Both the position numbers and the translations under genes were made by a program. Under the pieces are notes generated by a model that was not told the origin of the DNA, searched no databases, and saw only the letters and a list, made by a program, of their open reading frames with translations. Source: an uncultured Candidatus Saccharibacteria bacterium (GTDB lineage Bacteria > Patescibacteriota > Minisyncoccia > Phycocordibacterales > UBA5272). Taken from it: DNA of 64,000 nt. Numbering within the stretch: the stretch's first letter is position 1; every line of letters starts with the position of its first letter. Of this stretch, positions 1 through 64,000 are shown in pieces. The stretch is from positions 2,489 to 66,488 of the forward strand of contig CAYXKW010000006.1 in NCBI GenBank assembly GCA_964464695.1. The letters run 5' to 3'.

Positions 1-1
1 A

Positions 2-2035
2 ACCGTTTCTGCAACAACAAGTGCATCTAATAACGTCGCAGGACTCTACGGTGCGTATAAGTTCAATCCAACAGATGGCGGTGTGCAAGTTGGTAACAGG
101 TTCACTGTAGAAAATGCACCAACTACAGCAACTAACACAGCGGTTGGAGAAATTATCCGTATGTCTGATAACACAGCACTTGCAAACACTATTAGAGGAC
201 TTGAAGTAGTGGCATCAGTTGGCTCAAATGCAAATGGTATCAACACCGGTATCCGTACAACTGGAGGAACATTTGGTATTCAGGCTCTTACAACAGGACT
301 AGCTGGAGGTGTTGCAACTCCAGCTGCAATTTATGGAGAAAATACTGGCACAACTCAAGGTGACATCTTGAGACTCTATTCAGGAACAATCACCTCAGCT
401 CCTTCAATGGCAAGTCTCTACCAAGAGCTCTCATCATACTCAGGTGCTGGACTACTTATGAATCTTGGTGCAAATGGTGGAGCGTTCACTGGTAACTTTA
501 TTGATCTTCAAAAGAATGGTGTATCACAATTCGTGGTATCAAATGGTGGAAATGTGACATTAAATGGTAACCTCACCGCAACAGGAACACTTTCAATCAT
601 CGGTAACACATCACTTGTGAATGCGTCCACTACAAACGTCACCGCATCTGGCTCACTCTTCCTCTCATCTCTCACCCCAGGATCTGTAGCATTCATCGGA
701 ACTGGAGGTGCTGTATCACAAAGTAATTCAGGGCTTTTCTTTGATAATTCAAACACTCGACTTGGTATCGGTACATCAACCCCAGGCACACGCCTTGATG
801 TCTACCAGAATACTTCTGCTACATCTACTGACATCTTCCGTATTATTTCTGATGTAACATCAACAGGAAACACAGTATTTAAAATAAAAGCAAATGGAGA
901 TGTCTTCACAGATGGAGCAACAACAATCGGAACACCTGCCGACCTTGCAGAAAATTATCCGGTTGCTTCAACCTCAGGCCCACTTCCTGCAGGAACAGTT
1001 GTTGCTCTTGCTACTTCAACACAAGACTGGTCATACGATAACGGCGAGACAGCATCAAGTACATTTGCAATGGCAACTATCAGGAAGTCATCATACGGAG
1101 AAGAAGCTATCGGAGTTATTTCAACGAAGCCAGGTATATTACTTGGTGGTAATACGGTAAATGGTGCACCAGTTGCTTTCTCAGGACGTGTACCAGTATT
1201 TGTAACTAATGAAAATGGTCCAGTTGTGAAAGGAGACGCTCTTACAGTGTCATCAGGTACTCCAGGGTACGCAATGAAGGCAACTGAAAATGCATACACC
1301 ATCGGACGCGCACTCTCTGATGCAGACGTAAACGCTACTGGTACAACAGTGCTGATGGTGGTAGAGAATAAGCAAAAGACAATTACTCTCACAGGAATTG
1401 ATGGACTTGGAGCTCTTGCTATCGCATCGTCATCAGTCTCTGCAACTACAACAGTGTTCGCAACTCTTACGGATAAGATTGCTCGTGGCGGTTCAGTTGT
1501 AAAAGAATATGTAGCGGTAAAGATGAGTGCCGTTGTTGGATACTTTGACAAATTATTTGCTCGTGAAATCTACACAGATAAAGTGTGTATCAAGAAGTCT
1601 AACGGTGAGGATGTCTGTCTCACTGGAGATCAGGTCGAGAGTATGATGAACAACACATCACAAATGCCACTCCTAAGTCCTACGATTTCAAATAACCAAG
1701 GTGGAACAGGTAGTGGAACAAGTACAATTCCTACAGATGAAACAGTCCTCGGCTCATCAACCTCGACTTCTCCAACAGGCACAGATACAGGAACAAGTAC
1801 TAGTCCTATAACAGGAACATCAACAGGAACATCAACAGGAACTGGAACAACGACAGTCGGAACAGGTTCTAGTACTCCCGACACATCAACGACAGGAGGA
1901 AGTACAACTACACCTACTCCTGAACCAACACCAACCCCAGAACCTACACCTGAGCCTACACCGGAACCAACACCAACCCCAGAACCTACTCCTGAACCAA
2001 CACCAACCCCAGAACCAACACCAGTCACTCCATAA
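2..2035 (+). CDS. Large secreted/surface protein, 5'-partial (the reading frame is open to the window edge). It is Thr/Gly/Ser-rich and has a C-terminal (PTPEPTPEP)n repeat tail.
   Basis: The frame from nt 2 has no stop before 2035, so the gene starts upstream of the window; the annotated GTG at 83 is internal. The last ~45 aa are roughly 12 PEPTP repeats. Composition is low-complexity T/G/S/N-rich, typical of cell-surface fibrillar proteins. Confidence 0.6.
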   Translation, partial: TVSATTSASNNVAGLYGAYKFNPTDGGVQVGNRFTVENAPTTATNTAVGEIIRMSDNTALANTIRGLEVVASVGSNANGINTGIRTTGGTFGIQALTTGLAGGVATPAAIYGENTGTTQGDILRLYSGTITSAPSMASLYQELSSYSGAGLLMNLGANGGAFTGNFIDLQKNGVSQFVVSNGGNVTLNGNLTATGTLSIIGNTSLVNASTTNVTASGSLFLSSLTPGSVAFIGTGGAVSQSNSGLFFDNSNTRLGIGTSTPGTRLDVYQNTSATSTDIFRIISDVTSTGNTVFKIKANGDVFTDGATTIGTPADLAENYPVASTSGPLPAGTVVALATSTQDWSYDNGETASSTFAMATIRKSSYGEEAIGVISTKPGILLGGNTVNGAPVAFSGRVPVFVTNENGPVVKGDALTVSSGTPGYAMKATENAYTIGRALSDADVNATGTTVLMVVENKQKTITLTGIDGLGALAIASSSVSATTTVFATLTDKIARGGSVVKEYVAVKMSAVVGYFDKLFAREIYTDKVCIKKSNGEDVCLTGDQVESMMNNTSQMPLLSPTISNNQGGTGSGTSTIPTDETVLGSSTSTSPTGTDTGTSTSPITGTSTGTSTGTGTTTVGTGSSTPDTSTTGGSTTTPTPEPTPTPEPTPEPTPEPTPTPEPTPEPTPTPEPTPVTP

Positions 2036-2054
2036 TTATTAACTACACACATAT

Positions 2055-4283
2055 ATGCAAACCATCTCCACTCAAATAAACTTTCTCAAAAAATATTCTA
2101 AGCTCTCAAAGTACATATTAGCTGTAGTTGTATTTGGTCTGGGGTCTGTCAGTCTGTTGTCTTCCCCAATCTCACCTGTTAATGCCGCCACAACAGTCGG
2201 AGTCTCCAACACCACCATCGTCCCACAAGGTCTTGTCGGTTATTGGACTTTTGATGGTAAAAATATGACGAATGCCACCGCTACGGATATAAGTGGGAGT
2301 GGTCTTAACGGAACACTTAAGAACATGACAACAGCTGGGAGTGCTATCCCAGGTAAGATGGGGCAAGCACTAAAGTTTAATGGAACAAGTAATTACATTA
2401 ATCTTGGGTCATCTGCAGTAGACAACTCAGTTTATTCAATCTCACTGTGGGTTTATAATTATGGATCAACCACTGGGCAAGTATTTATGCGTGGGAATGG
2501 AACAAGTTATTGTTTTTATAATCCATCTATATATATTGGGAATGGAACTATATCTGTTGCGGAAACAGGATGTTCAGGTGGTGGAACTATAGGATCGAAA
2601 GCACTAACAAAAGGTTGGCATCACATAGTAATTACACGTAATGGTCAGAATGCAATTTTCTATGTTGATGGTGTAGTTGTAGCAACAGATAATAGTAATA
2701 ATGGAGGAAATCCAACTCAGGGCGTTTTAATTTTTGGAGCAGCCCCAACAAATCCATCCGGAAGCACTGTAACAAATTATTTTGATGGTGCATTGGACGA
2801 CGTCCGCATCTACAACCGCGCAATCACCTCATCTGAAGTCCAAACCCTCTACAGAGCAGGTGGGGGAGTCCTAACTACTGCAACACCAAGTACAAGTAAT
2901 GCGGTCAGCTTAAATTCAGGACTTGCCGGGTATTGGACATTCGATGGAAAGAATATGACGAATGCTACCGCAACAGACATGAGCGGAAATGGGAACAACG
3001 GAACGCTAACGAATATGTCAAAATTAAGTAATGCGGTTGTAGGAAAGATAGGACAAGCACTAAAATTTGTAGGTGGGACAAATACGTTTGTGAGTGTTAA
3101 AGATAGTAATTCCCTTGATACGACATCTGATTTAACTATTTCAACATGGGTAAAAGCGAATAGTTGGACAGGTGAAAGTATCTATAACTATTCCACACTT
3201 GTAAAAAAAGATCAAAATTATATTTTACGTGCAGATAGTGTAACTATTTCAGGGTGTGGTGCAACAACTCAATTAAAGTTACTTTGGTTTAATGGGTCGT
3301 ATATTGATTCTTATTGTGTAGCACTCCCAACTGTGGGTATGTGGCACCATATTGTTGCTACTGTGCAAGGTGGAACGACTAAAAAAATGTATATTGATGG
3401 GGTACTCCAATCAGGTTCATATCATCCCAATGTAACCACCTTAGCAAGAAATTTAACTGTTAACTTATCAATTGGGGATCATCAAAGTTCCGGAGGAGAA
3501 GGTTTTGATGGACAGTTAGATGAAGTTCGTGTATATACACGTGCACTTTCCGCGCAAGAAGTTCAGTCCCTCTATAAACTTGGCCAAACACTAACATCGG
3601 TCAGTCCAACAAATAATAACGGTACTGGCATCAACTCCGGTCTCATTGGTTACTGGCCATTTGATGGGAAGTATATGACGAATACTACTGTACTCGATGC
3701 AAGTGGGAATGGTCTAACCGGTACATTAACCAACATGACTCGGAATGGTAGTGCTGTTATTGGAAAGATTGGACAAGGTTTAAAATTCACCGGAGCTGGT
3801 CAGTATATATCACTAGGTACTCCAGCATCTTTGGATTTGCGAAGTGCTCATAGTATTTCAGTGTGGGTAAAAACTAACGTTCTAAACACTACACAGACAA
3901 TATTTGCCGCAGGCACACAAGGATGTTGTGGTACAGAGAACTTATTTAGTCTTAATTACAACGGTGGAGGTGGAACATATAGACCACAGTATGCACATAG
4001 TGCATTTACTAGTCTAGATGCCGCACCACCAGACTTGAAAACTAACACATGGTACCACATAGTTGCAACTTGGGACGGATCAGCTACCCAGAAGATATAT
4101 ATAAATGGAATCTTAAGTAATTCAGGAGCGTTAACAGGGATTGGAAGTTTTGGAAATATTGCTAATATTGGAGCAACAGATGGAGGGGCTACATCTTTTA
4201 ACGGAACCATGGACGATCTGAGGGTGTATAGTCGAGAACTTTCTACATCCGATGTGAAAGCACTGTATAAGTTAGGAAATTAA
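2055..4283 (+). CDS. Secreted protein with three tandem LamG / concanavalin A-like lectin domains
   Basis: N-terminal signal/TM segment (LAVVVFGLGSVSLL). There are three ~230-aa internal repeats, each opening with GL(V/A/I)GYW(T/P)FDGK(N/Y)MTN..D.SG.G.NGTL.NM and closing with LD(D/E)VR(I/V)Y.RA(I/L)(T/S)..EV..LY; the third repeat ends MDDLRVYSRELSTSDVKALY. This matches the LamG_3-type pattern. Confidence 0.7.
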   Translation: MQTISTQINFLKKYSKLSKYILAVVVFGLGSVSLLSSPISPVNAATTVGVSNTTIVPQGLVGYWTFDGKNMTNATATDISGSGLNGTLKNMTTAGSAIPGKMGQALKFNGTSNYINLGSSAVDNSVYSISLWVYNYGSTTGQVFMRGNGTSYCFYNPSIYIGNGTISVAETGCSGGGTIGSKALTKGWHHIVITRNGQNAIFYVDGVVVATDNSNNGGNPTQGVLIFGAAPTNPSGSTVTNYFDGALDDVRIYNRAITSSEVQTLYRAGGGVLTTATPSTSNAVSLNSGLAGYWTFDGKNMTNATATDMSGNGNNGTLTNMSKLSNAVVGKIGQALKFVGGTNTFVSVKDSNSLDTTSDLTISTWVKANSWTGESIYNYSTLVKKDQNYILRADSVTISGCGATTQLKLLWFNGSYIDSYCVALPTVGMWHHIVATVQGGTTKKMYIDGVLQSGSYHPNVTTLARNLTVNLSIGDHQSSGGEGFDGQLDEVRVYTRALSAQEVQSLYKLGQTLTSVSPTNNNGTGINSGLIGYWPFDGKYMTNTTVLDASGNGLTGTLTNMTRNGSAVIGKIGQGLKFTGAGQYISLGTPASLDLRSAHSISVWVKTNVLNTTQTIFAAGTQGCCGTENLFSLNYNGGGGTYRPQYAHSAFTSLDAAPPDLKTNTWYHIVATWDGSATQKIYINGILSNSGALTGIGSFGNIANIGATDGGATSFNGTMDDLRVYSRELSTSDVKALYKLGN

Positions 4284-4715
4284 ATAATAGAAGTTTTACG
4301 ATAACGCGCCCTAAGTAGGGTACTTATTTAAAATTATTTAAGACAGTAATCAGCACAAACTTATCAACAAGTTGTACAAACTAAAGATGATTATTAACAT
4401 TATGAATGCTCTTGCAAAATCAGAAATATTTTTTGGCGTGTCATCAATTTGATTTATTTCCCTTGTAATTCTCCTCGAAGTGTCTCTTGTGTACCTCATT
4501 ATCATTGCATATAAGTTCGTTACTATCTCTGAAACAATAAAAAAGAAGACAGGAGGGTCTCCTTAAACAATTAATAGCGAAGGCAAGACCTTTGTTCTTT
4601 TTCGATATACGTCCATTATTTTTATAATGGCGCAATTTACAGCTAGTGTATTAAAAATAGTGCTCCACAGAAAGTCACATTAAGAAATGCTATAATTAGA
4701 GTACGTTATATATCT

Positions 4716-5747
4716 ATGATTGTCAGACATATTCACTTTTTAAAAATTGCTCTGTTGGTGTTTACTTTTCTTTTTGTACTGACAAATAATAATCTCTACG
4801 CTGAGACGGTAACTGGCGGAGGATACACAATTGAACAGGTTATTGCTCCGATTCAAGGGGCTATTTCTGGTAATGGGTACATTTTACAACAGTCTTCCCA
4901 AGTGCCTGGTTCAAAAGAAACAGGGGGAGGGTATGTTATCACAAGTGTTTTTGGGTCAGGTACTGTTGCTGTGATTACCCCACCACCTGCACCGTACACT
5001 CCACAAGTAAGTGGCGGTAGTTTCTTTGTTTTCCTTGATCCATATGGATACAGAATTCCACCCACACCAATTGCACCATCTTCTACGCCACAAGTTACGC
5101 CCACTAATCCAACCTCAACATCTCATGTTGTTATAGAAGGAACTTCCACTGACCCAATTGTTGTTGATTCAGGAAGTACTTGCTCATCAAGAATTACTTT
5201 TACTCGTGCGATAGATATTAATTCCCCAGACAACCTAAAAGAAGATGTTCAGAAACTGGAAATTTTCTTGAACACTTATGAAGGTGAGAAACTTCCGGTA
5301 AACGGAATTTATGAAAATCGTGATATTGTTGCAGTAAAAAAATGGCAACAAAAATATAGGACATTTGTGCTTGATCCTATGCTCCTTAAGCAACCAACAG
5401 GTACTATTTATACACTAAGTCAGCGCCAGATTGAGCGTCAGACTACAAAGCCGTGTGGTGAGCCAGTTGTTGTCACAGCATGTCCGTACTTTAAAGAATA
5501 TGCATATTATGGACAAAGAGGTCCAACTGTCCGAAAGATTCAGCAGTTCCTCAATGTTGTACGTGGTGAAAACTTACCATTAAGCGGTGTTTACGGTCCA
5601 CTAACTCGCGCTGCCACGAAGCGATTTCAGCAGGCGTATAGAAAAGATATTTTTAATATCCTTAAGCTAAGTTTCATTTCTGGAAACTGGAATGAAGCAA
5701 CCAGAGTAAAAGCCAACCAAGCAATTGGTTGTGATATAATCGAATAA
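4716..5747 (+). CDS. Secreted protein with a Pro/Thr linker and two putative peptidoglycan-binding-like repeats
   Basis: Signal peptide (LLVFTFLFVLTNNNLYA). Two C-terminal repeats, LPVNGIYENRDIVAVKKWQQKY and LPLSGVYGPLTRAATKRFQQAYRKD, resemble PG_binding_1 helices. TGGGY(T/V)I motifs are repeated near the N-terminus. Confidence 0.5.
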   Translation: MIVRHIHFLKIALLVFTFLFVLTNNNLYAETVTGGGYTIEQVIAPIQGAISGNGYILQQSSQVPGSKETGGGYVITSVFGSGTVAVITPPPAPYTPQVSGGSFFVFLDPYGYRIPPTPIAPSSTPQVTPTNPTSTSHVVIEGTSTDPIVVDSGSTCSSRITFTRAIDINSPDNLKEDVQKLEIFLNTYEGEKLPVNGIYENRDIVAVKKWQQKYRTFVLDPMLLKQPTGTIYTLSQRQIERQTTKPCGEPVVVTACPYFKEYAYYGQRGPTVRKIQQFLNVVRGENLPLSGVYGPLTRAATKRFQQAYRKDIFNILKLSFISGNWNEATRVKANQAIGCDIIE

Positions 5748-5762
5748 ATACAATCTATCGTT

Positions 5763-6281
5763 ATGGACCTCAATCAATTCGAAAAACGAAATACAGATCA
5801 AGAACATTTAATTCACGCAGAAGCACTCGGGGAAGTCGAAGCATCTTTTGCTCGAGGTGAAATGGAAAAAATCAAGCATAAACTTGAGGTCAGAAAGAAA
5901 AAACAAAAGCGACTAAAAATTATTTTCCTAAGTCTGGGAAGTGTCATTACATTACTTATTATTTTTGCAGTGTATTCCCAATACAAGTTATATACACTCG
6001 CTCGAGATGAAAAAATGATTCCGGCAGCTGTAACCACAGCAACCACTGGAACAGAAGTTGTGAAAATGCTTGGAAGACATGTCTTATTACCGGAAGGGGA
6101 GCCACAGATAGCAGAAGTGAAGGATATTGAAAAGTTACGAGATACTCAGGCATTTTTTAAGAATGCAGAAAATGGAGATCTTATTATTCTGTACCCAACC
6201 ACAATATTTATTTATCGGCCTTCGAAGGATATTGTGGTTTCTTCAGGTGATATTTCTGGTCTTGGTCAAACAAAACCATAA
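5763..6281 (+). CDS. Hypothetical single-pass membrane protein
   Basis: ORF with a Lys-rich region followed by one TM segment (IIFLSLGSVITLLIIFAVY). No recognisable motif. Confidence 0.35.
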   Translation: MDLNQFEKRNTDQEHLIHAEALGEVEASFARGEMEKIKHKLEVRKKKQKRLKIIFLSLGSVITLLIIFAVYSQYKLYTLARDEKMIPAAVTTATTGTEVVKMLGRHVLLPEGEPQIAEVKDIEKLRDTQAFFKNAENGDLIILYPTTIFIYRPSKDIVVSSGDISGLGQTKP

Positions 6282-6350
6282 GCAACTGGTGTTTTATCTA
6301 TTAATTAGATTACCTACAGTTATATAACTTTTGTATGTTATATTTATTGT

Positions 6351-6977
6351 GTGATTGTACTTACGAAAAAAGACACCATTGAAGGTAAAATTAAAGCGCT
6401 TTATTCTGCAAATTTTTCTATTGCTGAAGTAGCAGAAGAACTCAATATGTCACCATCGGGTATTCGGTATCATTTGGTAAAAAATGGAGTAAACATAAGA
6501 AAACGATCTGATGCTGTTAGGGTTAAGCATAATAAAAAATTAAATAGTCATAGTTCGCATATTCCAAAAAATATTCCTATTAATTTACAAAAGATTTATT
6601 TTATAGGATTGTCGCTTTATTGGGGTGAAGGATCGAAAACTGGTAACACGGTTGCAATTACAAATAGTGACCCGTCACTTATTCTCTCTTTTCTTGTGTT
6701 TCTACGTAAAATTTGTTTAATAGATGAAAAAAGACTTCATATCCTTATTCATTACCATGAAAATCAAAATGAGGATTCATTAATTAGACATTGGTCGGAA
6801 ATATGTAAAATTCCAAAGGCGCAATTCTATAAAAGCAGTCTTCATAAAAAAAGTAGTAAAAAGTCGACAAACTATTTAAAATTTGGTACTATTTCACTAC
6901 GCTATGCAGATACAGTCTTGTTTAATGAGTTATTAATAAGGATTGAGCAGTTGAAGATAGTAAATAAGCCAGAATAG
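6351..6977 (+). CDS. HTH-containing protein with a LAGLIDADG-like motif (possible free-standing homing endonuclease); its 3' end overlaps tRNA-Thr
   Basis: N-terminal HTH-like stretch (FSIAEVAEELNMSPSGIRYHLVKNG). A central YFIGLSLYWGEGSKTG resembles the LAGLIDADG core (compare LAGFVDGDGS and LLGLWIGDG). The stop codon (6975-6977) lies inside the tRNA-Thr acceptor stem. Confidence 0.35.
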   Translation: MIVLTKKDTIEGKIKALYSANFSIAEVAEELNMSPSGIRYHLVKNGVNIRKRSDAVRVKHNKKLNSHSSHIPKNIPINLQKIYFIGLSLYWGEGSKTGNTVAITNSDPSLILSFLVFLRKICLIDEKRLHILIHYHENQNEDSLIRHWSEICKIPKAQFYKSSLHKKSSKKSTNYLKFGTISLRYADTVLFNELLIRIEQLKIVNKPE

Positions 6978-7043
6978 CTCAGTTGGTAGAGCAATTGTTT
7001 TGTAAACAATAGGTCCTCGGTTCGAGCCCGAGTTCTGGCTCCA
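6968..7043 (+). tRNA. tRNA-Thr (anticodon TGT)
   Basis: Folded by hand: acceptor GCCAGAA/TTCTGGC, D-arm AGCTCAGTTGGTAGAGC, anticodon stem ATTGT/ACAAT with loop TTTGTAA (TGT), T-arm CTCGGTTCGAGCCCGAG, 3' CCA encoded. Confidence 0.85.
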
Positions 7044-7139
7044 ATAGAATGTTGAAAGTAGAAGGTGGAGAGTCGACTGAAGGGTCGACTTACATATAAT
7101 CTTAACCACCTACCACATTCCATACTCTACTTGCCAAAT

Positions 7140-7829
7140 ATGATAGACACAAAAAAGTATACATTCACGTTTTTCGTCACTACCGCTATTTTTGCGACGG
7201 CTTTTTTTGCGTCAACTTTTTTCTCTCAGAAGCGAGTAGAAAATGTTAAATTTATTCAAGACAATATTGCGATAGATATTCTTTCAAGTGAAACACAATT
7301 TGACCTGCTTAAAGAAGTCCCATGTCAGAATGTGAACGACTCAATCTTATCTCCGGAGTTAAGTGACTTAGGGGACAGACTTTCTCATACAGAAAATATA
7401 CGTGGTGAGAAAGATGCAGATGTGGTTTATCTAAAGAAATATTACTCATTACTTCAGGTAAAAGATTACTTACTTTCAAAAAAAGTTGCAGAGAAATGTG
7501 GGTCGCTTAAAAAGCAGGTATTTATTATTTATTTCTATTCAAATAAAGGAAATTGTTTAGACTGTCAAAAGGAAGGGTATGTGCTTACACGTCTTAAAGA
7601 AAAATATCCTGAGCTTCGAGTGTATTCATTTGATTTTGATTTAGATCTTTCTGTAATCAATTCATTGAAGTCAATTTACAAAGTACAATCAGCTCTCCCT
7701 GTGCTTATTATTGATGACAAGACATATACAGGGTATCAATCGATAGAGGACCTCGAAAAACTACTTCCAGAAACACTTAAGAAAATTGAGACTGCGTCGA
7801 CGACAACCTCAACAACTTCAAAAAAGTAG
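7140..7829 (+). CDS. Membrane-anchored thioredoxin-like protein (CxxC)
   Basis: Likely start is MIDTKKYTFTFFVTTAIFATAFFA (TM helix); the track's start at 7065 would include a hairpin (AGTCGAC..GTCGACT, 7070-7091) just after the tRNA. FYSNKGNCLDCQKEG has a CxxC motif in a thioredoxin-like context, and there is a C-terminal Thr-rich tail. Confidence 0.45.
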   Translation: MIDTKKYTFTFFVTTAIFATAFFASTFFSQKRVENVKFIQDNIAIDILSSETQFDLLKEVPCQNVNDSILSPELSDLGDRLSHTENIRGEKDADVVYLKKYYSLLQVKDYLLSKKVAEKCGSLKKQVFIIYFYSNKGNCLDCQKEGYVLTRLKEKYPELRVYSFDFDLDLSVINSLKSIYKVQSALPVLIIDDKTYTGYQSIEDLEKLLPETLKKIETASTTTSTTSKK

Positions 7830-7853
7830 CGTATACTTTTTTACAACTAACGT

Positions 7854-9116
7854 ATGATTGATACTATTTTACAAGGTCTAATGTATCCATTTCTGTACAT
7901 GTCTATGTATTTTCAGGTGATACTCCTCACTTCTTTTTTTGAAAATGCAAAGAAAATAAAAAATGAGGAAACTTTGGATGTTAAAAAATTTCCATCTGTA
8001 AGTGTGGCTGTACCGTGTTGGAATGAGTCAAAGACAATAGGAGGGACAATAGAATCTCTTCTTGCGCTTGATTATCCAAAAGATAAGTTGCACGTCATTG
8101 TTGTGGACAACAATAGTACAGATGACACACATGCAATCGCACTTACGTACCAAGAAAAATACCCTCAGCAAGTGGAGGTACTTTTAGAGACTAAGCAAGG
8201 CAAGCATCATGCAGTGAATGCTGCACTTCATCATTCAGAATCTGATTTATTCGGTTGTTTGGATGCCGATTCATTTGTCGACACAAAATCACTCAGGATA
8301 ATTGCGTCATATTTCGAGCATCATCCAGAAGCTATGGCGGTTACACCTTGTATTCATATTAAGTCTCCAAAAACAATTATCCAGCGCCTGCAAGCGGTCG
8401 AGTATCTTATGGGTGTTTTTTTACGAAAAGCTTTTGGAGAGATGGATGCTATTCAGGTAACACCTGGTCCTTTTTCTATTTTTAAACGTGGAGTATTCGC
8501 TATTATAGGAGATTACAGAAAGGCGCACAATACAGAGGACTACGAGATTACACTTCGTATGCACAAGCACAGATTGAAGATTATGAATTCTCATAAAGCA
8601 CTTGTGTACACAGTAGGGCCTTCGACATTTAGAGGATACTTCGCGCAACGGTTACGCTGGGCGCGAGGATTTTTAGAAAATTCAATCGACTACAAAGAAC
8701 TTTTCTTTAAGAAGAAATATGGAAACTTTGGGATGTTTACCTTACCAACAGCATTTTTATTTGTATTCTATAGTGTCTATGTTGCTTTCTTTGTTGTGTA
8801 CACAACAATAAAACATTATATCCAAGTAGTAAATCAATGGCTAACAATAGGGATACATCCAAGCATGCCATCATTTGATTTATTTTATTTCAATACTACT
8901 ATTATATCTTTCGTTGCCATGGTAATGCTTTCTATGTTCTTGTTAACCTTATACATCGGAAGTGTACTTTCTGATGACAAGCAGGAGTTGTACAGAAATT
9001 TTCCTATTTTCTTTTTTATCTATCCATTTTTAGGAATGATACTTTTACCCCGAGCTGTTTTCGACACTCTCACTCATCGAAAAAATGAATGGGTACTCCA
9101 GGATACGAAGAAGTAG
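7854..9116 (+). CDS. Family-2 processive glycosyltransferase (cellulose/chitin-synthase-like) with C-terminal TM helices
   Basis: VAVPCWNE...HVIVVDNNSTDDT (DxD region), CLDADS, and the processive GT2 QxxRW motif (AQRLRWARG), followed by 4-5 hydrophobic helices. Confidence 0.75.
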   Translation: MIDTILQGLMYPFLYMSMYFQVILLTSFFENAKKIKNEETLDVKKFPSVSVAVPCWNESKTIGGTIESLLALDYPKDKLHVIVVDNNSTDDTHAIALTYQEKYPQQVEVLLETKQGKHHAVNAALHHSESDLFGCLDADSFVDTKSLRIIASYFEHHPEAMAVTPCIHIKSPKTIIQRLQAVEYLMGVFLRKAFGEMDAIQVTPGPFSIFKRGVFAIIGDYRKAHNTEDYEITLRMHKHRLKIMNSHKALVYTVGPSTFRGYFAQRLRWARGFLENSIDYKELFFKKKYGNFGMFTLPTAFLFVFYSVYVAFFVVYTTIKHYIQVVNQWLTIGIHPSMPSFDLFYFNTTIISFVAMVMLSMFLLTLYIGSVLSDDKQELYRNFPIFFFIYPFLGMILLPRAVFDTLTHRKNEWVLQDTKK

Positions 9117-9134
9117 GAGAAGAATATAGACAGT

Positions 9135-9194
9135 GGAATATAGAGTATAGATAAGACAAAGAAAGACAGTAAACTTTTCTATACTCTATACTCC
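9135..9194. repeat. 17-bp near-perfect inverted repeat (GGAATATAGAGTATAGA ... TCTATACTCTATACTCC) with a ~27-nt spacer, between the GT2 gene and pheS
   Basis: Read directly from the sequence; the arms differ at one base. It could be a terminator-like hairpin or a protein-binding site. Confidence 0.5.
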
Positions 9195-9242
9195 ATTTAC
9201 TATTAAATTTCTTTAACTCAATAAATCTGTTATTATGTAGTC

Positions 9243-10055
9243 ATGAATGGTCATTTTCACCCAATTACACAGGCTGTAGATAAGGTTGCGCAGATTTTTA
9301 CGGATATCGGTTTTGATGTGGTTGATGGCCCAGAACTTGAAAGTGAGTGGTATAACTTTGATGCTCTGAACACTCCACGAGATCACCCGTCAAGAGATAT
9401 GCAGGATACGTTCTGGATTAAACCAGATACGTTCACTCCTTCGTCACTAACGACCGCTGAACAAGAGGCGCTTACAAAATATGGAAGTATGGGGCATGTT
9501 CTACGTACTCATACCTCAGGTGTTCAAGTTCGTACTATCGAGAGATGGATTAAAGAAAAAAAAGAATTTCCAGTTGCTGTAGTAGTTCCGGGAAAAGTGT
9601 TTCGTAACGAAGCAACAGACGCACGACACGAGGCGCAGTTCTACCAAGTTGAAGGTCTTATGGTTGGAAAGGATATCACACTCGCAAACTTAAAAGGTGT
9701 TCTTGAAAACTATTTTTCAAAATTTTTAGAGAAGGATACGCCGGTACGTTTCCGTTCATCTTTTTTTCCGTTCACTGAGCCTTCAGTAGAAGTAGATATG
9801 CTGTGTTTTAAATGTGAAGGAAAAGGTATAAAAAATGAAGAACGTTGTTCGCTTTGTTCAGCTTCAGGGTGGATAGAAGTCATGGGGGCAGGGATGGTGC
9901 ATCCAAATGTACTTCGTAATGCTGGACTTAATCCAGACGAATACCAAGGGTTCGCATTCGGCGGCGGGCTCGACAGACTTGTTATGTTAAAGACAGGAAT
10001 TGATGATATTCGTATGTTGTATAACGGGGATCTAAGGTTAGTAAGTCAATTCTAG
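9243..10055 (+). CDS. pheS: Phenylalanine--tRNA ligase alpha subunit, short form lacking the usual N-terminal extension
   Basis: Class II motifs FRNEATDARHEAQFYQVEG, FPFTEPSVEVD and GAGMVHPNVL, plus a Cys-rich insertion (CFKCEGKG..CSLC). Only 270 aa. Confidence 0.9.
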   Translation: MNGHFHPITQAVDKVAQIFTDIGFDVVDGPELESEWYNFDALNTPRDHPSRDMQDTFWIKPDTFTPSSLTTAEQEALTKYGSMGHVLRTHTSGVQVRTIERWIKEKKEFPVAVVVPGKVFRNEATDARHEAQFYQVEGLMVGKDITLANLKGVLENYFSKFLEKDTPVRFRSSFFPFTEPSVEVDMLCFKCEGKGIKNEERCSLCSASGWIEVMGAGMVHPNVLRNAGLNPDEYQGFAFGGGLDRLVMLKTGIDDIRMLYNGDLRLVSQF

Positions 10056-10060
10056 CCCAT

Positions 10061-11995
10061 ATGAAATTCTCTAAAGCATGGTTGCAAACCTATAGTAAAG
10101 AAGCATTGCCTGACACTAAAGTAATTGAAGAGGTTGTTACTTTTAATGCATTTGAAATAGAAGAAGTAACACAGGTAGAGGGAGATGATATTTTGGATAT
10201 CAAGGTGCTTCCAAACCGTGCACACGATGCTCTTGGTCACAGAGGGATGGCACACGATGTATGTGCGCTTACTGGTTCTACGTTTAATGACCCACATTCA
10301 TACTACAAAGGGGAAGGTGATACAACGGTAGTCTCACCAGTACTTCATATAGATGATACAACGGCTTGCACACGGTTCATGAGTGCTCGTATTGATGGTG
10401 TTACAGTTTTAGAGTCACCGGAGTGGCTCAAGACTCGCTTACAAGCTATTGGACAGAAGAGTATCAACTCAATTGTAGATATTACCAACTTCGTGCAGTT
10501 CTCAATTAATAAACCAATGCACGCTTATGACGCAAATCTTATTTCAGGAGGAATGCTTTCTGCAAGGTTCGCAACTCTTGGAGAGACACTCACTACGTTA
10601 GATGACAAGTCTCTTACCTTAGACGAAACGACGCTCGTCATAGCAGATAATGAGAAACCTCTAGGTCTAGCTGGTATAAAAGGGGGTAAATTTTCTGGCA
10701 TATCACAAGACACCACATCAGTAGTTTTAGAATCAGCCAATTTTAATGGTCCACTCATCAGAAAGACATCTCAGAAATATGGCATTCGTACCGATGCTTC
10801 CAAACGTTTCGAGAACGTCATTAGTGACACATTGGTTGAAGAGGGGTTGCGACTTACCATTTCACTCATTCTTGAATTATATCCTCATGCAAAAGTCTCT
10901 CCTATTGTAGACGTTTATCCAGTCACTCAAGAAAAAGTTACCGTAGATGTATCTGTTACACAGATAAATAAAGTGCTAGGTACGAAACTTACTGTAGAAG
11001 ATGTTACAAAAGTTTTTTCGTCGTTACTTTTTATTCACACGGTAACTGGAGATATTTTTACAGTTTTTGTCCCGGACGAGAGACTCGATGTCAGAATTAA
11101 AGAAGATTTAATCGAAGAAGTAGCACGTGTGCGTGGACTTGCGAGTATTCCGTCAGTCCTCCCAACGCTTTCTAGAAAAGGATTGCCACACAAGCGAATG
11201 TACTACGAAAACAAAATTAGAAAGATTCTTTTTGAACAAGGATTTTCTGATATTATGACGTATTCATTTGGGGATACTGGCGAAGTTGGAATCATTAAGG
11301 GACAGGCAAGTGACAAAGAAAAGCTTCGAAATATTTTGGGTAATGGGGTGCTTGAAGCTTTTCAGATGAACATGCTTAATGCTCCGCTTATGAAGTTAGA
11401 AACAATTAAAATGTATGAGTTTGGAAATATTTTTACAAAAGAATCAGGACAAGGATTCTCTAGCGGAGAGAGACGACATTTCGCAATTTGTTTTGACGAT
11501 GGAAAAAAGAAAACATCGTTTACTGATGAAGTGGATATGATACTAAGTGAGATCAAACGCACTCTGCAGGTTTCTAAAGTTGAATATGAAACTATATCAA
11601 CGAAACCATATGTAATAGAGATTGATTTTGATACACTTATTACATCTCTTCCAGAACCAACCTCCTATGAACCTCTTACACAGAATCCACTTTCTCATGC
11701 TTACCAAGCAATCTCTGCTTATCCGTTTATCACCCGTGATATTGCTATGTGGGTACCTGATTCTACAACATGGGAGAGTGTCAGCGCTCTTTGTTCTCAA
11801 GTGGGTAATCCTCTTGTTGCTCGTACTGATCTTTTTGATACCTTTTCAAAAGAAATTGAAGGTGTAAAAAAGACATCCCTTGCGTTTCGTCTAGTATTTC
11901 AAAGTTTTGAAAAGACGCTTACTGATGACGAAGTTAATGAAATGATGAAGCCATATTATGAGCTATTTAATACTAAAGGTTTTGAAATTAGATAA
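10061..11995 (+). CDS. pheT: Phenylalanine--tRNA ligase beta subunit (compact, 644 aa)
   Basis: N-terminus MKFSKAWLQTY is typical of PheT, it lies immediately downstream of pheS, and B3/B4 and B5 regions are recognisable. Confidence 0.85.
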   Translation: MKFSKAWLQTYSKEALPDTKVIEEVVTFNAFEIEEVTQVEGDDILDIKVLPNRAHDALGHRGMAHDVCALTGSTFNDPHSYYKGEGDTTVVSPVLHIDDTTACTRFMSARIDGVTVLESPEWLKTRLQAIGQKSINSIVDITNFVQFSINKPMHAYDANLISGGMLSARFATLGETLTTLDDKSLTLDETTLVIADNEKPLGLAGIKGGKFSGISQDTTSVVLESANFNGPLIRKTSQKYGIRTDASKRFENVISDTLVEEGLRLTISLILELYPHAKVSPIVDVYPVTQEKVTVDVSVTQINKVLGTKLTVEDVTKVFSSLLFIHTVTGDIFTVFVPDERLDVRIKEDLIEEVARVRGLASIPSVLPTLSRKGLPHKRMYYENKIRKILFEQGFSDIMTYSFGDTGEVGIIKGQASDKEKLRNILGNGVLEAFQMNMLNAPLMKLETIKMYEFGNIFTKESGQGFSSGERRHFAICFDDGKKKTSFTDEVDMILSEIKRTLQVSKVEYETISTKPYVIEIDFDTLITSLPEPTSYEPLTQNPLSHAYQAISAYPFITRDIAMWVPDSTTWESVSALCSQVGNPLVARTDLFDTFSKEIEGVKKTSLAFRLVFQSFEKTLTDDEVNEMMKPYYELFNTKGFEIR

Positions 11996-11997
11996 CT

Positions 11998-13281
11998 ATG
12001 AAATTACGAGAGTATAAAAATGTTCACTGTATAGGAATTGGCGGGATTGGATTGTCTGCACTCGCGCGGTACTGCTATTCACAAGGTGCACATGTTACTG
12101 GAAGTGACGCTGGTTCTTCACGTGTTACACATGATTTACAAAAAGAGGGAATTACGGTGTATCTACGTCACAACGTCGCCCATCTATCACCAGAAACCGA
12201 TTTGGTTATATATTCTATTGCAGTTGAGGATACAAATCCTGAACTACGTGCCGCACAATCAAAAGGACTACCTTGTATGACCTATCCAGAAGCCCTTGGG
12301 TTACTTACACAAGAATATAAAACAATTGCAGTATGTGGTACACATGGCAAAACGACAACGACTGCAATGGTTGCTAGTATGTTACAAAGTTGCGGTATTT
12401 CTCCAACAGTAGTAGTTGGCAGTTTGTTGTCTAACAAGGGAACTAATTTTATGTTAGGTGACAGTGAATATCTTGTTATTGAAGCATGTGAATACAGACG
12501 ATCCTTTCTTAACTTTAAACCAACATATACAATTGTTACAAACATTGATGAGGACCACTTAGATTATTACAGAGATTTGGCGGACATTCATTCTGCGTTT
12601 CAATCTTTTGTTGAAGTGCTTCCAGAACATGGAGCACTTATTACCCACAACGATACATCTCTCTCTACAGTGGCTAAAAAATATAACGCGGACGAAATAC
12701 CTAAAGACACAATTGAGCTTTCAGTGTTAGGTGAGCATAACAAGAAAAATGCCCAACTTGCGCTCATGCTTGCGCACGTTTTAGGATTGGATGAAACACT
12801 AGCTCGCAGTGGTCTACAGTCATTTTCTGGTACATGGAGACGTCTTGAATATCGTGGTATGCAAAAAGGAGCGGTCCTCTATGATGATTACGGTCATCAT
12901 CCACGAGAAATACAAGCAACATTGCAAGCTCTCAGAGAAAAGTATTCTACTCAAAAATTTAAAATTGTCGTCGTGTTCCAGCCACATTTGTACTCACGAA
13001 CTAAGTTACTACTTGAAGAGTTTTCTACAGCATTTACACTTGCAGATACAATTATTATCCTCCCAATTTATGCATCACGTGAAGAAGATGACGGAAGTGT
13101 TTCCTCGGAGGATTTGGTTGAAAAAACAGACAACGCAATCTATATGCAAACATTTGAAGAGGTTAAAAAATATTTAGATAAAAACGCCCACACTGGCTCC
13201 GTTGTTCTAACACTTGGCGCCGGGGACGTCTATCGCCTTTATGATATTTTCAAGACTGAAGAGGATGTGCTAAATGGTTAA
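11998..13281 (+). CDS. murC: UDP-N-acetylmuramate--L-alanine ligase
   Basis: GIGGIGLSALA Rossmann N-terminus, Mur-ligase P-loop GTHGKTTTTAM, DEDHLDYY. Confidence 0.85.
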   Translation: MKLREYKNVHCIGIGGIGLSALARYCYSQGAHVTGSDAGSSRVTHDLQKEGITVYLRHNVAHLSPETDLVIYSIAVEDTNPELRAAQSKGLPCMTYPEALGLLTQEYKTIAVCGTHGKTTTTAMVASMLQSCGISPTVVVGSLLSNKGTNFMLGDSEYLVIEACEYRRSFLNFKPTYTIVTNIDEDHLDYYRDLADIHSAFQSFVEVLPEHGALITHNDTSLSTVAKKYNADEIPKDTIELSVLGEHNKKNAQLALMLAHVLGLDETLARSGLQSFSGTWRRLEYRGMQKGAVLYDDYGHHPREIQATLQALREKYSTQKFKIVVVFQPHLYSRTKLLLEEFSTAFTLADTIIILPIYASREEDDGSVSSEDLVEKTDNAIYMQTFEEVKKYLDKNAHTGSVVLTLGAGDVYRLYDIFKTEEDVLNG

Positions 13282-13334
13282 GGCGAACAACAAGAATCTA
13301 CACAAACAATCCAAAAATATACTATACTGTCAGT

Positions 13335-14666
13335 ATGATACAAGATATGTTCGCTGAATACTTTTATGGTAAAAAAGTAACCGTCATGGGCTTGGGGTTA
13401 CTTGGTCGCGGTGTTGGGGATACGATGTTTCTTGCAGAAAACAGTGCTGAGTTAATTGTTACAGATATGAAAAGCGCTGAAGAGCTTGCTACGTCAGTGC
13501 AAGCTCTCAGTGGCTTCCAAGGTATTACCTATCATCTCGGCGGCCATACTGCTCCTGATTTTGAAAAGCGTGATTTTATTTTAAAGGCTGCGGGAGTCCC
13601 GTTAGATAGTGAATTTATTGCATATGCAAAATCACAAAATATTCCCGTCTACATGTCAGCAGCACTTGTATCTCATATAATTACAAAAGCAAATTTCGGA
13701 GTTACTATTATTGGTATTACGGGTACCCGTGGTAAAAGTACTGTTACACAAATGGTTGCTCATATCTTGGCTTCATCTGGACTTAGGGTTTTTTTAGGTG
13801 GAAATGTTAGAGGTGTTTCTAACTTACCGCTTCTTAAAGCGCTTGAAGAAGGTGATTATCTTGTGCTTGAGCTTGACTCATGGCAACTCCAAGGATTTGG
13901 AGATTTGAAAATCAGTCCACACATTTCTGTCTTCACAAGTTTCTTGGATGATCATATGAATTACTATAAAGATAATGTTGAAACATATTTTAATGATAAG
14001 GCTCAAATTTATCGCCACCAAAAAGAATACGATGTTCTTATTGCAAGCAAACAAGCTCTACAAGAAATTAAAAAACGTGATACCGTCACATCTATTGTTC
14101 CTGAGCTGCATAATTTTGAAATGGAGCTTATCGGTGAGCACAATCAAGTAGCAGCAGGACTCGCATACGAAGCAGCTACACAGTGTGGGCTGTCCGAAGA
14201 AGAAATTAGAAACGCTTTAAAAACCTTTAAAGCTGTCGAAGGTCGACTTCAGAAGATGGGGACATATCGTACAGAAAAAAAAGTTCAAGTATTTAATGAT
14301 AATAATGCAACATCAGGGGACGCAACCATTGCTGCAATTGATGCAATTAATGAAACGTACCATAAAAAACCAATACTTATTATTGGTGGAACAGATAAAG
14401 GTCTTTCACTAGATTCCCTAGAACAAAGTATTATTATTGGGGTTAAAAAATGTATTTTCCTTAAAGGTTCAGGCACAGACAGAATGACTCTTGCGAAAGA
14501 ATATGTTTTTGAGACTCTTCCAGAGTGTTTAGAAAAAGCATTTGAGATTGCTCGTGATGATGACATCATTCTTTTTTCTCCAGGATTTGCTTCTTTTTCA
14601 AAACACTTTAATAATGAATACGAAAGAAATGATGCATTTACAGAAGCTCTCAAAAAGTATTCGTAG
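13335..14666 (+). CDS. murD: UDP-N-acetylmuramoylalanine--D-glutamate ligase
   Basis: GITGTRGKSTVT P-loop, located downstream of murC, with Mur-ligase middle and C-terminal domains. Confidence 0.8.
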   Translation: MIQDMFAEYFYGKKVTVMGLGLLGRGVGDTMFLAENSAELIVTDMKSAEELATSVQALSGFQGITYHLGGHTAPDFEKRDFILKAAGVPLDSEFIAYAKSQNIPVYMSAALVSHIITKANFGVTIIGITGTRGKSTVTQMVAHILASSGLRVFLGGNVRGVSNLPLLKALEEGDYLVLELDSWQLQGFGDLKISPHISVFTSFLDDHMNYYKDNVETYFNDKAQIYRHQKEYDVLIASKQALQEIKKRDTVTSIVPELHNFEMELIGEHNQVAAGLAYEAATQCGLSEEEIRNALKTFKAVEGRLQKMGTYRTEKKVQVFNDNNATSGDATIAAIDAINETYHKKPILIIGGTDKGLSLDSLEQSIIIGVKKCIFLKGSGTDRMTLAKEYVFETLPECLEKAFEIARDDDIILFSPGFASFSKHFNNEYERNDAFTEALKKYS

Positions 14667-14703
14667 TAAGTAGGTTTTTACTTGATTATTAGTAGCACAG
14701 TAA

Positions 14704-16878
<2,175 letters not shown>

Positions 16879-16905
16879 ATTGCTAAACAAGTGCTACAAA
16901 GAAAA

Positions 16906-16948
16906 GAGGACACTGAGTCGCAAGGCCCGAGTGTCCTCTTTTCTTTTT
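16906..16948 (+). terminator. Rho-independent terminator after gyrB
   Basis: GAGGACAC...GTGTCCTC stem followed by TTTTCTTTTT. Confidence 0.7.
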
Positions 16949-17006
16949 CTCTCAACTATAGTAGAGTTAGTTTGGTTGTTTTATAAATCACGAAAGGAAA
17001 CAAACA

Positions 17007-17336
17007 ATGGGAACAGTAACTGTGCATATGACAGACATCCAAGGTGTACTTCTTGGGTTTTGCGATAGACACCAAGGATGTAGGAATATGTCATGTGTTG
17101 AATTTAAAAGCTGTCAGTACCACTGTGAAGACGCCTTGCTTTTGCATCAAGAAAAAAGAAGAAAAAATGGTTTGGGTGCAGGTGATGGGGCACATCTGCC
17201 ATCTGGATTACCAGGTGAACGTGGTGGGCCTGATGATTTCATTGCTGGGGAAATTGCCTGGGATTCGGGTACATCAAACGCTAAAGATCCTCATGATGGA
17301 GACTTTGACGATAGGCAGTTGCCGATCTTTCGGTAA
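17007..17336 (+). CDS. Hypothetical small Cys-rich protein (109 aa) in a GC-elevated island
   Basis: SD AAAGGAAA lies 7 nt upstream. The N-terminus has 5 Cys (CDRHQGC..C..C...C). It overlaps alternative-frame ORFs, so coding status is uncertain. Confidence 0.25.
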   Translation: MGTVTVHMTDIQGVLLGFCDRHQGCRNMSCVEFKSCQYHCEDALLLHQEKRRKNGLGAGDGAHLPSGLPGERGGPDDFIAGEIAWDSGTSNAKDPHDGDFDDRQLPIFR

Positions 17337-17438
17337 AACAGTTTCTTATATGCTTCGCGTCCGCGGAGCATTTTTTATTGACTTAGTGTGACTGTTTCTT
17401 TACTATTGTATATAGGTGTAACTACAGAAGGAATCATC

Positions 17439-17672
17439 ATGCTCGAAATTGACATGAAAGATCTCAGTTCATTGTCCGCAATCGCAGAGGCTTTACGGGA
17501 AAATAGGATTCTTGCAGCAACATGTCAGTTGATGCAGCCTCACTGTGTTGCTTCAAATGAGGAACGGTTTAGGCCAATTGCTACAGTATGGATCAATTCT
17601 ACCCCTTTAAAGCTCAATGTGTACGCACTGGAAATATCACCAGCTGGAGGAAATGATGGGAAATCAAAATAA
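17439..17672 (+). CDS. Hypothetical small protein (about 78 aa)
   Basis: Internal Met MLEIDMKD preceded by SD GAAGGA with 6-nt spacing. No known motif. Confidence 0.25.
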   Translation: MLEIDMKDLSSLSAIAEALRENRILAATCQLMQPHCVASNEERFRPIATVWINSTPLKLNVYALEISPAGGNDGKSK

Positions 17673-17835
17673 TGACATGAAGCCAGGTAAAGGGGAGGCT
17701 ACCTCTTGCCCTCGTCAATCGTGGCCGATATCTCAAGATTGGATGTTTTCAAAAGATAGTCTTCCGCATTTTGTGGGGCTAACAAAGAAACCCACGAATA
17801 AGGATCCACTTTCTTGTGATTCATTGAAAAAATAA
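17653..17835 (+). CDS. Hypothetical small protein (about 60 aa)
   Basis: SD GGAGGA 4 nt upstream of ATGATG. Followed by hairpins and a terminator (CTCGCA..TGCGAG + T6) at 17868-17893. Confidence 0.25.
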   Translation: MMGNQNNDMKPGKGEATSCPRQSWPISQDWMFSKDSLPHFVGLTKKPTNKDPLSCDSLKK

Positions 17836-17970
17836 ATTTCATATCTGTAACATATGTGTTACAACTTCAAACTCGCAAGTATTGTGCGAGTTTTTTCTTG
17901 CATGATTTATAAATAGGAGTAGGATTGAGCGAGGTAGTTACATATAGAAATATTAAAGAAAGGCAAAAAG

Positions 17971-18522
17971 ATGGAAAAAGCACTCCAAAGAATTTACAGT
18001 GATGCTGAAATTGCATATCAAGAGGTAGTACTCCTTGTGTCACTCTATAATGACGACCATCAAAAGAATGGCCCATGCAAGCAATTACTTGGAATAGAAG
18101 AAGATATGTCGAGACATCTTCTTGTTAAGTCATTTGCACTTGTGCTCGGCTCTTCTTTTGAGGCACATTGCGGAAAAGTTTTGCAAGCCTCAGTTGATCT
18201 TACTCGGTCAGACTGGGTTAAAACCGTCGTTAGCTATGTGATGAATGACAAACATCCACAAAAAGTATTAACAAAGGAAGATGAACATTCTTGGCTTTGT
18301 ATTAAAGATTCGAATGTATGGGTTGATATTTTACCTCAGGGTTCTGGTATGAGTTGGTTAACACCGGTAAAGTATTTACCTGGTCCACGTAGACCAGGTT
18401 ACTCACGGGGGCTAATAGATAAAAAAAATACACCAAGCATGCAACAGTTTCTTGAATTTTCGAAATATCTTGAAGCTCTTAGGTTAAATCGAGACCCAAG
18501 AGTATTTGGCGGAAACAAATGA
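17971..18522 (+). CDS. Hypothetical 183-aa protein with no recognisable family
   Basis: Clean ORF with SD-like AAAGAAAGG upstream and a bidirectional terminator right after (18531-18560). Confidence 0.4.
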   Translation: MEKALQRIYSDAEIAYQEVVLLVSLYNDDHQKNGPCKQLLGIEEDMSRHLLVKSFALVLGSSFEAHCGKVLQASVDLTRSDWVKTVVSYVMNDKHPQKVLTKEDEHSWLCIKDSNVWVDILPQGSGMSWLTPVKYLPGPRRPGYSRGLIDKKNTPSMQQFLEFSKYLEALRLNRDPRVFGGNK

Positions 18523-18530
18523 AGTGAAAC

Positions 18531-18560
18531 AAAAAAACCAGCGTAGCGCTGGTTTTATTT
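18531..18560. terminator. Bidirectional terminator (A7-CCAGCG tag CGCTGG-T rich) between the 17971 ORF and thrS
   Basis: Perfect 6-bp stem flanked by an A-run and a T-run. Confidence 0.6.
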
Positions 18561-18576
18561 TTTAATAATAGTATAT

Positions 18577-20337
18577 TTATTTTTTCTCGTTAATTTCAGT
18601 CTTTATTTTTTCAATCAATTCATCTAATTTCATTTCTCCAATTTTACCAAGCGCTCGATGTTCAAGAGTTACTGTCCCATTTGTTACTTCAGCATCTCCA
18701 ATGACTGCCCAGTACGGTGTTTTCATTTCACGAACTGCTCGAATTTTTTTACCTAGCCCTTCTCTCGAATTATCTAATTCTACTCGAATATCTTGATTGA
18801 GCAATTCTTTGTGAATTGTCTCTGCATATTCCTGATGCTTATCCGAAATAGGGAGCAAGGTGATTTGGTTCGGAGAAACCCAAAGAGGGAAGTTCCCTGC
18901 AGTATGCTCAATAAATGTAGACATAAACCGTTCAAGACTACCCATAACTGCACAGTGAATCATAACTGGAGTTTCTTTTTTTCCTTCATCATTTACAAAT
19001 TCAAGTTCAAGATTAACTGGCTGTACGAAGTCTAGTTGGATTGTAGCTACTTGCCATGTGCGTCCGATTGAATCTTTTGCCATGAAGTCGATTTTTGGGC
19101 CATAAAAAGCAGCTTCTCCAGGACCGTCTATCCATGTATCACTACTACGAGCATCAATTAGATTCTTAATTGCACTTTCAGCCTTGTCCCATCCGTCAGT
19201 GCTCCCCATGTACTTTTCAGGAAGTGCAGGGTCACGACGTGAGAATCGAGGAACAAGCGAGAAACCAAATGTTCCATAAAATTCTGAAATAATATCCCAG
19301 ACATTACCCATTTCTGTTTCGAGTTGAGATTCACGACAAAATACGTGCGCATCATCTTGTGTAATAGAGAGTACTCGTGCAAGACCCGATAGCTCGCCAG
19401 ATTGCTCATCGCGGTATACCATTGTTGTCTCGCAGAAACGAATAGGGAGTTCTTTGTATGAACGCATCTCACTTGCATATATCTGTGCGTGGTGTGGACA
19501 GTTCATCGGTTTCATACAAAATGTATGTCCGTCACGAGTGTTTATTTTGAAGAGGTCCTCAGCATACTTTGCCCAGTGCCCACTCTTAATATACAAATCA
19601 TTTTTAGTGATATGAGGGATGGTAACTTTTTGGTAGCCTTGTTTACGTCTGAGTGACCATAGGTAGTCATTTAAAGTCTCTCGCACTATTGTTCCACGTG
19701 GTGTCCAGAGTGGTAGTCCAGGCCCAACGAGGTCGCTGAATGTAAAAAGCCTCAACTGCTTCCCAAGAATTCTATGATCTCGCTTCTTAGCTTCTTCTTG
19801 TTGAGTTGTGTATGCGTCTAATGCCTCTTTACTTTCAAAAGCAATACCATATATACGCGTAAGCATTGCGTTTTTTTCATCTCCTCGCCAATATGCTCCA
19901 GCAACATGAGAAAGCTTGAAGCTGTCTTGTGGAATTTCTTTTGTGTTAGTAACGTGAGGCCCTTCACAGAGATCAAAGAAGTCTTTTCCTGTACGGTAGA
20001 GCGTTACATCAACTCCTGCTTTTTCTATACTATCAATTATTTCTAGCTTGAAGCTGTTATCTTTAAATAGTTCTTTTGCTTGTAGTACAGGGACCGTTTC
20101 GACAATAAATTCAAGATTTTGCGAAAGGATTTTTCGCATATCTTTTTCTAGAGCGTCGAGGTCATCTTCTCCAATTTTTATACCGCCGAAGTCTACATCA
20201 TAATAAAAGCCGTTATCGGTCACAGGGCCAATTGTTGGGAGTGCTTTTGGGAACTTCTTCGAAATAGCCATAAGAAGCACGTGTGCCAAAGAGTGTCGAT
20301 TGTTAAATAATTGGTTTGTTTCCTGATTGTTTGCCAT
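18577..20337 (-). CDS. thrS: Threonine--tRNA ligase
   Basis: Class II aaRS motifs, a Zn-binding catalytic core (CPHHAQIY, HCAVMGS) and a C-terminal anticodon-binding domain. 586 aa. Confidence 0.9.
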   Translation of the reverse strand: MANNQETNQLFNNRHSLAHVLLMAISKKFPKALPTIGPVTDNGFYYDVDFGGIKIGEDDLDALEKDMRKILSQNLEFIVETVPVLQAKELFKDNSFKLEIIDSIEKAGVDVTLYRTGKDFFDLCEGPHVTNTKEIPQDSFKLSHVAGAYWRGDEKNAMLTRIYGIAFESKEALDAYTTQQEEAKKRDHRILGKQLRLFTFSDLVGPGLPLWTPRGTIVRETLNDYLWSLRRKQGYQKVTIPHITKNDLYIKSGHWAKYAEDLFKINTRDGHTFCMKPMNCPHHAQIYASEMRSYKELPIRFCETTMVYRDEQSGELSGLARVLSITQDDAHVFCRESQLETEMGNVWDIISEFYGTFGFSLVPRFSRRDPALPEKYMGSTDGWDKAESAIKNLIDARSSDTWIDGPGEAAFYGPKIDFMAKDSIGRTWQVATIQLDFVQPVNLELEFVNDEGKKETPVMIHCAVMGSLERFMSTFIEHTAGNFPLWVSPNQITLLPISDKHQEYAETIHKELLNQDIRVELDNSREGLGKKIRAVREMKTPYWAVIGDAEVTNGTVTLEHRALGKIGEMKLDELIEKIKTEINEKK

Positions 20338-20399
20338 GATATACCTTATAGTATCAGAAAAAGTGCTTTTTAGGGAAATTTTGTACAGATAATTTCAAT

Positions 20400-20427
20400 T
20401 GACTTCCTTTGCCAGTCTTGTATTATT
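20400..20427 (+). promoter_or_regulatory. Sigma70-like promoter TTGACT-16-TATTAT upstream of the first lemA
   Basis: Sequence match only. A divergent thrS promoter with TATAAT is also present on the opposite strand. Confidence 0.35.
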
Positions 20428-20492
20428 AATTATACGGCAGTGCTTCAGAAGACAGTCATGATAGATGGGCACTGTAAACAATTAATTTAACT

Positions 20493-21053
20493 ATGACAAC
20501 ACTATATATTATTCTTGGAATTCTCGCAGTCGTTATTATTACGATTATTGGAATCTATAACGGCCTTGTTACGCTTACTCAGCGAGTAAAAGAAGCATGG
20601 TCAGACATTGACGTACAACTTAAGCGTCGCTATGATCTCATTCCTAACCTTGTTAATACAGTAAAAGGATCTTCAAATTTTGAGACTTCAACACTTGAAA
20701 AGGTTGTGGAAGCTCGTGCAAAGGCGATGGGGGCAGGGACAACTGCAGAACATGCTGCTGCTGAAAATATGCTTTCAGGTGCACTTAAGAGTATTTTTGC
20801 ACTTGCAGAAAGTTACCCTGATCTTAAAAGTAATCAGAACTATCTCTCATTACAATCAGAACTATCAGATACTGAAAACAAGATTCAGGCAGCACGTCGT
20901 TTCTATAATAGTAATGTTATGGCATACAACACCAAGATAAAGACCGTACCGTCAAACATCATTGCAAGTTGGTTTTCATTTACTGAAAAAGAATTCTTTG
21001 AACTAAATGAAGGTGAGCAAGCTGCTCGTAATCCTGTTGAAGTAAAGTTCTAA
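20493..21053 (+). CDS. LemA family protein
   Basis: N-terminal TM followed by QLKRRYDLIPNLVNTVKG and a LemA-type helical domain. Confidence 0.8.
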   Translation: MTTLYIILGILAVVIITIIGIYNGLVTLTQRVKEAWSDIDVQLKRRYDLIPNLVNTVKGSSNFETSTLEKVVEARAKAMGAGTTAEHAAAENMLSGALKSIFALAESYPDLKSNQNYLSLQSELSDTENKIQAARRFYNSNVMAYNTKIKTVPSNIIASWFSFTEKEFFELNEGEQAARNPVEVKF

Positions 21054-21135
21054 TTGAGACATTAAGAACGCAATTATCTTTATAAGCAAATTAGTAATCT
21101 ACTGATTCTTATTTGCTAATTGCAATAGTACTACT

Positions 21136-22044
21136 ATGACACTTTATTCTAATCAAGCTGCAAACATACGAACAACCTGGTTTATGATGACGGGATTCTT
21201 GTTGCTAGTTATAGCAATCGGACTCGGACTTTCTTTTGTGTACAACAATGCGCTACTTCTCTATATAGCGATTGCTATTAGTTTACTCATGAACATAGGA
21301 GCGTACTGGTTTTCCGATAAGATTGTTCTCTCAATGGCAAATGCTGAACCCGTAAAATCAAGAGAAGATTATCCTGAGCTTTGGAATATTCTTGAGAATC
21401 TTTCTATTTCAGCAGGTCTTCCGATGCCAAAACTATACGTCATTAACGATCCTGCACCAAATGCCTTCGCTACCGGACGAAACAAAGATCACGCTGTGGT
21501 CGCTGTAACAACGGGACTACTTCCACTCTTGAGTAAGTCAGAACTCGAGGGAGTTCTCGCTCATGAATTAGCGCATATTGGTAACAGAGATATGTTACTC
21601 CAAACAGCAGTTGTTGTTTTTGCCGGAGTTATTTCTCTTGTTGCGGACATGGCGTTTAGAGCTTCTATATTTGGAGGAGATAGTGGTGAGAAAAAAAGTC
21701 CTGTATTTTTAATAATTGGCATTCTTGCAATTATTCTTGCTCCAATTGCTGCAACGATTATTCGACTCGCTATATCACGTGAGCGAGAATTTTTAGCAGA
21801 TGCAACTGGCGCACTCATTACTCGCTACCCAGAAGGGTTAGCATCAGCGCTCCAAAAGATAAGTGGTTTTCATCAACCAATGAAGGTGCAAAATAATGCG
21901 ATTGCCCACCTTTTTATTTCCGACCCAAGTGGTATTAATAGTATTTCTGAAGCGCGAAAAGGGGAGAAAGTTTCGTTCATGCAAAAGATGTTTATGACCC
22001 ACCCACCTGTTGAGGAACGTGTTGCAAGACTTCTTATAAAATAA
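21136..22044 (+). CDS. htpX: M48 zinc metalloprotease HtpX
   Basis: HELAHIGNRD (HExxH), two N-terminal TM segments, and a further hydrophobic pair in the middle. Confidence 0.85.
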   Translation: MTLYSNQAANIRTTWFMMTGFLLLVIAIGLGLSFVYNNALLLYIAIAISLLMNIGAYWFSDKIVLSMANAEPVKSREDYPELWNILENLSISAGLPMPKLYVINDPAPNAFATGRNKDHAVVAVTTGLLPLLSKSELEGVLAHELAHIGNRDMLLQTAVVVFAGVISLVADMAFRASIFGGDSGEKKSPVFLIIGILAIILAPIAATIIRLAISREREFLADATGALITRYPEGLASALQKISGFHQPMKVQNNAIAHLFISDPSGINSISEARKGEKVSFMQKMFMTHPPVEERVARLLIK

Positions 22045-22076
22045 TACGCAAAACTATTTTGTGGTAGTATATAGAT

Positions 22077-22640
22077 ATGAAAAATAAATTACTTATTGGG
22101 TTCCTTATTGTTATTGTTGGTATGGGCTTATGGGCTATTTCTGCGTATAACATGTTAGCTAAAGGGAATGTTGCTGTAGATTCTAAATGGGCGCAAGTCG
22201 AAACTCAGTATCAACGTCGATTAGATTTAATTCCTAATCTGGTTTCTTCTGTTCAAGGAATATTTACTCAAGAAAAAGATGTGTTTACTGCAATTGCAGA
22301 AGCGAGAAAAGGTTATGCTGGCGCAACCACTGTGGACGAAAAAGCGGCTGCAGCAACTAATGTAGAAAGATCTCTTGGACGACTTTTAGTTATTACTGAA
22401 AATTACCCACAACTTTCTTCGAACCAAACAGTGCAAAATCTAATGACTCAACTTGAGGGGGCAGAAAATAGAATTTCTGTGGAAAGAAAAAGATACAATG
22501 ACGAGGTAACAATATTCAATACTCATCTTGTCACATTTCCGTATACCATCATAGCTCCGATGTTTGGTTTCACTAAACGATCTTTTTTTGAAGCAGATCA
22601 AAACGCATCCATTGCACCCGTCGTTAAATTTAATCAATAA
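22077..22640 (+). CDS. LemA family protein (second copy)
   Basis: TM followed by QYQRRLDLIPNLVSSVQG; paralogous to 20493..21053. Confidence 0.8.
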   Translation: MKNKLLIGFLIVIVGMGLWAISAYNMLAKGNVAVDSKWAQVETQYQRRLDLIPNLVSSVQGIFTQEKDVFTAIAEARKGYAGATTVDEKAAAATNVERSLGRLLVITENYPQLSSNQTVQNLMTQLEGAENRISVERKRYNDEVTIFNTHLVTFPYTIIAPMFGFTKRSFFEADQNASIAPVVKFNQ

Positions 22641-22646
22641 TAAGTT

Positions 22647-23528
22647 ATGAGGAAGATAGCATATATTTTTGCTGTTTTTCTAGGTACGTTACTCTACACG
22701 AGTGCTTTCACCGTACCTGTAAAGCCCTCTGGATATGTAAATGACTATGCTGGAGTTCTTTCATCGAAGGAAACATCTTTTCTTGAAAATGAAATCAGAG
22801 CTTTTTCGGCAAGTACTACCAATGAAATTGCTGTTGTTGTGGTGCCTGACATGAACGGAGAAACAATTGAAAACTATGCCATAAAGATATTTGAACAATG
22901 GAAGATAGGCACATCAAAAAATGATAATGGCGCACTCCTACTTGTTGCAATACAAGAACGAAAGGTTCGGATAGAAGTTGGTTATGGTTTAGAAGGTGCT
23001 TTACCAGATATTTTGACAAAACAAATTATCGATACTCAAATTACTCCTGAATTTAAGAAGGCTGATTATTTCAAGGGAATATCCCAAGCGGTGGATTCAA
23101 TAATGAAAGCAACCGAAGGTGAATATCTTCTAGAGCCAACAAGTCAATCAAAATCAATAACTGGAAAAATGATAGAATCAATTTTATTGATTTTGTTTTT
23201 TATTGTTCAAATTTTGTCCTCGATTTTTGCACGCAGTAAGTCTTGGTGGGCAGGTGGTATTGTTGGAGGAATTATCGGTGTTACAATTATCATATTTGGC
23301 ATTTTCGGACTTTCACTAGTTGTTGGGTCTATTTTAACAGTTGCATTGATTCTTTTTGGTTTAATGTTTGATTATTTTGTTTCGAATGCGTACTCAAATT
23401 CTACTTCACAAGGTGGTGGAATTTCCTGGTGGGCAGGAGGAGGGTCTGGAAGTTCCAAGTCATCAAGTTCGTTCGGAGGTTTTTCTGGTGGGTCCTCAGG
23501 GGGAGGTGGGTCCTCAGGGAGTTGGTGA
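22647..23528 (+). CDS. TPM-domain (TLP18.3/Psb32-like) membrane protein with a Gly/Ser-rich C-terminal tail
   Basis: YVNDYAGVLS...IAVVVVPDMNGETIENYA...ALLLVAIQERKVRIEVGYGLEG matches the TPM domain. Followed by TM helices and a GGGSSGSW tail. Confidence 0.7.
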   Translation: MRKIAYIFAVFLGTLLYTSAFTVPVKPSGYVNDYAGVLSSKETSFLENEIRAFSASTTNEIAVVVVPDMNGETIENYAIKIFEQWKIGTSKNDNGALLLVAIQERKVRIEVGYGLEGALPDILTKQIIDTQITPEFKKADYFKGISQAVDSIMKATEGEYLLEPTSQSKSITGKMIESILLILFFIVQILSSIFARSKSWWAGGIVGGIIGVTIIIFGIFGLSLVVGSILTVALILFGLMFDYFVSNAYSNSTSQGGGISWWAGGGSGSSKSSSSFGGFSGGSSGGGGSSGSW

Positions 23529-23563
23529 TATACTTATAGTATATTATAAGTAACTTTTATTAC

Positions 23564-23956
23564 ATGTTGTCACTTCAAGTTATTGTAGGAATTATCGTAG
23601 GAATAGTTGCGTATACAATTACGTTTGTTTCTTTTGCAGTTGTTGTTTCATTTTTAGTATGGATGCTTGTTGATGCAGCTAAACAGGATCGTTTTTGGTG
23701 GATTGTTATAATGCTTGGGGTTCCAATCATCGGTCCAGCGGTTTACTATCTGACTGAAAAAAAACATGAGTACGCAAAAGCTCCCTCACATCATATTCAT
23801 GATTCAGAAACTGAGTCACAACATGAAACTTCGCATAAACATCATCGAAAGGATGATGTTATAGAAGAAAGTAGAGAAAAAATAATTCTTGCCGAAAAAG
23901 TAGAGAAAATAGAAGATGTCCCAAGTAAGAAAGTTGACCATAAGGAAGAAAAATAA
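23564..23956 (+). CDS. Small membrane protein with a PLDc_N-like segment and a charged, His-rich C-terminus
   Basis: LVWMLVDAAKQDRFWWIVIMLGVPIIGPAVYYL resembles the cardiolipin-synthase N-terminal (PLDc_N) domain. Confidence 0.4.
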   Translation: MLSLQVIVGIIVGIVAYTITFVSFAVVVSFLVWMLVDAAKQDRFWWIVIMLGVPIIGPAVYYLTEKKHEYAKAPSHHIHDSETESQHETSHKHHRKDDVIEESREKIILAEKVEKIEDVPSKKVDHKEEK

Positions 23957-23967
23957 GTAATTAAAAT

Positions 23968-24819
23968 ATGACTGTTGTTGTAATTACTGTACTTGCAACA
24001 TTTTTACTCCAAGCTGGCTATCTTTTGTGGAAAATTTCTACAGACTCTCTGCCAAAAATTGGTAAAGATAAGCCGGCTACTGTCATCAAAGGTTTCCTCA
24101 GTAACCCGAAATGGGTGATCGGGTATTTTGCAACTTTCATTGGATGGATTTTACTTGTAAAAGCTATGGATCTTGGAGAAATTAGTTTAGTCCAGCCACT
24201 CGTTTCGGTCGGAGATGTTTTTCTTGTAACTATGGCGGTCGTTTTTTTGAAGGAGAAATTACGTACCTATGAGTGGCTTGGGCTATTTTTAATTATGCTT
24301 GGTGCTATTTCAATCGCAACAGATGTACGAGAAAGTATTGTTACTGTACTTAACTGGTCTCACATTTTTATTTTTGTTGGGGTACTTATAACGCTTTGGG
24401 GAGCACTTATGCTGTTTAAAAAATGGGGACGACTTGAGATTATTCTTGCATTAGTAACAGGGGTTTCGTTTGGATTAGGTGGAGTGCTTACAAAAGTAAT
24501 GACACTTTATTTAGTGGCAAACAACCAAGCTCTTGAATCATGGTATTTTATATTTAATCCAATATTTCCATACATGGTTTTGGCGAATGTTGCTGGTCTT
24601 ATTATGTTACAAATGGCCTTTCAAAATGGTCGTGCTTCCGTTGTAGTTCCTGTACAGTTGGCTGTCCTCAATGGAATTTCTGTTCTCGCCGGTATGTTGT
24701 TATTTTTAGAATCTATTTCGATATTTCGACTATTTTGTGTTCTTTTAATTATAACGGGCACAGCAGTCTTACAGTGGGTAGGTAGTAATAAAGAACATTC
24801 GATTGTATATTCTGTGTAA
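23968..24819 (+). CDS. Polytopic membrane protein (8-10 TM, possibly DMT/EamA-like)
   Basis: Hydrophobicity pattern only. Confidence 0.35.
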   Translation: MTVVVITVLATFLLQAGYLLWKISTDSLPKIGKDKPATVIKGFLSNPKWVIGYFATFIGWILLVKAMDLGEISLVQPLVSVGDVFLVTMAVVFLKEKLRTYEWLGLFLIMLGAISIATDVRESIVTVLNWSHIFIFVGVLITLWGALMLFKKWGRLEIILALVTGVSFGLGGVLTKVMTLYLVANNQALESWYFIFNPIFPYMVLANVAGLIMLQMAFQNGRASVVVPVQLAVLNGISVLAGMLLFLESISIFRLFCVLLIITGTAVLQWVGSNKEHSIVYSV

Positions 24820-24889
24820 TTACTATAAAAGTTCCTCATGCTATACTTACGTAGAAACACACGTAGAGTGTTTCTTTTCAGTTAAAAAT

Positions 24890-24977
24890 GGAGAGATGCG
24901 AGAGTGGTTTAATCGACTACCTTGGAAAGGTAGCAACTGGGTAACTGGTTCGAGGGTTCGAATCCCTCTCTCTCCGC
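24890..24977 (+). tRNA. tRNA-Ser (anticodon GGA), type II with a long variable arm
   Basis: Acceptor GGAGAGA/TCTCTCC, 3-bp D-stem with a long loop, anticodon stem CTACC/GGTAG with loop TTGGAAA, variable arm AACTGG-GTAA-CTGGTT, T-arm GAGGGTTCGAATCCCTC. Confidence 0.85.
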
Positions 24978-25276
24978 AAAATCGCGAGTGTAATCACGAC
25001 CAGATTTTGCGCAGTGCAGAATGGCAAGTGTATCCACGACCACATTCTGCCTCCGCAGTATTATAAAAAATCGCGAATATACTTACGACCAGATTTTACT
25101 AGTGCATTTCAAGGAGCCCTAAAAGATTGCGATTTCAACAGGTTGAGTACAACCTAAGAAATCGGGAACGTACTCGCGACTATGAATATGCCTCCGCAAA
25201 ATCGCGAGTATACTTACGACCAGATTTTGCTAGTGCATTTCAAGGAGCGTAATCGCGACTATGAATATGCCTCCGC
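24973..25276 (+). repeat. Array of degenerate direct repeats that repeat the tRNA-Ser 3' end (CTCCGCA) four times, each followed by an AAAATCGCGAGT.TACTTACGACCAGATTTTGC.AGTGCATTTCAAGGAGC-type module. This is an att-site-like scar array.
   Basis: CTCCGC(A) occurs at 24971, 25050, 25190 and 25270. Near-identical ~55-bp modules sit at 25066-25120 and 25200-25258, shorter variants at 24978-25012 and 25026-25049, and CGCGACTATGAATATGCCTCCGC occurs twice. Each module has an internal 8-bp inverted repeat GCAAAATC/GATTTTGC. Confidence 0.6.
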
Positions 25277-25971
25277 TATTTTGCAAAACAATAGTAAAGG
25301 CCAGCACCACCGGTTGCCTTGAGTGCTTCCAGACTACATCCTCGGGTCAGGTGTGAAGAATTCCACGATTTCATTGGAGCTGAATCATTTGTGCCGATTC
25401 TGTCATGATGACCAACGTATGCCGCACCTGCATTGCTTGATGTCCAGTTAGAGCATGTTGTGTCCGTTGTTGTTGCTACAAGATTTCCATCGCTATCTGA
25501 ACCTGTTAAAATATCGTGTTCATTAGGTGTGTCACCTCTGCCGTTTACAATAACTCCATTTTCGGTGATCGCTGTGGTTTTAGAAAGAAAATTATTAGTA
25601 TGAAGTTCTTCAATTGTGTTGGCAATGAGTTCTCCGTTATAGTTATACCAAGGACCATCCCCAATTCTTTCTCGAGCGTTTATTGCTGGTGAGTTGTTTC
25701 CTGCTGTTGAGCTTAGATAAGCTACCCATGTTTTGCCATAGACCCCGGACGCTTCTGCAAGCGCTGTACAATAAGCATCAGCACCTACCAAGCCACCTAA
25801 GTTTCCGCCGGCACCTTTGTTTTTACTAGTAATAAAGAATGACATTTCTTTTGAAGATTTCGAAGTCTGAGGGCTGTGTGTAGTTCTAGAAGAATAATAC
25901 AAACTAAGTGCGAGTATTAGGATTATCCCTGAAAGTAACAAGTACATCTTTTTTGTTTTAATGTTCTTCAT
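25276..25971 (-). CDS. Hypothetical secreted protein (signal peptide/TM at the N-terminus)
   Basis: MKNIKTKKMYLLLSGIILILALSLYYS signal. No confident domain. Confidence 0.4.
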   Translation of the reverse strand: MKNIKTKKMYLLLSGIILILALSLYYSSRTTHSPQTSKSSKEMSFFITSKNKGAGGNLGGLVGADAYCTALAEASGVYGKTWVAYLSSTAGNNSPAINARERIGDGPWYNYNGELIANTIEELHTNNFLSKTTAITENGVIVNGRGDTPNEHDILTGSDSDGNLVATTTDTTCSNWTSSNAGAAYVGHHDRIGTNDSAPMKSWNSSHLTRGCSLEALKATGGAGLYYCFAK

Positions 25972-26099
25972 AAATATGTTTTTGAATTTAGGTTGGTACT
26001 GTATTTATTGTACGCACATTTGTAGAAATTATCAAACAATTTTTAGGTAATGCATCTCACTTTTAATGTTAATGTCGATAGTCTCAATAGGTAGATTTT

Positions 26100-26411
26100 T
26101 TGAAGGTAACTCATGTATACTTAAAACAAATGACTTTCAAAGATAAAGTTCTGGATATTGTACAAAACATCCCTGAAGGAAAATTCCTTACCTATTCCCA
26201 GGTTGCTACATATGCTGGTAATAAAAATGCAGCACGTGCAGTTGGTACGATTATGGCAAAAAATCAAGATATAAGTATTCCTTGTCATCGTGTAGTTAGG
26301 TCTGATGGAACAATTGGAATGTATAATGGACTACGTGGTAAAAATAAAGAATTAATTTTACAACAAGAAGGGGTTGTATTTCTTAAAAATGGTAAAGTTG
26401 CTATACACTAG
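26100..26411 (+). CDS. MGMT-family (methylated-DNA-protein-cysteine methyltransferase) DNA-binding/active-site domain protein
   Basis: TYSQVATYAGNKNAARAVG plus the active-site IPCHRVV motif with the Cys retained. It is about 100 aa and standalone. Confidence 0.75.
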   Translation: MKVTHVYLKQMTFKDKVLDIVQNIPEGKFLTYSQVATYAGNKNAARAVGTIMAKNQDISIPCHRVVRSDGTIGMYNGLRGKNKELILQQEGVVFLKNGKVAIH

Positions 26412-26416
26412 TAAGT

Positions 26417-26689
26417 ATGTCAATTATAAATCCCTCCTACAATAGATTCTTACAAGCATTTTTATATCTCATGTTGATTTCAGCTGCGCTTCACATCATT
26501 ATTGCATGTATACATTTTTTATATTCAGGAGACGTTACCTCATTTAATTTTTTTAGGATTATAGAACTACATATTTTCTTTCCTCTTTTTGTTGTAAGTG
26601 GAATTGGTCAGTATTTTGCAGCAGCAGTAGCATTTTTTGTGTATGTCTTTGCTTACATTTTTTTAGCTCAAAAAAAGAAATCAAAGTAA
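26417..26689 (+). CDS. Small hydrophobic membrane protein
   Basis: Three hydrophobic helices. No motif. Confidence 0.3.
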   Translation: MSIINPSYNRFLQAFLYLMLISAALHIIIACIHFLYSGDVTSFNFFRIIELHIFFPLFVVSGIGQYFAAAVAFFVYVFAYIFLAQKKKSK

Positions 26690-26711
26690 TCGTGTGTGAT
26701 AGTATAGTAAG

Positions 26712-27323
26712 ATGTATAAAAATATTGCAATAAGTTGGTCTATTGAATTTGGGCCAATTATAGTTTTTTTCGTTGCGCTGAATTTTCTTGGTAGTACAGA
26801 CAAAGGATTTATTACGTCAACGACAATTTTTAGTGTGTTAACAGCGGTTGCTCTTATTGCATCTTATTTGTATGAACAAAGAATTGCCTGGTTCCCACTA
26901 CTTGCTGGCGTCTCTGTAGTGCTGTTTGGAGTTTTGACTGCGGTATTTAATGCACCGCTTTTATTTATCATTAAAGACACCATCTATAATGGAATATTTG
27001 GGGTTTTTCTTCTAGGTGGTGCTTTCCTGGGTAAAGGTCTTCTTAAGAAATTGTTTGTTGCATTGTTTGATATGACTGACAAGGGTTGGTTTATTCTTTC
27101 AGTGCGATGGGGAATATTTTTTATGTTACTTACAATATTTAATGAAATTAGTTGGAGAATGTTCGGGCGTGACGTATGGGTTATGTATAAATTCTGGTCG
27201 ACTATTGCAACGGTAGTATTTGGGTTTTACCAAATTACATTATCAAAAAAATACCGTAACGAAACTGCGAGTCCTTGGGGCATGAGGACCAAGCCATACC
27301 ACGCAAAGACTCTCACGGATTAA
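26712..27323 (+). CDS. Polytopic inner-membrane protein (possibly YciB/IspZ-like)
   Basis: The N-terminal pattern ...FGPIIVFFVALNFLG... resembles YciB. Weak call. Confidence 0.3.
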   Translation: MYKNIAISWSIEFGPIIVFFVALNFLGSTDKGFITSTTIFSVLTAVALIASYLYEQRIAWFPLLAGVSVVLFGVLTAVFNAPLLFIIKDTIYNGIFGVFLLGGAFLGKGLLKKLFVALFDMTDKGWFILSVRWGIFFMLLTIFNEISWRMFGRDVWVMYKFWSTIATVVFGFYQITLSKKYRNETASPWGMRTKPYHAKTLTD

Positions 27324-27341
27324 ATATGGTAGTATATTCAC

Positions 27342-27812
27342 ATGAAAATTGTAGTTCTCGATAATCTTCGCTCAGTCCATAATGTTGGTTCTATTTTCCG
27401 TACCGCAAATGCTGTAGGAATAGATAAAATATATTTATGTGGTACAACTCCAACTCCGCTTGATAACAAAGGTATACGTAGAAAAGATTTTGCAAAAGTT
27501 GCTCTTGGCGCTGAAGATACTATTACTTGGGAGTATCATGAGGACACCTTAACAGTGCTTAAAGATTTGCATACAACTAACAATTATATTATTGCATTTG
27601 AGCAAGATGAACATGCTGCTGACTATAAAGAAGTGGTCGTAGATGAGGCAAACAATATTACATTTGTCATTGGTCCTGAGGTTACGGGTATCTCACAAGA
27701 AGTGCTCTCAGAGTGTGATGTCATAGCAGAAATTCCCATGCTTGGAACCAAGGAGTCCTTGAACGTAACAATTGCTTTTGGTGTAGGTGTGTATAGGATT
27801 TTAAATATCTGA
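27342..27812 (+). CDS. SpoU/TrmH-family RNA 2'-O-methyltransferase (SPOUT)
   Basis: IVVLDNLRSVHNVGSIFRTANAVGIDKIYLCG and the C-terminal motif EIPMLGTKESLNVTIAFGV. Confidence 0.8.
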   Translation: MKIVVLDNLRSVHNVGSIFRTANAVGIDKIYLCGTTPTPLDNKGIRRKDFAKVALGAEDTITWEYHEDTLTVLKDLHTTNNYIIAFEQDEHAADYKEVVVDEANNITFVIGPEVTGISQEVLSECDVIAEIPMLGTKESLNVTIAFGVGVYRILNI

Positions 27813-27815
27813 CAT

Positions 27816-28688
27816 ATGGAGATAACAAAAATTACCAGTAGTCTTTTAGACACTAAAGTGGCACTGCCAGCTTCTGAAAAAGAATGGTTAGATAAAAATA
27901 TATTTACGGAAGTGTTCTTGCGGGTCGAAGAAAATACCATCAGATGTGCTGTTGCTAATTGTAAGGTGCAAGGTACTCTTGTTGTCATGGTGGGAGGAGT
28001 TCCAAGAGATGAAAAAGAGAGAAAGAATCTCCCGCTCATTAATACTTTTTTTGGACACCTTGCTGAGAGTTTGAGGGGTTCTGGTGTAACGAGTGTGCTG
28101 TATAATCATCCTGGTACAGGATTATCAACAGGGGATTGGAACAAAGAAACACTCAACACTCGATCTTCAGTTCTTGCCCAGGTTACAAATTATTTTTGTA
28201 AGAAAACACAATCTTTTGATGTTGCTATTGTCGGAGTAAGTGCTGGTGGGTATATGGCAGTACAAGCAATGAGAGAACTACAGAATTGCGGAGTGTCTGT
28301 CTCCAAACTTGCACTCATTTCTCCAGCTGCATACCCAGATTCTCTACTAGATATTCCGTATGGTGATGATTTTTCAAGAATTCTCAGAACTCCGTGGGAT
28401 TTTACAACGTCTACAATATTTGAAGATATACAAAAGTTTACCTTAGAAGGGGGGTCAAGTTTCATTTCATTTTTTGAAAATGATGATCCGCCTATTCCAA
28501 AGTTAGTTCAGGAGTGTTTTACGTCAACGGTAGAAACTCTGCGACGTAAAGGAGGAAATATTGAATTAGCAACCATTATGGGTGTAGCGCATAATTTTAG
28601 GAATCCTGGGGAGGAAAAAAGTATTGTAAATATTGAGAGTATTTTTGCAACAGCGGCATATCTAGTGTCATTTTTAACAAAAAAATAA
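27816..28688 (+). CDS. Alpha/beta hydrolase (esterase-like)
   Basis: Nucleophile elbow GVSAGG (GxSxG) and a C-terminal His in GVAHNF. Confidence 0.5.
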   Translation: MEITKITSSLLDTKVALPASEKEWLDKNIFTEVFLRVEENTIRCAVANCKVQGTLVVMVGGVPRDEKERKNLPLINTFFGHLAESLRGSGVTSVLYNHPGTGLSTGDWNKETLNTRSSVLAQVTNYFCKKTQSFDVAIVGVSAGGYMAVQAMRELQNCGVSVSKLALISPAAYPDSLLDIPYGDDFSRILRTPWDFTTSTIFEDIQKFTLEGGSSFISFFENDDPPIPKLVQECFTSTVETLRRKGGNIELATIMGVAHNFRNPGEEKSIVNIESIFATAAYLVSFLTKK

Positions 28689-28748
28689 ATATATAGCTTG
28701 TGGGCTCAGTTTTACCCCATCGTGTTATAATTATCGTATAAAAAGATT

Positions 28749-29228
28749 ATGAAAAATACTACACTTTTATTTCTTATCAGAAAATCAAGCGATGGGGTCA
28801 CAGATATTTGTCTTGCTATGAAGAAGCGCGGGTTTGGTAAAGGTAGATTTAATGGTGTCGGTGGAAAAGTAGAAGAAGGGGAATCAGTAGAAGATGCAGT
28901 GCACCGAGAGGCAGAGGAAGAGGTTGGTGTGAAGGTTGGAGAGATACAGAAATGTGCAGAACTTACATTTACGTTTCCTCACGAGCCATCTTTTGATCAG
29001 CTTGTCCATGTTTTTATAACCGAAGACTTTGAAGGCGAGCCATCAGAAACAGAAGAGATGAGTCCTTCATGGTTAAGTACAACGTATATTCCGTATGCAG
29101 AAATGTGGCCAGATGATATTTTCTGGTTACCAAAAGTTCTTGAAGGAAATAAAATAATAGGACGATTTACTTTTGGAGAAGGAGATACAATTCAAGAAAA
29201 AGAAGTTTCTGTCGTTGAAACTTTTTAA
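28749..29228 (+). CDS. NUDIX hydrolase (MutT-like)
   Basis: Nudix box GGKVEEGESVEDAVHREAEEEVGV. Confidence 0.75.
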   Translation: MKNTTLLFLIRKSSDGVTDICLAMKKRGFGKGRFNGVGGKVEEGESVEDAVHREAEEEVGVKVGEIQKCAELTFTFPHEPSFDQLVHVFITEDFEGEPSETEEMSPSWLSTTYIPYAEMWPDDIFWLPKVLEGNKIIGRFTFGEGDTIQEKEVSVVETF

Positions 29229-29243
29229 GAAGACGTCTATCTA

Positions 29244-29807
29244 TTGTCACTCATTATGCATCCATATTGTGCGTACGCAGCAACTATTACAAGTAAAGAA
29301 GATGTAGATAAGGTATATCATGATAATCATTATGGAATCAGAATTGATGATGATAATGAGCTTTTTGGACGCTTGGTAATGGAAATTAACCAAGCGGGTT
29401 TATCATGGCGAACTATTCTCATGAAAGAGAAGAGATTTAGAAAAGCGTATCATAATTTTAATATTAAAAAAGTTGCAAAATATAATGAAAAAGATTTCAA
29501 CCGTCTTATGAATGATGTTGGAATTATTCGTAATCGACTGAAGATTAATGCTGCTATTTATAATGCACAGCAATTACTTGTAATTCAAAAAGAGTTTGGA
29601 AGTTTTAGAATATGGCTGGATATTGAAGACAGAAAGTTAAAGGGAGAAGACACAAAAAAATTAGATAAAAAAGCACAGTGGCTAAAACTTTTTAAAAAAC
29701 AATTCAAATTTGTCGGTGGAGAAATAGTCGGGGAATTTTTGATGAGTATAAATCTATTACCTGGCAGTCACGGTAATGAGTGTTTTAGATATAAAAATAT
29801 ACAATAA
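29244..29807 (+). CDS. tag: DNA-3-methyladenine glycosylase I
   Basis: YHDNHYGIRIDDDNELFGRLVMEINQAGLSW matches the Tag family signature. Confidence 0.8.
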   Translation: MSLIMHPYCAYAATITSKEDVDKVYHDNHYGIRIDDDNELFGRLVMEINQAGLSWRTILMKEKRFRKAYHNFNIKKVAKYNEKDFNRLMNDVGIIRNRLKINAAIYNAQQLLVIQKEFGSFRIWLDIEDRKLKGEDTKKLDKKAQWLKLFKKQFKFVGGEIVGEFLMSINLLPGSHGNECFRYKNIQ

Positions 29808-29944
29808 GTATTTTGTAAAATATTTGAAATAAATTACGATGTCACTCTGTAGTAATAGGTGTGAAGGGGAAGATACGTATCCACGCAACACATTACAGAC
29901 AATACTATAATTACAGAAATACTTACAATAAAAATCAATCAACT

Positions 29945-30694
29945 ATGAAACTAAACAAAAAATATCTTGGGATAACCGCACTTTTATCAGCAACGGCAGC
30001 AGTAAGTGTATTTGCCGCAGGAGCAACAGGGACAACTGCTACAGTAATGAATAAAGCATTTGGCAACAGAAGTCATGCAACGGAAACGGCTGAACAAAAA
30101 ACAGAACGACAAAGCAAAATGGCAACATCTCTCGCAAGTGCACTCGGCACTACCCCTGAAGCTATTATCGCTCAGCTTACTGCAGGTAAGACACCTCGCG
30201 ATATCATTAGTGCATCTGGAATGGATGAGACAACGGTAAAAGCTCAGCTTGAAGCATCTCGTGAAGCAGATATGAAGGCACGACTTCAAGCAGACGTAAC
30301 TTCAGGTAAAATAACACAATCAGAAGCAGACACGATGCTTGCTAATAAAGGTGACAACCATGACAGAGGAGGTCGAGGAGGTGATAAAGAGAGAAACTCA
30401 GATGGGATGCTCACAAATGCCGCAACTATATTAGGCACAACCAAAGAAGCGCTTCAATCACAGCTAACTACAAGTAAGACATTGCAGGATATTGTAACGG
30501 CATCAGGTATAACAGAAGCTGATTTTCGAACAAAAATGGATGCACTTCATCAAACTGAAATGAAGACTAAACTTCAAGCAGACGTAACTTCAGGTAAAAT
30601 GACACAATCAGAAGCAGATACAAAGCTTACTGATATGGTTAATCACAAAGGAGGACCAAGAGGAGCTCAAGGTGCTGCACCAGTTACACAGTAA
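29945..30694 (+). CDS. Secreted protein built from two ~105-aa internal repeats
   Basis: Probable true start is MKLNKKYLGITALLSATAAVSVFA (signal peptide); the track's ORF starts 84 nt earlier. Repeats: ...TPEAIIAQLTAGKTPRDII..LQADVTSGKITQSEADTML... and ...TKEALQSQLTTSKTLQDIV..LQADVTSGKMTQSEADTKL.... The terminator is at 30763-30797. Confidence 0.5.
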   Translation: MKLNKKYLGITALLSATAAVSVFAAGATGTTATVMNKAFGNRSHATETAEQKTERQSKMATSLASALGTTPEAIIAQLTAGKTPRDIISASGMDETTVKAQLEASREADMKARLQADVTSGKITQSEADTMLANKGDNHDRGGRGGDKERNSDGMLTNAATILGTTKEALQSQLTTSKTLQDIVTASGITEADFRTKMDALHQTEMKTKLQADVTSGKMTQSEADTKLTDMVNHKGGPRGAQGAAPVTQ

Positions 30695-30914
30695 TTTCAG
30701 CTAAAAATAGTTTTCACAAATCAATAACAATAGAGGAAGGGAGTGCAGGTACTCCATGCTCCAAAAATCAGCCATAGAATTTCTTGGCTGATTTTTGTCA
30801 TGACATAAACACTAAAATTTCTGATTCAGATTAAGGTAGCAGTATTCTAATTTTTGTTGATCTGAATGTTTTTCTAGAAAATGCATACTATATAAAAAAG
30901 TGTTAGAATTGACA

Positions 30915-31066
30915 GGCACAATCGCGTGCGCACTAGGAGAGTTGCTAATGCGTGAGGAAGTCACCTACTGATTGCAGGCCTACGGGAGAATGCCGTCGCA
31001 CGCATCAGGCGATATAAGGCCATACCTCCCAGAAACCCCAGATCCGCTAATAACGGGTCTGGTTTT
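30915..31066 (+). ncRNA. Candidate structured RNA or leader ending in an intrinsic terminator, immediately upstream of the M3 peptidase gene
   Basis: Locally GC-rich ~150 nt. Long-range pairing GCGTGCG(30925)/CGCACGC(30997), an internal hairpin GTGA-GGAAG-TCAC, and a terminator CCAGATCCG-CTAATAA-CGGGTCTGG-TTTT (31038-31066). TTGACA at 30909. No match to a riboswitch class I can recognise. Confidence 0.25.
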
Positions 31067-31090
31067 ATTGTATGTTAGAATAGACTGATT

Positions 31091-33106
31091 ATGATTACAA
31101 AAACGCTCCCTCTCACATCAAAAGATTTCACTTGGGTAAACATGACTCCTGCGCTTATGAAAAAGCAGGCAGATGCATATATCTCTCACAAGAAAAAAGC
31201 CTACAGTGAAATAAAAAAGATTCTTCCTGAGAATCGTACGTTTTTAAATACACTTTATGCACTTGAACGATGTGACGACTCTTTTGATAACTTTTTCAGT
31301 AAGATGGGGTTGCTCTCAGAAGTTTCACCAAAAAAAGAAGTACGTGATGTTGCACACCAAGTTGCGACAGATTTGTCTCAGAAATTGGTGGATATTGAAT
31401 ATGACAGAGACTTATTTATTGCACTCACTGAGTACTATGAAGGGAATTTTAGTGATGAGAAGAAAAGTTTAAGAAAGGAAGACATAAAATTGCTAGAAGA
31501 TACCATTCGTGAATACAAGCGTATGGGCTTTGATTTGCCAGATGAAAAGCAGAAAAGATTAAAGCTTCTTATGAAGAAGACATCCAAACTTTCTATCGCG
31601 TTTCGGCAAAATATTAATGACTATCAAGACTATATTCTCTGTTCTAAAGAAGAGTTGTCTGGTCTTTCAGAAAGATTTATTTCGACACTTCCACAAAATG
31701 AGAAAGGTGCATATCTCGTAACACTTCAATATCCGCACATTGGTCCGTTTATGGCAGAAGCTAATAATAGAGAAAAAAGAAAAGAACTTGCAGAAAAGAA
31801 TCTCAAGAAAGGTGGTTTGAAAAACTTGAAAATAATTGAGGAACTAGTTGTGTTGCGTCAAGAAATTGCAAAAATTCTCGGTTATAAACATCATGCAGAT
31901 TTTAGAACAGAAAATAGAATGGCTAAAAGTGCTCAAGTTGCAGAGGAGTTTCAGGAATCATTGTTAAAAAAATGTGCACCTGGTGCAAAAACTGATCTCG
32001 ACACCTTACAAAAACATGCAAAAACAATTGGTATTAAGAAACTGGAACACTATGATATTGGGTACGTTGCAACGAATCTCAAGAAAAAGTTGTATGACCT
32101 TGACCCAGAAACAGTAAAGGGGTACTTCCCACTCGAACATGTAAAAGCTGAGATGTTTAAACTCTGCGAAGCACTCTTTTCTATTTCTATTAAAGAAATT
32201 GAGGGTAAGCTTTGGCATAAAGACGTGAAGTTGTTTCAAGTTGATGACTCGGCACAGGAAAATAAAGGTGGACTCATTGGTTATTTTACAATGGATGTTT
32301 TTCCACGTGATGGAAAGTTTGGTCATGCGGCGATGTTTGATGTTATTGTTCCTCATGAAGAAGGATATGGAACAGAAGCATATGTTGCCCCATTGTCAGG
32401 AATGGTCTGTAATTTCCCTGCACCAACAAAAAAAGTTCCATCGTTGCTTTCGGTTGATGAAGTAGAGACACTATTTCATGAGTTTGGTCACTGTCTTCAT
32501 ATGACGTTATCTCGCTCACGCCACGAGTCACAAGCAGGAGCTAGTGTTGCGTGGGACTTTGTCGAGACACCATCACAAATCATGGAGAACTGGGTATGGG
32601 ACAAAGAAGTAATGAAGAAACTCACAAAACATTATGAGTCAGGGGAGCATATGGATGATGCAATGATAGACAGAATAATTAACGGAAAGAAATTCCAGAG
32701 CGCATACTTTTACTCTCGGCAACTTGTCATGGGAAAACTCGATTTAGATTTACACACTGGTAAAGTAAAAGATGCACGTGTTGCATACAGAAAAATGAGT
32801 AAACTTTATTTCAACATTGAGCTCCCAGAAAAGGAGACACTTTTCCCAGCAGGATTTGGTCATCTCGTTGGATATGATGCTGGATACTACTCATACCTCT
32901 GGGCACTTGTCTATGCATGTGATGCGTTTGAGAGTTTTAAGACAAAAGGAAATAAAAATCTCATGACAAATAAAGAAGTCGGTATGAGATGGCGTCGTGA
33001 AGTGCTAGAGAAGGGGTCAAGTGATGACGAAATGAAACTTGTAAAAAATTTTCTTGGCCGCGCACCAAATCAGAAAGCGTTTTTGAAGGAGGTGATAGGT
33101 CAATAA
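31091..33106 (+). CDS. M3-family zinc metallopeptidase (oligopeptidase A / thimet-like)
   Basis: HEFGHCLH (HExxH) plus a downstream E, 671 aa, M3 family architecture. Confidence 0.85.
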   Translation: MITKTLPLTSKDFTWVNMTPALMKKQADAYISHKKKAYSEIKKILPENRTFLNTLYALERCDDSFDNFFSKMGLLSEVSPKKEVRDVAHQVATDLSQKLVDIEYDRDLFIALTEYYEGNFSDEKKSLRKEDIKLLEDTIREYKRMGFDLPDEKQKRLKLLMKKTSKLSIAFRQNINDYQDYILCSKEELSGLSERFISTLPQNEKGAYLVTLQYPHIGPFMAEANNREKRKELAEKNLKKGGLKNLKIIEELVVLRQEIAKILGYKHHADFRTENRMAKSAQVAEEFQESLLKKCAPGAKTDLDTLQKHAKTIGIKKLEHYDIGYVATNLKKKLYDLDPETVKGYFPLEHVKAEMFKLCEALFSISIKEIEGKLWHKDVKLFQVDDSAQENKGGLIGYFTMDVFPRDGKFGHAAMFDVIVPHEEGYGTEAYVAPLSGMVCNFPAPTKKVPSLLSVDEVETLFHEFGHCLHMTLSRSRHESQAGASVAWDFVETPSQIMENWVWDKEVMKKLTKHYESGEHMDDAMIDRIINGKKFQSAYFYSRQLVMGKLDLDLHTGKVKDARVAYRKMSKLYFNIELPEKETLFPAGFGHLVGYDAGYYSYLWALVYACDAFESFKTKGNKNLMTNKEVGMRWRREVLEKGSSDDEMKLVKNFLGRAPNQKAFLKEVIGQ

Positions 33107-33252
33107 AAAAAGCAGACGTTTGTGCGTCTGCAAAGCTTCCGTAGAAGCACCCTTGGTCCGTTAACTTAGGCGTATGTAGTCCTTGAGTGCCTCGTAAGAC
33201 ACTCTCAACCTACAGGATAAATGATGGTTACATTGTCCGCCTAAGACCTCGG
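33107..33252 (-). ncRNA. Candidate small RNA on the minus strand with its own -10 box and intrinsic terminator
   Basis: On the minus strand, TATAAT lies at 33259-33264. The transcript is rod-like: GUCCG/CGGAC and CUUAGGCG/CGCCUAAG outer helices, UGUAG/CUACA and GAGUG/CACUC inner helices, a large asymmetric internal loop, then a GCUUC-UACG-GAAGC hairpin and a terminator GCAGACG-CACAAA-CGUCUGC-U7 (33112-33131). No ORF. Confidence 0.3.
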
Positions 33253-33371
33253 ACACTCATTATACGGAGTATCGAAAGAAAAGTAAAATCACGCCGTATT
33301 TGTATTATTTTATGGTTATAGCGCCGTGTTATATTTTGCATTCTGTAATATGCTCGGTGTATACTTATCCT

Positions 33372-34178
33372 ATGAGTACTCGCGATGATGAAATTGAAGA
33401 TGAAATAGTTAGGGAGGAACCTGAAGAAGAGGTTGAGCGCCACACTAAACCCCATGACTCTTATAGGGAGGCGACTACAACTGACGACGTTGAAGATATG
33501 ACTCAACCCCCGCTTGAACCACAAATAGAAGAGCTGGAACAGGAGTTAGAATTAACAATGAAAGCAGTAGGACTTACCCCAGAAGTCGATGAAGCACCTG
33601 AAGAAGTTATGGAAGTGGGAAAAGTTGAGGATCTTCCTCGCGTTAATGATGTTGATCCTTCTTATGGCAGTAATGTCGTTACCCAAGATGAGATTCTTGC
33701 TATTAAGGATCCTGTTGTAACAAATGTAGACATTCAAGCAGAAGTTGCCCATGAGGAAATTGTCCCTGAAGTAATCAATAATCAAGAGGTAGTTCTTCCT
33801 GAAGCGTCAACAGATCTACAACAAGCGGGTACACCACAGCAGGTAGAAGAAGGAGGGTACCACACTGTTTCGGGAGGCCCAGAAACAATTCATGATAAAT
33901 ATGTAGTTGGTAAAAATGGCACTTCTTCAGATCCTTTGAATTCATCACAATATTCAAGCGCTCAGGCTGCGTCAGGGTATTCTATTCCCAATCAAAATTA
34001 TGTAGCGCCACAGCCAATGGATTTACAAACGCAGAGTAACTTCGGTTCATTTTTCATGTTAATAATCCTAGCCATTTTCGGAGGAGCAATTTCTTATGTG
34101 TATTTTTATATGCCACAAACATTTGATCAGATTTTTGATGCTATAGTAATAATAAAAAATCAGTTACTAAAACAGTAA
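33372..34178 (+). CDS. Highly acidic protein with a single C-terminal TM anchor
   Basis: D/E-rich for ~240 aa, then FGSFFMLIILAIFGGAISYVYFY. No homology is recognisable. Confidence 0.4.
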   Translation: MSTRDDEIEDEIVREEPEEEVERHTKPHDSYREATTTDDVEDMTQPPLEPQIEELEQELELTMKAVGLTPEVDEAPEEVMEVGKVEDLPRVNDVDPSYGSNVVTQDEILAIKDPVVTNVDIQAEVAHEEIVPEVINNQEVVLPEASTDLQQAGTPQQVEEGGYHTVSGGPETIHDKYVVGKNGTSSDPLNSSQYSSAQAASGYSIPNQNYVAPQPMDLQTQSNFGSFFMLIILAIFGGAISYVYFYMPQTFDQIFDAIVIIKNQLLKQ

Positions 34179-34341
34179 GAAAGGGTTTTGACATATCCGA
34201 TTCAGTAGGCTCGTATACTAGCGTTTTTCTAAAAAATGTGTTATTATATCTTCCACCTAAGCGGCTTTGACCGCTTTATGTTTTTCTCAAGGGTGATTCA
34301 TTTTATTAGCAACATCCCTTTGAAATTAATTAACTATAACC

Positions 34342-36126
34342 ATGCAACAAGAAATTCGTAATATCGCCATAATCGCTCACGTTGACCACGGAAAAACAAC
34401 GCTCACAGACGCACTCATGCAACAGTGTGGTGTTGGTGTTGAAGGTCAAACAATGGACTCAAATCCAATGGAAAAAGAGCGCGGCATTACAATTACTGCA
34501 AAGAATACTTCTGTACCATACAAGGGAGTGAAGATAAACATTCTTGATACCCCAGGTCACGCTGACTTCGGTTCTGAAGTGGAGCGAGTATTACGCGCTA
34601 TCGACTGTGTGCTTCTGGTTGTTGATGCTCAAGAAGGTCCAATGCCTCAGACACGTTTCGTGCTCAAGAAATCTCTAGAACTAGGACTTAAGCCAATTGT
34701 TGTTATCAATAAAATTGATAAGCCGGCAGCAGATGCAAGTCGAGTGCACGATGAGGTGTTTGAACTATTCTTGGAACTAGGTGCAACTGATGAACAGTTA
34801 GACTTTACAACTGTATATGCAATTGGACGCCAAGGTGTTGCGATGAGAACAATGGATGATGAGCGAAAGGATCTTACACCACTACTTGATATTATTTTAG
34901 AAAAAGTACCAAAGGCTACGGGAGATATTAACAATCCATTTAAGGCTCAAGTGTTTAACTTAGCATACGATAACTTCTTAGGTCGTATTGCTGTCGCTCG
35001 TATTTATGATGGAGTTGCAAAAGTTGGTGAAGAAATAACTGTTAAGAAAGCTACAGGGGAAATGCGAAAGGGCAAGATTACAAAAATTTATACCTTTAAC
35101 GGTATCGCTCGAGTGGATGCACAAACTGCAGAAGCAGGAGATATTGCTATGATTGCAGGATTTTCTGATATTTTTATTGGTGAGACTTTTGTAAAAAATG
35201 CTGACCAAGAGCCGATGGGTGCAATTCATATTGATGAGCCAACGATTGCGCTTAACTTCCTCGTTAACGATTCACCATTTGCTGGAAAAGAAGGAAAGTT
35301 CGTAACGGGACGTCAAATTCGTGACCGTCTTGAGAAAGAGCTTGAGATAAACGTAGGGCTTCGTGTTGATTTTGATACAGATAAGTATCTCGTGTACGGT
35401 CGTGGAGAGTTACACATCGGTGTGCTTCTTGAAACAATGCGTCGTGAAGGGTATGAGCTCCAAGTGTCACAACCACAAGTTATTTTCCATGAAAATAATG
35501 GAGTGAAAGAAGAGCCGTATGAAGAGCTTGTTATTGATGTACCAGTAGAATCTTCTGGTGTTGTTATGGAAAAACTTGGTCGTCGTAAAGCGATGATTAC
35601 AGATATGTCAGAAAAAAATGGTATCAATCGTATTAAGGCGGAAATCCCAACCCGTGGCCTTCTTGGGTATCGTGGAGAATTCGTGATTGATACGAAAGGT
35701 CTTGGTATTTTATCTGCTCGATATCTCAAGTTTGCACCATATGCAGGTGAAATTGTTCGACGCCTTGTTGGATCTATGACTTCAATGGCTGCAGGGAAGT
35801 CTCTTGCATTCTCACTGTGGAATCTTCAGGATCGTGGAGTTATTTATATCCTTCCGACAACAGAAGTCTATGAAGGTATGGTTATCGGTAACACTTCCAA
35901 AGGGGAAGAAATGATGGTGAACCCAACGAAAGGAAAGCAACTTTCTAACATGAGATCTTCTGGAGCTGATGAAGCTATCGTTCTTGTGCCTGCATGGGAA
36001 ATTACCATTGAGAGAGGTCTTGAAATCATGAATGCTGATGAGTATCTTGAAGTAACACCGAAGTCAGTGAGACTGCGCAAACAATTACTCACAGAAAGCG
36101 AGCGTTCAAGATCGGGGAGAAAATAA
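34342..36126 (+). CDS. typA: Translational GTPase TypA/BipA
   Basis: AIIAHVDHGKTTL, DTPGHADF, NKID; 594 aa with the BipA C-terminal domain. Confidence 0.9.
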   Translation: MQQEIRNIAIIAHVDHGKTTLTDALMQQCGVGVEGQTMDSNPMEKERGITITAKNTSVPYKGVKINILDTPGHADFGSEVERVLRAIDCVLLVVDAQEGPMPQTRFVLKKSLELGLKPIVVINKIDKPAADASRVHDEVFELFLELGATDEQLDFTTVYAIGRQGVAMRTMDDERKDLTPLLDIILEKVPKATGDINNPFKAQVFNLAYDNFLGRIAVARIYDGVAKVGEEITVKKATGEMRKGKITKIYTFNGIARVDAQTAEAGDIAMIAGFSDIFIGETFVKNADQEPMGAIHIDEPTIALNFLVNDSPFAGKEGKFVTGRQIRDRLEKELEINVGLRVDFDTDKYLVYGRGELHIGVLLETMRREGYELQVSQPQVIFHENNGVKEEPYEELVIDVPVESSGVVMEKLGRRKAMITDMSEKNGINRIKAEIPTRGLLGYRGEFVIDTKGLGILSARYLKFAPYAGEIVRRLVGSMTSMAAGKSLAFSLWNLQDRGVIYILPTTEVYEGMVIGNTSKGEEMMVNPTKGKQLSNMRSSGADEAIVLVPAWEITIERGLEIMNADEYLEVTPKSVRLRKQLLTESERSRSGRK

Positions 36127-36170
36127 TAGTTTTGTTAGACTGTAGCTAGTAGCCTTTAGCTTTAGATGCA

Positions 36171-36731
36171 ATGAAAAAAAATAAACATAATAAACAAAAG
36201 TATCGTTCACAAGAAACACCTGTGAAGTGGTCTTTTGTGGTGCGTGCTGTGCGAAATGTTGGGTTAGGTCTACTTCTTGTTGGTTTGTTTTTTTCAAGTA
36301 TGTATGGGTTTAAGTGTCTCACCACAAAAGTATGTGATTCAATTGTGGTTGATAAGTTCGTACGACATGATCTAACAATCCTTATGCCAAAAGGGGCTCT
36401 TAGTGTAGAGGTTGTAGATACTGTGGCATCTCGAGAATTAGGGCTTTCAGGAAGAACAAAAATGGGAGACGACGAAGGAATGTTATTTATTTTTGACGCT
36501 CCTGGACGGTATGGTTTTTGGATGAAGGATATGGCTTTCCCTTTAGATATTGTTTGGATTAATCAAAATGGTGTTGTTGTGAACATTGAGCGAGATCTTA
36601 CTCCAGAGTCTTATAATCAAAAGAAAACATTTATTAATCAGGCGGACGCAAGTTATGTACTTGAGGTTAATGCTGGCATGGCTGCGAAGTTTGGACTCTA
36701 TCTTGGATCAAAAGTAAAAATTGTCGATTAA
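36171..36731 (+). CDS. DUF192 (COG1430) family protein with an N-terminal TM
   Basis: MLFIFDAPGRYGFWMKDMAFPLDIVWINQNGVVVNI matches the DUF192 signature. Confidence 0.7.
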   Translation: MKKNKHNKQKYRSQETPVKWSFVVRAVRNVGLGLLLVGLFFSSMYGFKCLTTKVCDSIVVDKFVRHDLTILMPKGALSVEVVDTVASRELGLSGRTKMGDDEGMLFIFDAPGRYGFWMKDMAFPLDIVWINQNGVVVNIERDLTPESYNQKKTFINQADASYVLEVNAGMAAKFGLYLGSKVKIVD

Positions 36732-36970
36732 AAATAAAATTTGGCGAACTACTCGACTTTTCTAATATAAGTTTAGTCTCCAACAAAATAAGAAGCACTG
36801 CACTGCGACTATATTTTGTGCAGTACAGAATAATGAGCGTAGCGACTATATTCTGCCGCCCTACCTGCACATAGAACTTTCCAAACATTACATTAGTCCA
36901 AGTCTGCGTATTTCATCCAGAATTTTACTTTTTGTAATATGACTAATTGATTGTGTGGGCATGGAAAAGA

Positions 36971-36996
36971 AAAAGTGGCACCTTGCGGTGCCACTT
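36971..36996 (-). terminator. Intrinsic terminator of rnpB (minus strand: GUGGCACC-GCAA-GGUGCCAC-U5)
   Basis: Perfect 8-bp stem with a GNRA loop and a T-run on the minus strand. Confidence 0.7.
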
Positions 36997-37003
36997 TCCC
37001 ATC

Positions 37004-37348
37004 TTTGTTCTACCTATAAGCCGAATTCTGTCCGTGTGGTTACCCACACTGTGTAATCATGTATCTGGGCGCCGTGTTACCACTTCGCTCAAGCGACGCT
37101 CCCATATTGCTACGGGCACGGTCTTGCACACACGTAAGGATTTAGCCGTTTCAATCTCACCTCTCGGTAAGCATATTCCCGAAGGAATCCTAGCCTTTCG
37201 GCATCGGCGTCACTGCTCGCACCTCTGTAGTTGCCTACGACGGGGGTTACCCGCTACGCTTATTTTATTTAAAAAATTGAGTGTTCGGACTTTCCTCTCT
37301 CAAGGCTACATTTAAAACTGTAAGAGCGATTACCCAGTAGAACGTTGT
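37004..37348 (-). ncRNA. rnpB: RNase P RNA (ribozyme subunit), compact at about 345 nt
   Basis: Minus-strand sequence contains the P4 strands GAGAGGAAAGUCCGAACAC and ACAGAAUUCGGCUUAUAGG, a 5' segment GGGUAAUCGCU as in Bacillus-type RNase P RNA, GGGUAACCCCCG and GUGGUAACACGGCGCC modules, and a P1 helix GUUCUAC (37338-37344) with GUAGAAC (37008-37014). Confidence 0.85.
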
Positions 37349-37418
37349 AACAATACAACTAAATAGTATAAAAAGCAAATCATACAGTGCTTTTATGATA
37401 ACTTTTTGTTAGTATTAA

Positions 37419-38699
37419 ATGAACATGATTTTCAAAAATTCAGTACTTCTCGCAGTATTTTCTATTCTTTCTGTGCTACTTGGAATTGTGCGAGACAGAC
37501 TTCTCGCAACTCAAGTTGGTGTTGGTCCAATTTTGGATATATATAATGCAGCATTTAGGCTTCCAGATTTTTTGTATGCAATGTCACTTGCCTTTGTGAC
37601 CGCAGGGACTGTGGTCCCATTCCTTACTGTAGAAAATAAGTCAGGGGATATCGTCGATTCACGGCATAAGTTGTCGTCAGTCGCACTCTTCTTCGGAGGA
37701 GCTGCGTCACTTATCGCGGTTATTATAGTAATAACCATACCGTTATATGCAAAATTTATTGTTCCTGGGTTTACAGAAGAACAATTAGATCTCTTTATAA
37801 CCACAACTCGTATTATGATGATTCAGCCAATTATTCTAGGTATTACATCTCTCATCTCATGTTTTGCACAACTAAAGAATCATTTTGTACTTTATGGTAT
37901 TGCGCCACTTGGATATTCGCTTGGAATTATTTTTGGAATCGTAGAATTGTACCCACGTTACGGTGTGCATGGTCTTATCTATGGAGTACTTATTGGCGCA
38001 GTATTCTCGCTCGGTATTCAGTCTTTCTCACTTCGAAAGGCTAAGATGCTTGATGTTCTGCCGTACTTCGCAGGTAAACATATTAAAGAATTATTTCATC
38101 TTGCTCTTCCTCGTTCAGGGGTTAACGTACTCACACAGCTTCGTGTTATTTTCTTCACTGCATTTGCAACAACACTTGGCCCTGGGGTACTCTCGAGCTA
38201 TCTTTTTGCGCAACGTATTACGGATGCAGTTCAGCAGATTATTCAGCAGAGTATTACAACCGCAAGCCTCCCTGTGCTTTCGAAAGAATTTATTGAAAAT
38301 AGATTTACCGAGTATAAACAAGTGGTAAAGCGTTACGTTTTATTTCTAGGAACTATTGGAATCTTTGCTTCTATTTTCCTGTATCTCCTTCAGGATATTG
38401 TAATCAGTATTTTATATGGGAATACTGATGCAAACCAAATGATTGCTTTTTTCTTGATCGGATTCCTGGTGGCGCTCCCACTTCAGATGATGATAGGATT
38501 CTTTTCGATCAGTCTCTATTCTGCAAAAGATACAAAAAGTGTTTTTTATTCAAATACGATTTCCACGCTTGTTGCAGTCTTTACGTGTTATGCAACGCAA
38601 CCACTCGGGAATATTAGTCTGGTCTACGGAGTAATCGCAATGGCGATTTCAAACTTCATAACTATTTCACTTTTATATGGGAGGAAAAAATTAGTCTAA
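37419..38699 (+). CDS. murJ: Lipid II flippase MurJ/MviN family
   Basis: N-terminus SILSVLLGIVRDRLLATQVG...NAAFRLPDFLYAMSLAFVTAGTVVPFL matches the MurJ signature; about 12 TM. Confidence 0.7.
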   Translation: MNMIFKNSVLLAVFSILSVLLGIVRDRLLATQVGVGPILDIYNAAFRLPDFLYAMSLAFVTAGTVVPFLTVENKSGDIVDSRHKLSSVALFFGGAASLIAVIIVITIPLYAKFIVPGFTEEQLDLFITTTRIMMIQPIILGITSLISCFAQLKNHFVLYGIAPLGYSLGIIFGIVELYPRYGVHGLIYGVLIGAVFSLGIQSFSLRKAKMLDVLPYFAGKHIKELFHLALPRSGVNVLTQLRVIFFTAFATTLGPGVLSSYLFAQRITDAVQQIIQQSITTASLPVLSKEFIENRFTEYKQVVKRYVLFLGTIGIFASIFLYLLQDIVISILYGNTDANQMIAFFLIGFLVALPLQMMIGFFSISLYSAKDTKSVFYSNTISTLVAVFTCYATQPLGNISLVYGVIAMAISNFITISLLYGRKKLV

Positions 38700-38766
38700 G
38701 TAACACCTCCATATTTTGTAAATTTAGTGTAGTATGTAAGTAAGTACTTTTACCTAGGGAGGTTAC

Positions 38767-39243
38767 ATGATAAAAGTTGCAGATCTTTATAGTGGTGGTT
38801 ATTTTACAGCACTGCAAACAAGTCGAATTCTTAGCCAAGTGAGTAGGCCTTTTCTTCAGAAAGAAGATAAGGTGCAGATTGCAAAACATGCGATCGGAGA
38901 ACTTTCTTGGAGTTATAGTACCGGAGGTATTTCTGCAGGCCGTTCCTTGAGGTCAGTTGTTTTAGATGAAGCTATTTCTTGCCTCAACTCTGACCTCATT
39001 GAAGAAACTAAAGAACTGATTGCTGTTTTACTTGCAATGTATCACAGTGCAGACTATATCAATAAAAAAAATTGGTATGACTACCATGTGACTATGGAGA
39101 GTCTTCCGGTTCAGCACAGAATATGGCTTTTAACGATTGCGTATGGGCTTAATGTTACTGAAATGCCAGATATTACTACTTGTACAGATGAATATATTTT
39201 TGCATTAGTGGCAACATCAAAAACTACAAGGCGAAAGAAATGA
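38767..39243 (+). CDS. Hypothetical protein (158 aa)
   Basis: ORF with no recognisable motif; immediately upstream of lepA. Confidence 0.3.
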   Translation: MIKVADLYSGGYFTALQTSRILSQVSRPFLQKEDKVQIAKHAIGELSWSYSTGGISAGRSLRSVVLDEAISCLNSDLIEETKELIAVLLAMYHSADYINKKNWYDYHVTMESLPVQHRIWLLTIAYGLNVTEMPDITTCTDEYIFALVATSKTTRRKK

Positions 39244-39314
39244 GCCAACAACAAAGGGTGACCAAAAGGTCACCCTTTATAATTGGGTCATTTTCGTGTA
39301 GTATAGAAAGACTT

Positions 39315-41117
39315 ATGGAGATTAGAAATTTTTCAATCATTGCACATATTGACCATGGAAAGTCGACCCTCGCGGATCGACTTTTAGAAGTGACGTCCAC
39401 TGTAGATAAGCGTCACATGAAAGAGCAAGTTCTTGACTCGATGGAGCTTGAGCGTGAGCGTGGAATCACCATTAAAATGACACCTGTTCGAATGAACTGG
39501 AAAAGTAAGGATGGTAAAGAGTATATTCTTAATCTCATTGATACTCCAGGACACATTGACTTCTCCTACGAAGTATCGCGCGCGCTTCAAGCTGTGGAAG
39601 GGACGCTACTTCTTGTGGACTCAACACAAGGTATTCAAGCACAAACACTTACCACTCTTGAAATGGCAAGAAACTCTGGCCTTACGATTATTCCGGTTGT
39701 TACAAAAATTGACAGCCCACTTTCTCGAGTAGATGATGTTAAAGAAGAAATCATGGAATTACTTGGTTGTACATTTGAAAGTATTTTAGCGGTATCTGGA
39801 AAAACAGGTGAAGGTGTTAAGGACTTACTTGAAGAAATAATTACAAAAGTCCCAGCTCCAAAAAGTGAATTTATTGACGCATCTGGAAACCAGGCCCGTG
39901 CTCTTATCTTTGATTTCGAGTACAGCAATCACATGGGGGTTATTTTGTATGTTCGAGTACTTGATGGGAGTATCAAAGCAGGGGATACACTCCTTTTCTT
40001 ACAATCAAATCATAAATTTATCATCCGTGAAGTTGGAACATTTTCACCAGAAAAAAGAGAAACAAAAGTAGTCGGTGCAGGTGAGATTGGATATATCGTA
40101 ACTGGCATTAAAGAACCAGGTATCGCGCGTGTTGGAGATACGGTTACAACTGCATCTCGTCCACTTACTGCATTCCCTGGATATGCAGAGCCGGTGCCGA
40201 TTGTATTTGCGTCTATTTATCCAGAATCACAAGATGAATTCGATGATCTCCGTAGTTCACTTTCTAAGCTTAAGCTCTCAGACTCATCTCTTACATTTGA
40301 AGAAGAGTCGTCCGGTGCGCTTGGGAGAGGATTCCGTTGTGGGTTCCTCGGGATGCTTCACTTAGAAATTATTACTGAACGATTGAGACGTGAATTTGAT
40401 CAAGAACTTGTGGTAACGACACCATCAATTACGTATGAGGTGACACTTAAAAATGGGGAGGTAGAAATGGTGTACACGCCAATACATTTTCCTGATCACG
40501 GGCAGTACATATCTGTACGAGAACCATGGATTCTTTTGACCATAATTGCACCTCATGATTACGTGAGCCCACTTATGCAGCTTTTCCCTCCACATGAGGC
40601 TACCGTGTCAGATTTGGCCGATTGGGGGCACGATAGAGTGAGAATCAAACTCATGATGCCACTTCGCGAGCTTATGCGTAACTTTTTCAATGAAGTAAAG
40701 TCTGCATCGAGTGGGTATGCGTCTATTGTGTACGAACCGCTAGAGATGCGACCAGCAAATGTAACAAGACTTGATGTCTATGTCGCAGAAGAGCGAGTGG
40801 CTGCGTTTTCTCGTGTGATACCAGAATATCGTGACCGTGAAGAATCAGAAGAAGTGGTAGAAAAATTAGAAAGAATTCTTCCCTCTGAAATGTTCCGTGT
40901 GAAGATACAAGCATATGTTCACGGGCGAATAGTGGCGTCAAGATCAATTGCTCCGATGAAAAAAGATGTTACCGGGCATTTATATGGTGGAGATATTTCT
41001 CGTAAGATGAAACTACGAGATAAGCAGAAGAAAGGAAAAGATAGAATGCAGAGAGAAGGAAAGGTGAATATTTCGCATGATACGTTCCTTAGTATGATGA
41101 AGCCAGGGGATAAATAA
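39315..41117 (+). CDS. lepA: Elongation factor 4 (LepA)
   Basis: Start taken at MEIRNFSIIAHIDHGKSTLADR (the track's ORF begins 75 nt earlier); DTPGHIDF, TKID, and the LepA C-terminal domain. Confidence 0.9.
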   Translation: MEIRNFSIIAHIDHGKSTLADRLLEVTSTVDKRHMKEQVLDSMELERERGITIKMTPVRMNWKSKDGKEYILNLIDTPGHIDFSYEVSRALQAVEGTLLLVDSTQGIQAQTLTTLEMARNSGLTIIPVVTKIDSPLSRVDDVKEEIMELLGCTFESILAVSGKTGEGVKDLLEEIITKVPAPKSEFIDASGNQARALIFDFEYSNHMGVILYVRVLDGSIKAGDTLLFLQSNHKFIIREVGTFSPEKRETKVVGAGEIGYIVTGIKEPGIARVGDTVTTASRPLTAFPGYAEPVPIVFASIYPESQDEFDDLRSSLSKLKLSDSSLTFEEESSGALGRGFRCGFLGMLHLEIITERLRREFDQELVVTTPSITYEVTLKNGEVEMVYTPIHFPDHGQYISVREPWILLTIIAPHDYVSPLMQLFPPHEATVSDLADWGHDRVRIKLMMPLRELMRNFFNEVKSASSGYASIVYEPLEMRPANVTRLDVYVAEERVAAFSRVIPEYRDREESEEVVEKLERILPSEMFRVKIQAYVHGRIVASRSIAPMKKDVTGHLYGGDISRKMKLRDKQKKGKDRMQREGKVNISHDTFLSMMKPGDK

Positions 41118-41340
41118 AAAAATAACATCCAAAAAGATGTTATTTTTTGTTTTCGTAAAACAGAGGGTTACTGAAAGAGTGCTATGAGTGTAAACCCAAG
41201 CATACCAACCATAGCAAGTATTGAAACAACTGCGAAAATTCTGTGGACTGTTTTTTTGTTTTTAGGGTTAAACATAATATATTTTGGACCAAAGCCTTTA
41301 CAAGCTATATGGTATTATTAAGTACAATACTAGCAAAATT

Positions 41341-41730
41341 ATGCGAGAATATCAACAAAAACACATGGTAAGGACTCTTGTCTATTCAAGAGTGACTCTC
41401 GTCATACTTTTCCTCTTAATTGTACTCCTTCTGCGCTCCATCATGGAATTAAATGATAAGAGAGTTGAGGTAACAAAAATACGTAATGATTCAGTGAAAG
41501 AACGGGATGAGTTACAAAAGAAAGTTGATACTGCACAGGCTCAAACTGATTTAATTGGTACCCAAAGAGGCTTCGAAGCGTATATTCGTACAACGTACCC
41601 AGTTGTTAAAAAAGGCGAAGGGGTGATAGTGATTTATGATGATGATAAAGTTCCGGTAAGTACTGTTCGAGAGGATATGACTGTTTGGGAGCATTTAAAT
41701 GTATGGTGGAAAAACTTTTTCGATTTTTAA
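41341..41730 (+). CDS. FtsB/DivIC-like septum-formation initiator (TM plus coiled coil)
   Basis: TM (VTLVILFLLIVLLL), a coiled-coil stretch, and C-terminal GFEAYIRTTYPVVKKGEGVIVI resembling the DivIC/FtsB C-terminus. Confidence 0.4.
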   Translation: MREYQQKHMVRTLVYSRVTLVILFLLIVLLLRSIMELNDKRVEVTKIRNDSVKERDELQKKVDTAQAQTDLIGTQRGFEAYIRTTYPVVKKGEGVIVIYDDDKVPVSTVREDMTVWEHLNVWWKNFFDF

Positions 41731-41745
41731 GCGTAAAAATCGCGT

Positions 41746-41800
41746 CCGAATTGGAGTTTTTTGCAAACGAAGTGATCTATACAAAAAAGCTCCAATTCGG
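41746..41800. repeat. 11-bp perfect inverted repeat CCGAATTGGAG/CTCCAATTCGG, extended by T6/A6, with a ~21-nt loop
   Basis: Read directly from the sequence, 15 nt after the stop of the DivIC-like gene. Confidence 0.5.
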
Positions 41801-41901
41801 TTCGCTGTGTCTCATCTAGAGATATAAGAACACAGCAACTTTCGACGTAACTAGATTAGTAAATTTTCTTTTTTTTACATATTTCTGTATACTAAAACTA
41901 T

Positions 41902-42183
41902 ATGGATACAGATACACAAAATACAATAGAAGAAACATCTACACAAAAAAAGGTAGAAATTTATAGCACACCATCATGTCATTTTTGTCATATGGCAAAG
42001 GAATGGTTAACAGAAAAGAATGTTCCATTCGTGGATTATAATGTAGGAGAGGATATGGCAAGACGTAAGGAGATGGTAGAAATTACAGGTCAAATGGGGG
42101 TGCCAGTTATTAAGATTGGAGAGGAAGTTATGGTTGGGTTCAACCAGGAACAGATGGCGAAGATATTGGAGATTGCAGATTAG
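41902..42183 (+). CDS. Glutaredoxin-like protein (NrdH/YruB-type)
   Basis: VEIYSTPSCHFCHMAKEWL (CxxC) and the ...GVPVIKIGEEVMVGFN glutaredoxin fold signature. Terminator at 42217-42240. Confidence 0.7.
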   Translation: MDTDTQNTIEETSTQKKVEIYSTPSCHFCHMAKEWLTEKNVPFVDYNVGEDMARRKEMVEITGQMGVPVIKIGEEVMVGFNQEQMAKILEIAD

Positions 42184-42243
42184 GTTTATAGAAAGACAAT
42201 AAACAAAAAGCGACACTGAGGTGTCGCTTTTGTTGTTTGGGGG

Positions 42244-42345
42244 CTACACGCGGGAATCTGTCACAAATCTGCCTCGCGTTGCTCGAAGCAGATTCGCGAC
42301 CCCGTATTCGATTCCCTGTAAGTAACGCAGATCACTTAGTTTCTG
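42244..42345. repeat. GC-rich imperfect palindromic element downstream of tRNA-Arg that carries a tRNA T-arm-like segment (GCGGGAATC) and the GTCACAAATCTGC motif shared with the element at 63575..63840
   Basis: CGCGGGAATCTGTCACAAATCTGC...GCAGATTCGCGACCCCGTATTCGATTCCCTG; arms pair as GGGAATC/GATTCCC and AATCTGC/GCAGATT. Confidence 0.4.
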
Positions 42346-42402
42346 TTGGCATTGTAAAGTTAAAGACACTGACTGGTTACAGTCAGTGTCTTTAACTTTA
42401 TG

Positions 42403-42474
42403 TGCCCTCGGCGGGAATCGAACCTACAATAACTCCTTAGGACGGAGCAGTTATATCCATTTAACTACGAGGGC
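42403..42474 (-). tRNA. tRNA-Arg (anticodon CCT)
   Basis: Minus strand: acceptor GCCCTCG/CGAGGGC, D-arm GTTA-AATGGATA-TAAC, anticodon stem GCTCC/GGAGT with loop GTCCTAA, T-arm GTAGG-TTCGATT-CCCGC (one A-C mismatch). Confidence 0.7.
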
Positions 42475-42537
42475 TGTATTGTCGATTCTACCATATTGTT
42501 CATTTGGTGACATTATGAAATAAGATATACTTACTAC

Positions 42538-42846
42538 ATGATTGATAAAATGACAAATGAAGAAAAATTAGATCACCTGCTTCGGCTAACTGACGAAAAT
42601 AATCGAATTCTCAGAAGTATGAACCGAAGGCAGATTTTAAGTTCTATTTTTCGATTGATATATTTAGCATTAATCATCGCTTCAGTTTTTGGTGCTTATT
42701 ACTTTATTAAGCCACTCATGGCTTCTTTTACGGGGGTATCGGGTAACTCTGGAAGTAGTAGTTTTATGCAACAATTAGAAGCATTAAAATCCCAATTACC
42801 AGATACTAATATCCTTCAAGAAGCACTTAATACACCAAAAGAATAA
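42538..42846 (+). CDS. Hypothetical membrane-anchored protein (102 aa)
   Basis: One TM (IFRLIYLALIIASVFGAYYF). No motif. Confidence 0.3.
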   Translation: MIDKMTNEEKLDHLLRLTDENNRILRSMNRRQILSSIFRLIYLALIIASVFGAYYFIKPLMASFTGVSGNSGSSSFMQQLEALKSQLPDTNILQEALNTPKE

Positions 42847-42947
42847 GGGGTCAAAAGTGATAGGTGCTGTCTTTTATTTACAGGTATAATATGATAGGAT
42901 AGAGAGACTAGTTTTTAGAAATTAGTTGCTGTAGATAGATGTAATAT

Positions 42948-43020
42948 GCTGGGATAGCTCAGTTGGTAGAGCATTTGCCTGAAGAGCAAAGGGTCCCCAG
43001 TTCGAGCCTGGGTCCCAGCA
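42948..43020 (+). tRNA. tRNA-Phe (anticodon GAA)
   Basis: Acceptor GCTGGGA/TCCCAGC, D-arm GCTCAGTTGGTAGAGC, anticodon stem TTTGC/GCAAA with loop CTGAAGA, T-arm CCCAGTTCGAGCCTGGG. Confidence 0.9.
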
Positions 43021-43062
43021 CAGAATATAAAAAACCACGAACAGGTCATGGTTTAGTTTATT

Positions 43063-43323
43063 TCATTTGCTATACAGAGTTGTTTTGCCGTGTTTGTTCG
43101 TAGATATCTCACCAATGTATCCAGAATTGTCTCGTAACATTTCTAGAAGAGAGCGAACTGCATTTTTTAAGGTGAGGATAGTTTTCCCATGTCCATGAAT
43201 TCTTGGTTGATGAGGGTGATGAACAAAAATACTAAATGCACCATGTATATCGACAGAAGGGAATTTTGAACAAATATCACACACCGTTTCCCGTATTTCA
43301 TTTTCAGATATAATGATTGACAC
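43063..43323 (-). CDS. Small protein with Smr-like signature residues (DIHG ... HGHGK)
   Basis: VDIHG and RIHGHGKTILTLKNAV resemble the DLHG / HGxGxxxL(K/R) motifs of Smr domains (compare SmrB VMHGHGKHILK), but the spacing is atypically short. Confidence 0.3.
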   Translation of the reverse strand: MSIIISENEIRETVCDICSKFPSVDIHGAFSIFVHHPHQPRIHGHGKTILTLKNAVRSLLEMLRDNSGYIGEISTNKHGKTTLYSK

Positions 43324-43432
43324 AGTTGTTCTCCTTAAAGGTTATTAGTTTCAGAGAGCTCCGTGTAGTAGTCTACTCTCACTTTGTGATATGTAAAGAT
43401 GCTGCCTGTGAATTGGTATACTTATAAGATAG

Positions 43433-44398
43433 ATGAAAATAAGAAAATCTACAGTAGTTCTTGTTGCTCTAGCGATGGTATTGCCAGAACTTGCAACGGG
43501 GAGTACACCGCTGCACACTTTTTTTAATCCTGTAGTTTTTCTTATTCTATTTTTAGGATATGGGGTAATGGTTTTACTCATTCGAGAATTCGTTGTGCGA
43601 AATAATCTTAATCTATTTGGATTGTTTATTATAGGGTTAAGTTATACGGTTGTAAATGAGGGATTATTTGCAAAAACACTTATTCATGAAACTGGTTTAC
43701 CAATTGGTTTTTATGATAGTTATGGATATCTGTTTGGGATAAGTTTTCCATTTTTCATTGTTATTGCACTTTTCCATTCATTGTACTCAGTCCTCTTCCC
43801 AATTTTAGTGACTCATTATTTCTTCAAAGAAGGAAGCGCTGTTCCTTGGTTAGGTAAAAAACTTTCTTATTTTCTACTTGTGCTGCCGATTACCGTTGGA
43901 ATTTTAAATTTCTTTGGATCTAATAAAGGAGAAGGAACTTTTGGTCAGTTTTTTGTACTCGCCATACTTTCGCTTATGATAATAGCCGCTGGGTATTATT
44001 TTGGTAAAAAAACATACATTGAAGGTCTTAGAGAAAAAGTCACAATGAAATTTTTCTGGTTAGGCATGAGTACTTTTTTGTTCTCAATGGTACTTCTTAC
44101 GTTCGTAATGGCCGGACTTAAATTACCTGTCATATTATTTTTAATTGTAGCCTTAGGTGGAGTAATCTTCTACATTACAAAACTCAGAACACAGCAAGCA
44201 ATACAAAAGGTAATACTTATTCTTTTCCTTGTTGGGTGCTATATACAAACGACGATAACTACATTCCTTATTGTATTCTTCACTAATCCCGCACTTCTCG
44301 TCGAGTCTTTAGGGTCTTCTCTTATTATTTTTTCAGGCGCATATTTCTTAGTAAAGAAAATTAGAAAAGATATAAGATTAAGTGGGTCAACTAATTGA
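43433..44398 (+). CDS. Polytopic membrane protein (about 9 TM), unknown function
   Basis: Hydrophobicity only. Bidirectional terminator at 44403-44430. Confidence 0.4.
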   Translation: MKIRKSTVVLVALAMVLPELATGSTPLHTFFNPVVFLILFLGYGVMVLLIREFVVRNNLNLFGLFIIGLSYTVVNEGLFAKTLIHETGLPIGFYDSYGYLFGISFPFFIVIALFHSLYSVLFPILVTHYFFKEGSAVPWLGKKLSYFLLVLPITVGILNFFGSNKGEGTFGQFFVLAILSLMIIAAGYYFGKKTYIEGLREKVTMKFFWLGMSTFLFSMVLLTFVMAGLKLPVILFLIVALGGVIFYITKLRTQQAIQKVILILFLVGCYIQTTITTFLIVFFTNPALLVESLGSSLIIFSGAYFLVKKIRKDIRLSGSTN

Positions 44399-44438
44399 AA
44401 ACAAAAAAAACGACTTCTGGTCGTTTTTTTGTTTGTAT

Positions 44439-44990
44439 TTAAATAGACTTTACTTTCAATTTTGTCTGTCGCGCCTTATCTACTTTTGGAAGACGGATAA
44501 TGAGTAGTCCATGCTTTTCCACCGCTTCTGCCTCTTCTATCTCAACTTCGTGAGGAAGGAGGATGGTTCTGGTAAACGTACCCCAGTAGAGTTCCTTGTA
44601 GAAGTAATCGTCGTGGTTTACTTGAGTATTACCATCTCGGCGTCCTTTGATGGTTACCATATCACGAGTAATGGAGAGGTGGAGATCTTCAGGCTTTACA
44701 CCAGCAACCATGGCTTCTATGATTATTTCAGCATTTGTTTGGTACACATCAACAGAAAGTTCACCTTCTTCCATTTCGGGTTCTTCTTGTTCTTCTTCTA
44801 CGACATGGTGCTTAGGGCGTGCAACTTGTGATGCAAGCGGAGATTGCTTGCTACCTACATGCTTAATAGGAAGTTCCTCCTCAGGTTCATCGTGAGATAT
44901 CTCAGGTGTGTAGTCTATCTGGTCATCTTCATCTTCAACACTAATAGAGCCAGCGAGGCGCTCGAAAAATGATTTTTTTTCTTTAAGCAT
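44439..44990 (-). CDS. Hsp20/alpha-crystallin small heat-shock protein with an acidic N-terminal extension
   Basis: ACD core LSVDVYQTNAEIIIEAMVAGVKPEDLHLSITRDMVTIKG...EVEIEEAEAVEKHGLLIIRLPK. Confidence 0.8.
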   Translation of the reverse strand: MLKEKKSFFERLAGSISVEDEDDQIDYTPEISHDEPEEELPIKHVGSKQSPLASQVARPKHHVVEEEQEEPEMEEGELSVDVYQTNAEIIIEAMVAGVKPEDLHLSITRDMVTIKGRRDGNTQVNHDDYFYKELYWGTFTRTILLPHEVEIEEAEAVEKHGLLIIRLPKVDKARQTKLKVKSI

Positions 44991-45090
44991 AAATAATAAA
45001 ACGAATTGTTAGTTGTGTATGCGTACAGTATACATCTCTTTATATCTAAGTATGTCAATAGTTATACACAGTCGATACAATGAGCAACTT

Positions 45091-45157
45091 CTTAGAAACT
45101 TTTTTAAAAATAATACGACACAAGGTGTGTCGTATTATTTTTAAAAAAGTTTCTAAG
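45091..45157. terminator. Perfect 32-bp inverted repeat (67-nt hairpin, 3-nt loop) between valS and hsp20; a probable bidirectional terminator
   Basis: CTTAGAAACTTTTTTAAAAATAATACGACACA-AGG-TGTGTCGTATTATTTTTAAAAAAGTTTCTAAG; the reverse complement of the left arm equals the right arm exactly. Confidence 0.6.
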
Positions 45158-45176
45158 TACGTGCAAGGAGTAATTC

Positions 45177-47330
45177 TTACCAATGAGTTATCATGAGAAG
45201 CTCATCGTCATCTTTTCGTACGTACTTCCATAGCTCTTCTGTGATAAAAGGCATAAATGGGTGAAGTGTGATGAGTTGTTCACGCAAAAGTGTTATAAGG
45301 AGTAACTGAGCACTGTCTTTGTCATTGTTTTCTAAGATTCTTACTTTTCTCGTTTCAATTATCTCGTCACAGAATGTTTTCCAGAAATAATCATACATTT
45401 TTTCTGATGCAAGGTGAAGTCGATAGTTTTCAAGGTCACTCGTAATATCTTTATGAGCTTCTCGCCACGCGTCATATACGGCTTTATCTTCATCAGTAAA
45501 TGATGTGATAGGGGAATTACTGAAATCAGCTGTTCTTTCTAATACGAATCGCGCTGCATTCCATATTTTATTGGCAAACATCTTGTATGCCTTTACCTTA
45601 TCCTCACTTAGTTTTAGGTCATTCCCTGGGCCATTTGCAACCATAAGTGACATACGAAGTGCGTCTGTTCCGTATTTAGAAGAAAGATCTCGTGGATCAA
45701 GAACATTTCCAATTGATTTACTCATTTTTTTACCTTGAGCATCACGAACAAGACCATGTAAGTACACATGCTTAAACGGCACTTCGTTTAATGCATATGT
45801 TGAGAACAAGACCATACGCGCAACCCAAAAGAAAAGAATATCGTGACCAGTCTCAAGTAGGTCTGTTGTGTGGAATGTTTTTAAGTCCAAGGTTTCTTGT
45901 GGCCACCCAAGTGTAGAAAATGTCCACATACCAGAAGAGAACCATGTGTCTAAGGTGTCCTCATCTTGTACCCATCCATCTCCAACAGGTGCTTCTACTC
46001 CAACATAGATTTCTTCTCCTTTGTACCAAACAGGGATTCGGTGTCCGTACCAAATCTGTCGTGATATACACCAGTCGCGAAGATTTTCTATCCAGTGGAA
46101 GTAGACCTTCTCGAAACGCTCAGGTAATACGACCGTTTTCTTACTTTCAACTGCTTCCCTCATCAGATTTTTAAGAGTTGTTTCTTTTCCAAAATGTGTA
46201 AATGGTTTATTGACTGCAACGAACCATTGTTTCATAATTTGCGGTTCAATAATTCCTCCTGTTCGCTCTGCTGTTGAAATATTGTGAGTATAGTCTTCTA
46301 CTTTCTCAACAAGACCTTTTGATTCTAATTTTGCAACAATTTTTTCACGAACATCTTTTATTTTTAGTCCTTTGAACTCTTCTCCGCACACAGGAAGGAG
46401 TTTTCCGTATTTATCAATTATTTGTTCGTAGTCTAGTTTATACTTCTGAGCAATTTCAAAGTCCACAACAGAATGCCATGGGGTAATCGTCATAACACCG
46501 CTTCCAAATGTTGGGTCAGCAGATTCATCCTTGATAATAGTTGCTTCAATAGGGCCATTGATCCACTCAACGGTTAGTTTTTGTCCATGAGTGTATTCTT
46601 TGTAGCGCTCATCATCAGGATGCATGACCACATACTTGTCACCAAACTTTGTTTCAGGACGTGCAGTACCTATGGTGAATGGTCCATACTTAAAGTAATA
46701 GAATTTTGTTTTTTCTTCAACGTAGACGAGTTCATCATCAGAAATAGTTGTTTGGCCTTTTGGGTCCCAGTTTACAATTCTGTGTCCTTGATAAATAAGA
46801 CCATCTTCGTACATTTTTTTGAACATGGTCTTTACAGCTAGGTTTCGAGTGTCATCAATTGTAAAAGCAAGCCGAGACCAATCTAGTGATGCACCCATTG
46901 AGCGGAATTGTGAGAGGATTGTATCTTGAGAAGCAAGAGCAAACTCATTGATACGACGGAGAGTCTCTTCACGCCCTAAATCATGACGAGATTTACCTTC
47001 TTCTTTCATTATTTTTTTCTCAACAACTGACTGAGTGGCAATAGCCGCGTGATCTGTTCCTGGTAACCATAATGTCTTATATCCTTGCATTCGCTTGTAA
47101 CGAATGAGTGTATCTTGAATAGCAAGCATGATTGCATGTCCTGCATGAAGTGTTCCGGTAACGTTCGGAGGAGGTAATATAATAGTATATGCGTCTTTTC
47201 TTCCGCCCGGTAGATTATCCGGGTTGAAATATCCACTTTCTTCCCAGATAGTATAAAGTGACTTTTCAACCTTTTCAGCATCGAACGGCTTCATGAGTTC
47301 TGATAAATCTTTGTTGGCATCTTGTTTCAT
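45177..47330 (-). CDS. valS: Valine--tRNA ligase, compact form (717 aa, no C-terminal coiled coil)
   Basis: PPPNVTGTLHAGHA (HIGH), LWLPGTDHAAIATQ, KMSKSIGNV (KMSKS); the ValRS-specific PGxDHAGIATQ motif is present. Confidence 0.8.
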   Translation of the reverse strand: MKQDANKDLSELMKPFDAEKVEKSLYTIWEESGYFNPDNLPGGRKDAYTIILPPPNVTGTLHAGHAIMLAIQDTLIRYKRMQGYKTLWLPGTDHAAIATQSVVEKKIMKEEGKSRHDLGREETLRRINEFALASQDTILSQFRSMGASLDWSRLAFTIDDTRNLAVKTMFKKMYEDGLIYQGHRIVNWDPKGQTTISDDELVYVEEKTKFYYFKYGPFTIGTARPETKFGDKYVVMHPDDERYKEYTHGQKLTVEWINGPIEATIIKDESADPTFGSGVMTITPWHSVVDFEIAQKYKLDYEQIIDKYGKLLPVCGEEFKGLKIKDVREKIVAKLESKGLVEKVEDYTHNISTAERTGGIIEPQIMKQWFVAVNKPFTHFGKETTLKNLMREAVESKKTVVLPERFEKVYFHWIENLRDWCISRQIWYGHRIPVWYKGEEIYVGVEAPVGDGWVQDEDTLDTWFSSGMWTFSTLGWPQETLDLKTFHTTDLLETGHDILFFWVARMVLFSTYALNEVPFKHVYLHGLVRDAQGKKMSKSIGNVLDPRDLSSKYGTDALRMSLMVANGPGNDLKLSEDKVKAYKMFANKIWNAARFVLERTADFSNSPITSFTDEDKAVYDAWREAHKDITSDLENYRLHLASEKMYDYFWKTFCDEIIETRKVRILENNDKDSAQLLLITLLREQLITLHPFMPFITEELWKYVRKDDDELLMITHW

Positions 47331-47440
47331 ATATAGTATCTATCCTATCATATAGGAATTACAAAGTGTATGAGAATTACAATTGTTTATTCCTGTATTC
47401 ATTGCCTCTTGATATCTATATATAGTATGCTTCCTCTATC

Positions 47441-48028
47441 ATGAAGAAAAACATTAAGAATAAGCAGTCTGTTATTTTACAGAAAGGTGGGAAAATAAAT
47501 AGAGAGGCGGTTAAAAAAATTAGTAAAGCAGTTGCAAAGCATTCCGCAAAAAAGATTTTTATGAAAGTTGGAGGAAAGGAGATAGAAGTTAAACTTCCAG
47601 ATCATCATTTCAAGCAAGTGAAAGTAAAGCGTGGATTAGACGGTCTTGGGCTTTTTGCAGGTGAAGACATTAAGAAAGGGGAAATGATTATAGAATACAT
47701 TGGGAATATTTTAAATAAAGAAGAAGCTGCAAAGATTGCAACGAATCAATATTTATTTGAGGTAAACAAAAACAAAACAATCGACGGAACCGTAAGATGG
47801 AATATTGCGCGATACTGCAATCATGCATGTGAAGAAGCGGGGAACGCCGAAAGTGAAGTTAAAAAAGGAAGAGTCTTTATTAAAGCTATTAAGAATATTA
47901 AAGAAGGGGAAGAAATTGTGTATGATTACGGAGAAGAATTTGTTAATGAGTACATAGCAGATAAAGGTTGCAGGTGTCTTGCGAAAGAACATAGTTACAA
48001 AGCAAAGAAGACAGCTGTTGGTAATTAG
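47441..48028 (+). CDS. SET-domain protein (putative protein-lysine methyltransferase) with a Lys-rich N-terminal region
   Basis: GLGLFAGEDIKKGEMIIEYIG (GxG / N-SET), RYCNHACEEAGNAE (NHSC-like), EEIVYDYGEEF (ELxFDY-like), and a post-SET Cys pair CRCLAKEH. The N-terminal 45 aa are K-rich. Terminator at 48072-48099. Confidence 0.75.
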   Translation: MKKNIKNKQSVILQKGGKINREAVKKISKAVAKHSAKKIFMKVGGKEIEVKLPDHHFKQVKVKRGLDGLGLFAGEDIKKGEMIIEYIGNILNKEEAAKIATNQYLFEVNKNKTIDGTVRWNIARYCNHACEEAGNAESEVKKGRVFIKAIKNIKEGEEIVYDYGEEFVNEYIADKGCRCLAKEHSYKAKKTAVGN

Positions 48029-48189
48029 CTATTAGCTTGTAGCTAATACGAATTCAAATATAAATGAACATAAAAGCGGCCACGAAGTGGCCGCTTTTGT
48101 ATTAAAGCCAACAGCTAAAGGCTAACAGCTAACAGCTATTTATGCGAATACTTCGCATTTGCATAAATATAAAAAACAAAAAACAAAAG

Positions 48190-48198
48190 TTATCCACA
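48190..48198 (+). promoter_or_regulatory. Consensus DnaA box TTATCCACA
   Basis: Exact 9-mer match. Confidence 0.4.
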
Positions 48199-48303
48199 TA
48201 TTTTTGAGTAAACACTATTGTATGTAGTTATGTAAGTGAGATACTTGTATGTAAGAGAGTAATGGTCGTGGTCGCGATCAACATATTACAAGCACTCTCG
48301 GAT

Positions 48304-48312
48304 TTGTATAAT
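48304..48312 (+). promoter_or_regulatory. Extended -10 element TGTATAAT about 14 nt upstream of the H1-like ORF start (leaderless or near-leaderless mRNA)
   Basis: A TGnTATAAT match. No SD between it and ATG 48326. Confidence 0.4.
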
Positions 48313-48325
48313 AAAAATAAATTTT

Positions 48326-48433
48326 ATGGCAGCAAAAAAGAAGGCAGCTAAGAAAGCGGTAAAGAAAGTTGCAAAGAAGGCAGTGAAGAAAGTTGCTAAG
48401 AAGGCAGCTAAGAAGACTGCAAAGCGTGCGTAA
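48326..48433 (+). CDS. 35-aa Lys/Ala-rich histone H1/Hc1-like basic protein (MAAKKKAAKKAVKKVAKKAVKKVAKKAAKKTAKRA), absent from the ORF track
   Basis: Hand-translated ATG..TAA ORF of AKK repeats, like bacterial H1-like nucleoid proteins. Flanked by the extended -10 promoter and a hairpin terminator GAAGCATCA-CTCCCA-TGATGCTTC-T4 (48467-48495). Confidence 0.55.
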   Translation: MAAKKKAAKKAVKKVAKKAVKKVAKKAAKKTAKRA

Positions 48434-48582
48434 TCGCAACTTGCAAAAGTTTGTTCTTTCAGAAAAGAAGCATCACTCCCATGATGCTTCTTTTCTATTT
48501 GGTTAGGATGATATGTTTGCTTTATGTAGATATGTTCATCTAATAAAGTAATCTTGAAATTGATCGATTGCCAGTAATTTAA

Positions 48583-48591
48583 TTATCCAAA
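48583..48591 (+). promoter_or_regulatory. Near-consensus DnaA box TTATCCAAA
   Basis: 8/9 match, in the same orientation as the other two boxes. Confidence 0.3.
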
Positions 48592-48627
48592 AAAATTAGT
48601 CCTACACATTATTTAAGTATAAAATAA

Positions 48628-48636
48628 TTATCCACA
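48628..48636 (+). promoter_or_regulatory. Consensus DnaA box TTATCCACA
   Basis: Exact 9-mer match. Confidence 0.4.
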
Positions 48637-48767
48637 TAAAAACTTTACATACATATAACTTAGGTGTAGTATTCCTATCAGATGTTCATGTTGGTCGAAA
48701 AACAATGTGTGCGTCGTGCATCTGCTCCACCCAATGAGCAGTTCCATCGTCAATCCAGGAGAAATCC

Positions 48768-48929
48768 ATGAAACGTTCCATCGTCGCTCCCGCCGGCCAA
48801 AGCGCCAATTCCGCCGCCTCCGCACACGCTGGCCACAACGCCGTCAACCGCCGTGCCGCCGAAGATCGCTCCAGTCGTGGCAGTACCGTTCACGCTGGCG
48901 TCCACCTCGAAGGCACCATCGGCCGCTGA
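48768..48929 (+). CDS. SD-led 53-aa ORF inside a strongly GC-rich ~300-bp island upstream of secA; coding status uncertain
   Basis: AGGAGAAATCC-ATG gives a strong SD. The product MKRSIVAPAGQSANSAASAHAGHNAVNRRAAEDRSSRGSTVHAGVHLEGTIGR is Ala/Ser/Gly/His/Arg-rich. The region is ~60% GC, and an overlapping 111-aa Arg-rich frame (48707..49042) also stays open. Terminator CCCACC-CCAAA-GGTGGG-T6 at 48983-49005. Confidence 0.2.
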   Translation: MKRSIVAPAGQSANSAASAHAGHNAVNRRAAEDRSSRGSTVHAGVHLEGTIGR

Positions 48930-49063
48930 TACAAGGTCACGTCAACGGCTTCTTCACAGCAAGCTGTACTTTCAGCAAGAAGCCACCCCACCCCAAAGGT
49001 GGGTTTTTTATTGCTGTATCACGACTACATTCTGCATTATAAATATGATATAATCACGTAACT

Positions 49064-51643
49064 ATGTCTTTCATTCACAAGGGTTTAAGTATTATTTTTC
49101 CAGACGAATCCAAAAATACAATTAAAAAGCTTGCGCCTATCGTTGATAAGGTTTTTTCATACGAAGAAGAACTAAAGACCATCTCTGGGGAAGACCTCAA
49201 GGGTAGAAGTCTTGCATTGAAAGAAAAAGTAATGAAAGAGATTTCTGGACTTACCGGAGAGGAATTAAAATTAAAAGAAAAGAAAGTGCTCGAAGATGTT
49301 TTACCTGAAGCGTTTGCGCTTGTGCGCGAAAGTGCCCGTAGAACACTTCACATGATGCATTATCGAGTACAAGTAATTGGTGGTATCTTACTGCACCGTG
49401 GTCATATTGCAGAAATGAGAACAGGTGAAGGAAAGACTCTTGTTGCGACACTACCAGCGTACTTAAATGCACTCACTGGTCGTGGTGTTCATATTGTTAC
49501 GGTGAACGATTACTTGTCTCGACGTGACGCGGTGTGGATGGGGCAGATTTATGATACTTTAGGTATAACAAGTTCAGTTATTAATCATCAGTCATCATTC
49601 ATGTATGACAGTACGCATTTAACAAAAGAAGAAAGTAAAGAAGAAGATGCTGTTCGTGATGAAGTTGGTTCATATAAAGTTGTGTATGAATATTTGAAAC
49701 CATGCAATAGACAAGAAGCGTATCTTGCAGACATTACGTACGGAACCAATAATGAGTTTGGCTTCGATTATCTACGAGATAATATTGGATATGATAAAGC
49801 TGCTATTACTCAACACACACACCACTATGCAATTGTGGACGAAATAGACTCTATATTAATAGACGAAGCACGTACACCGCTTATTATTTCTGCGCCTGCA
49901 TCACAGTCAAGTGATATGTACACGCGTTTTGCGCAAGTTGCCGAGTCACTTGTAGAAGGTGATGATTACACAGTAGATGAAAAGCAACGCGCTATATCAC
50001 TAACTGAGGATGGAATTACAAAAGCAGAAACTGCACTTAATATTTCAAATATCTATTCAGTCGAAGGAATGAAATATGTTCATCACCTAGAGTCAGCCGT
50101 AAAAGCAAAGGCGCTTTTCCTTCGTGAACGAGAATACGTGGTCAAGGATGGTGAGGTTATTATTGTTGATGAATTCACCGGACGCATGCAACCAGGGCGT
50201 AGGTGGTCAGACGGGCTCCATCAGGCGGTAGAAGCAAAAGAAGGTGTGAAGATTGAGCAAGAAAGTCGAACACTTGCTTCTATTACATTCCAGAACTACT
50301 TTAGATTCTACGAGAGACTATCAGGAATGACAGGAACTGCCGATACTTCAAAAGAAGAGTTCTATAAAGTGTACGGCCTTGTTGTTACACCAATCCCAAC
50401 ACATAATCCAATTAATCGTAGAGATCATAGTGATTTTATTTTTCAAACAGAAAAAGGAAAGTGGCAAGCACTTTCAAAAAAAGTAAAAGAACTTCATGCA
50501 AAAGGTCAACCAGTGCTCATTGGTACGATTTCAATTGAGAAAAATGAGGCAATCTCAAAGTATCTTGAACGTGAAGGAGTGCCACACGCAGTGCTTAACG
50601 CGAAGAATCATGAAAAAGAAGGAGAGATTATTGCTGACGCTGGGAAAAAAGGCGCAGTAACAATCGCAACGAACATGGCAGGTCGTGGAGTGGATATTAA
50701 ACTTGGTGGCCCACAGGCGACAGATAGTGAACGCGAGGATGTTCTTGCTCTCGGAGGACTTCTTGTTATCGGTACTGAGCGTCATGAGGCTCGTCGAATT
50801 GATAATCAGTTACGAGGTCGTTCAGGACGACAAGGGGATGCCGGGGAAACACAATTCTATGTGTCACTTGAAGATGATCTTATGCGTGTCTTTGGTTCAC
50901 AGAACATTAAGACAATGATGGGTAAATTTGGAATACCAGAAGATGAGCCAATCGAAAGTAGACTCGTTTCTCGAGCTCTTGAAGGTGCTCAAGAAAAAAT
51001 TGAAGGATTCCATTTTGATACCCGTAAGCACACACTTCAATATGATGATGTGCTCAATCAACAACGTACAAGTATTTACGCAAAACGTCGTAAGATTTTA
51101 TTTGAAGACGATGTTTTTGTTACAGAAGTCTTAGCTGAATTGATCTCGTACAAGCCAGAGTTAGCGGATATTCTTGCAGAAAAAGAGAAAAAATATGAAA
51201 AAGATGCCGTACGACATATTTTCCGGATTATGATGCTTCAGATTATCGATACATTATGGATGGATCATTTGGACGCAATGGAGCACCTTCGTTCAAGTGT
51301 TAACCTTCGAGCGTATGGCCAGAGAGACCCGCTTGTTGAGTACAAGAAAGAAGGTCTACGAGCATTCCGTACACTTGAAGCAACGCTTCGACATGAATTA
51401 ACGATGTTTATTGAAAACATGGATGGATTTTTTGCACAACAACATGCTCGAAATATGGCAGAGAGTAGCTTCGTGTCTGTCATTCCGAGTGTAGAAGGGC
51501 AAACTTCAACAGGGGCTAACCATGCTGAGAGAGTAAAAGTTGGACGTAACGACCCATGTCCATGTGGAAGTGGTAAGAAATGGAAGAAGTGTGGCGAACT
51601 AAATACTGAGGAACATAAAGAGTTGCTCTCAAAAATTGCTTAG
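49064..51643 (+). CDS. secA: Preprotein translocase ATPase SecA
   Basis: DEAD-like motor (GEGKTLVATLPAYLNAL, DEIDSILIDEARTPLIIS), preprotein cross-linking domain, and a C-terminal zinc finger CPCGSGKKWKKC. Confidence 0.95.
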   Translation: MSFIHKGLSIIFPDESKNTIKKLAPIVDKVFSYEEELKTISGEDLKGRSLALKEKVMKEISGLTGEELKLKEKKVLEDVLPEAFALVRESARRTLHMMHYRVQVIGGILLHRGHIAEMRTGEGKTLVATLPAYLNALTGRGVHIVTVNDYLSRRDAVWMGQIYDTLGITSSVINHQSSFMYDSTHLTKEESKEEDAVRDEVGSYKVVYEYLKPCNRQEAYLADITYGTNNEFGFDYLRDNIGYDKAAITQHTHHYAIVDEIDSILIDEARTPLIISAPASQSSDMYTRFAQVAESLVEGDDYTVDEKQRAISLTEDGITKAETALNISNIYSVEGMKYVHHLESAVKAKALFLREREYVVKDGEVIIVDEFTGRMQPGRRWSDGLHQAVEAKEGVKIEQESRTLASITFQNYFRFYERLSGMTGTADTSKEEFYKVYGLVVTPIPTHNPINRRDHSDFIFQTEKGKWQALSKKVKELHAKGQPVLIGTISIEKNEAISKYLEREGVPHAVLNAKNHEKEGEIIADAGKKGAVTIATNMAGRGVDIKLGGPQATDSEREDVLALGGLLVIGTERHEARRIDNQLRGRSGRQGDAGETQFYVSLEDDLMRVFGSQNIKTMMGKFGIPEDEPIESRLVSRALEGAQEKIEGFHFDTRKHTLQYDDVLNQQRTSIYAKRRKILFEDDVFVTEVLAELISYKPELADILAEKEKKYEKDAVRHIFRIMMLQIIDTLWMDHLDAMEHLRSSVNLRAYGQRDPLVEYKKEGLRAFRTLEATLRHELTMFIENMDGFFAQQHARNMAESSFVSVIPSVEGQTSTGANHAERVKVGRNDPCPCGSGKKWKKCGELNTEEHKELLSKIA

Positions 51644-51737
51644 GGAAATATCACAAAGGGTGAAAGCAAAGCTTTCACCCTTTGTGATATAATTTATGAA
51701 TTAATAGCCAGTCACCTTAAGACTACTTCTTGTTGTT

Positions 51738-53018
51738 ATGAAAGAACTTATTAAAAAATTTGTTGTCAAGGCTCTTATGTGGCAAGCAAAGGCTGTACTT
51801 TTAAGGCATAAACCATTTATTATCGGTGTAACTGGCAATCTTGGTAAGACTTCCACAAAGGATGCAATTTATGCAGTCATGAAAGATCACTTCTATGTAC
51901 GTCGAAGTGAGAAGAGTATGAACAGTGAATTTGGAGTACCTCTTACTATTTTAGGGGAAAAGTCAGGTTGGAATAACCCATTTAGATGGGGGATAATTAT
52001 TGCACGTGGTTTTTTTGTGCCTTTTGCAAAAGAGTACCCAACTCATCTTGTTCTTGAAATTGGTGCTGATAGACCAGGGGATATTAAAAGTATTGCTTCA
52101 TGGGTAAAGCCTGACATTACTGTTGTCACACAGTTTGGACAAGTTCCTGTACATATAGAATTTTTTAAGGACAGAGATGCAGTTGTGGAAGAAAAAGGGT
52201 ATCTCGTTGAAGCACTTAGAGAAAGTGGTGTGTTTATTTTTAATAAAGATGATCATGATGCGGAGAAGCTAGTAATAAAGACTCTTGCACGAAAAGTTAG
52301 TATTGGAATTCATGAAGCGTCAGATATTCACGCAACACATGTAAAAATGTACGGCGATCCACTTGCGGGTACTGAAGCGGATGTTATAGTTGATGGTAAG
52401 AATCATCATCTAGTCTTGCCTGAGGTTGTTGGTAAGTCACCTGTATATTGTGCACTACCAGCGCTTGCAGTAGCTCATGAGCTTGCTATTCCTCTTGAGA
52501 TAGCATGCGCATCATTACGAGATGCTGATAAACCAAAAGGAAGAATGCGACTTCTTTCTGGAATGAATGAATCGATGATTATTGACGATTCGTATAATGC
52601 CTCACCAAAAGCTACAGAGCATGGACTTAAGAGTCTAAGTGAAATAGAAACAACGGGGAGAAAAATAGCTGTACTTGGAGACATGCTTGAGCTTGGTGAT
52701 CATACACGAGATGAGCATTATAAAATGGGGAAGGTTGCAGCGAAATGTTCTCATAAACTTTTCACCGTTGGAATACGTGCAAAAGTTATTGCGGAAGGTG
52801 CTCTTGATGAAAAGATGTTAGATGACAATATCATGCAGTGTGACTCATCAATTGATGCTGGAAAAGAATTGGTAAAAATACTTCAAAAAGGTGACGTTGT
52901 TTATATAAAAGGTTCACAAGGTGTTCGAATGGAACGAGCAATTAAAATGATACTGGCAAGCACCCATAATCCAGCATCTGTTCTTGTTCGACAAGAAGAT
53001 GAGTGGTTGCGAAGATAG
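51738..53018 (+). CDS. murF: UDP-N-acetylmuramoyl-tripeptide--D-alanyl-D-alanine ligase
   Basis: IIGVTGNLGKTSTKDA P-loop variant and DDSYNASPKATEHGLKSL (the MurF DDSYNANP motif). Confidence 0.75.
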   Translation: MKELIKKFVVKALMWQAKAVLLRHKPFIIGVTGNLGKTSTKDAIYAVMKDHFYVRRSEKSMNSEFGVPLTILGEKSGWNNPFRWGIIIARGFFVPFAKEYPTHLVLEIGADRPGDIKSIASWVKPDITVVTQFGQVPVHIEFFKDRDAVVEEKGYLVEALRESGVFIFNKDDHDAEKLVIKTLARKVSIGIHEASDIHATHVKMYGDPLAGTEADVIVDGKNHHLVLPEVVGKSPVYCALPALAVAHELAIPLEIACASLRDADKPKGRMRLLSGMNESMIIDDSYNASPKATEHGLKSLSEIETTGRKIAVLGDMLELGDHTRDEHYKMGKVAAKCSHKLFTVGIRAKVIAEGALDEKMLDDNIMQCDSSIDAGKELVKILQKGDVVYIKGSQGVRMERAIKMILASTHNPASVLVRQEDEWLRR

Positions 53019-53073
53019 ATTAAAAGAACTCTGTAAAAAAACTCCAAGCTGTGTTTGGAGTTTTTGCAATGAT

Positions 53074-53709
53074 CTAGTTTCGCCAACTTGAAATAATGAA
53101 TTTCTCAAAGTAGTCAGAATTTTTTACGGCAAGGGGAACAGATTCTGGATCAATTCCAGGTTTATATATTTTAACAACCTGAGAAATAGGGAAAAAGTAA
53201 CTTTCGCGAGAGTAGAGTCTGACTACTTCCATCCTCCTATTTCCAGATATATAAAATGTAAAAGTCGCTTCTTGCCACACTCCGCTTACCAAACGCACCC
53301 TCACAAAGAGTGGCCACGACTCTTTTATTTCATCTGTGTTTGTATCTCTGATATTCATATATCCAAAACTTGTTCCTCCTACCCCTACTCTATTTGGTGA
53401 GACAGAAAGAAATTCCTCTTGATAGATATTTTGACCCTCCGCTTTTATTATTCGTAGCCACCAATACGGCGTTGCATAAATGTCCTCAGTGGTGTGGACA
53501 ATAGGATCAGAGCTAGCAACACTTTTTGTAGTAATGATGCCTGGATATTTTGGGTCATACAGCAAGTCAATATTTTCTTGGAATACTTTGCCAGTCAGTT
53601 CATCTCGAATTTGGTATTCGGAAACAACAGTTTGTGCGTGTGCAATTAGAACAACAGAAGTAAAGCACAGGAAGACAAAAACTCGCGCAACCAATTGAAT
53701 GATGTTCAC
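53074..53709 (-). CDS. Hypothetical secreted protein (signal peptide)
   Basis: MNIIQLVARVFVFLCFTSVVLIAHAQT signal. No motif. Confidence 0.4.
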   Translation of the reverse strand: MNIIQLVARVFVFLCFTSVVLIAHAQTVVSEYQIRDELTGKVFQENIDLLYDPKYPGIITTKSVASSDPIVHTTEDIYATPYWWLRIIKAEGQNIYQEEFLSVSPNRVGVGGTSFGYMNIRDTNTDEIKESWPLFVRVRLVSGVWQEATFTFYISGNRRMEVVRLYSRESYFFPISQVVKIYKPGIDPESVPLAVKNSDYFEKFIISSWRN

Positions 53710-53791
53710 GATAGCTCCTTTTTAGAATTGAAGTATCAAAGTATAGTAGCCAGAACAACCTATCCAAGACTACGTTATTCTATAGACAAAA

Positions 53792-54415
53792 TCAACTAAT
53801 TCTTCTCTTTCGAATATACACATAGATAAGAAAACATATTCCTGTTATAGAAAAGACGATAATTTGAGTCGTTATACTAAAAATCCCTATATATGAAAAA
53901 ACAAAAGAAAAAGGAGTAATACCTATTAGGGTGGTTATCGCATTTTGCTTCCAGCTGATACGTTTACTAAATAATCCGATAGCATAAGAAAGTATATCAA
54001 CAGGCATAGTCATCCGTAAGAAAATAAGTGAAGGAAAAATGTGCTCCTTTGGAATAAGAGTGTCAATGAGTTCATATTTATGCAGCGATGGGTATTTTGT
54101 AAGTAGCCATTCTTTGTACTTTCTTGCTATAAAAAAAGATACAACTGAACCAAAAAACCACCCAGTGATACAAAAAATAGCGGTAAGAAATGGCCCCCAA
54201 GTTACGATACCAAACGGAAGTAAAAAAATGTTACTCCAGACAGGGATTACCACCGCAAGCATAGCAAGGGCTGTGAAGAGCATCTTACCTTCCATTCCTA
54301 AGCTTTCGATAAGTAAGGAAATTTCGCTGCTATAGGTATTTGTGAGAACACTTGCCCCGATAAATAAAACAAGAACAACAAGTACGCCAAATATTTTCGA
54401 GGAAAAAATTTTCAT
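53792..54415 (-). CDS. Polytopic membrane protein (possibly DedA/TVP38-like)
   Basis: 5-6 TM with a LPFGIVTWGPF segment. Weak. Confidence 0.3.
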   Translation of the reverse strand: MKIFSSKIFGVLVVLVLFIGASVLTNTYSSEISLLIESLGMEGKMLFTALAMLAVVIPVWSNIFLLPFGIVTWGPFLTAIFCITGWFFGSVVSFFIARKYKEWLLTKYPSLHKYELIDTLIPKEHIFPSLIFLRMTMPVDILSYAIGLFSKRISWKQNAITTLIGITPFSFVFSYIGIFSITTQIIVFSITGICFLIYVYIRKRRIS

Positions 54416-54475
54416 TGCTATATAGTGTACTCTAAATAATGATAATATGCTTAGAGATGCCCTCCGCTTTTTTGT

Positions 54476-54943
54476 TTAGAGGTATGAAAGTAATGAATCG
54501 ATGTACTTAAATTCTTTTTCTCTGACAGGTGTAATCGATAAACGACTTCCTTTTTGTAATAACTTCATAGCTGATAACTCAGTGTGTAGTCTCATGTCAT
54601 TGATTGAAAGTGATTCTGAATATTTTTTAACAAAGGCTACATCCACCGAAACCCAAGAAGGGTTTTCTCTTGTAGCTTTTGCAAAATAGTAAAGACTTTT
54701 CTTATTGAACTGTGTTTCGTCAGGATAGGGATTGCTTGCAATTTTTGCTACACCAACAATTGCAGATGGTTTCCCATTCGAGTGATAAAAGAAAACAAGA
54801 TCGCCTATCTTCATCTCATTTTTCATAAAATTCCGCGCTTGGTAATTTCTGACACCGAACCATGGTGCTTGTTTGTCTCGCTGTAAGTCATCAATTGAGT
54901 ACTCTTCCTCCTCGGATTTCATTAACCAGTAGTTCATATACAA
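54476..54943 (-). CDS. EVE (PUA-like) domain protein
   Basis: NYWLMKSEEEEYSIDDL...WFGVRNYQARNFMKNEMKIGDLVFFYHSNGKPSAIVGVAKIASNPYPD matches the EVE/Thy1-like signature. Confidence 0.7.
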   Translation of the reverse strand: MYMNYWLMKSEEEEYSIDDLQRDKQAPWFGVRNYQARNFMKNEMKIGDLVFFYHSNGKPSAIVGVAKIASNPYPDETQFNKKSLYYFAKATRENPSWVSVDVAFVKKYSESLSINDMRLHTELSAMKLLQKGSRLSITPVREKEFKYIDSLLSYL

Positions 54944-55196
54944 CTAGCAGAAACTATCTTCTCTTTTTTCCAGATTTTGATGTGGTACTCTTTCGGCACT
55001 TGCTACTACAAAAGCGAACACTCTCCCAGTCTTCTCGTTCTTGAAAACTCTTCTGTAAATTAAGGTCTATTTTGCACACAACACATTTTTTATCGGCTTT
55101 TTGGGTAGTCATATTGTGAATAGTTTATTATTCCTACTATAGCATTTCAATCTTAATCATGCACACCTCATTGTAAAGTACTTTACCTGTTGTTGT

Positions 55197-56465
55197 ATGT
55201 GTAGTATCGTTAGATTACAGTCTATGCGCATCATGCACCACATATTTAAAAATAGATTTCTAACATTACTGCTCGGGATAGTTATCGGGTTTGTTGTCTT
55301 TGTGTTGTATAACACGTACGACCGAGCAACTTCACAACATGTAACCATAGACCCTGTACTTGTTGCTCAAGTAGAGAATAATACATATCAAGAGATTGTG
55401 GTTGCAGGAGGATGTTTTTGGTGTACAGAAAGCGAATATAATCATGAACCAGGAGTTATTTCAGCAATATCAGGATATGCAGATACTGAGATGATGTACG
55501 CTACAGGTAGTGGTCCAAGTTATAGTGATGTTGGAAGTGGCAAGGTGAAAGCGCGTGAAGCGGTACAAGTAATTTATGATCCTACAAAAATCTCCACCGC
55601 AAAGATTCTCGAATTATATTTTAGGCACATCGACCCAACGGATAATGGAGGACAATTTGCAGACAGAGGGTACCAGTATAGTCCTGCAATTTATTACAAA
55701 ACAGATGAGCAACAAAAACTTTCTTTGGCACTTATCGCAAAAATAGATGTAACCAAAAAGTTCCCTAAGAAAGTTGTTGTTGAAGTGCTACTATATAATA
55801 ACTTCTACCCAGCTGAAGAATACCATCAGGATTATAAAGATAAGAACACTGTGCGGTATAATCTTTACAAAGAAGGAAGCGGAAGAACTGGGTATGTAAA
55901 GGAAACATGGTCAGACACAAGTCCATATGTTAAAGAAATTTTTGAAGACACTAAAAATTCTACAATTATAAATAATTCACCGTCAACAAAAAATATGACT
56001 GTAAATAATAATGTTTCTTGGAAGAACTTTACACCAAGTATGAAAGAAGAAAAATTAAAGACTTTGACACCTTTACAGTTTAATGTCACTCAAAAAGAAG
56101 GGACTGAACCATCTTTTAGTAATGCGTATGATACCAATAAAGAAAAGGGTATTTATGTAGATATTGTGAGTGGAGAGCCACTCTATCTTTCAACAGATAA
56201 ATATGACTCAGGGACTGGGTGGCCAAGTTTCGTAAAGCCAATTAATGCATCAGTCATTACGTTGCATGAAGACAAAGGTTTTTTCACAACTCGTACTGAG
56301 GTACGTAGTACAATTGCTGACTCCCACTTAGGGCACGTCTTCCCAGATGGACCTGCAGATAGAGGTGGTATGAGATATTGTATGAATAGTGCTGCAATGA
56401 GGTTTGTTCCACTCGCTGAAATGGAACAAGAAGGGTACGGAGAATATGTAGTTAGCATCAAGTAG
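55197..56465 (+). CDS. msrAB: Membrane-anchored fused peptide-methionine sulfoxide reductase MsrA-MsrB
   Basis: N-terminal TM; MsrA GCFWCTE motif; Asn-rich linker; MsrB C-terminal motifs (..GTGWPSF.. and [11 protein letters not shown]). Confidence 0.85.
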
Positions 56466-56470
56466 TCTCC

Positions 56471-57019
56471 ATGTTTTTAGAACATATCCAGGAACTGATA
56501 GCAATGTATCCAAGTGCTTCCGCGCTCATACTTATTCTTGCTAAAATTATCGGTGCAATCATATTATTCCCAGGGACACCACTTACGTTACTTGCGGGTG
56601 CAACATTCGGAATAGTGACAGGCAGTATTGTTTCTCTTATTGGGAATATCCTTGGGGCAACACTTGCGTTTTTTGTATCGAGGTATTTTTTACAATCGTA
56701 TGTAAAAAAGAACATTCTTTCAAAATATCCAAAAATTGCAGATTATGAAAAAAGATTTTCATCACACGGTTTTCAAACTGTCGTATTACTTCGACTTATT
56801 CCACTATTCCCATTCAACGCACTGAATTACTTACTTGGAGTTACACAAGTTAGCACACGAGACTATATACTAGGAACAGCAGTTGGAATTATTCCAGGAA
56901 CAGTTGCTTTTGTATATTTTGGGCAATCACTTGCTATGTTAAGTATCTTCCACATCGGAGTATCAGTTGTTGCTATTATTGGCCTTATCTTCATTGGGAA
57001 ATATTATGAAAAAAAATAA
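56471..57019 (+). CDS. TVP38/TMEM64 (DedA-superfamily VTT-domain) membrane protein
   Basis: TPLTLLAGATFGIVTGSIVSLIGNILGATLAFFVSRY....LLRLIPLFPFNALNYLLGVT matches the VTT domain. Confidence 0.7.
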   Translation: MFLEHIQELIAMYPSASALILILAKIIGAIILFPGTPLTLLAGATFGIVTGSIVSLIGNILGATLAFFVSRYFLQSYVKKNILSKYPKIADYEKRFSSHGFQTVVLLRLIPLFPFNALNYLLGVTQVSTRDYILGTAVGIIPGTVAFVYFGQSLAMLSIFHIGVSVVAIIGLIFIGKYYEKK

Positions 57020-58436
57020 GTATGATGTGATAGTTATAGGTGGTGGATCAGGGGGCTTAAATGTAGCTTCATTTTTTGCTCGTATCCAGATGAGTGTGCT
57101 TCTGGTTGACAAGAATGAAGAATCTCTGGGAGGTGACTGTTTAAATACTGGATGTGTACCGAGTAAAGCCCTTATTCATATTGCTTCATTATGTAAAGCG
57201 TCCAGAAGTTCTCATAAGTATGGCTTAACTTCACAAGGTGAAGTAGATATAGCTCTTATTATGAATGAAATAAAGAGAAAGCAGGGAATAATCAGAGCCC
57301 ATGAAAATAGCACAGCCCTAGAAGAAAAGGGAATTGATGTGGTCCTAGGAAAAGCATTATTTACAGGAAGAAATTCTGTGAGTGTTAACGGAGAAAGTTT
57401 TGTATTTAAAAAATGTGTGCTTGCAACTGGTTCACGAGCGCGTATGCTCGATATCCAAAATGATATGAGCGTGAGAATGTTTAGTAATGAGACAATTTTT
57501 GATATAGATTATTTACCCAAGCAATTTGTGTTTATCGGAGGTGGTCCAATTAGTTGTGAGCTCGGACAAGCATTTGCTCGACTAGGATCACACGTGACGA
57601 TACTTAATACTCAAGATAGAATTGTCCCTCGAGAGCTACAAGCGACTAGTGAGATACTTTCGTCTAGTTTTCAAAATGACGGTATTACTATAATCAATAA
57701 AGCGACAATCACTAAGATACAAGATCAAAAAGTATATTTCACAACAGAGAATGATGAGACGATGAGAGAATTATCGACAGATGCTATTTTTGTTGGAATT
57801 GGTCGGGTGCTCAATGTTGAAGGATTGGATCTAGAAAATGCCCTAGTTGAAACTGATGAGAAAAAAACTAAAGTACTTGTTAATGAATACTTGCAAACAA
57901 CCAATCCAGTTGTCTATACAGTAGGGGATATCGCTGGGTCATTTATGTTTACACACACTGCAGAGGAACATGCAAAAGTAGTTATTAATAATATGGTGTC
58001 GCCATTACGCAAAAAAATGCCAATAACGATGCCATGGGTAACCTATACAAGTCCGCAGATTGCGACATTTGGAAAAGGAGAAGCAGACCTTGATAAGGAT
58101 GGTGTATGGTATGAAGTGCTTGAGACTTCGTTTGAAGATGAAGATAGGGCAATTACTGATGATGCTCAAATTGGTTTCGTTCGAGTCTACATAGACAAGA
58201 AAGGGCTATTACTTGGTGGAACAATGGTGGGTGATGATGCAGGAGAGTTAATTCAAGAACTTTTATTGCTACATACGCTCAGCCTTCCTCTTTTAGAGTT
58301 GTATAAGAAAGCGTATCCATATCCAACGAAATCGAGAATCAATAGAAAACTAGTAGCTGGATATCTTTCTAGAAGATTGACGTATAGAAACAGTGTAATA
58401 CTACGATTACTATTCAAAATAAAATCATTATTCTAG
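57006..58436 (+). CDS. Class I pyridine nucleotide-disulfide oxidoreductase (dihydrolipoamide dehydrogenase / mercuric-reductase-like)
   Basis: DVIVIGGGSGGLNVA FAD fold, redox-active GGDCLNTGCVPSK, an NAD fold, and a C-terminal dimerisation domain with a His-Glu pair. The start overlaps the upstream VTT gene's end. Confidence 0.8.
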   Translation: MKKNKYDVIVIGGGSGGLNVASFFARIQMSVLLVDKNEESLGGDCLNTGCVPSKALIHIASLCKASRSSHKYGLTSQGEVDIALIMNEIKRKQGIIRAHENSTALEEKGIDVVLGKALFTGRNSVSVNGESFVFKKCVLATGSRARMLDIQNDMSVRMFSNETIFDIDYLPKQFVFIGGGPISCELGQAFARLGSHVTILNTQDRIVPRELQATSEILSSSFQNDGITIINKATITKIQDQKVYFTTENDETMRELSTDAIFVGIGRVLNVEGLDLENALVETDEKKTKVLVNEYLQTTNPVVYTVGDIAGSFMFTHTAEEHAKVVINNMVSPLRKKMPITMPWVTYTSPQIATFGKGEADLDKDGVWYEVLETSFEDEDRAITDDAQIGFVRVYIDKKGLLLGGTMVGDDAGELIQELLLLHTLSLPLLELYKKAYPYPTKSRINRKLVAGYLSRRLTYRNSVILRLLFKIKSLF

Positions 58437-58805
58437 ACATTGCAAAGCGTAAGAGATTGACAATCTTAGTTTTATTATGTATTGTGTTTATAAATAGCAC
58501 TTTAGTAAAGGGTCTCAAATGAATTTAGTTTGTTCAGAGTGCGCTAAATTAATAGTGCCTCACTTAACCAAATATGTCGCTGGATATGGAGTTCTCCAGA
58601 TTGCACCAAGCAGTCAGAGGCCATTTGTACCAAAACATGGACCACAAAGAGGTAAGGCTCAAGCTCTTGTCCTTGATACTTCGTCCGGCAAAGTGACGGT
58701 AATCGATAAGGTATGTATTGGATCCTATCGTCAACCGGCATCCACACATCCTTAAATAAATCAAAAAGCCCCCATACGAATATGGAGGGCTTTTTCTTGT
58801 AGTCA

Positions 58806-59060
58806 TTATTTAGGCACAGCTCCTCCGACTCGGTCCATCGAAGCACGAAATTCATCTACAGCGTCACTAAATGCTGGGATAACTCCTGCGATGTTAAGTA
58901 TCCATCCAACAATCGTAAGAATAATAGCCGCTCCAACAAGGTACCCCGCACCTTGTAACATCCCACGCACAAAATACGAAGAAAAATTAGTGATACCTTT
59001 TCTAATTAAAACTAGTTCCTTCTCAATTTTTTCTAAATGGTTTTCTAAGTCTGGATTCAT
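58806..59060 (-). CDS. Small membrane protein (84 aa)
   Basis: One or two TM helices (LVGAAIILTIVGWILNIAGV). Bidirectional terminator at 58768-58797. Confidence 0.3.
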   Translation of the reverse strand: MNPDLENHLEKIEKELVLIRKGITNFSSYFVRGMLQGAGYLVGAAIILTIVGWILNIAGVIPAFSDAVDEFRASMDRVGGAVPK

Positions 59061-59120
59061 ATTAAAATAGTATAGCGTATTTGTGGGGATTTGTGATCTG
59101 TATCTACATGTATTAACTTT

Positions 59121-59149
59121 ACAGTGTCTACCATATACCCTATACTATA
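59121..59149. promoter_or_regulatory. Perfect 29-bp palindrome CCATATACCCTATA-C-TATAGGGTATATGG carrying the ATACCC..GGGTAT CsoR-type operator core, immediately upstream of csoR
   Basis: The reverse complement of the left arm equals the right arm exactly. The ATACCC-N-GGGTAT core matches the known operator type of CsoR-family repressors. Confidence 0.6.
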
Positions 59150-59155
59150 GGGTAT

Positions 59156-59434
59156 ATGGTACAATACAACACACTTAAACATGGCGAGCCAAATATAAAA
59201 GCTCGTAAAGTTATTAATATGGCGATAGGGAGTGTCGCTAAGATTCCTCATATGGTTGATGAGAATAGATACTGTCCGGAAGTAATTCAACAAATAGATA
59301 GTGTTATAGGACTGCTCCACAGCGCTCGTAAAGAATTACTTAAAGGCCACTTAGAATCTTGTCTTGCCGAGCGTCTCAAGACTGATAAGGAAGGTTCAAT
59401 CAAAGAACTTCTTAAAATCTATAACATGCAGTAA
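59156..59434 (+). CDS. csoR: CsoR/RcnR-family metal-sensing transcriptional repressor
   Basis: ARKVINMAIGSVAKIPHMVDENRYCPEVIQQIDSV...HSARKELLKGHLESC gives the Cys-His-Cys metal ligands of the DUF156/CsoR fold. Confidence 0.75.
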   Translation: MVQYNTLKHGEPNIKARKVINMAIGSVAKIPHMVDENRYCPEVIQQIDSVIGLLHSARKELLKGHLESCLAERLKTDKEGSIKELLKIYNMQ

Positions 59435-59438
59435 TCAT

Positions 59439-61748
59439 ATGAATACAATAAACGTCTACAGAGTAAAAGGAATGCACTGCGCATCGTGTGCATCAATTAT
59501 CGAAAGAACTGTCAAAAAAATGGATGGTGTGGAAGATGTCTCGGTAAATAGCGGCACTGAGAACGCAAAAATTACTTTTAATGAAACTAAGGTAACAGGA
59601 GAAGATTTTAACAAGAAATTAGTACCACTTGGGTATACTCTTACTGAAAACATGCCTACGAATCTCTCTGCTCATGATATGGGTATGAGTGAAGATGAGC
59701 ACGCCACTCATCTTGGACTTAATCAGTCAAAAACTGAGAAATTACAAGAAATAAAGGACATGAAGAAAGGTGTGTACGGAGCTCTCCCCCTTGCGGTATT
59801 TAGTGTCCTTATTATGGCATGGGAAATCCTTGGCAAGTATGATGTCGTTCCTCAGATGTCTCACACTATCTATGAATTTTTCCACCATTTGCTTCCACTA
59901 TTTGCTACGTATATTTTTGTAACAATTGGTAAGCCGTATCTACTAGGTGTATATAGATTTTTACGATACGGGAAAGCAAACATGGATACGCTCATTGGTA
60001 TCGGTACATCAGTTGCTTTTATCTATAGTTTTATAGTGACAGCGTTTGAAGATGTGTTAAAGCCATATCTTAACGTCCAGTATAATTTCTACGACGTAAC
60101 TATTGTCGTGATAACCTTTGTCGCGCTTGGTAAATATCTTGAAGCAAAGTCAAAAGTAAAAACAGGAGATGCGATTGAAAAGTTATTAGGACTGCAGGCA
60201 AAAAAAGCTGTCGTTATAAGAGATGGAAAAGAAATTGAGATTCCTGCAGATATGGTAGTCATAGATGATATTGTTGTTGTTAAGCCAGGATCCAAAATTC
60301 CGGTGGATGGAGTGGTGGTTGAAGGAAGCTCCTATGTCGACGAATCGATGATCACAGGTGAGCCGGTACCAACAGAGAAAACAATTGATTCCTCAGTTGT
60401 ATCTGGAACCATAAACACAAATGGAACGATTAATTTCAGGGCGACAAAAGTTGGCTCTGAAACATTGCTCGCACATATTATCCACATGGTAGAAGAGGCG
60501 CAGGGTTCAAAAGCCCCAATTCAAGCTCTTGCGGATAAGATATCTTCAGTCTTTGTTCCTGTTGTGCTTGTCGTTGCTTTCCTTTCATTTGGTGCATGGA
60601 TGTATTTCGGAATTCCTGCACTTGGGTTTTCACAAGCTCTTTCGTACGGCCTAACTTCTCTTGTTGCTGTATTAGTAATAGCTTGTCCGTGTGCGTTAGG
60701 GCTAGCAACTCCCACTGCGATTATCGTTGGGGTTGGGAAGGGGGCTAAAGAAGGGATTCTTGTTAAAGATGCAACCGCACTTGAAACATTGTATAAAGCA
60801 AACGTCATTGTGGTTGATAAGACAGGAACCATTACAAAAGGTAAACCAGAGTTTAGTAAGATAGATGTACTTGGCACTATGAATCAAGAGGATGCTATTG
60901 CGATTCTTTCAACACTTGAATCAAAGTCAGAACATCCAATTGCTCATGCAATTGTAACCTATGCGCAAGAGAACAATATAGCAGTACAAGAACTGAGTAA
61001 CTTCGAAAGTATTAAAGGTAAGGGGTTACAAGGTCTTATCAACGGTACGGAATATTTTGCAGGTAATAGTAAAATTCTTGATGACCTACACATTCCACAT
61101 GACGTGAATCTTCTTGAAAAAGAAACAAAAGAAGGAAAAACTCCCGTACTTCTTGCAACTAAAGACACATTACTAGCGGTTGTGTATGTGGCAGATCAAG
61201 TAAAACCAGAAGCTAAAGATATGGTAGAAGCACTTCACAAGCTAGGCAAGAAAGTAATTATGCTCACAGGCGATACTAAAAATACGGGTGAATATATTGC
61301 CAATCTAGTAGGTATTGATGAAGTGATTGGAGATGTAATGCCAGAAGATAAACTAAACGTTATCAAGGATTTACAAGCACAAGGAAATATTGTGGTTATG
61401 GCAGGTGATGGGGTAAATGATGCACCAGCACTTGCACAAGCAGATGTTGGGGTCGCTATGGGAACAGGGACAGATGTTGCGATTGAGTCCGCAGGAATAA
61501 CTCTTTTAGGAGGGGACGTTTCGAAGCTTGTAAAAGCTGTACGACTATCACAGATAACAATGAATGGTATAAAGCAAAATCTTTTCTGGGCGTTCTCCTA
61601 CAATATTATTGGTATTCCTCTTGCGGCAGGAGTTTTCTTTCCTTTTTTTGGATGGCTCCTATCACCAGTATTTGCAGGACTCGCTATGGCGCTCTCGTCA
61701 GTCTCAGTTGTTTCAAATTCCCTACGAATTAAAGTAAAAACACTATAA
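59439..61748 (+). CDS. copA: Copper-translocating P1B-type ATPase
   Basis: N-terminal HMA GMHCASCASIIE, TM CPC motif (ACPCALGLATP), DKTGTIT, GDGVNDAPAL. The start is taken at MNTINVYRV; the track begins 75 nt earlier. Confidence 0.9.
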   Translation: MNTINVYRVKGMHCASCASIIERTVKKMDGVEDVSVNSGTENAKITFNETKVTGEDFNKKLVPLGYTLTENMPTNLSAHDMGMSEDEHATHLGLNQSKTEKLQEIKDMKKGVYGALPLAVFSVLIMAWEILGKYDVVPQMSHTIYEFFHHLLPLFATYIFVTIGKPYLLGVYRFLRYGKANMDTLIGIGTSVAFIYSFIVTAFEDVLKPYLNVQYNFYDVTIVVITFVALGKYLEAKSKVKTGDAIEKLLGLQAKKAVVIRDGKEIEIPADMVVIDDIVVVKPGSKIPVDGVVVEGSSYVDESMITGEPVPTEKTIDSSVVSGTINTNGTINFRATKVGSETLLAHIIHMVEEAQGSKAPIQALADKISSVFVPVVLVVAFLSFGAWMYFGIPALGFSQALSYGLTSLVAVLVIACPCALGLATPTAIIVGVGKGAKEGILVKDATALETLYKANVIVVDKTGTITKGKPEFSKIDVLGTMNQEDAIAILSTLESKSEHPIAHAIVTYAQENNIAVQELSNFESIKGKGLQGLINGTEYFAGNSKILDDLHIPHDVNLLEKETKEGKTPVLLATKDTLLAVVYVADQVKPEAKDMVEALHKLGKKVIMLTGDTKNTGEYIANLVGIDEVIGDVMPEDKLNVIKDLQAQGNIVVMAGDGVNDAPALAQADVGVAMGTGTDVAIESAGITLLGGDVSKLVKAVRLSQITMNGIKQNLFWAFSYNIIGIPLAAGVFFPFFGWLLSPVFAGLAMALSSVSVVSNSLRIKVKTL

Positions 61749-61750
61749 TC

Positions 61751-62755
61751 ATGAAATCATATACATTCTATGTTTCGGGGACTCATTGTGCGTCTTGTAA
61801 AATCTTAATTGAAGATATTTTACGTGAAGAAAAAATTGTTTCAAATGTACAGGTTAATCTTAATGACCAAACAATAACAGTGGACAGCAACGAAACAAAC
61901 ACAACCACACTTGCCAAAATGCTCAGTGAAAAAATAAAAGACAATGGTTATAGTGTTTCTACTGAAAAAGTACAAGAAGAAAAGAAGGGTGAGGATAATT
62001 TATGGCAAGCTATTCTTATAGGTCTTATTTTTCTTGTGGCATTTTACATGTTACAAAAATCAGGAGTACTTAATTTTGGTATCGGTGGACAATTAACACC
62101 GACTACAGCTTTTCTTGTTGGCCTTGTAGCGTCTGTTTCCACTTGTTTGGCAGTAGTTGGAGGACTCATTCTTTCACTTTCAGCCAAGGTTTCTCAAGAT
62201 GATAAACATAACAAGAAATCTATCTATCTATTCCACGTGGGGAGAATGCTGGGCTTCGCAGTTCTGGGTGGACTACTAGGTCTTCTTGGTAAAGGGCTTG
62301 GAGTTAATTATATTTTCTCTTCTGTGCTTGGAATACTTGCTGCTTTAATTATGATTGTGCTTGGGCTTAACCTAGTCGGGGTGTTTAAACAGAATAAATT
62401 CACTCTACCTCCTACACTCTTTAGTTTTTTTAGAAAAATTGAGCATCAAACACTTGCACCATTGTTACTTGGTATTGGAACGTTTTTTTTACCGTGTGGG
62501 TTTACACAATCAATGCAAGTGTCTGCACTTTCTAGTGGGTCATTTATGTCTGGCTCGCTGGTTATGTTTTTCTTTGCTCTTGGAACACTCCCAATGCTTG
62601 CACTCCTTTCATTTGGAGCGTCTTCGTTTGCAAATTCAAAGTATGCATCATTATTTTTCAAGTCCGCTGGCGTTGTCGTCTTAGGATTAGGATCATTTGC
62701 GGTACTTTCTGGTCTTGTTGGACTAGGCATTATTAATCCATTATTCAATATTTAA
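61751..62755 (+). CDS. HMA (copper-chaperone-like) domain fused to a polytopic membrane domain with conserved Cys (DsbD_2/CcdA-like)
   Basis: The N-terminal GTHCASCKILIE heavy-metal-associated fold is followed by about 6 TM containing VSTCLAVVGG and FFLPCGFTQS motifs. Confidence 0.55.
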   Translation: MKSYTFYVSGTHCASCKILIEDILREEKIVSNVQVNLNDQTITVDSNETNTTTLAKMLSEKIKDNGYSVSTEKVQEEKKGEDNLWQAILIGLIFLVAFYMLQKSGVLNFGIGGQLTPTTAFLVGLVASVSTCLAVVGGLILSLSAKVSQDDKHNKKSIYLFHVGRMLGFAVLGGLLGLLGKGLGVNYIFSSVLGILAALIMIVLGLNLVGVFKQNKFTLPPTLFSFFRKIEHQTLAPLLLGIGTFFLPCGFTQSMQVSALSSGSFMSGSLVMFFFALGTLPMLALLSFGASSFANSKYASLFFKSAGVVVLGLGSFAVLSGLVGLGIINPLFNI

Positions 62756-62774
62756 ATTTGGTATACTTACACGT

Positions 62775-63191
62775 ATGAACAAAACAACCTCCATCATTCT
62801 TGCAGTCTTGTTAATCGGTGGAACACTATACTTTACAAGCCGAGACAGTGCTTCTTCTAGCTCTCAAACAGGAACTACACAGAAAGTTGGAAATATTCCT
62901 GTAGAAAATAGTGTTATACAAGATGGCATTCAATATATAACCATAACCGCACAAGGTGGTTATTCCCCAAGAATGTCTGTTGCAAAATCCGGCATCCCAA
63001 CCAAACTAATTGTAAAAACAAATGGAACCTACGACTGCTCATCCTCATTAGTCATTCGGTCTCTTAGCTATAGAAACATACTGCCTAATACCGGAGAAAC
63101 AACTATTGACGCAGGAACCCCGAAAGTAGGGGACACATTACAAGGAACATGTAGTATGGGGATGTATAGTTTTTTGGTGACGTTTAGTTAA
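62775..63191 (+). CDS. Secreted cupredoxin-like domain protein (cop-operon associated)
   Basis: Signal/TM, then ITAQGGYSPRMSVAKSGIPTKLIVKTNG...GDTLQGTCSMGMYSFLVTF, matching the Cupredoxin_1 pattern (C..M.M..G.l.V). Confidence 0.55.
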   Translation: MNKTTSIILAVLLIGGTLYFTSRDSASSSSQTGTTQKVGNIPVENSVIQDGIQYITITAQGGYSPRMSVAKSGIPTKLIVKTNGTYDCSSSLVIRSLSYRNILPNTGETTIDAGTPKVGDTLQGTCSMGMYSFLVTFS

Positions 63192-63296
63192 TGTTTGCGA
63201 CTGCTACATAATTAAGAAACCTCCAAGTATTGAGCTAATCTTGTAGCTCTCTAGAGCTGTATTTAATTAAACTAAGTAACTTTAGTCTACATAAAT

Positions 63297-63500
63297 CTAT
63301 TTCGACTTAATTTTCTTTATTAAAAATAGTATTCCTAATAACAAAAATAATACTAAACTAATAATAAGGGCAAATGCTCCGAGAGGAAGAAATAAACTGT
63401 CATGAAGTACACCGTCATCACTAACATATCCATAGAAAGTGTTTTGAATACCCAAAAAGACAATGCCGACAAATAATAAAATTACACCAGCTATTTTCAT
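63297..63500 (-). CDS. Small two-TM membrane protein (67 aa)
   Basis: Hydrophobicity only. Confidence 0.25.
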   Translation of the reverse strand: MKIAGVILLFVGIVFLGIQNTFYGYVSDDGVLHDSLFLPLGAFALIISLVLFLLLGILFLIKKIKSK

Positions 63501-63574
63501 AGTTTAATGGTATCACATTTGTGAACCCTAAAGCTGCATTTCCAATTGATTGAGTACAATCTGTTAAAAATGGG

Positions 63575-63840
63575 AGGATCAAGTCACAAATCTGCTGATT
63601 TGCTTCCCGGAGAATCTTCTACAAGTCCCATGTCGCCGCTCGTCGGACTCGACTTTGCCTCCCGGCATGATTTACTAATCGGCTGCCGCTCGTTCAGCAG
63701 AATGACTCTTGGAGTATGCGATTCGGCCTGCTGGCCTCATAACGCTCTTCCATCGATTCTCCACGCAAGTGACGCAGGTCACTTACTGTGAGGTCACAAA
63801 TATAAGAAACCACCCAACATTGGGTGGTTTCTTATATTTG
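63575..63840. repeat. GC-rich ~260-bp element with imperfect terminal inverted repeats that embed tRNA-Glu T-arm-like segments (CCCGGAGAATC / GATTCTCC) and the GTCACAAATCTGC motif. It abuts the tRNA-Glu 3' end and may be a MITE-like or structured-RNA element.
   Basis: Left end GTCACAAATCTGCTGATTTGCTTCCCGGAGAATC; right end GATTCTCCACGCAAGTGACGCAGGTCAC; then GTCACAAAT begins the perfect palindrome. The core is ~60% GC, against a much lower genome GC. Confidence 0.35.
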
Positions 63841-63847
63841 TGACCTC
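63790..63847. terminator. Perfect 27-bp inverted repeat (58-nt hairpin, 4-nt loop) overlapping the tRNA-Glu 3' end
   Basis: GAGGTCACAAATATAAGAAACCACCCA-ACAT-TGGGTGGTTTCTTATATTTGTGACCTC; the right arm overlaps the tRNA acceptor 3' strand. Confidence 0.55.
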
Positions 63848-63912
63848 ACGGAGAATCGAACTCCGATTACAGGCATGAGAAGCCTGTGTCCTAACCGTTA
63901 GACGATGAGGCC
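63841..63912 (-). tRNA. tRNA-Glu (anticodon CTC)
   Basis: Minus strand: acceptor GGCCTCA/TGAGGTC (one G-U pair), D-arm GTCT-AACGGTTA-GGAC, anticodon stem CAGGC/GCCTG with loop TTCTCAT, T-arm CGGAG-TTCGATT-CTCCG. Confidence 0.8.
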
Positions 63913-64000
63913 AATATTTATATTTAATGTAATCTAGTGTGCTTATTGAATCTTTTACTTTACTCCGGACACAGGAAACCTGTTAAGCCTCACGGCACGA

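Follow-up and report, generated by a model that had tools for sequence, protein, structure and literature searches.

Folded, tRNA-linked elements downstream of tRNA-Arg and tRNA-Glu belong to a large family in candidate-phyla-radiation bacteria

Anatomy of the Arg and Glu loci

Two elements lie in the window (the whole 64-kb stretch of DNA analyzed here), both on the minus strand, which is also the tRNA strand, and each on the 3' side of a tRNA gene. One follows tRNA-Arg(CCU) and the other tRNA-Glu(CUC), with their parts given in Table 1. At the Arg locus, the order is a promoter-like site, the tRNA, a hairpin without a T-run, the element, and a canonical terminator. The general arrangement of a unit begins with the tRNA and hairpin T, a long perfect palindrome, and continues with hairpin A (UAAGUGAYCUGCGUYACUU), ACG, an antisense stretch of 10-13 nt, a GAAUAG bulge, hairpin B (GGGGUCGCGA...UUGUGACC), and a sense copy. 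The antisense stretch complements the T-loop and T-stem of the tRNA, and the final sense copy repeats the tRNA's 3' part. The locus-specific segments come from the host tRNA: segments (i) and (ii) are antisense, (i) to the acceptor 3' strand and (ii) to the T-loop and T-stem 3' strand, and segment (iii) is the sense 3' part. The unpaired stretch that separates helix P2 from hairpin B has the family consensus GAAUAG, whose invariant GAAU lies at 42306-42309 in the Arg unit and shares positions with the 3' end of segment (ii). The module nested in hairpin B of the Glu unit has a homolog in L056 (L numbers denote loci of relatives), where it forms a separate tandem unit behind a compact unit.

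Table 1. Parts of the Arg and Glu loci, with positions in the window.
Feature	Position	Strand	Remark
Promoter-like site upstream of tRNA-Arg (ATGTCA, 17 nt, TG-TAGAAT)	42485..42513	-	consensus match only
tRNA-Arg, anticodon CCT	42402..42474	-	CCA not encoded; followed by C, then A/T-rich sequence
Arg hairpin T, directly after the tRNA	42356..42399	-	perfect 21-bp arms, 4-nt loop; no canonical T-run; not called in terminator scan
Arg hairpin A (CUAAGUGAUCUGCGUUACUUAC)	42318..42339	-	two G-U wobbles, pairing on the minus strand only
Arg segment (ii) AGGGAAUCGAA	42307..42317	-	antisense to tRNA-Arg T-loop and T-stem 3' strand; 5' strand of helix P2
UACGG	42302..42306	-	3' end of unpaired stretch between P2 and hairpin B
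Arg hairpin B (GGUCGCGAAUCUGC...GCAGAUUUGUGAC)	42260..42301	-	3' arm is the 13-mer on the plus strand, 42260-42272
Arg segment (iii) AGAUUCCCGCG	42249..42259	-	holds 9-nt sense copy of tRNA-Arg 42411-42419; 3' strand of P2
Bidirectional intrinsic terminator	42206..42231	.	11-bp stem; closes the tRNA-plus-element unit and the convergent glutaredoxin gene
tRNA-Glu, anticodon CTC	63840..63912	-	
Glu extended hairpin T	63788..63849	-	perfect 62-bp palindrome, 30-nt arms; includes last 10 nt of tRNA-Glu
Glu segment (i) UGACCUCAC	63788-63796	-	antisense to acceptor 3' strand; inside extended hairpin T
Glu hairpin A (AGUAAGUGACCUGCGUCACUUGC)	63765..63787	-	
Glu segment (ii) GGAGAAUCGA	63753..63762	-	perfect 10-nt complement of tRNA-Glu 63850-63859
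Extra hairpin domain	63708..63752	-	compact units have the GAAUAG bulge only at this place; comparison with L056, L030
Glu hairpin B 5' arm (AGUCAUUCUGCUG)	63695..63707	-	inverted repeat I4
Module nested in hairpin B tip (GAUUAGUAAAUC...AAAGUCGAGUCCGACGAGCGGCGA...UUGUAG)	63606..63694	-	
Nested module's own terminal sense copy of tRNA-Glu, GAUUCUCCG	63606-63616	-	
Glu hairpin B 3' arm (CAGCAGAUUUGUGACU)	63582..63597	-	holds the 13-mer (plus strand 63583-63595)
Degenerate terminal sense copy UGAUCCUCCC	63572..63581	-	GAUCCUCC against the tRNA's GAUUCUCC, 7/8 positions

A sequence-only reading of this DNA had pointed to GC-rich segments downstream of both tRNAs, and 80-nt windows there reach 0.55-0.59, compared with 0.386 for the whole window. 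The 13-mer that it found at both loci, GTCACAAATCTGC, occurs exactly twice in the 64 kb, in the 3' arm of each hairpin B, and has a wobbled partner in GTCGCGAATCTGC (42288-42300, minus strand). The T-arm copies described earlier are also in place. At the Arg locus, antisense AGGGAATCGAA coincides with segment (ii) and sense GATTCCCGC falls within segment (iii), the tRNA's own copy being at 42411-42419; at the Glu locus, GGAGAATCGA is the perfect complement that makes up segment (ii), and sense GATTCTCC lies at 63609-63616. A further and stronger shared motif was absent from that reading. This is the 19-mer TAAGTGAYCTGCGTYACTT of hairpin A (minus strand, 42320-42338 and 63767-63785), for which none of 100 shuffles reaches two matches.

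The imperfect terminal inverted repeats of ~30 bp that had been attributed to the Glu copy did not hold up. The sole 30-nt inverted repeat there is the perfect palindrome of extended hairpin T, a hairpin between the tRNA and the element that reaches into the tRNA, rather than a pair of element termini. Other inverted repeats at this locus are internal stems or pair with the tRNA. The MITE-like interpretation drawn from them loses its footing as well, with no terminal inverted repeats, fixed-length target-site duplication, or recurrent adjoining transposase. In the alignment, the two window copies share conserved motifs only, as do units beside different tRNAs at other loci, and hairpin B is very divergent beside different tRNAs. 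The plus-strand open reading frames that overlap the elements (42237-42395 and 63546-63791) have no Pfam match, which sets aside a protein-coding explanation, and neither ARAGORN nor the Rfam tRNA and tmRNA models recognize the elements.

Family, distribution, and fold

Both segments are members of a large family of folded tRNA-linked elements in candidate-phyla-radiation (CPR) bacteria. The hairpin A 19-mer matches 26 genome contigs, of which ~20 are CPR metagenome-assembled genomes, and a 22-mer matches 31 metagenome contigs. Units were found in ~50 contigs, most of them labeled as CPR phyla (Patescibacteria), with relatives sampled as 8-kb loci beside the 64-kb window itself. In nearly all of these contigs, the motif lies 50-80 nt past a tRNA and a long hairpin, on the 3' side and in the tRNA orientation. 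Units were found behind tRNAs for 15 amino acids, and at the few multi-tRNA loci most tRNAs carry one downstream. Covariance model R1 detects more units beside other tRNAs in the same loci. A tRNA-Phe unit is present in L024 and missing from the window, where the flanks are too diverged to compare as an empty site. A hairpin motif in the flank of tRNA-Ser was absent from all other loci fetched.

The family appears to be undescribed so far. Rfam 15, run on the window at gathering thresholds and on both loci at E-values up to 10, returned the true tRNAs and spurious hairpin matches (miRNA and snoRNA models), and full-text literature searches found no description of such units. The sequence-only reading would have been refuted had the two loci been the only copies, alike in the 13-mer by chance; further copies exist, and the similarity extends far past the 13-mer. 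A chance likeness between ordinary terminator hairpins after two tRNAs would fit the terminator-like hairpins at both loci, but is refuted by the two matches of the 19-mer against 0.05 expected, by the ~50 related loci of the same architecture, and by covariance-model scores of up to 104 bits. We give it practically no weight.

The covariation analysis proposed in the sequence-only reading gave a strong signal. Compensatory changes were seen in 16/30 pairs among 12 units. When 28 units were aligned, 25/30 pairs had changed on both sides and 94.1% of cells were paired, a level equaled by 0/500 shuffles and compared with 33-43% in slid controls. The conserved parts of the unit are hairpin A, the GAAUAG bulge, and hairpin B, two of whose pairs are conserved as G-U. 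A second unit type has a helix P1 that also covaries between lineages, with CCCGCCGAGG/CGCCTCGGCGGG in one and CCCGCCAAGGTA/TACCTTGGCGGG in another. Read on the tRNA strand, the wobbles in the 12-unit table comprise ~30 G-U cells and one C-A, an excess indicating that the sense strand is the folding strand. Folding of the Arg element alone agrees, with z = -3.9 for the minus strand and -0.2 for the plus strand, which excludes a plus-strand RNA for this element. Single-sequence folding of the Glu element does not tell its two strands apart (z = -2.9 plus, -2.2 minus), and the strand assignment therefore rests on the wobble pattern. This structural evidence fits folded single-stranded DNA and RNA equally.

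The Arg unit can be compared with its ortholog, since tRNA-Arg(CCT) in the window and in L024 are orthologous loci. The neighboring protein is only 40% identical, while the element core is ~90% identical (80/89), so the core is under purifying selection. Identity between the two Arg units stops right after GATTCC, in segment (iii), which is also where identity with the tRNA ends. Hairpin T of L024 is unrelated in sequence to that of the window and is still perfect. Conservation of the unit at a syntenic site, with hairpin T replaced, is better explained by vertical inheritance under selection than by recent mobility. The small genomes of this group retain this non-coding DNA, which also suggests a function.

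tRNA-derived segments and competing readings

The tRNA-derived segments are more than chance matches, as the longest downstream sense copy of the last 20 nt of a tRNA averages 8.2-10 nt (52 tRNAs at related loci), and the upstream control for the same 52 tRNAs averages 5.8-6.0 nt with a maximum of 8. Sense copies span T-loop position 56/57 to the discriminator plus C. They measure 18-20 nt in L007, L009, L015, L016, L029, L026, and L031, and 9 nt in each window copy; overall, the tRNA-derived repeat varies from 8 to 20 nt and reaches ~50 nt in L009. Within its own locus, the 13 nt behind ACG pair with the 10-13 nt just 5' of hairpin T, and the invariant GAAU complements the universal G53-U54-U55-C56. 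The acceptor-like helix formed by (i) and (iii) is not kept in the decayed copies at the window Arg locus and in L024; full minihelix mimicry is therefore not essential.

One explanation of such direct repeats is that the units are decayed attL/attR scars, without present function, of prophages or islands inserted into tRNA genes by an integrase. Repeats of the tRNA 3' part downstream of tRNAs, and cargo genes in some loci, are what it would predict. Scars would not keep the covarying pairs or conserved G-U pairs described above, nor ~90% identity beside so diverged a protein, nor a 19-mer that is identical across contigs labeled as several different CPR phyla. They would also leave the antisense copies unexplained, and there is no integrase nearby. 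Covariation and conservation largely refute this explanation, which we consider very improbable.

The evidence is consistent with modular elements, found across the Patescibacteria on the 3' side of tRNAs and folded as single strands, that work as RNA co-transcribed with the tRNA and adopt two folds. We favor this reading and place its probability at roughly 0.5. The conserved single-strand module is probably an RNA that is made with the tRNA and pairs with or mimics its 3' half. The sequence-only reading had named tRNA-linked structured RNAs or processing/termination modules as an alternative, and this is supported by the strand-specific fold, strong covariation, and placement 3' of tRNAs. 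At the Arg locus, it is also supported by the surroundings of the unit, which has a canonical terminator on one side and, upstream of the tRNA, a promoter-like site on the other.

From this arrangement we infer the following mechanism, in which the RNA (rather than single-stranded DNA) nature, the co-transcription, the fold switch, the protein partner, and the function are all proposed. The unit would be transcribed with its tRNA by read-through of hairpin T, and its RNA may have two mutually exclusive folds. In the first, a three-way junction, segments (i) and (ii) would capture the acceptor and T-arm 3' strands of the real tRNA around hairpins T and A. In the second, a rod, segment (ii), together with (i) where present, would pair with the element's own segment (iii) and leave the tRNA free. 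The rod helix would carry the T-stem sequence of the tRNA, and its acceptor stem too where (i) and a full (iii) exist. Hairpins A and B may be binding sites for a conserved factor, and hairpin T could act as a cleavage stem. The role may lie in tRNA 3'-end maturation or quality control, or in the release of a tRNA-coupled small RNA.

Promoter and terminator scans of the window loci gave no evident separate promoter for the element. They did not call hairpin T as a terminator at either locus; its arms have a median of 20 nt, about twice the stem of the terminator that closes the Arg unit. For the full co-transcripts, folding predictions give the three-way junction (z = -9.5 and -9.4). Hairpin T of many relatives resembles a strong bidirectional intrinsic terminator in having a GC-rich stem between an A-tract and a T-tract, so that read-through would be limited. 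The predicted lowest-energy fold of the read-through transcript destroys the tRNA cloverleaf, and as predicted this would be hard to reconcile with a simple helper role. A more specific and speculative version, to which we lend limited credence, is that each unit is a partner RNA for one tRNA, built on the A/B scaffold that a conserved protein reads. It would carry a ~13-nt guide against the T-arm or the 3' end/trailer of its own tRNA plus an internal decoy, and serve guided 3'-end processing, modification, or surveillance, or else RNA- or single-stranded-DNA-programmed gene-cassette capture at tRNA genes.

The main rival is that the folded unit is a DNA-level substrate for recombination or transposition, either a non-autonomous element or a cassette attachment site, recognized as a folded single strand by a recombinase or transposase encoded elsewhere; these tRNA flanks are insertion hotspots as well. 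Such a unit, for which integron attC, CTX-phage attP, and REPIN hairpins are parallels, would insert at the tRNA 3' end and regenerate it. Its sense copy would be the duplicated target or att core, and its antisense copies would restore a double-stranded form of that target when the strand folds. The direct repeat runs from the T-loop to the tRNA end, which is the identity block of T-loop-type tRNA-integrating elements. Units can be tandem or nested (L006, L008, L016, L022, L054). In L007, two almost identical units, with two differing positions in hairpin B, flank a methyltransferase gene that has a promoter-like site of its own; the proximal tRNA copy is cut right after AAATCC, and the distal copy is complete. 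In L021, genes for a TylF-like methyltransferase and a carbamoyltransferase lie between units that both end in the same tRNA-Leu 3' copy, and in the close relative L056, ~590 bp separate the tRNA-Glu end from hairpin T. Unit type and presence or absence vary between orthologous tRNAs of different lineages. Metagenome contigs often break inside units (L034, L035, L050; L037, L044, L045), which suggests that some are identical repeats.

Against recombination, no recombinase recurs near the units: clustering of 339 flanking ORFs from ~45 loci gave no recurrent recombinase or transposase within 3 kb, and the neighbors are housekeeping genes, several of them common to more than one locus. Hairpin B is highly divergent between units at different tRNAs, and the orthologous Arg unit is conserved and syntenic across deep divergence even as hairpin T was fully replaced. 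Between related lineages, helices that include host-specific trailer sequence show in-place covariation. Viral contigs and phage genomes also yielded no units, which argues against a viral origin: an 18-mer had two unrelated matches in IMG/VR, the 14-mer GAATAGGGGTCGCG had at least 120 matches with 0/80 scanned loci fitting model R1, and blastn found no match among 50,697 phage genomes. We regard recombination as a real but less likely possibility.

An IS110-family element that targets a related unit is a further point for recombination, and it also raises the reading that the units are bridge/seek RNAs or end fragments of tRNA-targeting IS110/IS1111-family insertion sequences. L057 and two loci nearly identical to it, L032 and L051, have a related unit whose segment (ii) and distal hairpin are separated by an IS110-family transposase (PF01548 and PF02371), and the guide-like sense and antisense target matches formally resemble those of bridge RNAs. 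The same unit type is intact and free of the insertion sequence in L031 and L026, where the junction falls exactly at its position, so the L057 element invaded a unit that was already there. Both kinds of segment, sense and antisense, match identical tRNA positions and base-pair together rather than lying in open internal loops. No IS110 gene is near the two window copies, and none recurs near other units. The chance that the units derive from such elements is slight.

Significance and comparison with known systems

If the units are RNA, they would constitute a new kind of non-coding RNA coupled to tRNAs, one that gains specificity by base-pairing with its own tRNA, and would bear on tRNA maturation and policing in reduced episymbionts. 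If they are recombination substrates, they would make up a cassette system of a new type, independent of an integrase and anchored at tRNA genes. Under either reading, the family supplies a model for annotating what is now overlooked in thousands of CPR genomes, and it accounts for frequent assembly breaks beside CPR tRNAs.

Like MITEs, the units are small, non-coding, and multi-copy with internal palindromes, but they lack terminal inverted repeats and a fixed duplication, keep a strict position and orientation relative to the tRNA, and diverge between tRNAs. REP/BIME/REPIN sequences and integron attC sites are likewise extragenic, multi-copy hairpins at gene 3' ends that conserve structure while sequence varies; they can be clustered or nested and are targeted by IS110-family elements. 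An attC site is a folded single-strand hairpin with extrahelical bases and an R-box core, used by an IntI integrase with an attI platform; the units form a strand-specific hairpin with a conserved bulge. Unlike REP or attC, each unit here is bound to a tRNA gene and adapted to that particular tRNA, and no RAYT or IntI gene was seen nearby.

The att sites at tRNAs share the direct repeat from the T-loop to the tRNA end, and arrays and cargo occur in some relatives. The units differ in their length of ~100-220 nt, antisense copies, covarying strand-specific fold, and a core conserved like a functional gene. No integrase with island cargo was found between the repeats; the window copies are gene-free, and the L007 and L021 cargo comes without an integrase. 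In TIGR arrays of CPR bacteria and phages, edge and loop repeats of 8-12 nt alternate, set apart by 9-nt spacers, and a Nop-domain Tas gene adjoins them (PMC12045711). CPR hosts, repetitiveness, and short conserved motifs are common to both, but the edge/loop architecture with a Tas gene is absent from the elements here, which are thus not TIGR arrays.

The tRNA-like structures and tRNA-punctuated small RNAs (plant mitochondrial t-elements, dicistronic tRNA-snoRNA genes, and mascRNA) are similar in placing a structured RNA next to a tRNA or tRNA-like helix. In units with (i) and a full copy, such as L009 and L029, the rod fold would reproduce the T-stem and acceptor stem, the kind of helix that is read by RNase P, RNase Z, and the CCA-adding enzyme. 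The units here lack equivalents of the T-loop, D-arm, and anticodon arm, and their acceptor-like helix is dispensable in decayed copies. Unlike tRNA-like structures, each unit copies its own neighboring tRNA, in both sense and antisense.

Units downstream of tRNA-Arg and tRNA-Glu

The window has a G+C content of 38.6% and contains five tRNA genes. Since tRNA-Arg and tRNA-Glu are on the minus strand, the two GC-rich segments flagged by a sequence-only reading both lie 3' of a tRNA, in tRNA orientation. That reading described a 13-mer common to both segments, which has exactly two occurrences in the window, and copies of the adjacent T-arm, which are real at both loci in sense and antisense orientations alike. 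A better shared motif is the 19-mer TAAGTGAYCTGCGTYACTT, with 2 matches in the window against 0.05 expected. The observation itself is confirmed, but the ~30-bp terminal inverted repeats attributed to the Glu copy are not. The sole 30-nt inverted repeat there is a perfect 62-bp palindrome between tRNA-Glu and the element, with the last 10 nt of the tRNA inside the overlap. With the claimed repeats not at the element ends, the elements fail the test for a MITE; the other proposal of the sequence-only reading, a tRNA-linked structured RNA, is supported.

Features of the window and of related loci (L-numbers: loci from genome and metagenome contigs)
Feature	Position	Strand	Remark
tRNA-Arg(CCT)	42402-42474	-	
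Hairpin T, Arg locus	42356-42399		
Hairpin A motif, Arg locus	42320-42338	-	
Arg antisense T-arm copy AGGGAATCGAA	42307-42317		
Arg sense T-arm copy GATTCCCGC	within 42249-42259		
Ordinary terminator	42206-42231		11-bp arms
tRNA-Glu(CTC)	63840-63912	-	
Hairpin T, Glu locus	63788-63849		62-bp palindrome
Hairpin A motif, Glu locus	63767-63785	-	
Glu antisense T-arm copy GGAGAATCGA	63753-63762		perfectly complementary to tRNA 63850-63859
Glu sense T-arm copy GATTCTCC	63609-63616		
tRNA-Thr	6968-7043		
tRNA-Ser(GGA)	24890-24977		
tRNA-Ser array	24972-25290	+	~320 bp
G+C island	48734-48980	+	
53-aa ORF (MKRSIVAPAGQSANSAAS...)	48768-48929		
859-aa ORF	49064-51643		
Exact hairpin A 19-mer	L013 4165-4183		Saccharibacteria contig
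Units with cargo	L007 24-1659	-	
Units with cargo	L021 1-2930	+	
Insert after tRNA-Glu	L056 150-745		~590 bp
IS110-family insertion sequence	L057 11096-12432, also L032, L051		DEDD_Tnp_IS110 + Transposase_20 (PF01548, PF02371), two ORFs

On the tRNA strand, the tRNA of a unit encodes C74 but not the full CCA. It is followed by hairpin T, in many units by segment (i), antisense to the acceptor 3' strand, and then by AG, hairpin A, ACG and the antisense segment (ii) of 10-13 nt. A GAAUAG bulge, hairpin B (GGGGUCGCGA...UUGUGACC) and segment (iii) complete the unit, the last repeating the tRNA sequence in sense orientation, from T-loop position 56/57 through the discriminator and C. The pairing partner of segment (ii) is a stretch of 10-13 nt immediately 5' of hairpin T at the same locus. 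In a second unit type (L017, L026-L028, L031-L033, L036, L038-L040, L058, L060), segment (ii) instead runs antisense to the final few nt of the tRNA plus the trailer just 5' of hairpin T, and a longer module precedes hairpin B. Further module types exist besides the compact and second types.

Among the other tRNAs of the window, tRNA-Thr is directly followed by CCA (GGCTCCA), while tRNA-Arg, tRNA-Glu and tRNA-Phe have only C, then A. Neither tRNA-Thr nor tRNA-Phe has a recognisable flank unit; the tRNA-Phe ortholog in L024, a Paceibacterota MAG, has one. In the array directly after tRNA-Ser, the hairpins have perfect but variable stems and share a conserved loop of 19 nt (GCGAGTGTAATCACGACCA and variants); CCTCCGCA copies that resemble the tRNA-Ser 3' end are interspersed (folding z = -4.55). 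The loop motif occurs in none of the other retrieved loci, and the array may be another type of tRNA-flank element. A separate island of up to 75% G+C, just upstream of the 859-aa ORF, holds a 53-aa ORF with an AGGAG ribosome-binding site and a terminator hairpin.

Distribution, covariation and constraint

A genome scan with the 19-mer, one genome per species, matched 26 loci. Some 20 of them belong to MAGs carrying the label Saccharibacteria, Paceibacterota, Kaiserbacteria or Gracilibacteria, or to unclassified contigs of the same architecture; the remainder look like chance matches. A metagenome scan with a 22-mer added 31 loci. In nearly all loci of both scans, the motif is located 50-80 nt past a tRNA and a long hairpin, and the tRNAs preceding units are specific for Glu, Arg, Met, Asp, Gly, Tyr, Leu, Ile, Lys, Phe, Trp, Pro, Val, Ser and Gln. 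The L013 19-mer has neither an upstream tRNA nor a downstream hairpin B, and is either a chance match or another context for hairpin A. In two sets of loci from the same metagenomes (L034/L035/L050 and L037/L044/L045), contigs start or end inside identical hairpin T and hairpin A sequence with differing upstream contexts, indicating that units are repeated within a genome and break assemblies.

We surveyed 52 non-redundant tRNAs in these loci for the longest downstream sense copy of their last 20 nt. The mean was 10 nt for motif-selected tRNAs and 8.2 nt for unselected tRNAs of the same loci; upstream controls averaged 5.8-6.0 nt and never exceeded 8. Nine tRNAs had sense copies of 16-20 nt.

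In an alignment of 12 compact units, 16 of 30 predicted pairs were compensatory. R1, a covariance model of the unit, retrieved units next to further tRNAs of these loci, among them some in which hairpin A keeps its loop but has a different stem. The covariation analysis suggested by the sequence-only reading bore out a conserved fold: across 28 units, 25 of the 30 pairs changed on both sides and 94.1% of cells were paired, figures somewhat inflated by fitting the alignment to the model. None of 500 shuffles reached the observed values, slid controls gave 33-43%, and an independent MAFFT alignment of 12 units agrees.

The tRNA-Arg(CCT) locus of L024 is syntenic with the window, with a neighbouring protein 40% identical and the tRNA ~95% identical. 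Identity across the core, which extends from hairpin A to GATTCC, is ~90% (80/89), whereas hairpin T shares no sequence yet is a perfect hairpin in L024. Constraint on the core is thus comparable to that on the tRNA, and hairpin T is constrained only to pair. Identity ends directly after GATTCC, so that lineage can dispense with the acceptor part of segment (iii). In general, hairpin T forms an unusually long, perfect palindrome (median arm 20 nt, maximum 30 nt, centre often only 2 nt), far longer than the ordinary terminator. Across the two window loci and ~40 related loci, its sequence is wholly different between lineages and its pairing still perfect. We put the probability that these units are a real, conserved, tRNA-linked structured family at about 90%.

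Possible co-transcribed RNA or recombination site

The Arg element folds well on the minus strand only (z = -3.9, vs -0.2 on the plus strand). Two G-U pairs are conserved in hairpin B, and nearly every wobble mismatch reads as G-U on the tRNA strand. What folds is therefore the single-stranded sense molecule, whether RNA or ssDNA.

For ssDNA, the main rival would be a folded recombination site like attC, CTX-phage attP or REPIN hairpins, which would account for the copies in both orientations as well as for the arrays and the cargo. The tRNA flanks are dynamic at the DNA level, with tandem units in L006, L008, L016, L022 and L054. In the Glu copy of the window, a module is nested in the hairpin B tip; in the close relative L056, the homologous module forms a tandem unit of its own. 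Genes also lie between units bearing the same tRNA copy. In L007, two nearly identical units, differing at 2 positions of hairpin B, flank a SAM methyltransferase gene that has a promoter-like site (TTGACA/TATAAT) of its own. Of the two tRNA copies, the distal one is complete and the proximal one breaks off after AAATCC. L021 carries TylF-like O-methyltransferase and carbamoyltransferase genes between units ending in the same tRNA 3' copy. Neither cargo region contains an integrase. In L056, an insert separates the tRNA-Glu end (GGTCAC) from a hairpin T homologous to that of the window. The insert carries a small ORF, and its right end (AGTTCTATC..AAGTCTCAC) resembles those in L028 and L035, which suggests a separate element family inserting at the very 3' end of tRNA-Glu. 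The IS110-family element, with subterminal inverted repeats CATAGAACCC/GGGTTCTATAG, interrupts a related tRNA-Glu flank unit precisely where segment (ii) meets the distal hairpin; this unit type is intact in L031 and L026. Four results count against a recombination site: no recombinase recurs near units, hairpin B differs widely among units beside different tRNAs, the orthologous Arg unit is kept at a syntenic site across deep divergence, and helices that use the host-specific trailer sequence show covariation in place. A search of viral and phage collections found nothing.

For RNA, the Arg locus runs from a promoter-like site through the tRNA, a hairpin T without a T-run and the element to a canonical bidirectional terminator, a layout that fits one transcription unit. 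Whole co-transcripts of both loci are predicted to fold as a three-way junction (z = -9.5 and -9.4), with the T-arm and acceptor 3' strands of the tRNA paired to segments (ii) and (i) around hairpins T and A. By itself, the Arg element folds as a rod in which segment (ii) pairs with segment (iii). We therefore favour an RNA with two exclusive folds. One would capture the 3' half of the tRNA and the other would self-pair with the internal decoy, while hairpins A and B would be protein-binding scaffolds. Hairpin T may serve as a processing stem, of a length that would suit RNase III. The function would probably lie in maturing or monitoring the tRNA 3' end, or in releasing a small RNA coupled to the tRNA. 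We consider it an evenly balanced call that the element acts as a co-transcribed RNA in this manner.

Comparison with known systems

An Rfam 15 search, even with E-values up to 10, gave no credible match apart from the tRNAs, and plus-strand ORFs overlapping both segments had no Pfam match. The elements failed the tests for tRNA/tmRNA or any Rfam family, integrase island, IS110 bridge RNA and TIGR array. A literature search found no description of such units, and we know of no report of a tRNA-linked structured RNA combined with tRNA-targeted repeats. There is a substantial chance that the underlying principle, in which each tRNA has its own partner module programmed by base-pairing, is new. 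Individual features of the elements recur in tRNA-like processing signals, at tRNA att sites, and in REP or attC hairpins.

Follow-up and report, generated by a model that had tools for sequence, protein, structure and literature searches.

A basic-tailed SET-domain gene and a lysine/alanine-repeat mini-gene conserved as neighbours in Paceibacteria: a candidate methyltransferase and substrate

Introduction

Hc1 of Chlamydia is a protein of approximately 125 amino acids with a folded N-terminal domain, archaeal MC1 is folded and has approximately 90 residues, ScvA of Coxiella burnetii is an Arg/Gln-rich peptide of approximately 30 residues, and BpH1 of Bordetella and AlgP of Pseudomonas carry Lys/Ala-repeat tails. 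Methylation of bacterial or archaeal nucleoid proteins by SET-domain enzymes is described in very few cases, such as Chlamydia cpnSET-Hc1 and archaeal Go1-SET-MC1-alpha. cpnSET of Chlamydia pneumoniae binds Hc1 and Hc2 and methylates Hc1 (Murata et al. 2007, summarised in PMC3980110); NUE, the orthologue in C. trachomatis, is a secreted enzyme that leaves Hc1 unmethylated (PMC3980110). An earlier note on the DNA analyzed here had cited chlamydial SET proteins in general as methylating Hc1/Hc2-type proteins, which is true of cpnSET acting on Hc1 and not of NUE. Go1-SET of Methanosarcina mazei methylates MC1-alpha at a single lysine (Manzur & Zhou 2005, summarised in PMC3980110). Bacterial SET proteins have mostly been read as host-directed effectors, among them NUE, LegAS4/RomA, BaSET and BtSET (PMC3980110).

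ScvA and Hq1 are small basic DNA-binding proteins of the Coxiella small-cell variant and accompany nucleoid condensation (PMC4766238). PAKKA repeats and non-specific nucleic-acid binding are described for mycobacterial HupB/Hlp and Ku (PMC3553676), and parcubacterial uS19 has an Ala/Lys-rich C-terminal tail (PMC9297842). Some Paceibacteria parasitise methanogenic archaea (PMC10936435). In the literature that we searched, no paper joined SET domains, or histone H1-like proteins, with CPR bacteria.

Here we describe a locus in which a SET gene is followed by a very short gene for a Lys/Ala-repeat peptide. The whole stretch of DNA that was analyzed, referred to as the window, has 64,000 nt, and coordinates throughout are window positions. 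It was compared with related Paceibacteria (CPR/Patescibacteria) loci, of which 43 are informative in being long enough to reach the mini-ORF; 44 loci were aligned, the gap between SET and mini-ORF was scored in 44 loci, and that between mini-ORF and SecA in 32. The two genes, conserved across a CPR clade that is very widespread and not pathogenic, offer a simple and directly testable candidate pair, a 195-aa enzyme and a 35-mer.

The SET gene and its product

47421..47426, + strand: -10-like box TATAGT, 14 nt 5' of the SET start codon, without a Shine-Dalgarno sequence (start-region count over 43 ORFs)
47441..48028, + strand: SET-domain lysine methyltransferase gene, 195 aa (Pfam PF00856, profile against the PDB, AF2, Foldseek)
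47441..47617, + strand: basic N-terminal extension of SET, residues 1-59, pI 10.5, 17 K/R against 4 D/E, low AF2 confidence

The earlier note had read the ORF at 47441..48028 as a SET gene with a Lys-rich N-terminal region; its coordinates are right, the motifs that it quoted are present, and the basic region is there, with a pI of 10.5. The Pfam search and structure prediction that it proposed gave a full-length match and a confident core of MLL1 type. The protein's PF00856 score is 82.2 bits, where the cut-off is 22.4 (model positions 1-105 of 105, E = 4.3e-23), and in a profile search against the PDB the SET domains of KMT2C/MLL came out best (E = 2e-19), with the GxG, RYCNHAC and YDY motifs aligning with those of KMT2C. 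The motifs G68-L-G70, R124-Y-C-N127-H128-A-C130 and Y161-D-Y163 are invariant or nearly so in 20 close and 91 diverse homologues, and G68/G70, N127-H128, C130, Y163, C177, C179 and H184 are invariant in 20 homologues.

AF2 produced a model with an overall pLDDT of 81, and of approximately 90 or more for residues 60-190, from an alignment of 91 sequences, to which a further homology search had contributed 63 more diverse SET proteins; with the 20 close homologues alone the pLDDT was 41. When this model was compared with the PDB by Foldseek, 373 matches were obtained at E<=0.001, and the top ones listed are all SET domains, headed by that of MLL1 (2w5z; probability 1.0), at 26-34% identity. The model thereby points to the SET beta-fold, which holds the pseudoknot, at the level of the fold rather than of knot threading.

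The SET domains of KMT2/MLL-SET1 enzymes are thus the nearest relatives in both sequence profile and structure, and the GxG, NH(S/A)C and YDY motifs align. In contrast to KMT2/MLL, the protein lacks partners of the WDR5/RbBP5/ASH2L type as well as pre-SET and N-SET domains, its total length being 195 residues, and its post-SET motif is C-x-C-x4-H instead of C-x-C-x4-C. Of the putative post-SET zinc site, which in the family is formed by the C-x-C-x4-C motif and the Cys of NHSC, C130, C177 and C179 are invariant, and His184, at the fourth ligand position, is invariant in the subfamily. The protein is very likely an active lysine methyltransferase (KMT) with an intact-looking catalytic site. A total of 539 homologues were found, and the best 120 of the 539 share 69-99% identity, while across hundreds of metagenomic clusters the identity is 70-99%; such strong purifying selection fits a conserved endogenous target.

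The basic tail is found in every member of the subfamily, to which it is specific, with a length of 40-70 aa and 10-28 K/R. Two conserved motifs, KQSxILKKGGK and LPDHHFK, are separated by a variable K/A/S/T linker, and the segment AVKKISKAVAKHSAKK is similar in composition to the mini-protein described below. The tail is probably disordered, and could tether the enzyme to a polyanion, either DNA or RNA. Both tail and mini-ORF are missing from three other CPR SET subfamilies (L048, a Kaiserbacteria SET, as well as L173 and L175).

Shine-Dalgarno sequences are essentially absent from the start regions of this genome, and -10-like boxes lie 3-15 nt upstream of 13 of 43 ORFs, as compared to 7.8% at internal control positions.

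The mini-ORF and its peptide

48326..48433, + strand: mini-ORF, 35 aa, Lys/Ala-repeat polycation with KK every 4 residues and a net charge of approximately +17 (composition, conservation, codon-position changes)

At 48326..48433 the earlier note had placed an unannotated ORF for an Hc1/Hc2-like mini-protein. The coordinates are right and the ORF is a conserved coding gene. Its product, MAAKKKAAKKAVKKVAKKAVKKVAKKAAKKTAKRA, contains 16 K, 12 A and one R, lacks acidic residues and has a pI of 11.7, and no other ORF of the 64-kb window is rich in Lys/Ala. The gene is not strictly unannotated, since an independent assembly calls it with 35 aa, and an NCBI record calls it with its start placed too far upstream. 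A profile search with the mini-protein gave one match, P0121, which is the mini-ORF gene in this upstream-extended form.

In 43/43 informative loci, a homologue of the mini-ORF follows SET in the same orientation, its reading frame open from the ATG through to a stop; these loci encode 35 distinct peptides. Peptide length varies from 21 to 50 aa and changes by whole codons, through gain or loss of repeats. Differences fall on third codon positions 652 times, as against 283 for first and 280 for second positions (2.3x), conserved K, A and R codons vary synonymously, and the stop alternates between TAA and TAG. With this conservation and pattern of substitution, the mini-ORF is very likely translated into a basic protein. 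In this family, KK-x-x repeats in which x is A, V, T, S or P make up the whole protein, and its two ends, MAAKKKA... and ...AKRA, are conserved; were the Met removed, the invariant N-terminus would read A-A-K-K, which recalls the A-R-T-K4 of H3.

The window mini-protein has no Pfam match at E<=1 and falls into no NCBIfam family, and when the Pfam Hc1 and HC2 models were compared with 27 family members, one reached HC2 at E 6.5 and none reached Hc1. The likeness to Hc1/Hc2 therefore stands for composition, that is, for the Lys/Ala repeat and strong positive charge, and not for a match to either Pfam model. An exhaustive phmmer search against 1.84 billion representatives returned 0 matches, which says nothing about distribution because the query is too short and too low in complexity to reach significance. 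The mini-protein probably binds nucleic acid, and it may be an abundant unstructured polycation that coats nucleic acid, akin to a free-standing H1 or histone tail.

Compared with known basic proteins, the mini-protein is much smaller than Hc1 or Hc2, being made of repeats only. ScvA/Hq1 are an earlier case of bacterial peptides that are both very small and strongly basic, although ScvA is not a Lys/Ala repeat, has no known SET link and bears no sequence relationship to the mini-protein. HupB/Hlp, Ku, BpH1, AlgP and uS19 share its AKKA/PAKKA-type low-complexity chemistry, but there the repeats are tails on folded domains, whereas the mini-protein is the repeat alone, both its termini are conserved, and its gene has a highly conserved regulatory region of its own. 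A family of 21-50 aa lies below most gene-calling and Pfam thresholds, and represents new CPR biology that standard annotation misses.

The region between the two genes

48072..48098, either strand: GC-rich bidirectional hairpin terminator after SET, AAAAGCGGCCAC-TTCG-GTGGCCGCTTTT, 12-bp stem with 7 GC pairs (alignments)
48142..48158, either strand: palindrome ATGCGAA-TAC-TTCGCAT (read from sequence and alignment)
48188..48198, + strand: invariant AGTTATCCACA with a perfect DnaA-box 9-mer, approximately 135 nt upstream of the mini-ORF ATG (44/44 aligned loci)
48199..48325, + strand: conserved non-coding leader/regulatory region of the mini-ORF (alignments, pair counts, covariance model)
48461..48496, + strand: intrinsic terminator after the mini-ORF, with a 15-bp stem and then a run of T (conserved in L001)

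The strong terminator that follows SET indicates that SET and the mini-ORF are separate transcription units. The mini-ORF ends in a hairpin terminator of its own, as the earlier note had claimed, and it is conserved in L001, the closest locus, where one T:A pair of the stem is replaced by C:G in a compensatory change and one other change gives G·U. The same note had given the mini-ORF its own extended -10: TATAAT is present at 48307-48312, but TG directly abuts it, which departs from the canonical extended -10, TGnTATAAT.

Beside the palindrome, CTTCGCATTTGCATAAA is conserved in approximately half of the loci. The AGTTATCCACA site is also found in 10 further metagenomic loci, which had however been selected by that very pattern. 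These are the true loci among the 120 matches listed in a metagenome scan with the leader pattern; the matches are mostly due to chance, and the scan is unusable as a phyletic profile. On the + strand, TTATCCACA occurs as a single copy in almost every locus of approximately 8.5 kb, and the 64-kb window holds only 3 perfect copies. By its resemblance to a DnaA box, the site may involve DnaA, and TCCACA (48193-48198), separated by 17 nt from TATTGT (48216-48221), could be a distal promoter. An oriC was considered here and rejected: a stretch of 450 bp contains two perfect TTATCCACA boxes, yet GC skew is positive window-wide without a switch, and related loci have a single box.

The leader contains ATACTT(A/G), GAGAGT (48255-48260) pairing with ACTCTC (48294-48299), a hairpin at 48264-48279, and promoter-like boxes ATTACA (48285-48290) and TATAAT, 16 nt apart. 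In the hairpin, 95.7% of cells are paired, as compared to 22-49% when the pairing is slid, AU<->GC and UA<->CG double changes are seen, and 44 cells on the + strand are G·U versus 14 unpaired. Covariation and G·U pairs in this one 5-bp hairpin are the only support for RNA structure; the outer GAGAGT/ACTCTC pairing is nearly invariant, so that covariation neither confirms nor refutes it. A thermodynamically unusual RNA was rejected (MFE z-score of -0.51), and no Rfam match was found at E<=1. The leader covariance model R1 found one copy in the window, at 100.8 bits, the next match being at 19 bits, and thus no second copy there that could point to a regulon. The upstream element of approximately 135 nt with its invariant DnaA-box motif, together with the SD-less, short-leader organisation of the genes, is new CPR biology independently of the SET question.

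Synteny and gene association

The conservation and synteny of the pair, whose examination the earlier note had proposed, extend across a clade of Paceibacteria, in the order Hsp20, ValRS, SET, mini-ORF, SecA, Mur ligase. SET and mini-ORF lie within 500 bp of each other (<=500 bp) and on the same strand in 36/44 loci, and approximately 300 bp apart in the window; in the other 8/44, insertions of 0.9-3.8 kb separate them. The rate of splitting does not differ from that between mini-ORF and SecA (10/32; Fisher p = 0.27), and in the metagenomic locus L098 leader, mini-ORF and SecA are present, but the 2.2 kb of sequence that precede them contain no SET. As the whole Hsp20-ValRS-SET-mini-SecA block is syntenic, adjacency weighs little on its own, and may simply be inherited. 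The basic-tailed SET subfamily and the mini-ORF have the same clade distribution, in 43/43 informative loci.

In L144, the ORF 3' of the mini-ORF reads, from its sequence alone, as a putative HPF/RaiA-like hibernation-factor gene.

Discussion

The identity and fold of the SET protein, a coding and conserved mini-ORF, separate promoter-like and terminator signals, a conserved leader and clade-wide synteny are what the analysis establishes for the locus. Tentatively, we regard it as a clade-specific Paceibacteria module of two separately transcribed genes, in which the SET enzyme and the mini-protein would both be bound to one nucleic acid, and the enzyme would mono-, di- or tri-methylate the mini-protein at its lysines, and perhaps also those of the SET tail itself. 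Methylation would tune charge, hydration or binding, and expression of the mini-protein would be controlled through the upstream region of approximately 135 nt, with its invariant DnaA-box-like site and hairpin on the + strand. Methyl transfer from SET to mini-protein is what we infer here, and that the mini-protein is the physiological substrate of its neighbour is a possible but somewhat doubtful hypothesis.

Like cpnSET and Hc1/Hc2, the locus combines a small bacterial SET enzyme with a Lys/Ala-rich protein, which condenses DNA in Chlamydia, and the endogenous chromatin substrate follows the logic proposed here. It differs in that the enzyme has its own basic tail, in that the organism, a CPR bacterium, lives freely or as an episymbiont and not as a pathogen inside cells, and in that the pair is known from genes alone. 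Go1-SET is similarly a minimal prokaryotic SET enzyme, with an abundant endogenous DNA-associated substrate; that system is archaeal, MC1 is folded and not a repeat peptide, and no conserved gene adjacency is claimed there.

It is also possible, though we would not call it probable, that the two genes are inherited neighbours without a functional link, the mini-protein being an independent nucleoid- or ribosome-associated polycation and SET methylating another endogenous target, such as a ribosomal protein or translation factor, or only itself. Yeast Rkm SET proteins have a ribosomal protein or translation factor as target. Separate transcription units speak for this reading and against the pairing (terminator, approximately 300 bp and a separate promoter region, hence no operon), as do the wider syntenic block, insertions that split SET from mini-ORF as often as mini-ORF from SecA, and the L098 mini-ORF without adjacent SET. 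The mini-protein also lacks a sequence-family link to Hc1/Hc2, and stand-alone bacterial SET proteins are very common without a Lys/Ala mini-ORF neighbour (1,961 matches), the contexts of L173 and L175 being different. The pairing is favoured instead by the clade-specific co-occurrence of tailed SET and mini-ORF, the compositional likeness of the SET tail to the mini-protein, the short distance between the genes in most loci and, by analogy, the precedents of SET enzymes acting on prokaryotic chromatin proteins, cpnSET-Hc1 and Go1-SET-MC1-alpha (PMC3980110). The Ala/Lys-rich tails of parcubacterial uS19 (PMC9297842) count towards unlinked genes, and would allow the ribosome to be the polyanion, or else what SET methylates. 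Indeed, the mini-protein could be an RNA- or ribosome-binding peptide instead of a DNA or nucleoid protein, that is, an extra lineage-specific ribosomal protein or rRNA counter-ion like bS22, bL37 or bTHX, which fits either answer on SET; we consider this somewhat unlikely. The uS19 additions, the putative HPF/RaiA-like ORF of L144, and a strong promoter-like signal with the very short leader that is usual for highly expressed genes in this genome, are in its favour, but a length of 21-50 aa set by repeat number is unusual for a protein with a defined place in the ribosome, while non-specific polycations typically vary in this way, and no ribosomal-protein model was matched in Pfam or NCBIfam.

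Effectors usually evolve fast, and the SET protein is unusually conserved across many environments, has a hydrophilic, basic N-terminus with neither signal peptide nor hydrophobic stretch, and is fixed in a housekeeping block rather than in a secretion or variable island. It is thus quite improbable that it is exported to a host to methylate chromatin proteins there (archaeal histones, MC1, Alba or eukaryotic histones), with the mini-protein unrelated, even though most characterised bacterial SET proteins are host-directed (NUE, LegAS4/RomA, BaSET, BtSET; PMC3980110), some Paceibacteria parasitise methanogens (PMC10936435), the catalytic core most resembles eukaryotic H3K4 enzymes, and the only NCBIfam match, which reaches 41.9 bits where the cut-off is 550, is to the SET portion of AnkI/LegAS4, a Legionella effector. 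Host histones had been the alternative target named in the earlier note, should the organism be an episymbiont. Very improbable indeed is an incidental, untranslated 35-aa ORF, the conserved thing being an RNA or DNA element, or a membrane-active or antimicrobial cationic peptide. A conserved non-coding element does lie upstream, and a few family members resemble cationic antimicrobial peptides, though very weakly (E 0.075 for Cupiennin and E 3.9 for a frog AMP). However, ATG, frame and stop are kept in 43/43 complete copies despite whole-codon length changes, and third-position excess, synonymous variation and the two stop codons all argue for translation; the peptide has no L, I, F, W or signal peptide, a mean hydrophobicity of -0.41, and a periodicity that peaks at 90 degrees per residue, whereas an amphipathic alpha-helix would peak at 100 degrees.

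Returning to methylation of the mini-protein by SET, a fuller version, which we consider unlikely, would be a minimal chromatin-mark system of Paceibacteria, in which a Lys/Ala peptide with an A-A-K-K N-terminus would coat the genome, a DNA-tethered MLL-like SET enzyme would methylate it, and its synthesis would be tied to replication initiation via the DnaA box and structured leader. If true, this would be a writer-substrate pair for bacterial chromatin lysine methylation in one of the largest uncultured radiations, and would include a previously undescribed cis-regulatory element. Should the mini-protein be a major nucleoid or ribosome counter-ion, it would bear on the packing and regulation of nucleic acids in ultra-small cells.

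Sequence downstream of the mini-ORF

The GC-rich stretch at 48690-49003 was considered as a structured ncRNA linked to the mini-ORF and rejected, with no Rfam match at E<=1, a fold z-score of -1.67 and no homologue in 47 related loci. GC-rich stretches of other loci are unrelated cargo ORFs of approximately 150-225 aa, without Pfam or Rfam match. In the window, the stretch is part of an insertion of approximately 527 bp that is missing from the closest locus, L001.

The SET protein

The reading frame at 47441..48028 (+) encodes a protein of 195 residues that matched the Pfam SET family (PF00856) over the entire model, with 82.2 bits against a cut-off of 22.4 (E 4.3e-23). The earlier note had called it a SET enzyme and had proposed a Pfam search and a structure prediction as checks; both agree with it. 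The AF2 prediction reached a pLDDT of 41 with 20 close homologues and of 81 with 91 diverse sequences, the latter with values >90 over residues 60-190. When the fold was compared to the PDB with Foldseek, the matches were SET domains, MLL1 being the top one (probability 1.0). A profile of 20 homologues likewise matched the SET domains of KMT2C, KMT2D, MLL1 and SET1 best (E 2e-19), then NSD, EZH2 and G9a, and aligned the GxG, NH(S/A)C and YDY motifs with those of PDB SET domains. Residues G68, G70, N127, H128, C130, Y163, C177 and C179 are invariant in the family. In the post-SET motif, C177-x-C179-x4-H184, the canonical Cys is replaced by a His that is invariant within the subfamily. The protein is a SET family member that displays all features testable in silico, and its putative zinc site is a variant.

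A total of 539 SET homologues were matched, the best 120 of 539 at 69-99% identity; their source MAGs bear the labels Candidatus Paceibacterota, Nomurabacteria or Parcubacteria (CPR/Patescibacteria). Small stand-alone bacterial SET proteins are abundant (1,961 matches to a Kaiserbacteria-type query), and a bacterial SET by itself is unsurprising. Residues 1-59, where AF2 confidence is low, are basic (17 K/R versus 4 D/E, pI 10.5). Every member of this subfamily carries such a tail, with 10-28 K/R, in which a variable K/A/S/T linker connects the conserved motifs KQSxILKKG(G/S)K and LPDHHFKxVKVKRG; the Kaiserbacteria SET of locus L048 has no basic N-terminal tail. We note that KQSxILKKGGK (SET residues 8-18, window 47441-47500, and homologues) recalls the KGGK of the histone H4 tail; that it could be an automethylation or pseudo-substrate site is pure speculation.

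A conserved gene for a Lys/Ala-repeat peptide

Both reading frames described in the earlier note were found, within the following arrangement.

47441..48028, +, SET protein
48072-48098, bidirectional, strong SET terminator
48188-48325, conserved element, ~135 nt upstream of the mini-ORF
48188-48198, invariant AGTTATCCACA, with a perfect DnaA-box 9-mer inside
48264-48279, 5-bp hairpin
48285-48312, +, -35/-10 pair (ATTACA, 16 nt, TATAAT)
48326..48433, +, mini-ORF, 35 aa, MAAKKKAAKKAVKKVAKKAVKKVAKKAAKKTAKRA
48461-48496, +, mini-ORF terminator, 15-bp hairpin and T run

The mini-protein contains 16 K, 1 R, 12 A, 4 V and no acidic residues (pI 11.7), with KK pairs at an exact four-residue spacing, and its gene is the sole Lys/Ala-rich ORF within the 64-kb window. 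Scanning one genome per species yielded 47 Paceibacteria loci with this SET subfamily. A Lys/Ala-repeat ORF lies downstream of SET, on the same strand, in 43/43 loci extending past SET, which bears out the conservation and synteny that the earlier note had proposed to check. The contigs of L014, L015, L019 and L043, which lack the mini-ORF, end at or just past SET, and in L019 the upstream box is still present.

All 43 complete copies (including that of the window and excluding L006, cut by its contig end) keep one frame from ATG to stop, with lengths of 21-50 aa. Among 41 copies compared (L020 and L040 excluded) there are 35 distinct peptides, with conserved termini, MAAKKKA(A/V)KK... and ...KK(T/S)AKRA, and a variable number of middle repeats. 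Differences between equal-length copies fall mostly at third codon positions (652, versus 283 at first and 280 at second); codons for conserved K, A and R residues show synonymous variation, and both TAA and TAG serve as stop. In-frame upstream extensions differ in frame between loci, indicating that the true start is the ATG of MAAKKK. The 35-aa gene was also called in an independent Logan assembly whose sequence is the same over 4.3 kb (100% identity). Taken together, these sequence comparisons indicate that the mini-ORF is a real, conserved gene. No member of the family matched Pfam or NCBIfam, Hc1 and HC2 included, and this family of 21-50-aa repeat proteins looks undescribed.

Expression signals and the upstream element

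The hairpin terminator described in the earlier note is present, and is kept in the closest locus, L001, where a compensatory change has turned T:A into C:G. The extended -10 of the earlier note is not canonical, in that TG directly abuts TATAAT and does not give TGnTATAAT. The note's 'near-leaderless' description of the mini-ORF fits a genome-wide habit: among the 43 ORF starts examined over the whole window, Shine-Dalgarno sequences are essentially absent (only AGGAG before the 48768 ORF and GGGAGG before 38767 were noticed), and -10-like boxes precede the start codon by 3-15 nt in 13/43 ORFs versus 7.8% of internal control positions. This pattern suggests frequent use of leaderless or very-short-leader mRNAs in the organism. 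SET and SecA share the mini-ORF's arrangement.

Alignment of the 175 nt upstream of the mini-ORF ATG from 44 loci revealed a non-coding region conserved beyond many proteins. The element occurs in L001-L047, L061, L072, L093, L098-L100, L106, L121, L144 and L148. AGTTATCCACA is followed by ~20 variable AT-rich nt, (C)TATTGT, ATACTT(A/G), GAGAGT, the hairpin, an A-rich stretch with ATTACAAGC, ACTCTC, TTTG(T/C)ATAAT, 11-13 nt and the ATG. On the + strand, TTATCCACA is single in almost every 8.5-kb locus, where it is the element's box, and the whole window holds only three perfect copies. An oriC at this site was rejected, as GC skew does not switch here.

In the hairpin, AU/GC changes occur in 8 sequences and UA/CG changes in 3; of the cells in the seven pairs that were counted, 44 are G·U on the + strand versus 14 unpaired. 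The structure tested, hairpin plus outer GAGAGT/ACTCTC, has 95.7% of cells paired versus 22-49% with slid partners; the outer pairing is nearly invariant and therefore uninformative. Because G·U is tolerated on one strand, the pattern argues for an RNA-level structure in a + strand transcript, which would imply a promoter upstream of the hairpin. A distal candidate, which we infer from sequence, consists of TCCACA (inside the box), 17 nt and TATTGT. The loci that diverge most (L041-L045, L017, L040) retain the leader and lack the proximal TATAAT. Leader thermodynamics are ordinary (z -0.51), no Rfam family matched, and a covariance model found no second copy within the window. Two candidate models may be considered. 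In one, transcription from a proximal promoter would yield a near-leaderless mRNA, and the upstream sites would act at the DNA level; in the other, a distal promoter overlapping the DnaA box would yield a ~95-nt structured leader. This DnaA-box-bearing leader looks undescribed.

Nearby, a palindrome, ATGCGAA-TAC-TTCGCAT, overlaps a CTTCGCATTTGCATAAA motif (48142-48170) that precedes the DnaA-box-like site by ~25 nt and is kept in roughly half of related loci. Directly past the SET stop codon, GCTA/ACAGCTAA repeats (gctattagcttgtagctaat; aacagctaaaggctaacagctaacagcta) flank the SET terminator hairpin on both sides (48030-48140).

An enzyme and its substrate?

PMC3980110 reports methylation of Hc1 by cpnSET and of MC1-alpha by Go1-SET, and no methylation of Hc1 by NUE. 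The earlier note had ascribed methylation of Hc1/Hc2-type proteins to chlamydial SET proteins in general; this holds for cpnSET on Hc1 and, given NUE, is too broad. A SET enzyme with a prokaryotic chromatin-protein substrate is a known theme, of which these two pairs are precedents, whereas here the substrate is a candidate. The likeness to Hc1/Hc2 stands for Lys/Ala richness, as with the H1-like proteins or tails of Hc2, BpH1, HupB and the Ku PAKKA repeats, but the mini-protein falls outside the Hc1 and HC2 profiles. Among very small basic peptides that bind DNA, Coxiella ScvA (PMC4766238) would be its nearest functional analogue. In the literature searched, no paper joins SET domains or H1-like proteins with CPR, Patescibacteria or Parcubacteria.

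The peptide may be the physiological substrate of this SET enzyme, as the earlier note had proposed, though we lean against it; the central functional claim draws on synteny and analogy. The basic-tailed subfamily and the mini-ORF share their clade distribution, and the CPR SET subfamilies of L048, L173 and L175 have neither tail nor nearby Lys/Ala ORF. The tail segment AVKKISKAVAKHSAKK is close to the mini-protein in composition, and the only other Ala/Lys-rich segment in the window is one short stretch in a 724-residue frame at 16015. An endogenous target would suit an enzyme so highly conserved.

Adjacency can, however, be inherited, since the whole Hsp20-to-SecA block is syntenic. SET and mini-ORF are separate transcription units, with the bidirectional terminator and then the ~135-nt regulatory region between them, and cargo splits them in 8/44 loci versus 10/32 for mini-ORF and SecA (Fisher p = 0.27). 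In L098, from a metagenomic leader-pattern scan with 10 true loci among the matches listed, leader and mini-ORF lie directly upstream of SecA with no SET within 2.2 kb upstream; what stands there, as we read the sequence, is a putative D-Ala-D-Ala-ligase-like gene and a putative tRNA. The polyanion bound by the mini-protein and the SET target could also both be ribosomal, Ala/Lys-rich tails being found on ribosomal protein uS19 in Parcubacteria (PMC9297842). The earlier observation is confirmed and extended, and its interpretation partly supported. The peptide and its leader are both new and robust as features of a major uncultured clade, and the enzyme-substrate hypothesis is cheap to test.

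Gene neighbourhood and insertions

The local order is Hsp20(-), ValRS(-), SET(+), mini-ORF(+), SecA(+), Mur ligase(+). SET and mini-ORF are ≤500 bp apart in 36/44 loci, and the eight splitting cargoes are unrelated and span 0.9-3.8 kb. The interval from SET to SecA is a hot spot of insertion, where different genomes have unrelated, higher-GC cargo ORFs of ~150-225 aa before or after the mini-ORF (L007 4881-5460, L010 5061-5600, L011 5361-6190, L017 4931-5560, L030/L031, L036 4551-5190, L046 7111-7610, L047 5251-5580). These ORFs matched neither Pfam nor Rfam, and DNA similarity between them is weak and confined to some pairs (L007-L017, L007-L046, L010-L017).

In the window, a ~527-bp insertion relative to L001 follows the mini-ORF terminator and precedes the SecA promoter. 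Its body has 54-68% GC versus 38% for the genome; nothing in Rfam, Pfam, plasmids or related loci matched it, and an independent assembly, L176, shows no difference in this region.

~48505-49035, insertion
48583, TTATCCAAA, in the AT-rich head
48628, second perfect TTATCCACA, in the head
48644-48672, promoter-like TTTACA-17-TAGTAT
48768..48929, 53-aa ORF, preceded by AGGAG
48987-49003, terminator

A few genes downstream, 54476-54943(-) encodes an EVE-domain (PUA-like) protein (Pfam E 9e-55). In L144, a short metagenomic contig, leader and mini-ORF precede not SecA but a 118-aa ORF (contig positions 217-294 and 425-781), which we read from its sequence as a putative ribosome hibernation factor (HPF/RaiA-like) gene.

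Follow-up and report, generated by a model that had tools for sequence, protein, structure and literature searches.

The window, the whole 64-kb stretch of DNA that was analysed, comes from a Patescibacteria/Paceibacterota (candidate phyla radiation) genome, and the best matches to its SecA were MAGs labelled Candidatus Paceibacterota, Parcubacteria or 'Saccharibacteria'. The genes of interest are a ValRS gene on the minus strand (45177-47330), a gene for a SET-domain protein (47441-48028), a gene for a Lys/Ala-rich protein of 35 amino acids called KA (48326-48433), which has its own terminator at 48461-48496, secA on the plus strand (49064-51643) and, next after secA, a Mur ligase gene (51738-53018). 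A GC-rich island lies between the KA terminator and secA.

The initial annotation had described this island as a stretch of about 60% GC at 48700-49010 in a genome of much lower GC content. Measurement gave 58.5% for this interval and 60.6% for 48707-48990, against a window mean of 38.6%, and the open reading frame at its centre, ORF2 (48768-48929), reached 66.7%. The GC peak over 150 nt, 69.3%, exceeded the mean by 5.8 SD, and no part of the window was higher, the runner-up being 56.7%. Two assemblies of the same species made independently (JGI 3300056624 and Logan SRR12762274) agree base for base over the island, which is therefore neither an assembly artefact nor a chimera.

The start signals used by the genome affect how the island is read. 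SD-like cores preceded 3 of 46 long ORFs, which is the background level (7% at internal ATGs) and no enrichment for the genome as a whole. A -10-like hexamer 5-11 nt before the start codon was threefold enriched (30% versus 9%). Since SD-like cores are not enriched in this genome, the 'perfect SD' in front of ORF2 is weaker evidence for translation here than it would be elsewhere.

Features of the element between KA and secA

Alignments and gene tables delimited an insertion at 48501-49043 (plus strand) in comparison with the sister lineages, L206 and L207; it reaches from the KA terminator to the secA promoter. Its left part, 48501-48643, is AT-rich (about 24% GC, strand not assigned) and contains a direct repeat bearing the DnaA-box-like sequences TTATCCAAA (48583) and TTATCCACA (48628). 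A replication origin, considered on account of the TTATCCACA boxes, was rejected as the GC skew has no switch in the window. An origin of the element by local duplication of the KA promoter or 3' UTR was also rejected, the similarity being marginal and not shared by the homologous element of L013 described below. Terminal inverted repeats and a target-site duplication, the hallmarks of mobile-element ends, were not seen at the insertion by repeat analysis or by eye, and no integrase was found.

To the right of the AT-rich part, the consensus scan and the alignments revealed a putative plus-strand promoter, TTTACA-17 nt-TAGTAT (48644-48672), matched in L013 by TTTACT-17 nt-TAGTAT. Transcription would begin about 7-8 nt past the TAGTAT (48667-48672), that is near 48680, and the first 44 nt of the RNA would form a stem-loop (48680-48723, plus strand) with the stems AGAUG/CAUCU and CAUGUUG/CAAUGUG, which the folds place at the predicted transcript start. 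Inside this 5' stem-loop is an ATG (48682) in leaderless position, 9 nt past the -10 box, just as the ATG of secA is placed. From it runs a candidate leaderless frame of uncertain status, ORF1, with 29 codons (MFMLVEKQCVRRASAPPNEQFHRQSRRNP, 48682-48771, plus strand), whose TGA overlaps the ATG of ORF2 as ATGA. The L013 counterpart, a GTG frame, continues in frame into the ORF2 of that genome, and the in-frame alignment of the two is limited to the first ~12 codons. Given the ATGA overlap here and the fused frames in L013, it is possible that ribosomes loaded at the 5' end could reach ORF2 in both. The pairing of the ORF1 start codon within the conserved 5' hairpin speaks against loading of this kind.

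ORF2 itself (53 codons, plus strand) was defined by ORF and periodicity analysis and forms the GC-rich core. The SD-like AGGAG stands at 48757-48761, 6 nt before its ATG at 48768, and reads AGGAGA in L013. Both features had been correctly located in the initial annotation, while the gene callers used for the source assemblies left ORF2 uncalled. The near-duplicate peptide start also noticed then corresponds to a 23-nt direct repeat (48734-48756 and 48768-48790, 78% identical); the copies are spaced 34 nt and so are out of frame with each other. The upstream copy contains a 16-nt local duplication, GTTCCATCGTCAATCC (48741-48756, plus strand), without counterpart in L013. An Arg-rich open frame of 111 amino acids (48707-49042) is present as described, although it ends 21 rather than 22 nt before the secA ATG.

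Downstream of ORF2 the folds and the L013 comparison gave a 3' stem-loop (48947-48984, plus strand) with the outer stem GGCUUCUU/AAGAAGCC; its inner hairpin and the motif UCAGCAAGAA (48972-48981) are common to the window and L013. It is followed by a strong intrinsic terminator on the plus strand, CCCACC-CCAAA-GGTGGG plus T6 (48987-49009, stem 48987-49003 and T6 49004-49009), and L013 has a terminator of its own at the corresponding place. The terminator had been recognised before but placed 59 nt from secA; the distance is 60 nt from the end of the stem and 54 nt from the end of the T run. The 3' stem-loop and terminator would together end the RNA ahead of the secA promoter. That promoter, an extended -10 box TGATATAAT (49046-49054) followed by 9 nt and the ATG at 49064 (49046-49066, plus strand), bounds the element and is not part of it.

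When folding was compared with shuffled controls, the two flanks were more stable than expected (z = -2.6 and -5.3, the latter for 48946-49010 with the 3' stem-loop and terminator), as was the whole L013 transcript (z = -3.9). For the core, 48768-48945, 191 of 200 shuffles folded better than the real sequence (z = +1.54). The earlier idea of a GC-rich structured RNA is thus right for the flanks and wrong for the GC-rich core.

Searches for known relatives were uniformly negative. When 48000-49500 was scanned with Rfam, no match up to E = 1 fell in 48500-49063, Rfam 15 at gathering scores gave tRNAs only in the window as a whole and in six related loci, and ARAGORN reported nothing in the island. 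Protein queries were ORF2, ORF1, the 111-aa frame, the frame antisense to ORF2 and the L013 frame. Sequence searches of Pfam, NCBIfam, PHROGs, PADLOC and PDB with frames of the element gave nothing credible, a word-indexed protein search gave no homologue of ORF2 or of the antisense frame, and an exhaustive HMMER search of 1.84 billion protein representatives gave no homologue, its single match being a tandem-repeat artefact. Phage and plasmid DNA had no match to the element, and three motif scans of viral contigs had 0 matches. A type I toxin-antitoxin locus was considered and rejected as all candidate peptides are hydrophilic and minus-strand signals were not convincing.

A variable slot and a homologue in L013

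The initial annotation had raised the question of whether the island stands upstream of secA in relatives. In the closest ones, L206 and L207 (SecA 91% identical), it is absent although the secA promoter and start are the same: 16 nt separate the KA terminator from the secA promoter there, and 543 nt in the window. Among about 25 relatives the flanks of this slot are conserved and its cargo differs, the relatives with other cargo being at 79-88% identity. The slot is empty in L213, holds short spacers in L005-L007 and L063, a 58-aa ORF in L001, an HTH protein in L066, a protein of 102-118 amino acids in L002, L003, L004, L010 and L212, a hairpin-bounded sRNA-like piece in L208 and L209, and two reverse genes in L211. 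In more distant relatives secA directly follows the KA terminator. L011 and L002 have other GC-rich insertions nearby. A link between the element and the filler in L208 through TCAGCAAGAA was rejected, this 10-mer occurring by chance about 8 times in the compared loci. In the NJ tree the window sits beside L206 and L207, where the element is absent, and L013, where it is present, lies near the base. The element is therefore an insertion relative to its sister lineages with a patchy distribution, and the space between the KA terminator and the secA promoter is a hypervariable slot.

The only homologue found was that in L013 (JAGORG010000002, SecA 76% identical), just upstream of the secA promoter. 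Common to the two are the TTTAC(A/T)-17 nt-TAGTAT promoter, a 5' segment beginning 9 nt past the -10 box, the 5' hairpin, AGGAGAnnTCC(A/G)TG, a conserved 17-nt RNA block CATCnnCGCTCCCnCCG, a short C-rich frame, a 3' hairpin with AGCUGUA..UCAGCAAGAA and a terminator. The modules of the element are 62% and 73% identical to those of L013, compared with 71% for the secA DNA. Being as diverged as secA, the copies are old and do not reflect a recent exchange of the element between the lineages of the window and L013. Searches of 93 relevant loci and the window by nhmmer, with profiles for the two end modules (5' and 3'), recovered the window, its identical copies and L013 only. A metagenome scan with the loose 3' motif AAGCTGTAN{1,3}TCAGCAAGAA gave at least 120 chance matches, and among the matches listed none had the right context.

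The two sequences differ within both hairpins in a way that keeps the pairing. In the 5' hairpin AGAUG/CAUCU of the window is AGGUG/CACCU in L013 and CAUGUUG/CAAUGUG is CAUGGUG/CACUGUG, which amounts to two compensatory double changes with zero broken pairs. In the 3' hairpin GGCUUCUU/AAGAAGCC is replaced by GGGAU(U)UCUU/AAGAAUCCC, with one compensatory pair, one added pair and again zero broken. Taking the 24 comparable pairs of both hairpins together, 21 were unchanged, 3 were changed on both sides and 0 were broken. If sites changed neutrally at a rate of 15-35% each, the chance that every pair stays intact would be at most 0.0025, a figure that belongs to a single pairwise comparison, just two distinct sequences being known, with structures derived from these same two sequences. 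The pattern indicates that the hairpins have been kept by compensatory change and argues that the element is not inert.

Codon use of ORF2 and the nature of the element

The third positions of ORF2 are 67% C, 20% T, 11% A and 2% G, the single G among the 53 codons being that of the ATG. G at third positions is absent from 48771 to 48929 and reappears immediately outside ORF2. The three-base periodicity of the frame, taken as the difference in base composition between codon positions, was matched by none of 20,000 shuffles; it is present in both halves, comes on at the start codon and goes off at the stop codon. The periodicity of the L013 frame, which is the frame of its GTG start, was matched by 196 of 20,000 shuffles. 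Because the periodicity is confined exactly to its frame, ORF2 is probably translated now or was so recently, a conclusion that we hold with moderate confidence.

This frame does not use codons as its host does. Over 1,285 stretches of host sequence with 53 codons each, third-position C averaged 13% (SD 5.5%, maximum 36%), far from the 67% of ORF2, and a CAI-like index was 0.36 for ORF2 compared with 0.69 for the host (SD 0.055). ORF2 avoids codons ending in G and uses the A-ending ones for Lys, Gln and Glu. Its codon use is thus alien to the host, yet unlike that of a GC-rich donor, which would use G. A composition scan for more C3-rich, G3-poor ORFs was very noisy. At the peptide level the 53 amino acids of the window and the 23 of L013 have no significant similarity, their C-termini differ (...EGTIGR and ...GRATN respectively), and internal duplications in the ORF2 of the window reuse one DNA motif in different frames. 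We read this to mean that a C-rich, G-poor, unstructured tract with its structured ends and initiation region, rather than a peptide, has been kept across the lineages.

We are fairly confident that the island belongs to an independent accessory unit. On balance it is probably the core of a small accessory gene, autonomous and ~330 nt long, made up of a promoter, structured ends, the 53-codon frame and a terminator, with secA expressed independently. In such a gene the conserved AGGAGA and start codon would open a short frame, of 53 codons here and 23 in L013, between the two structured ends. The best reading of the product is an orphan, patchily distributed small-ORF mRNA, possibly with dual function. 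The transcript ends, the translation of ORF2 and the independence from secA are all predictions from the DNA.

The same observations can be explained in part by a non-coding, trans-acting sRNA, in which the structured ends would stabilise a single-stranded C-rich, G-poor body whose repeated GCUCC(C/A) and CCUCC motifs pair with G-rich targets or bind a protein, and in which ORF2 would be incidental or vestigial. The hairpins and the 17-nt RNA block are conserved and the peptides are not, the core avoids structure, the motif recurs across frames, and the genome hardly uses SD sequences, all of which suit an RNA. The C-richness also reaches synonymous positions and G is avoided while A is used in two-fold purine-ending codons, indicating selection on the RNA strand. 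However, a non-coding body does not account for a very strong periodicity that runs in one frame through both halves within the exact bounds of the ORF2 start and stop, nor for the conservation in L013 of AGGAGA and a start codon at fixed spacing, and the searches gave neither an Rfam family nor a target. We regard such an sRNA as possible but unlikely.

A further reading is rather doubtful in our view, namely that the element represents an undescribed small RNA family of Paceibacterota, in which a translated but sequence-free tract, C-rich, G-poor and unstructured, is under selection between two protective hairpins. The tract would act as RNA while being translated. A C-binding protein or Rho could dock on it, or alternatively it could be an anti-SD-like sponge in an otherwise leaderless, SD-poor genome. 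The ribosomes might come from the 5'-terminal start codon, through the ATGA overlap of ORF1 here and the fused frame in L013.

It is quite improbable that the island is inert foreign DNA, either a recent capture from a GC-rich donor gene or a decaying pseudogene without function. Horizontal acquisition had been suggested from the outset, and the insertion relative to sister lineages, its patchiness, the foreign composition and codon use, and the nearby GC-rich insertions in L011 and L002 agree with it. The part of that suggestion which does not hold is that the DNA is recent or junk. The divergence of the L013 homologue shows the element to be old, and a GC-rich core has nevertheless been retained in two AT-rich genomes together with the promoter, AGGAGA and start codon, the terminator and, by compensatory changes, both hairpins. 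Third-position G of about 0, with A in purine-ending codons, is not what a GC-rich donor would leave, and no donor was found by the protein searches with either strand or in phage and plasmid DNA.

Relation to secA and to known systems

The initial annotation had considered that the island might control secA, either through a regulatory peptide encoded upstream or as an attenuator. This would take the form of an arrest peptide of the SecM/MifM/VemP type, or of a leader-peptide attenuator with read-through into secA. The position directly upstream of secA in both carriers and the pairing of a small ORF with a terminator invite the idea, as does the patchy distribution for which arrest peptides are known (PMC10987492). 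Traits that characterise monitoring substrates (PMC10987492) are a small ORF of unknown function immediately before a sec or yidC gene, a secretion signal at the N-terminus or else a transmembrane segment, a C-terminal motif that is conserved, and more than 30 residues as a spacer from the localisation signal to the arrest site. The first of these is present, ORF2 being located 134 nt upstream of the secA ATG at 49064. The peptide is otherwise unsuitable. No hydrophobic run was found in ORF2, for which GRAVY is -0.53 and the maximum Kyte-Doolittle value over 11 residues is 0.65, and motifs of the types [RHQ][AG]P[PG], RAPP, RAPG, RAGP and GIRAGP were absent from every forward frame, in agreement with the earlier remark that neither a signal peptide nor an arrest motif could be recognised. 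With no signal in ORF2 there is no spacer to measure, and the frame of the L013 homologue runs to just 23 codons.

The organisation of secA is also inconsistent with control by the element. Whatever lies upstream, the start region of secA in about 23 close relatives consists of TGnTATAAT, a gap of exactly 9 nt and the ATG, without an SD, and in several distant ones TGnTAAAAT stands at a similar distance (about 9 nt) from the start codon. A conserved -10 box of its own so close to the ATG, together with the lack of an SD, makes secA look leaderless; the gene would be transcribed independently of the element, from a separate promoter, into an essentially leaderless mRNA. The promoter geometry is the same with or without the element, which is absent from L206, L207, L213 and others, so that dependence of secA on an attenuator is not apparent. 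The terminator at 48987-49009 separates the element from secA and makes their co-transcription improbable. Even if read-through occurred, the secA AUG would be internal, without an SD and presumably poorly used, and with no SD there is nothing for a stalled ribosome to unmask; the arrangement of a masked SD on a shared transcript is thus missing, TGATATAAT with its 9 nt and ATG being conserved instead. Finally, in the MFE and centroid folds the 3' hairpin and the terminator form two helices that do not overlap, and an obvious upstream GGUGGG-like partner competing for a terminator arm was seen neither by eye nor in the MFE folds. A SecM-like sensor or attenuator of secA is, we conclude, very unlikely, and this lead towards a SecM-like monitor for the secA of the clade can be removed.

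A gene on the minus strand is extremely unlikely: the antisense frame 48750-48905 (rich in Gly, Ala, Val and Thr, with 67% G at first codon positions, and predicting a glycine-rich peptide) is open for 63 codons and, being in exact codon register with ORF2, shares the periodicity of that frame, but it has no ATG and only a GTG start without an upstream signal, no homologue of it was found, its L013 equivalent is not among the ORFs of at least 30 amino acids, and the promoter, the terminator T run and the conserved AGGAGA with start codon are all on the plus strand in both lineages.

Among known systems, the element resembles SecM, MifM, VemP, ApcA and ApdA/ApdP, arrest peptides encoded before sec or yidC genes, in being a small unannotated ORF directly before secA with a patchy distribution. 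Unlike them, it has no signal or transmembrane segment, C-terminal arrest motif or spacer, and it is probably not co-transcribed with secA, which itself seems leaderless and lacks an SD.

RNAIII/hld, SgrS/SgrT and SR1/SR1P are small RNAs with a dual function, each of which encodes a small peptide as well. They are like the element as we prefer to read it, a small-ORF mRNA, in being short units with their own promoter and terminator (predicted ones here), structured ends and an internal ORF with an SD-like site, and in conservation at the RNA level, here of compensatory pairs and C-rich motifs. The element differs in having no sequence or Rfam relationship with these RNAs and in having been found in two Paceibacterota lineages only, where it is known from sequence alone.

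RsaE/RoxS and the UCCC-motif Rsa RNAs are C-rich-motif sRNAs of Firmicutes. The element shares with them a terminator end and several unpaired C-rich motifs (GCUCCC, CCUCC), which by analogy could pair with G-rich ribosome-binding regions. It is, however, about three times longer, its C-rich part forms a periodic ORF instead of the loops of hairpins, and it has no Rfam match; since the host barely uses SD sequences, the usual class of targets would also be scarce.

The element seems to be an orphan small gene in which nucleotide composition rather than a peptide is preserved. With two sequences the finding would be a modest one by itself. If more members are found it could become a test case for RNA versus peptide selection in the small ORFs of uncultivated bacteria.

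The slot before secA has its own parallel. Flexible genomic islets carry variable cargo at a fixed intergenic hot spot between conserved genes, and the secA slot likewise contains unrelated small genes, or nothing, between conserved flanks. It differs from such islets in being tiny (0-3 kb) and in that an integrase, repeats and a target-site duplication were not found. The comparison of relatives reveals, beside an essential gene of reduced candidate-phyla-radiation genomes, a very small hot spot in which accessory small genes are found.

Sites and terminator around the KA gene

Three DnaA-box-type sites lie near the KA gene, which encodes a 35-aa Lys/Ala-rich protein, at 48190-48198, 48583-48591 and 48628-48636 of the window. 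The perfect DnaA-box consensus, TTATCCACA, is present in two copies within 440 nt near this gene and in only one further copy in the 64 kb, at 60478. A GTTATCCACA box is conserved upstream of the KA gene in distant relatives (L020, L026, L030, L035 and L060). No GC-skew switch was found in the window. The reading of the TTATCCACA boxes as part of an oriC is therefore disfavoured, and the TTATCCACA and GTTATCCACA boxes probably represent a promoter-associated site.

The KA gene is followed by a terminator hairpin at 48461-48496. The loop of this hairpin, CUCCCA, is invariant in the window and in the related loci L001, L003, L005, L006, L007, L010 and L013, even though the sequence of the stem is wholly different from lineage to lineage. 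It is replaced by CCGCAA in more distant relatives. The conserved CUCCCA loop is anti-SD-like.

Other cargo and GC-rich patches

The slot between the KA terminator and the secA promoter holds other cargo in some related loci. A different, sRNA-like piece is found in L208 (130-330) and L209 (2290-2385), closed by GGTTTGAAAACC...GGTTTTCAAAC around a variable interior, with a -10-like AGTAT upstream and an A-rich tail downstream. The slot of L001 contains an unrelated 58-aa ORF (3697-3873) with AAAGGAAAGGAAG upstream of it, and a direct repeat, GTGGCGTCAGCC(A/T)AGGG, at ~3622 and ~3760.

Strongly GC-rich insertions were also observed between the SET and KA genes in L011 (2650-3306), where the insertion is a 218-aa ORF, and in L002 (1520-2300), where it is broken by a run of N. 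Both are 55-70% GC in genomes of roughly 40% GC. The neighbourhood seems to be prone to the uptake of foreign DNA. The window has a second GC-rich patch (54% GC) at 1830-2058, at the 3' end of a 624-aa ORF (161-2035), with apparent short tandem repeats; TNTNPRTY recurs in an out-of-frame translation.

Translation starts and the integrity of secA

The window genome looks largely leaderless and SD-free. An SD-like core precedes only 3 of the 46 long ORFs in the window, which is the background level. In 30% of the long ORFs, a TAnnnT hexamer lies upstream of the ATG with its end 5-11 nt away from it, as against 9% for internal ATGs. Starts at 22077, 26712, 27342 and 49064, the last being that of secA, exemplify the leaderless pattern. 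The ORF at 38767 is preceded by GGGAGG, one of the few strong SDs of the window.

In L081 (3740-6108), which is the JGI assembly of the window species, secA is broken into at least seven called ORFs, and a homopolymer near 48586 differs as well (A8 against A7). These differences look like indels introduced as errors of long-read assembly, and not like a pseudogene.
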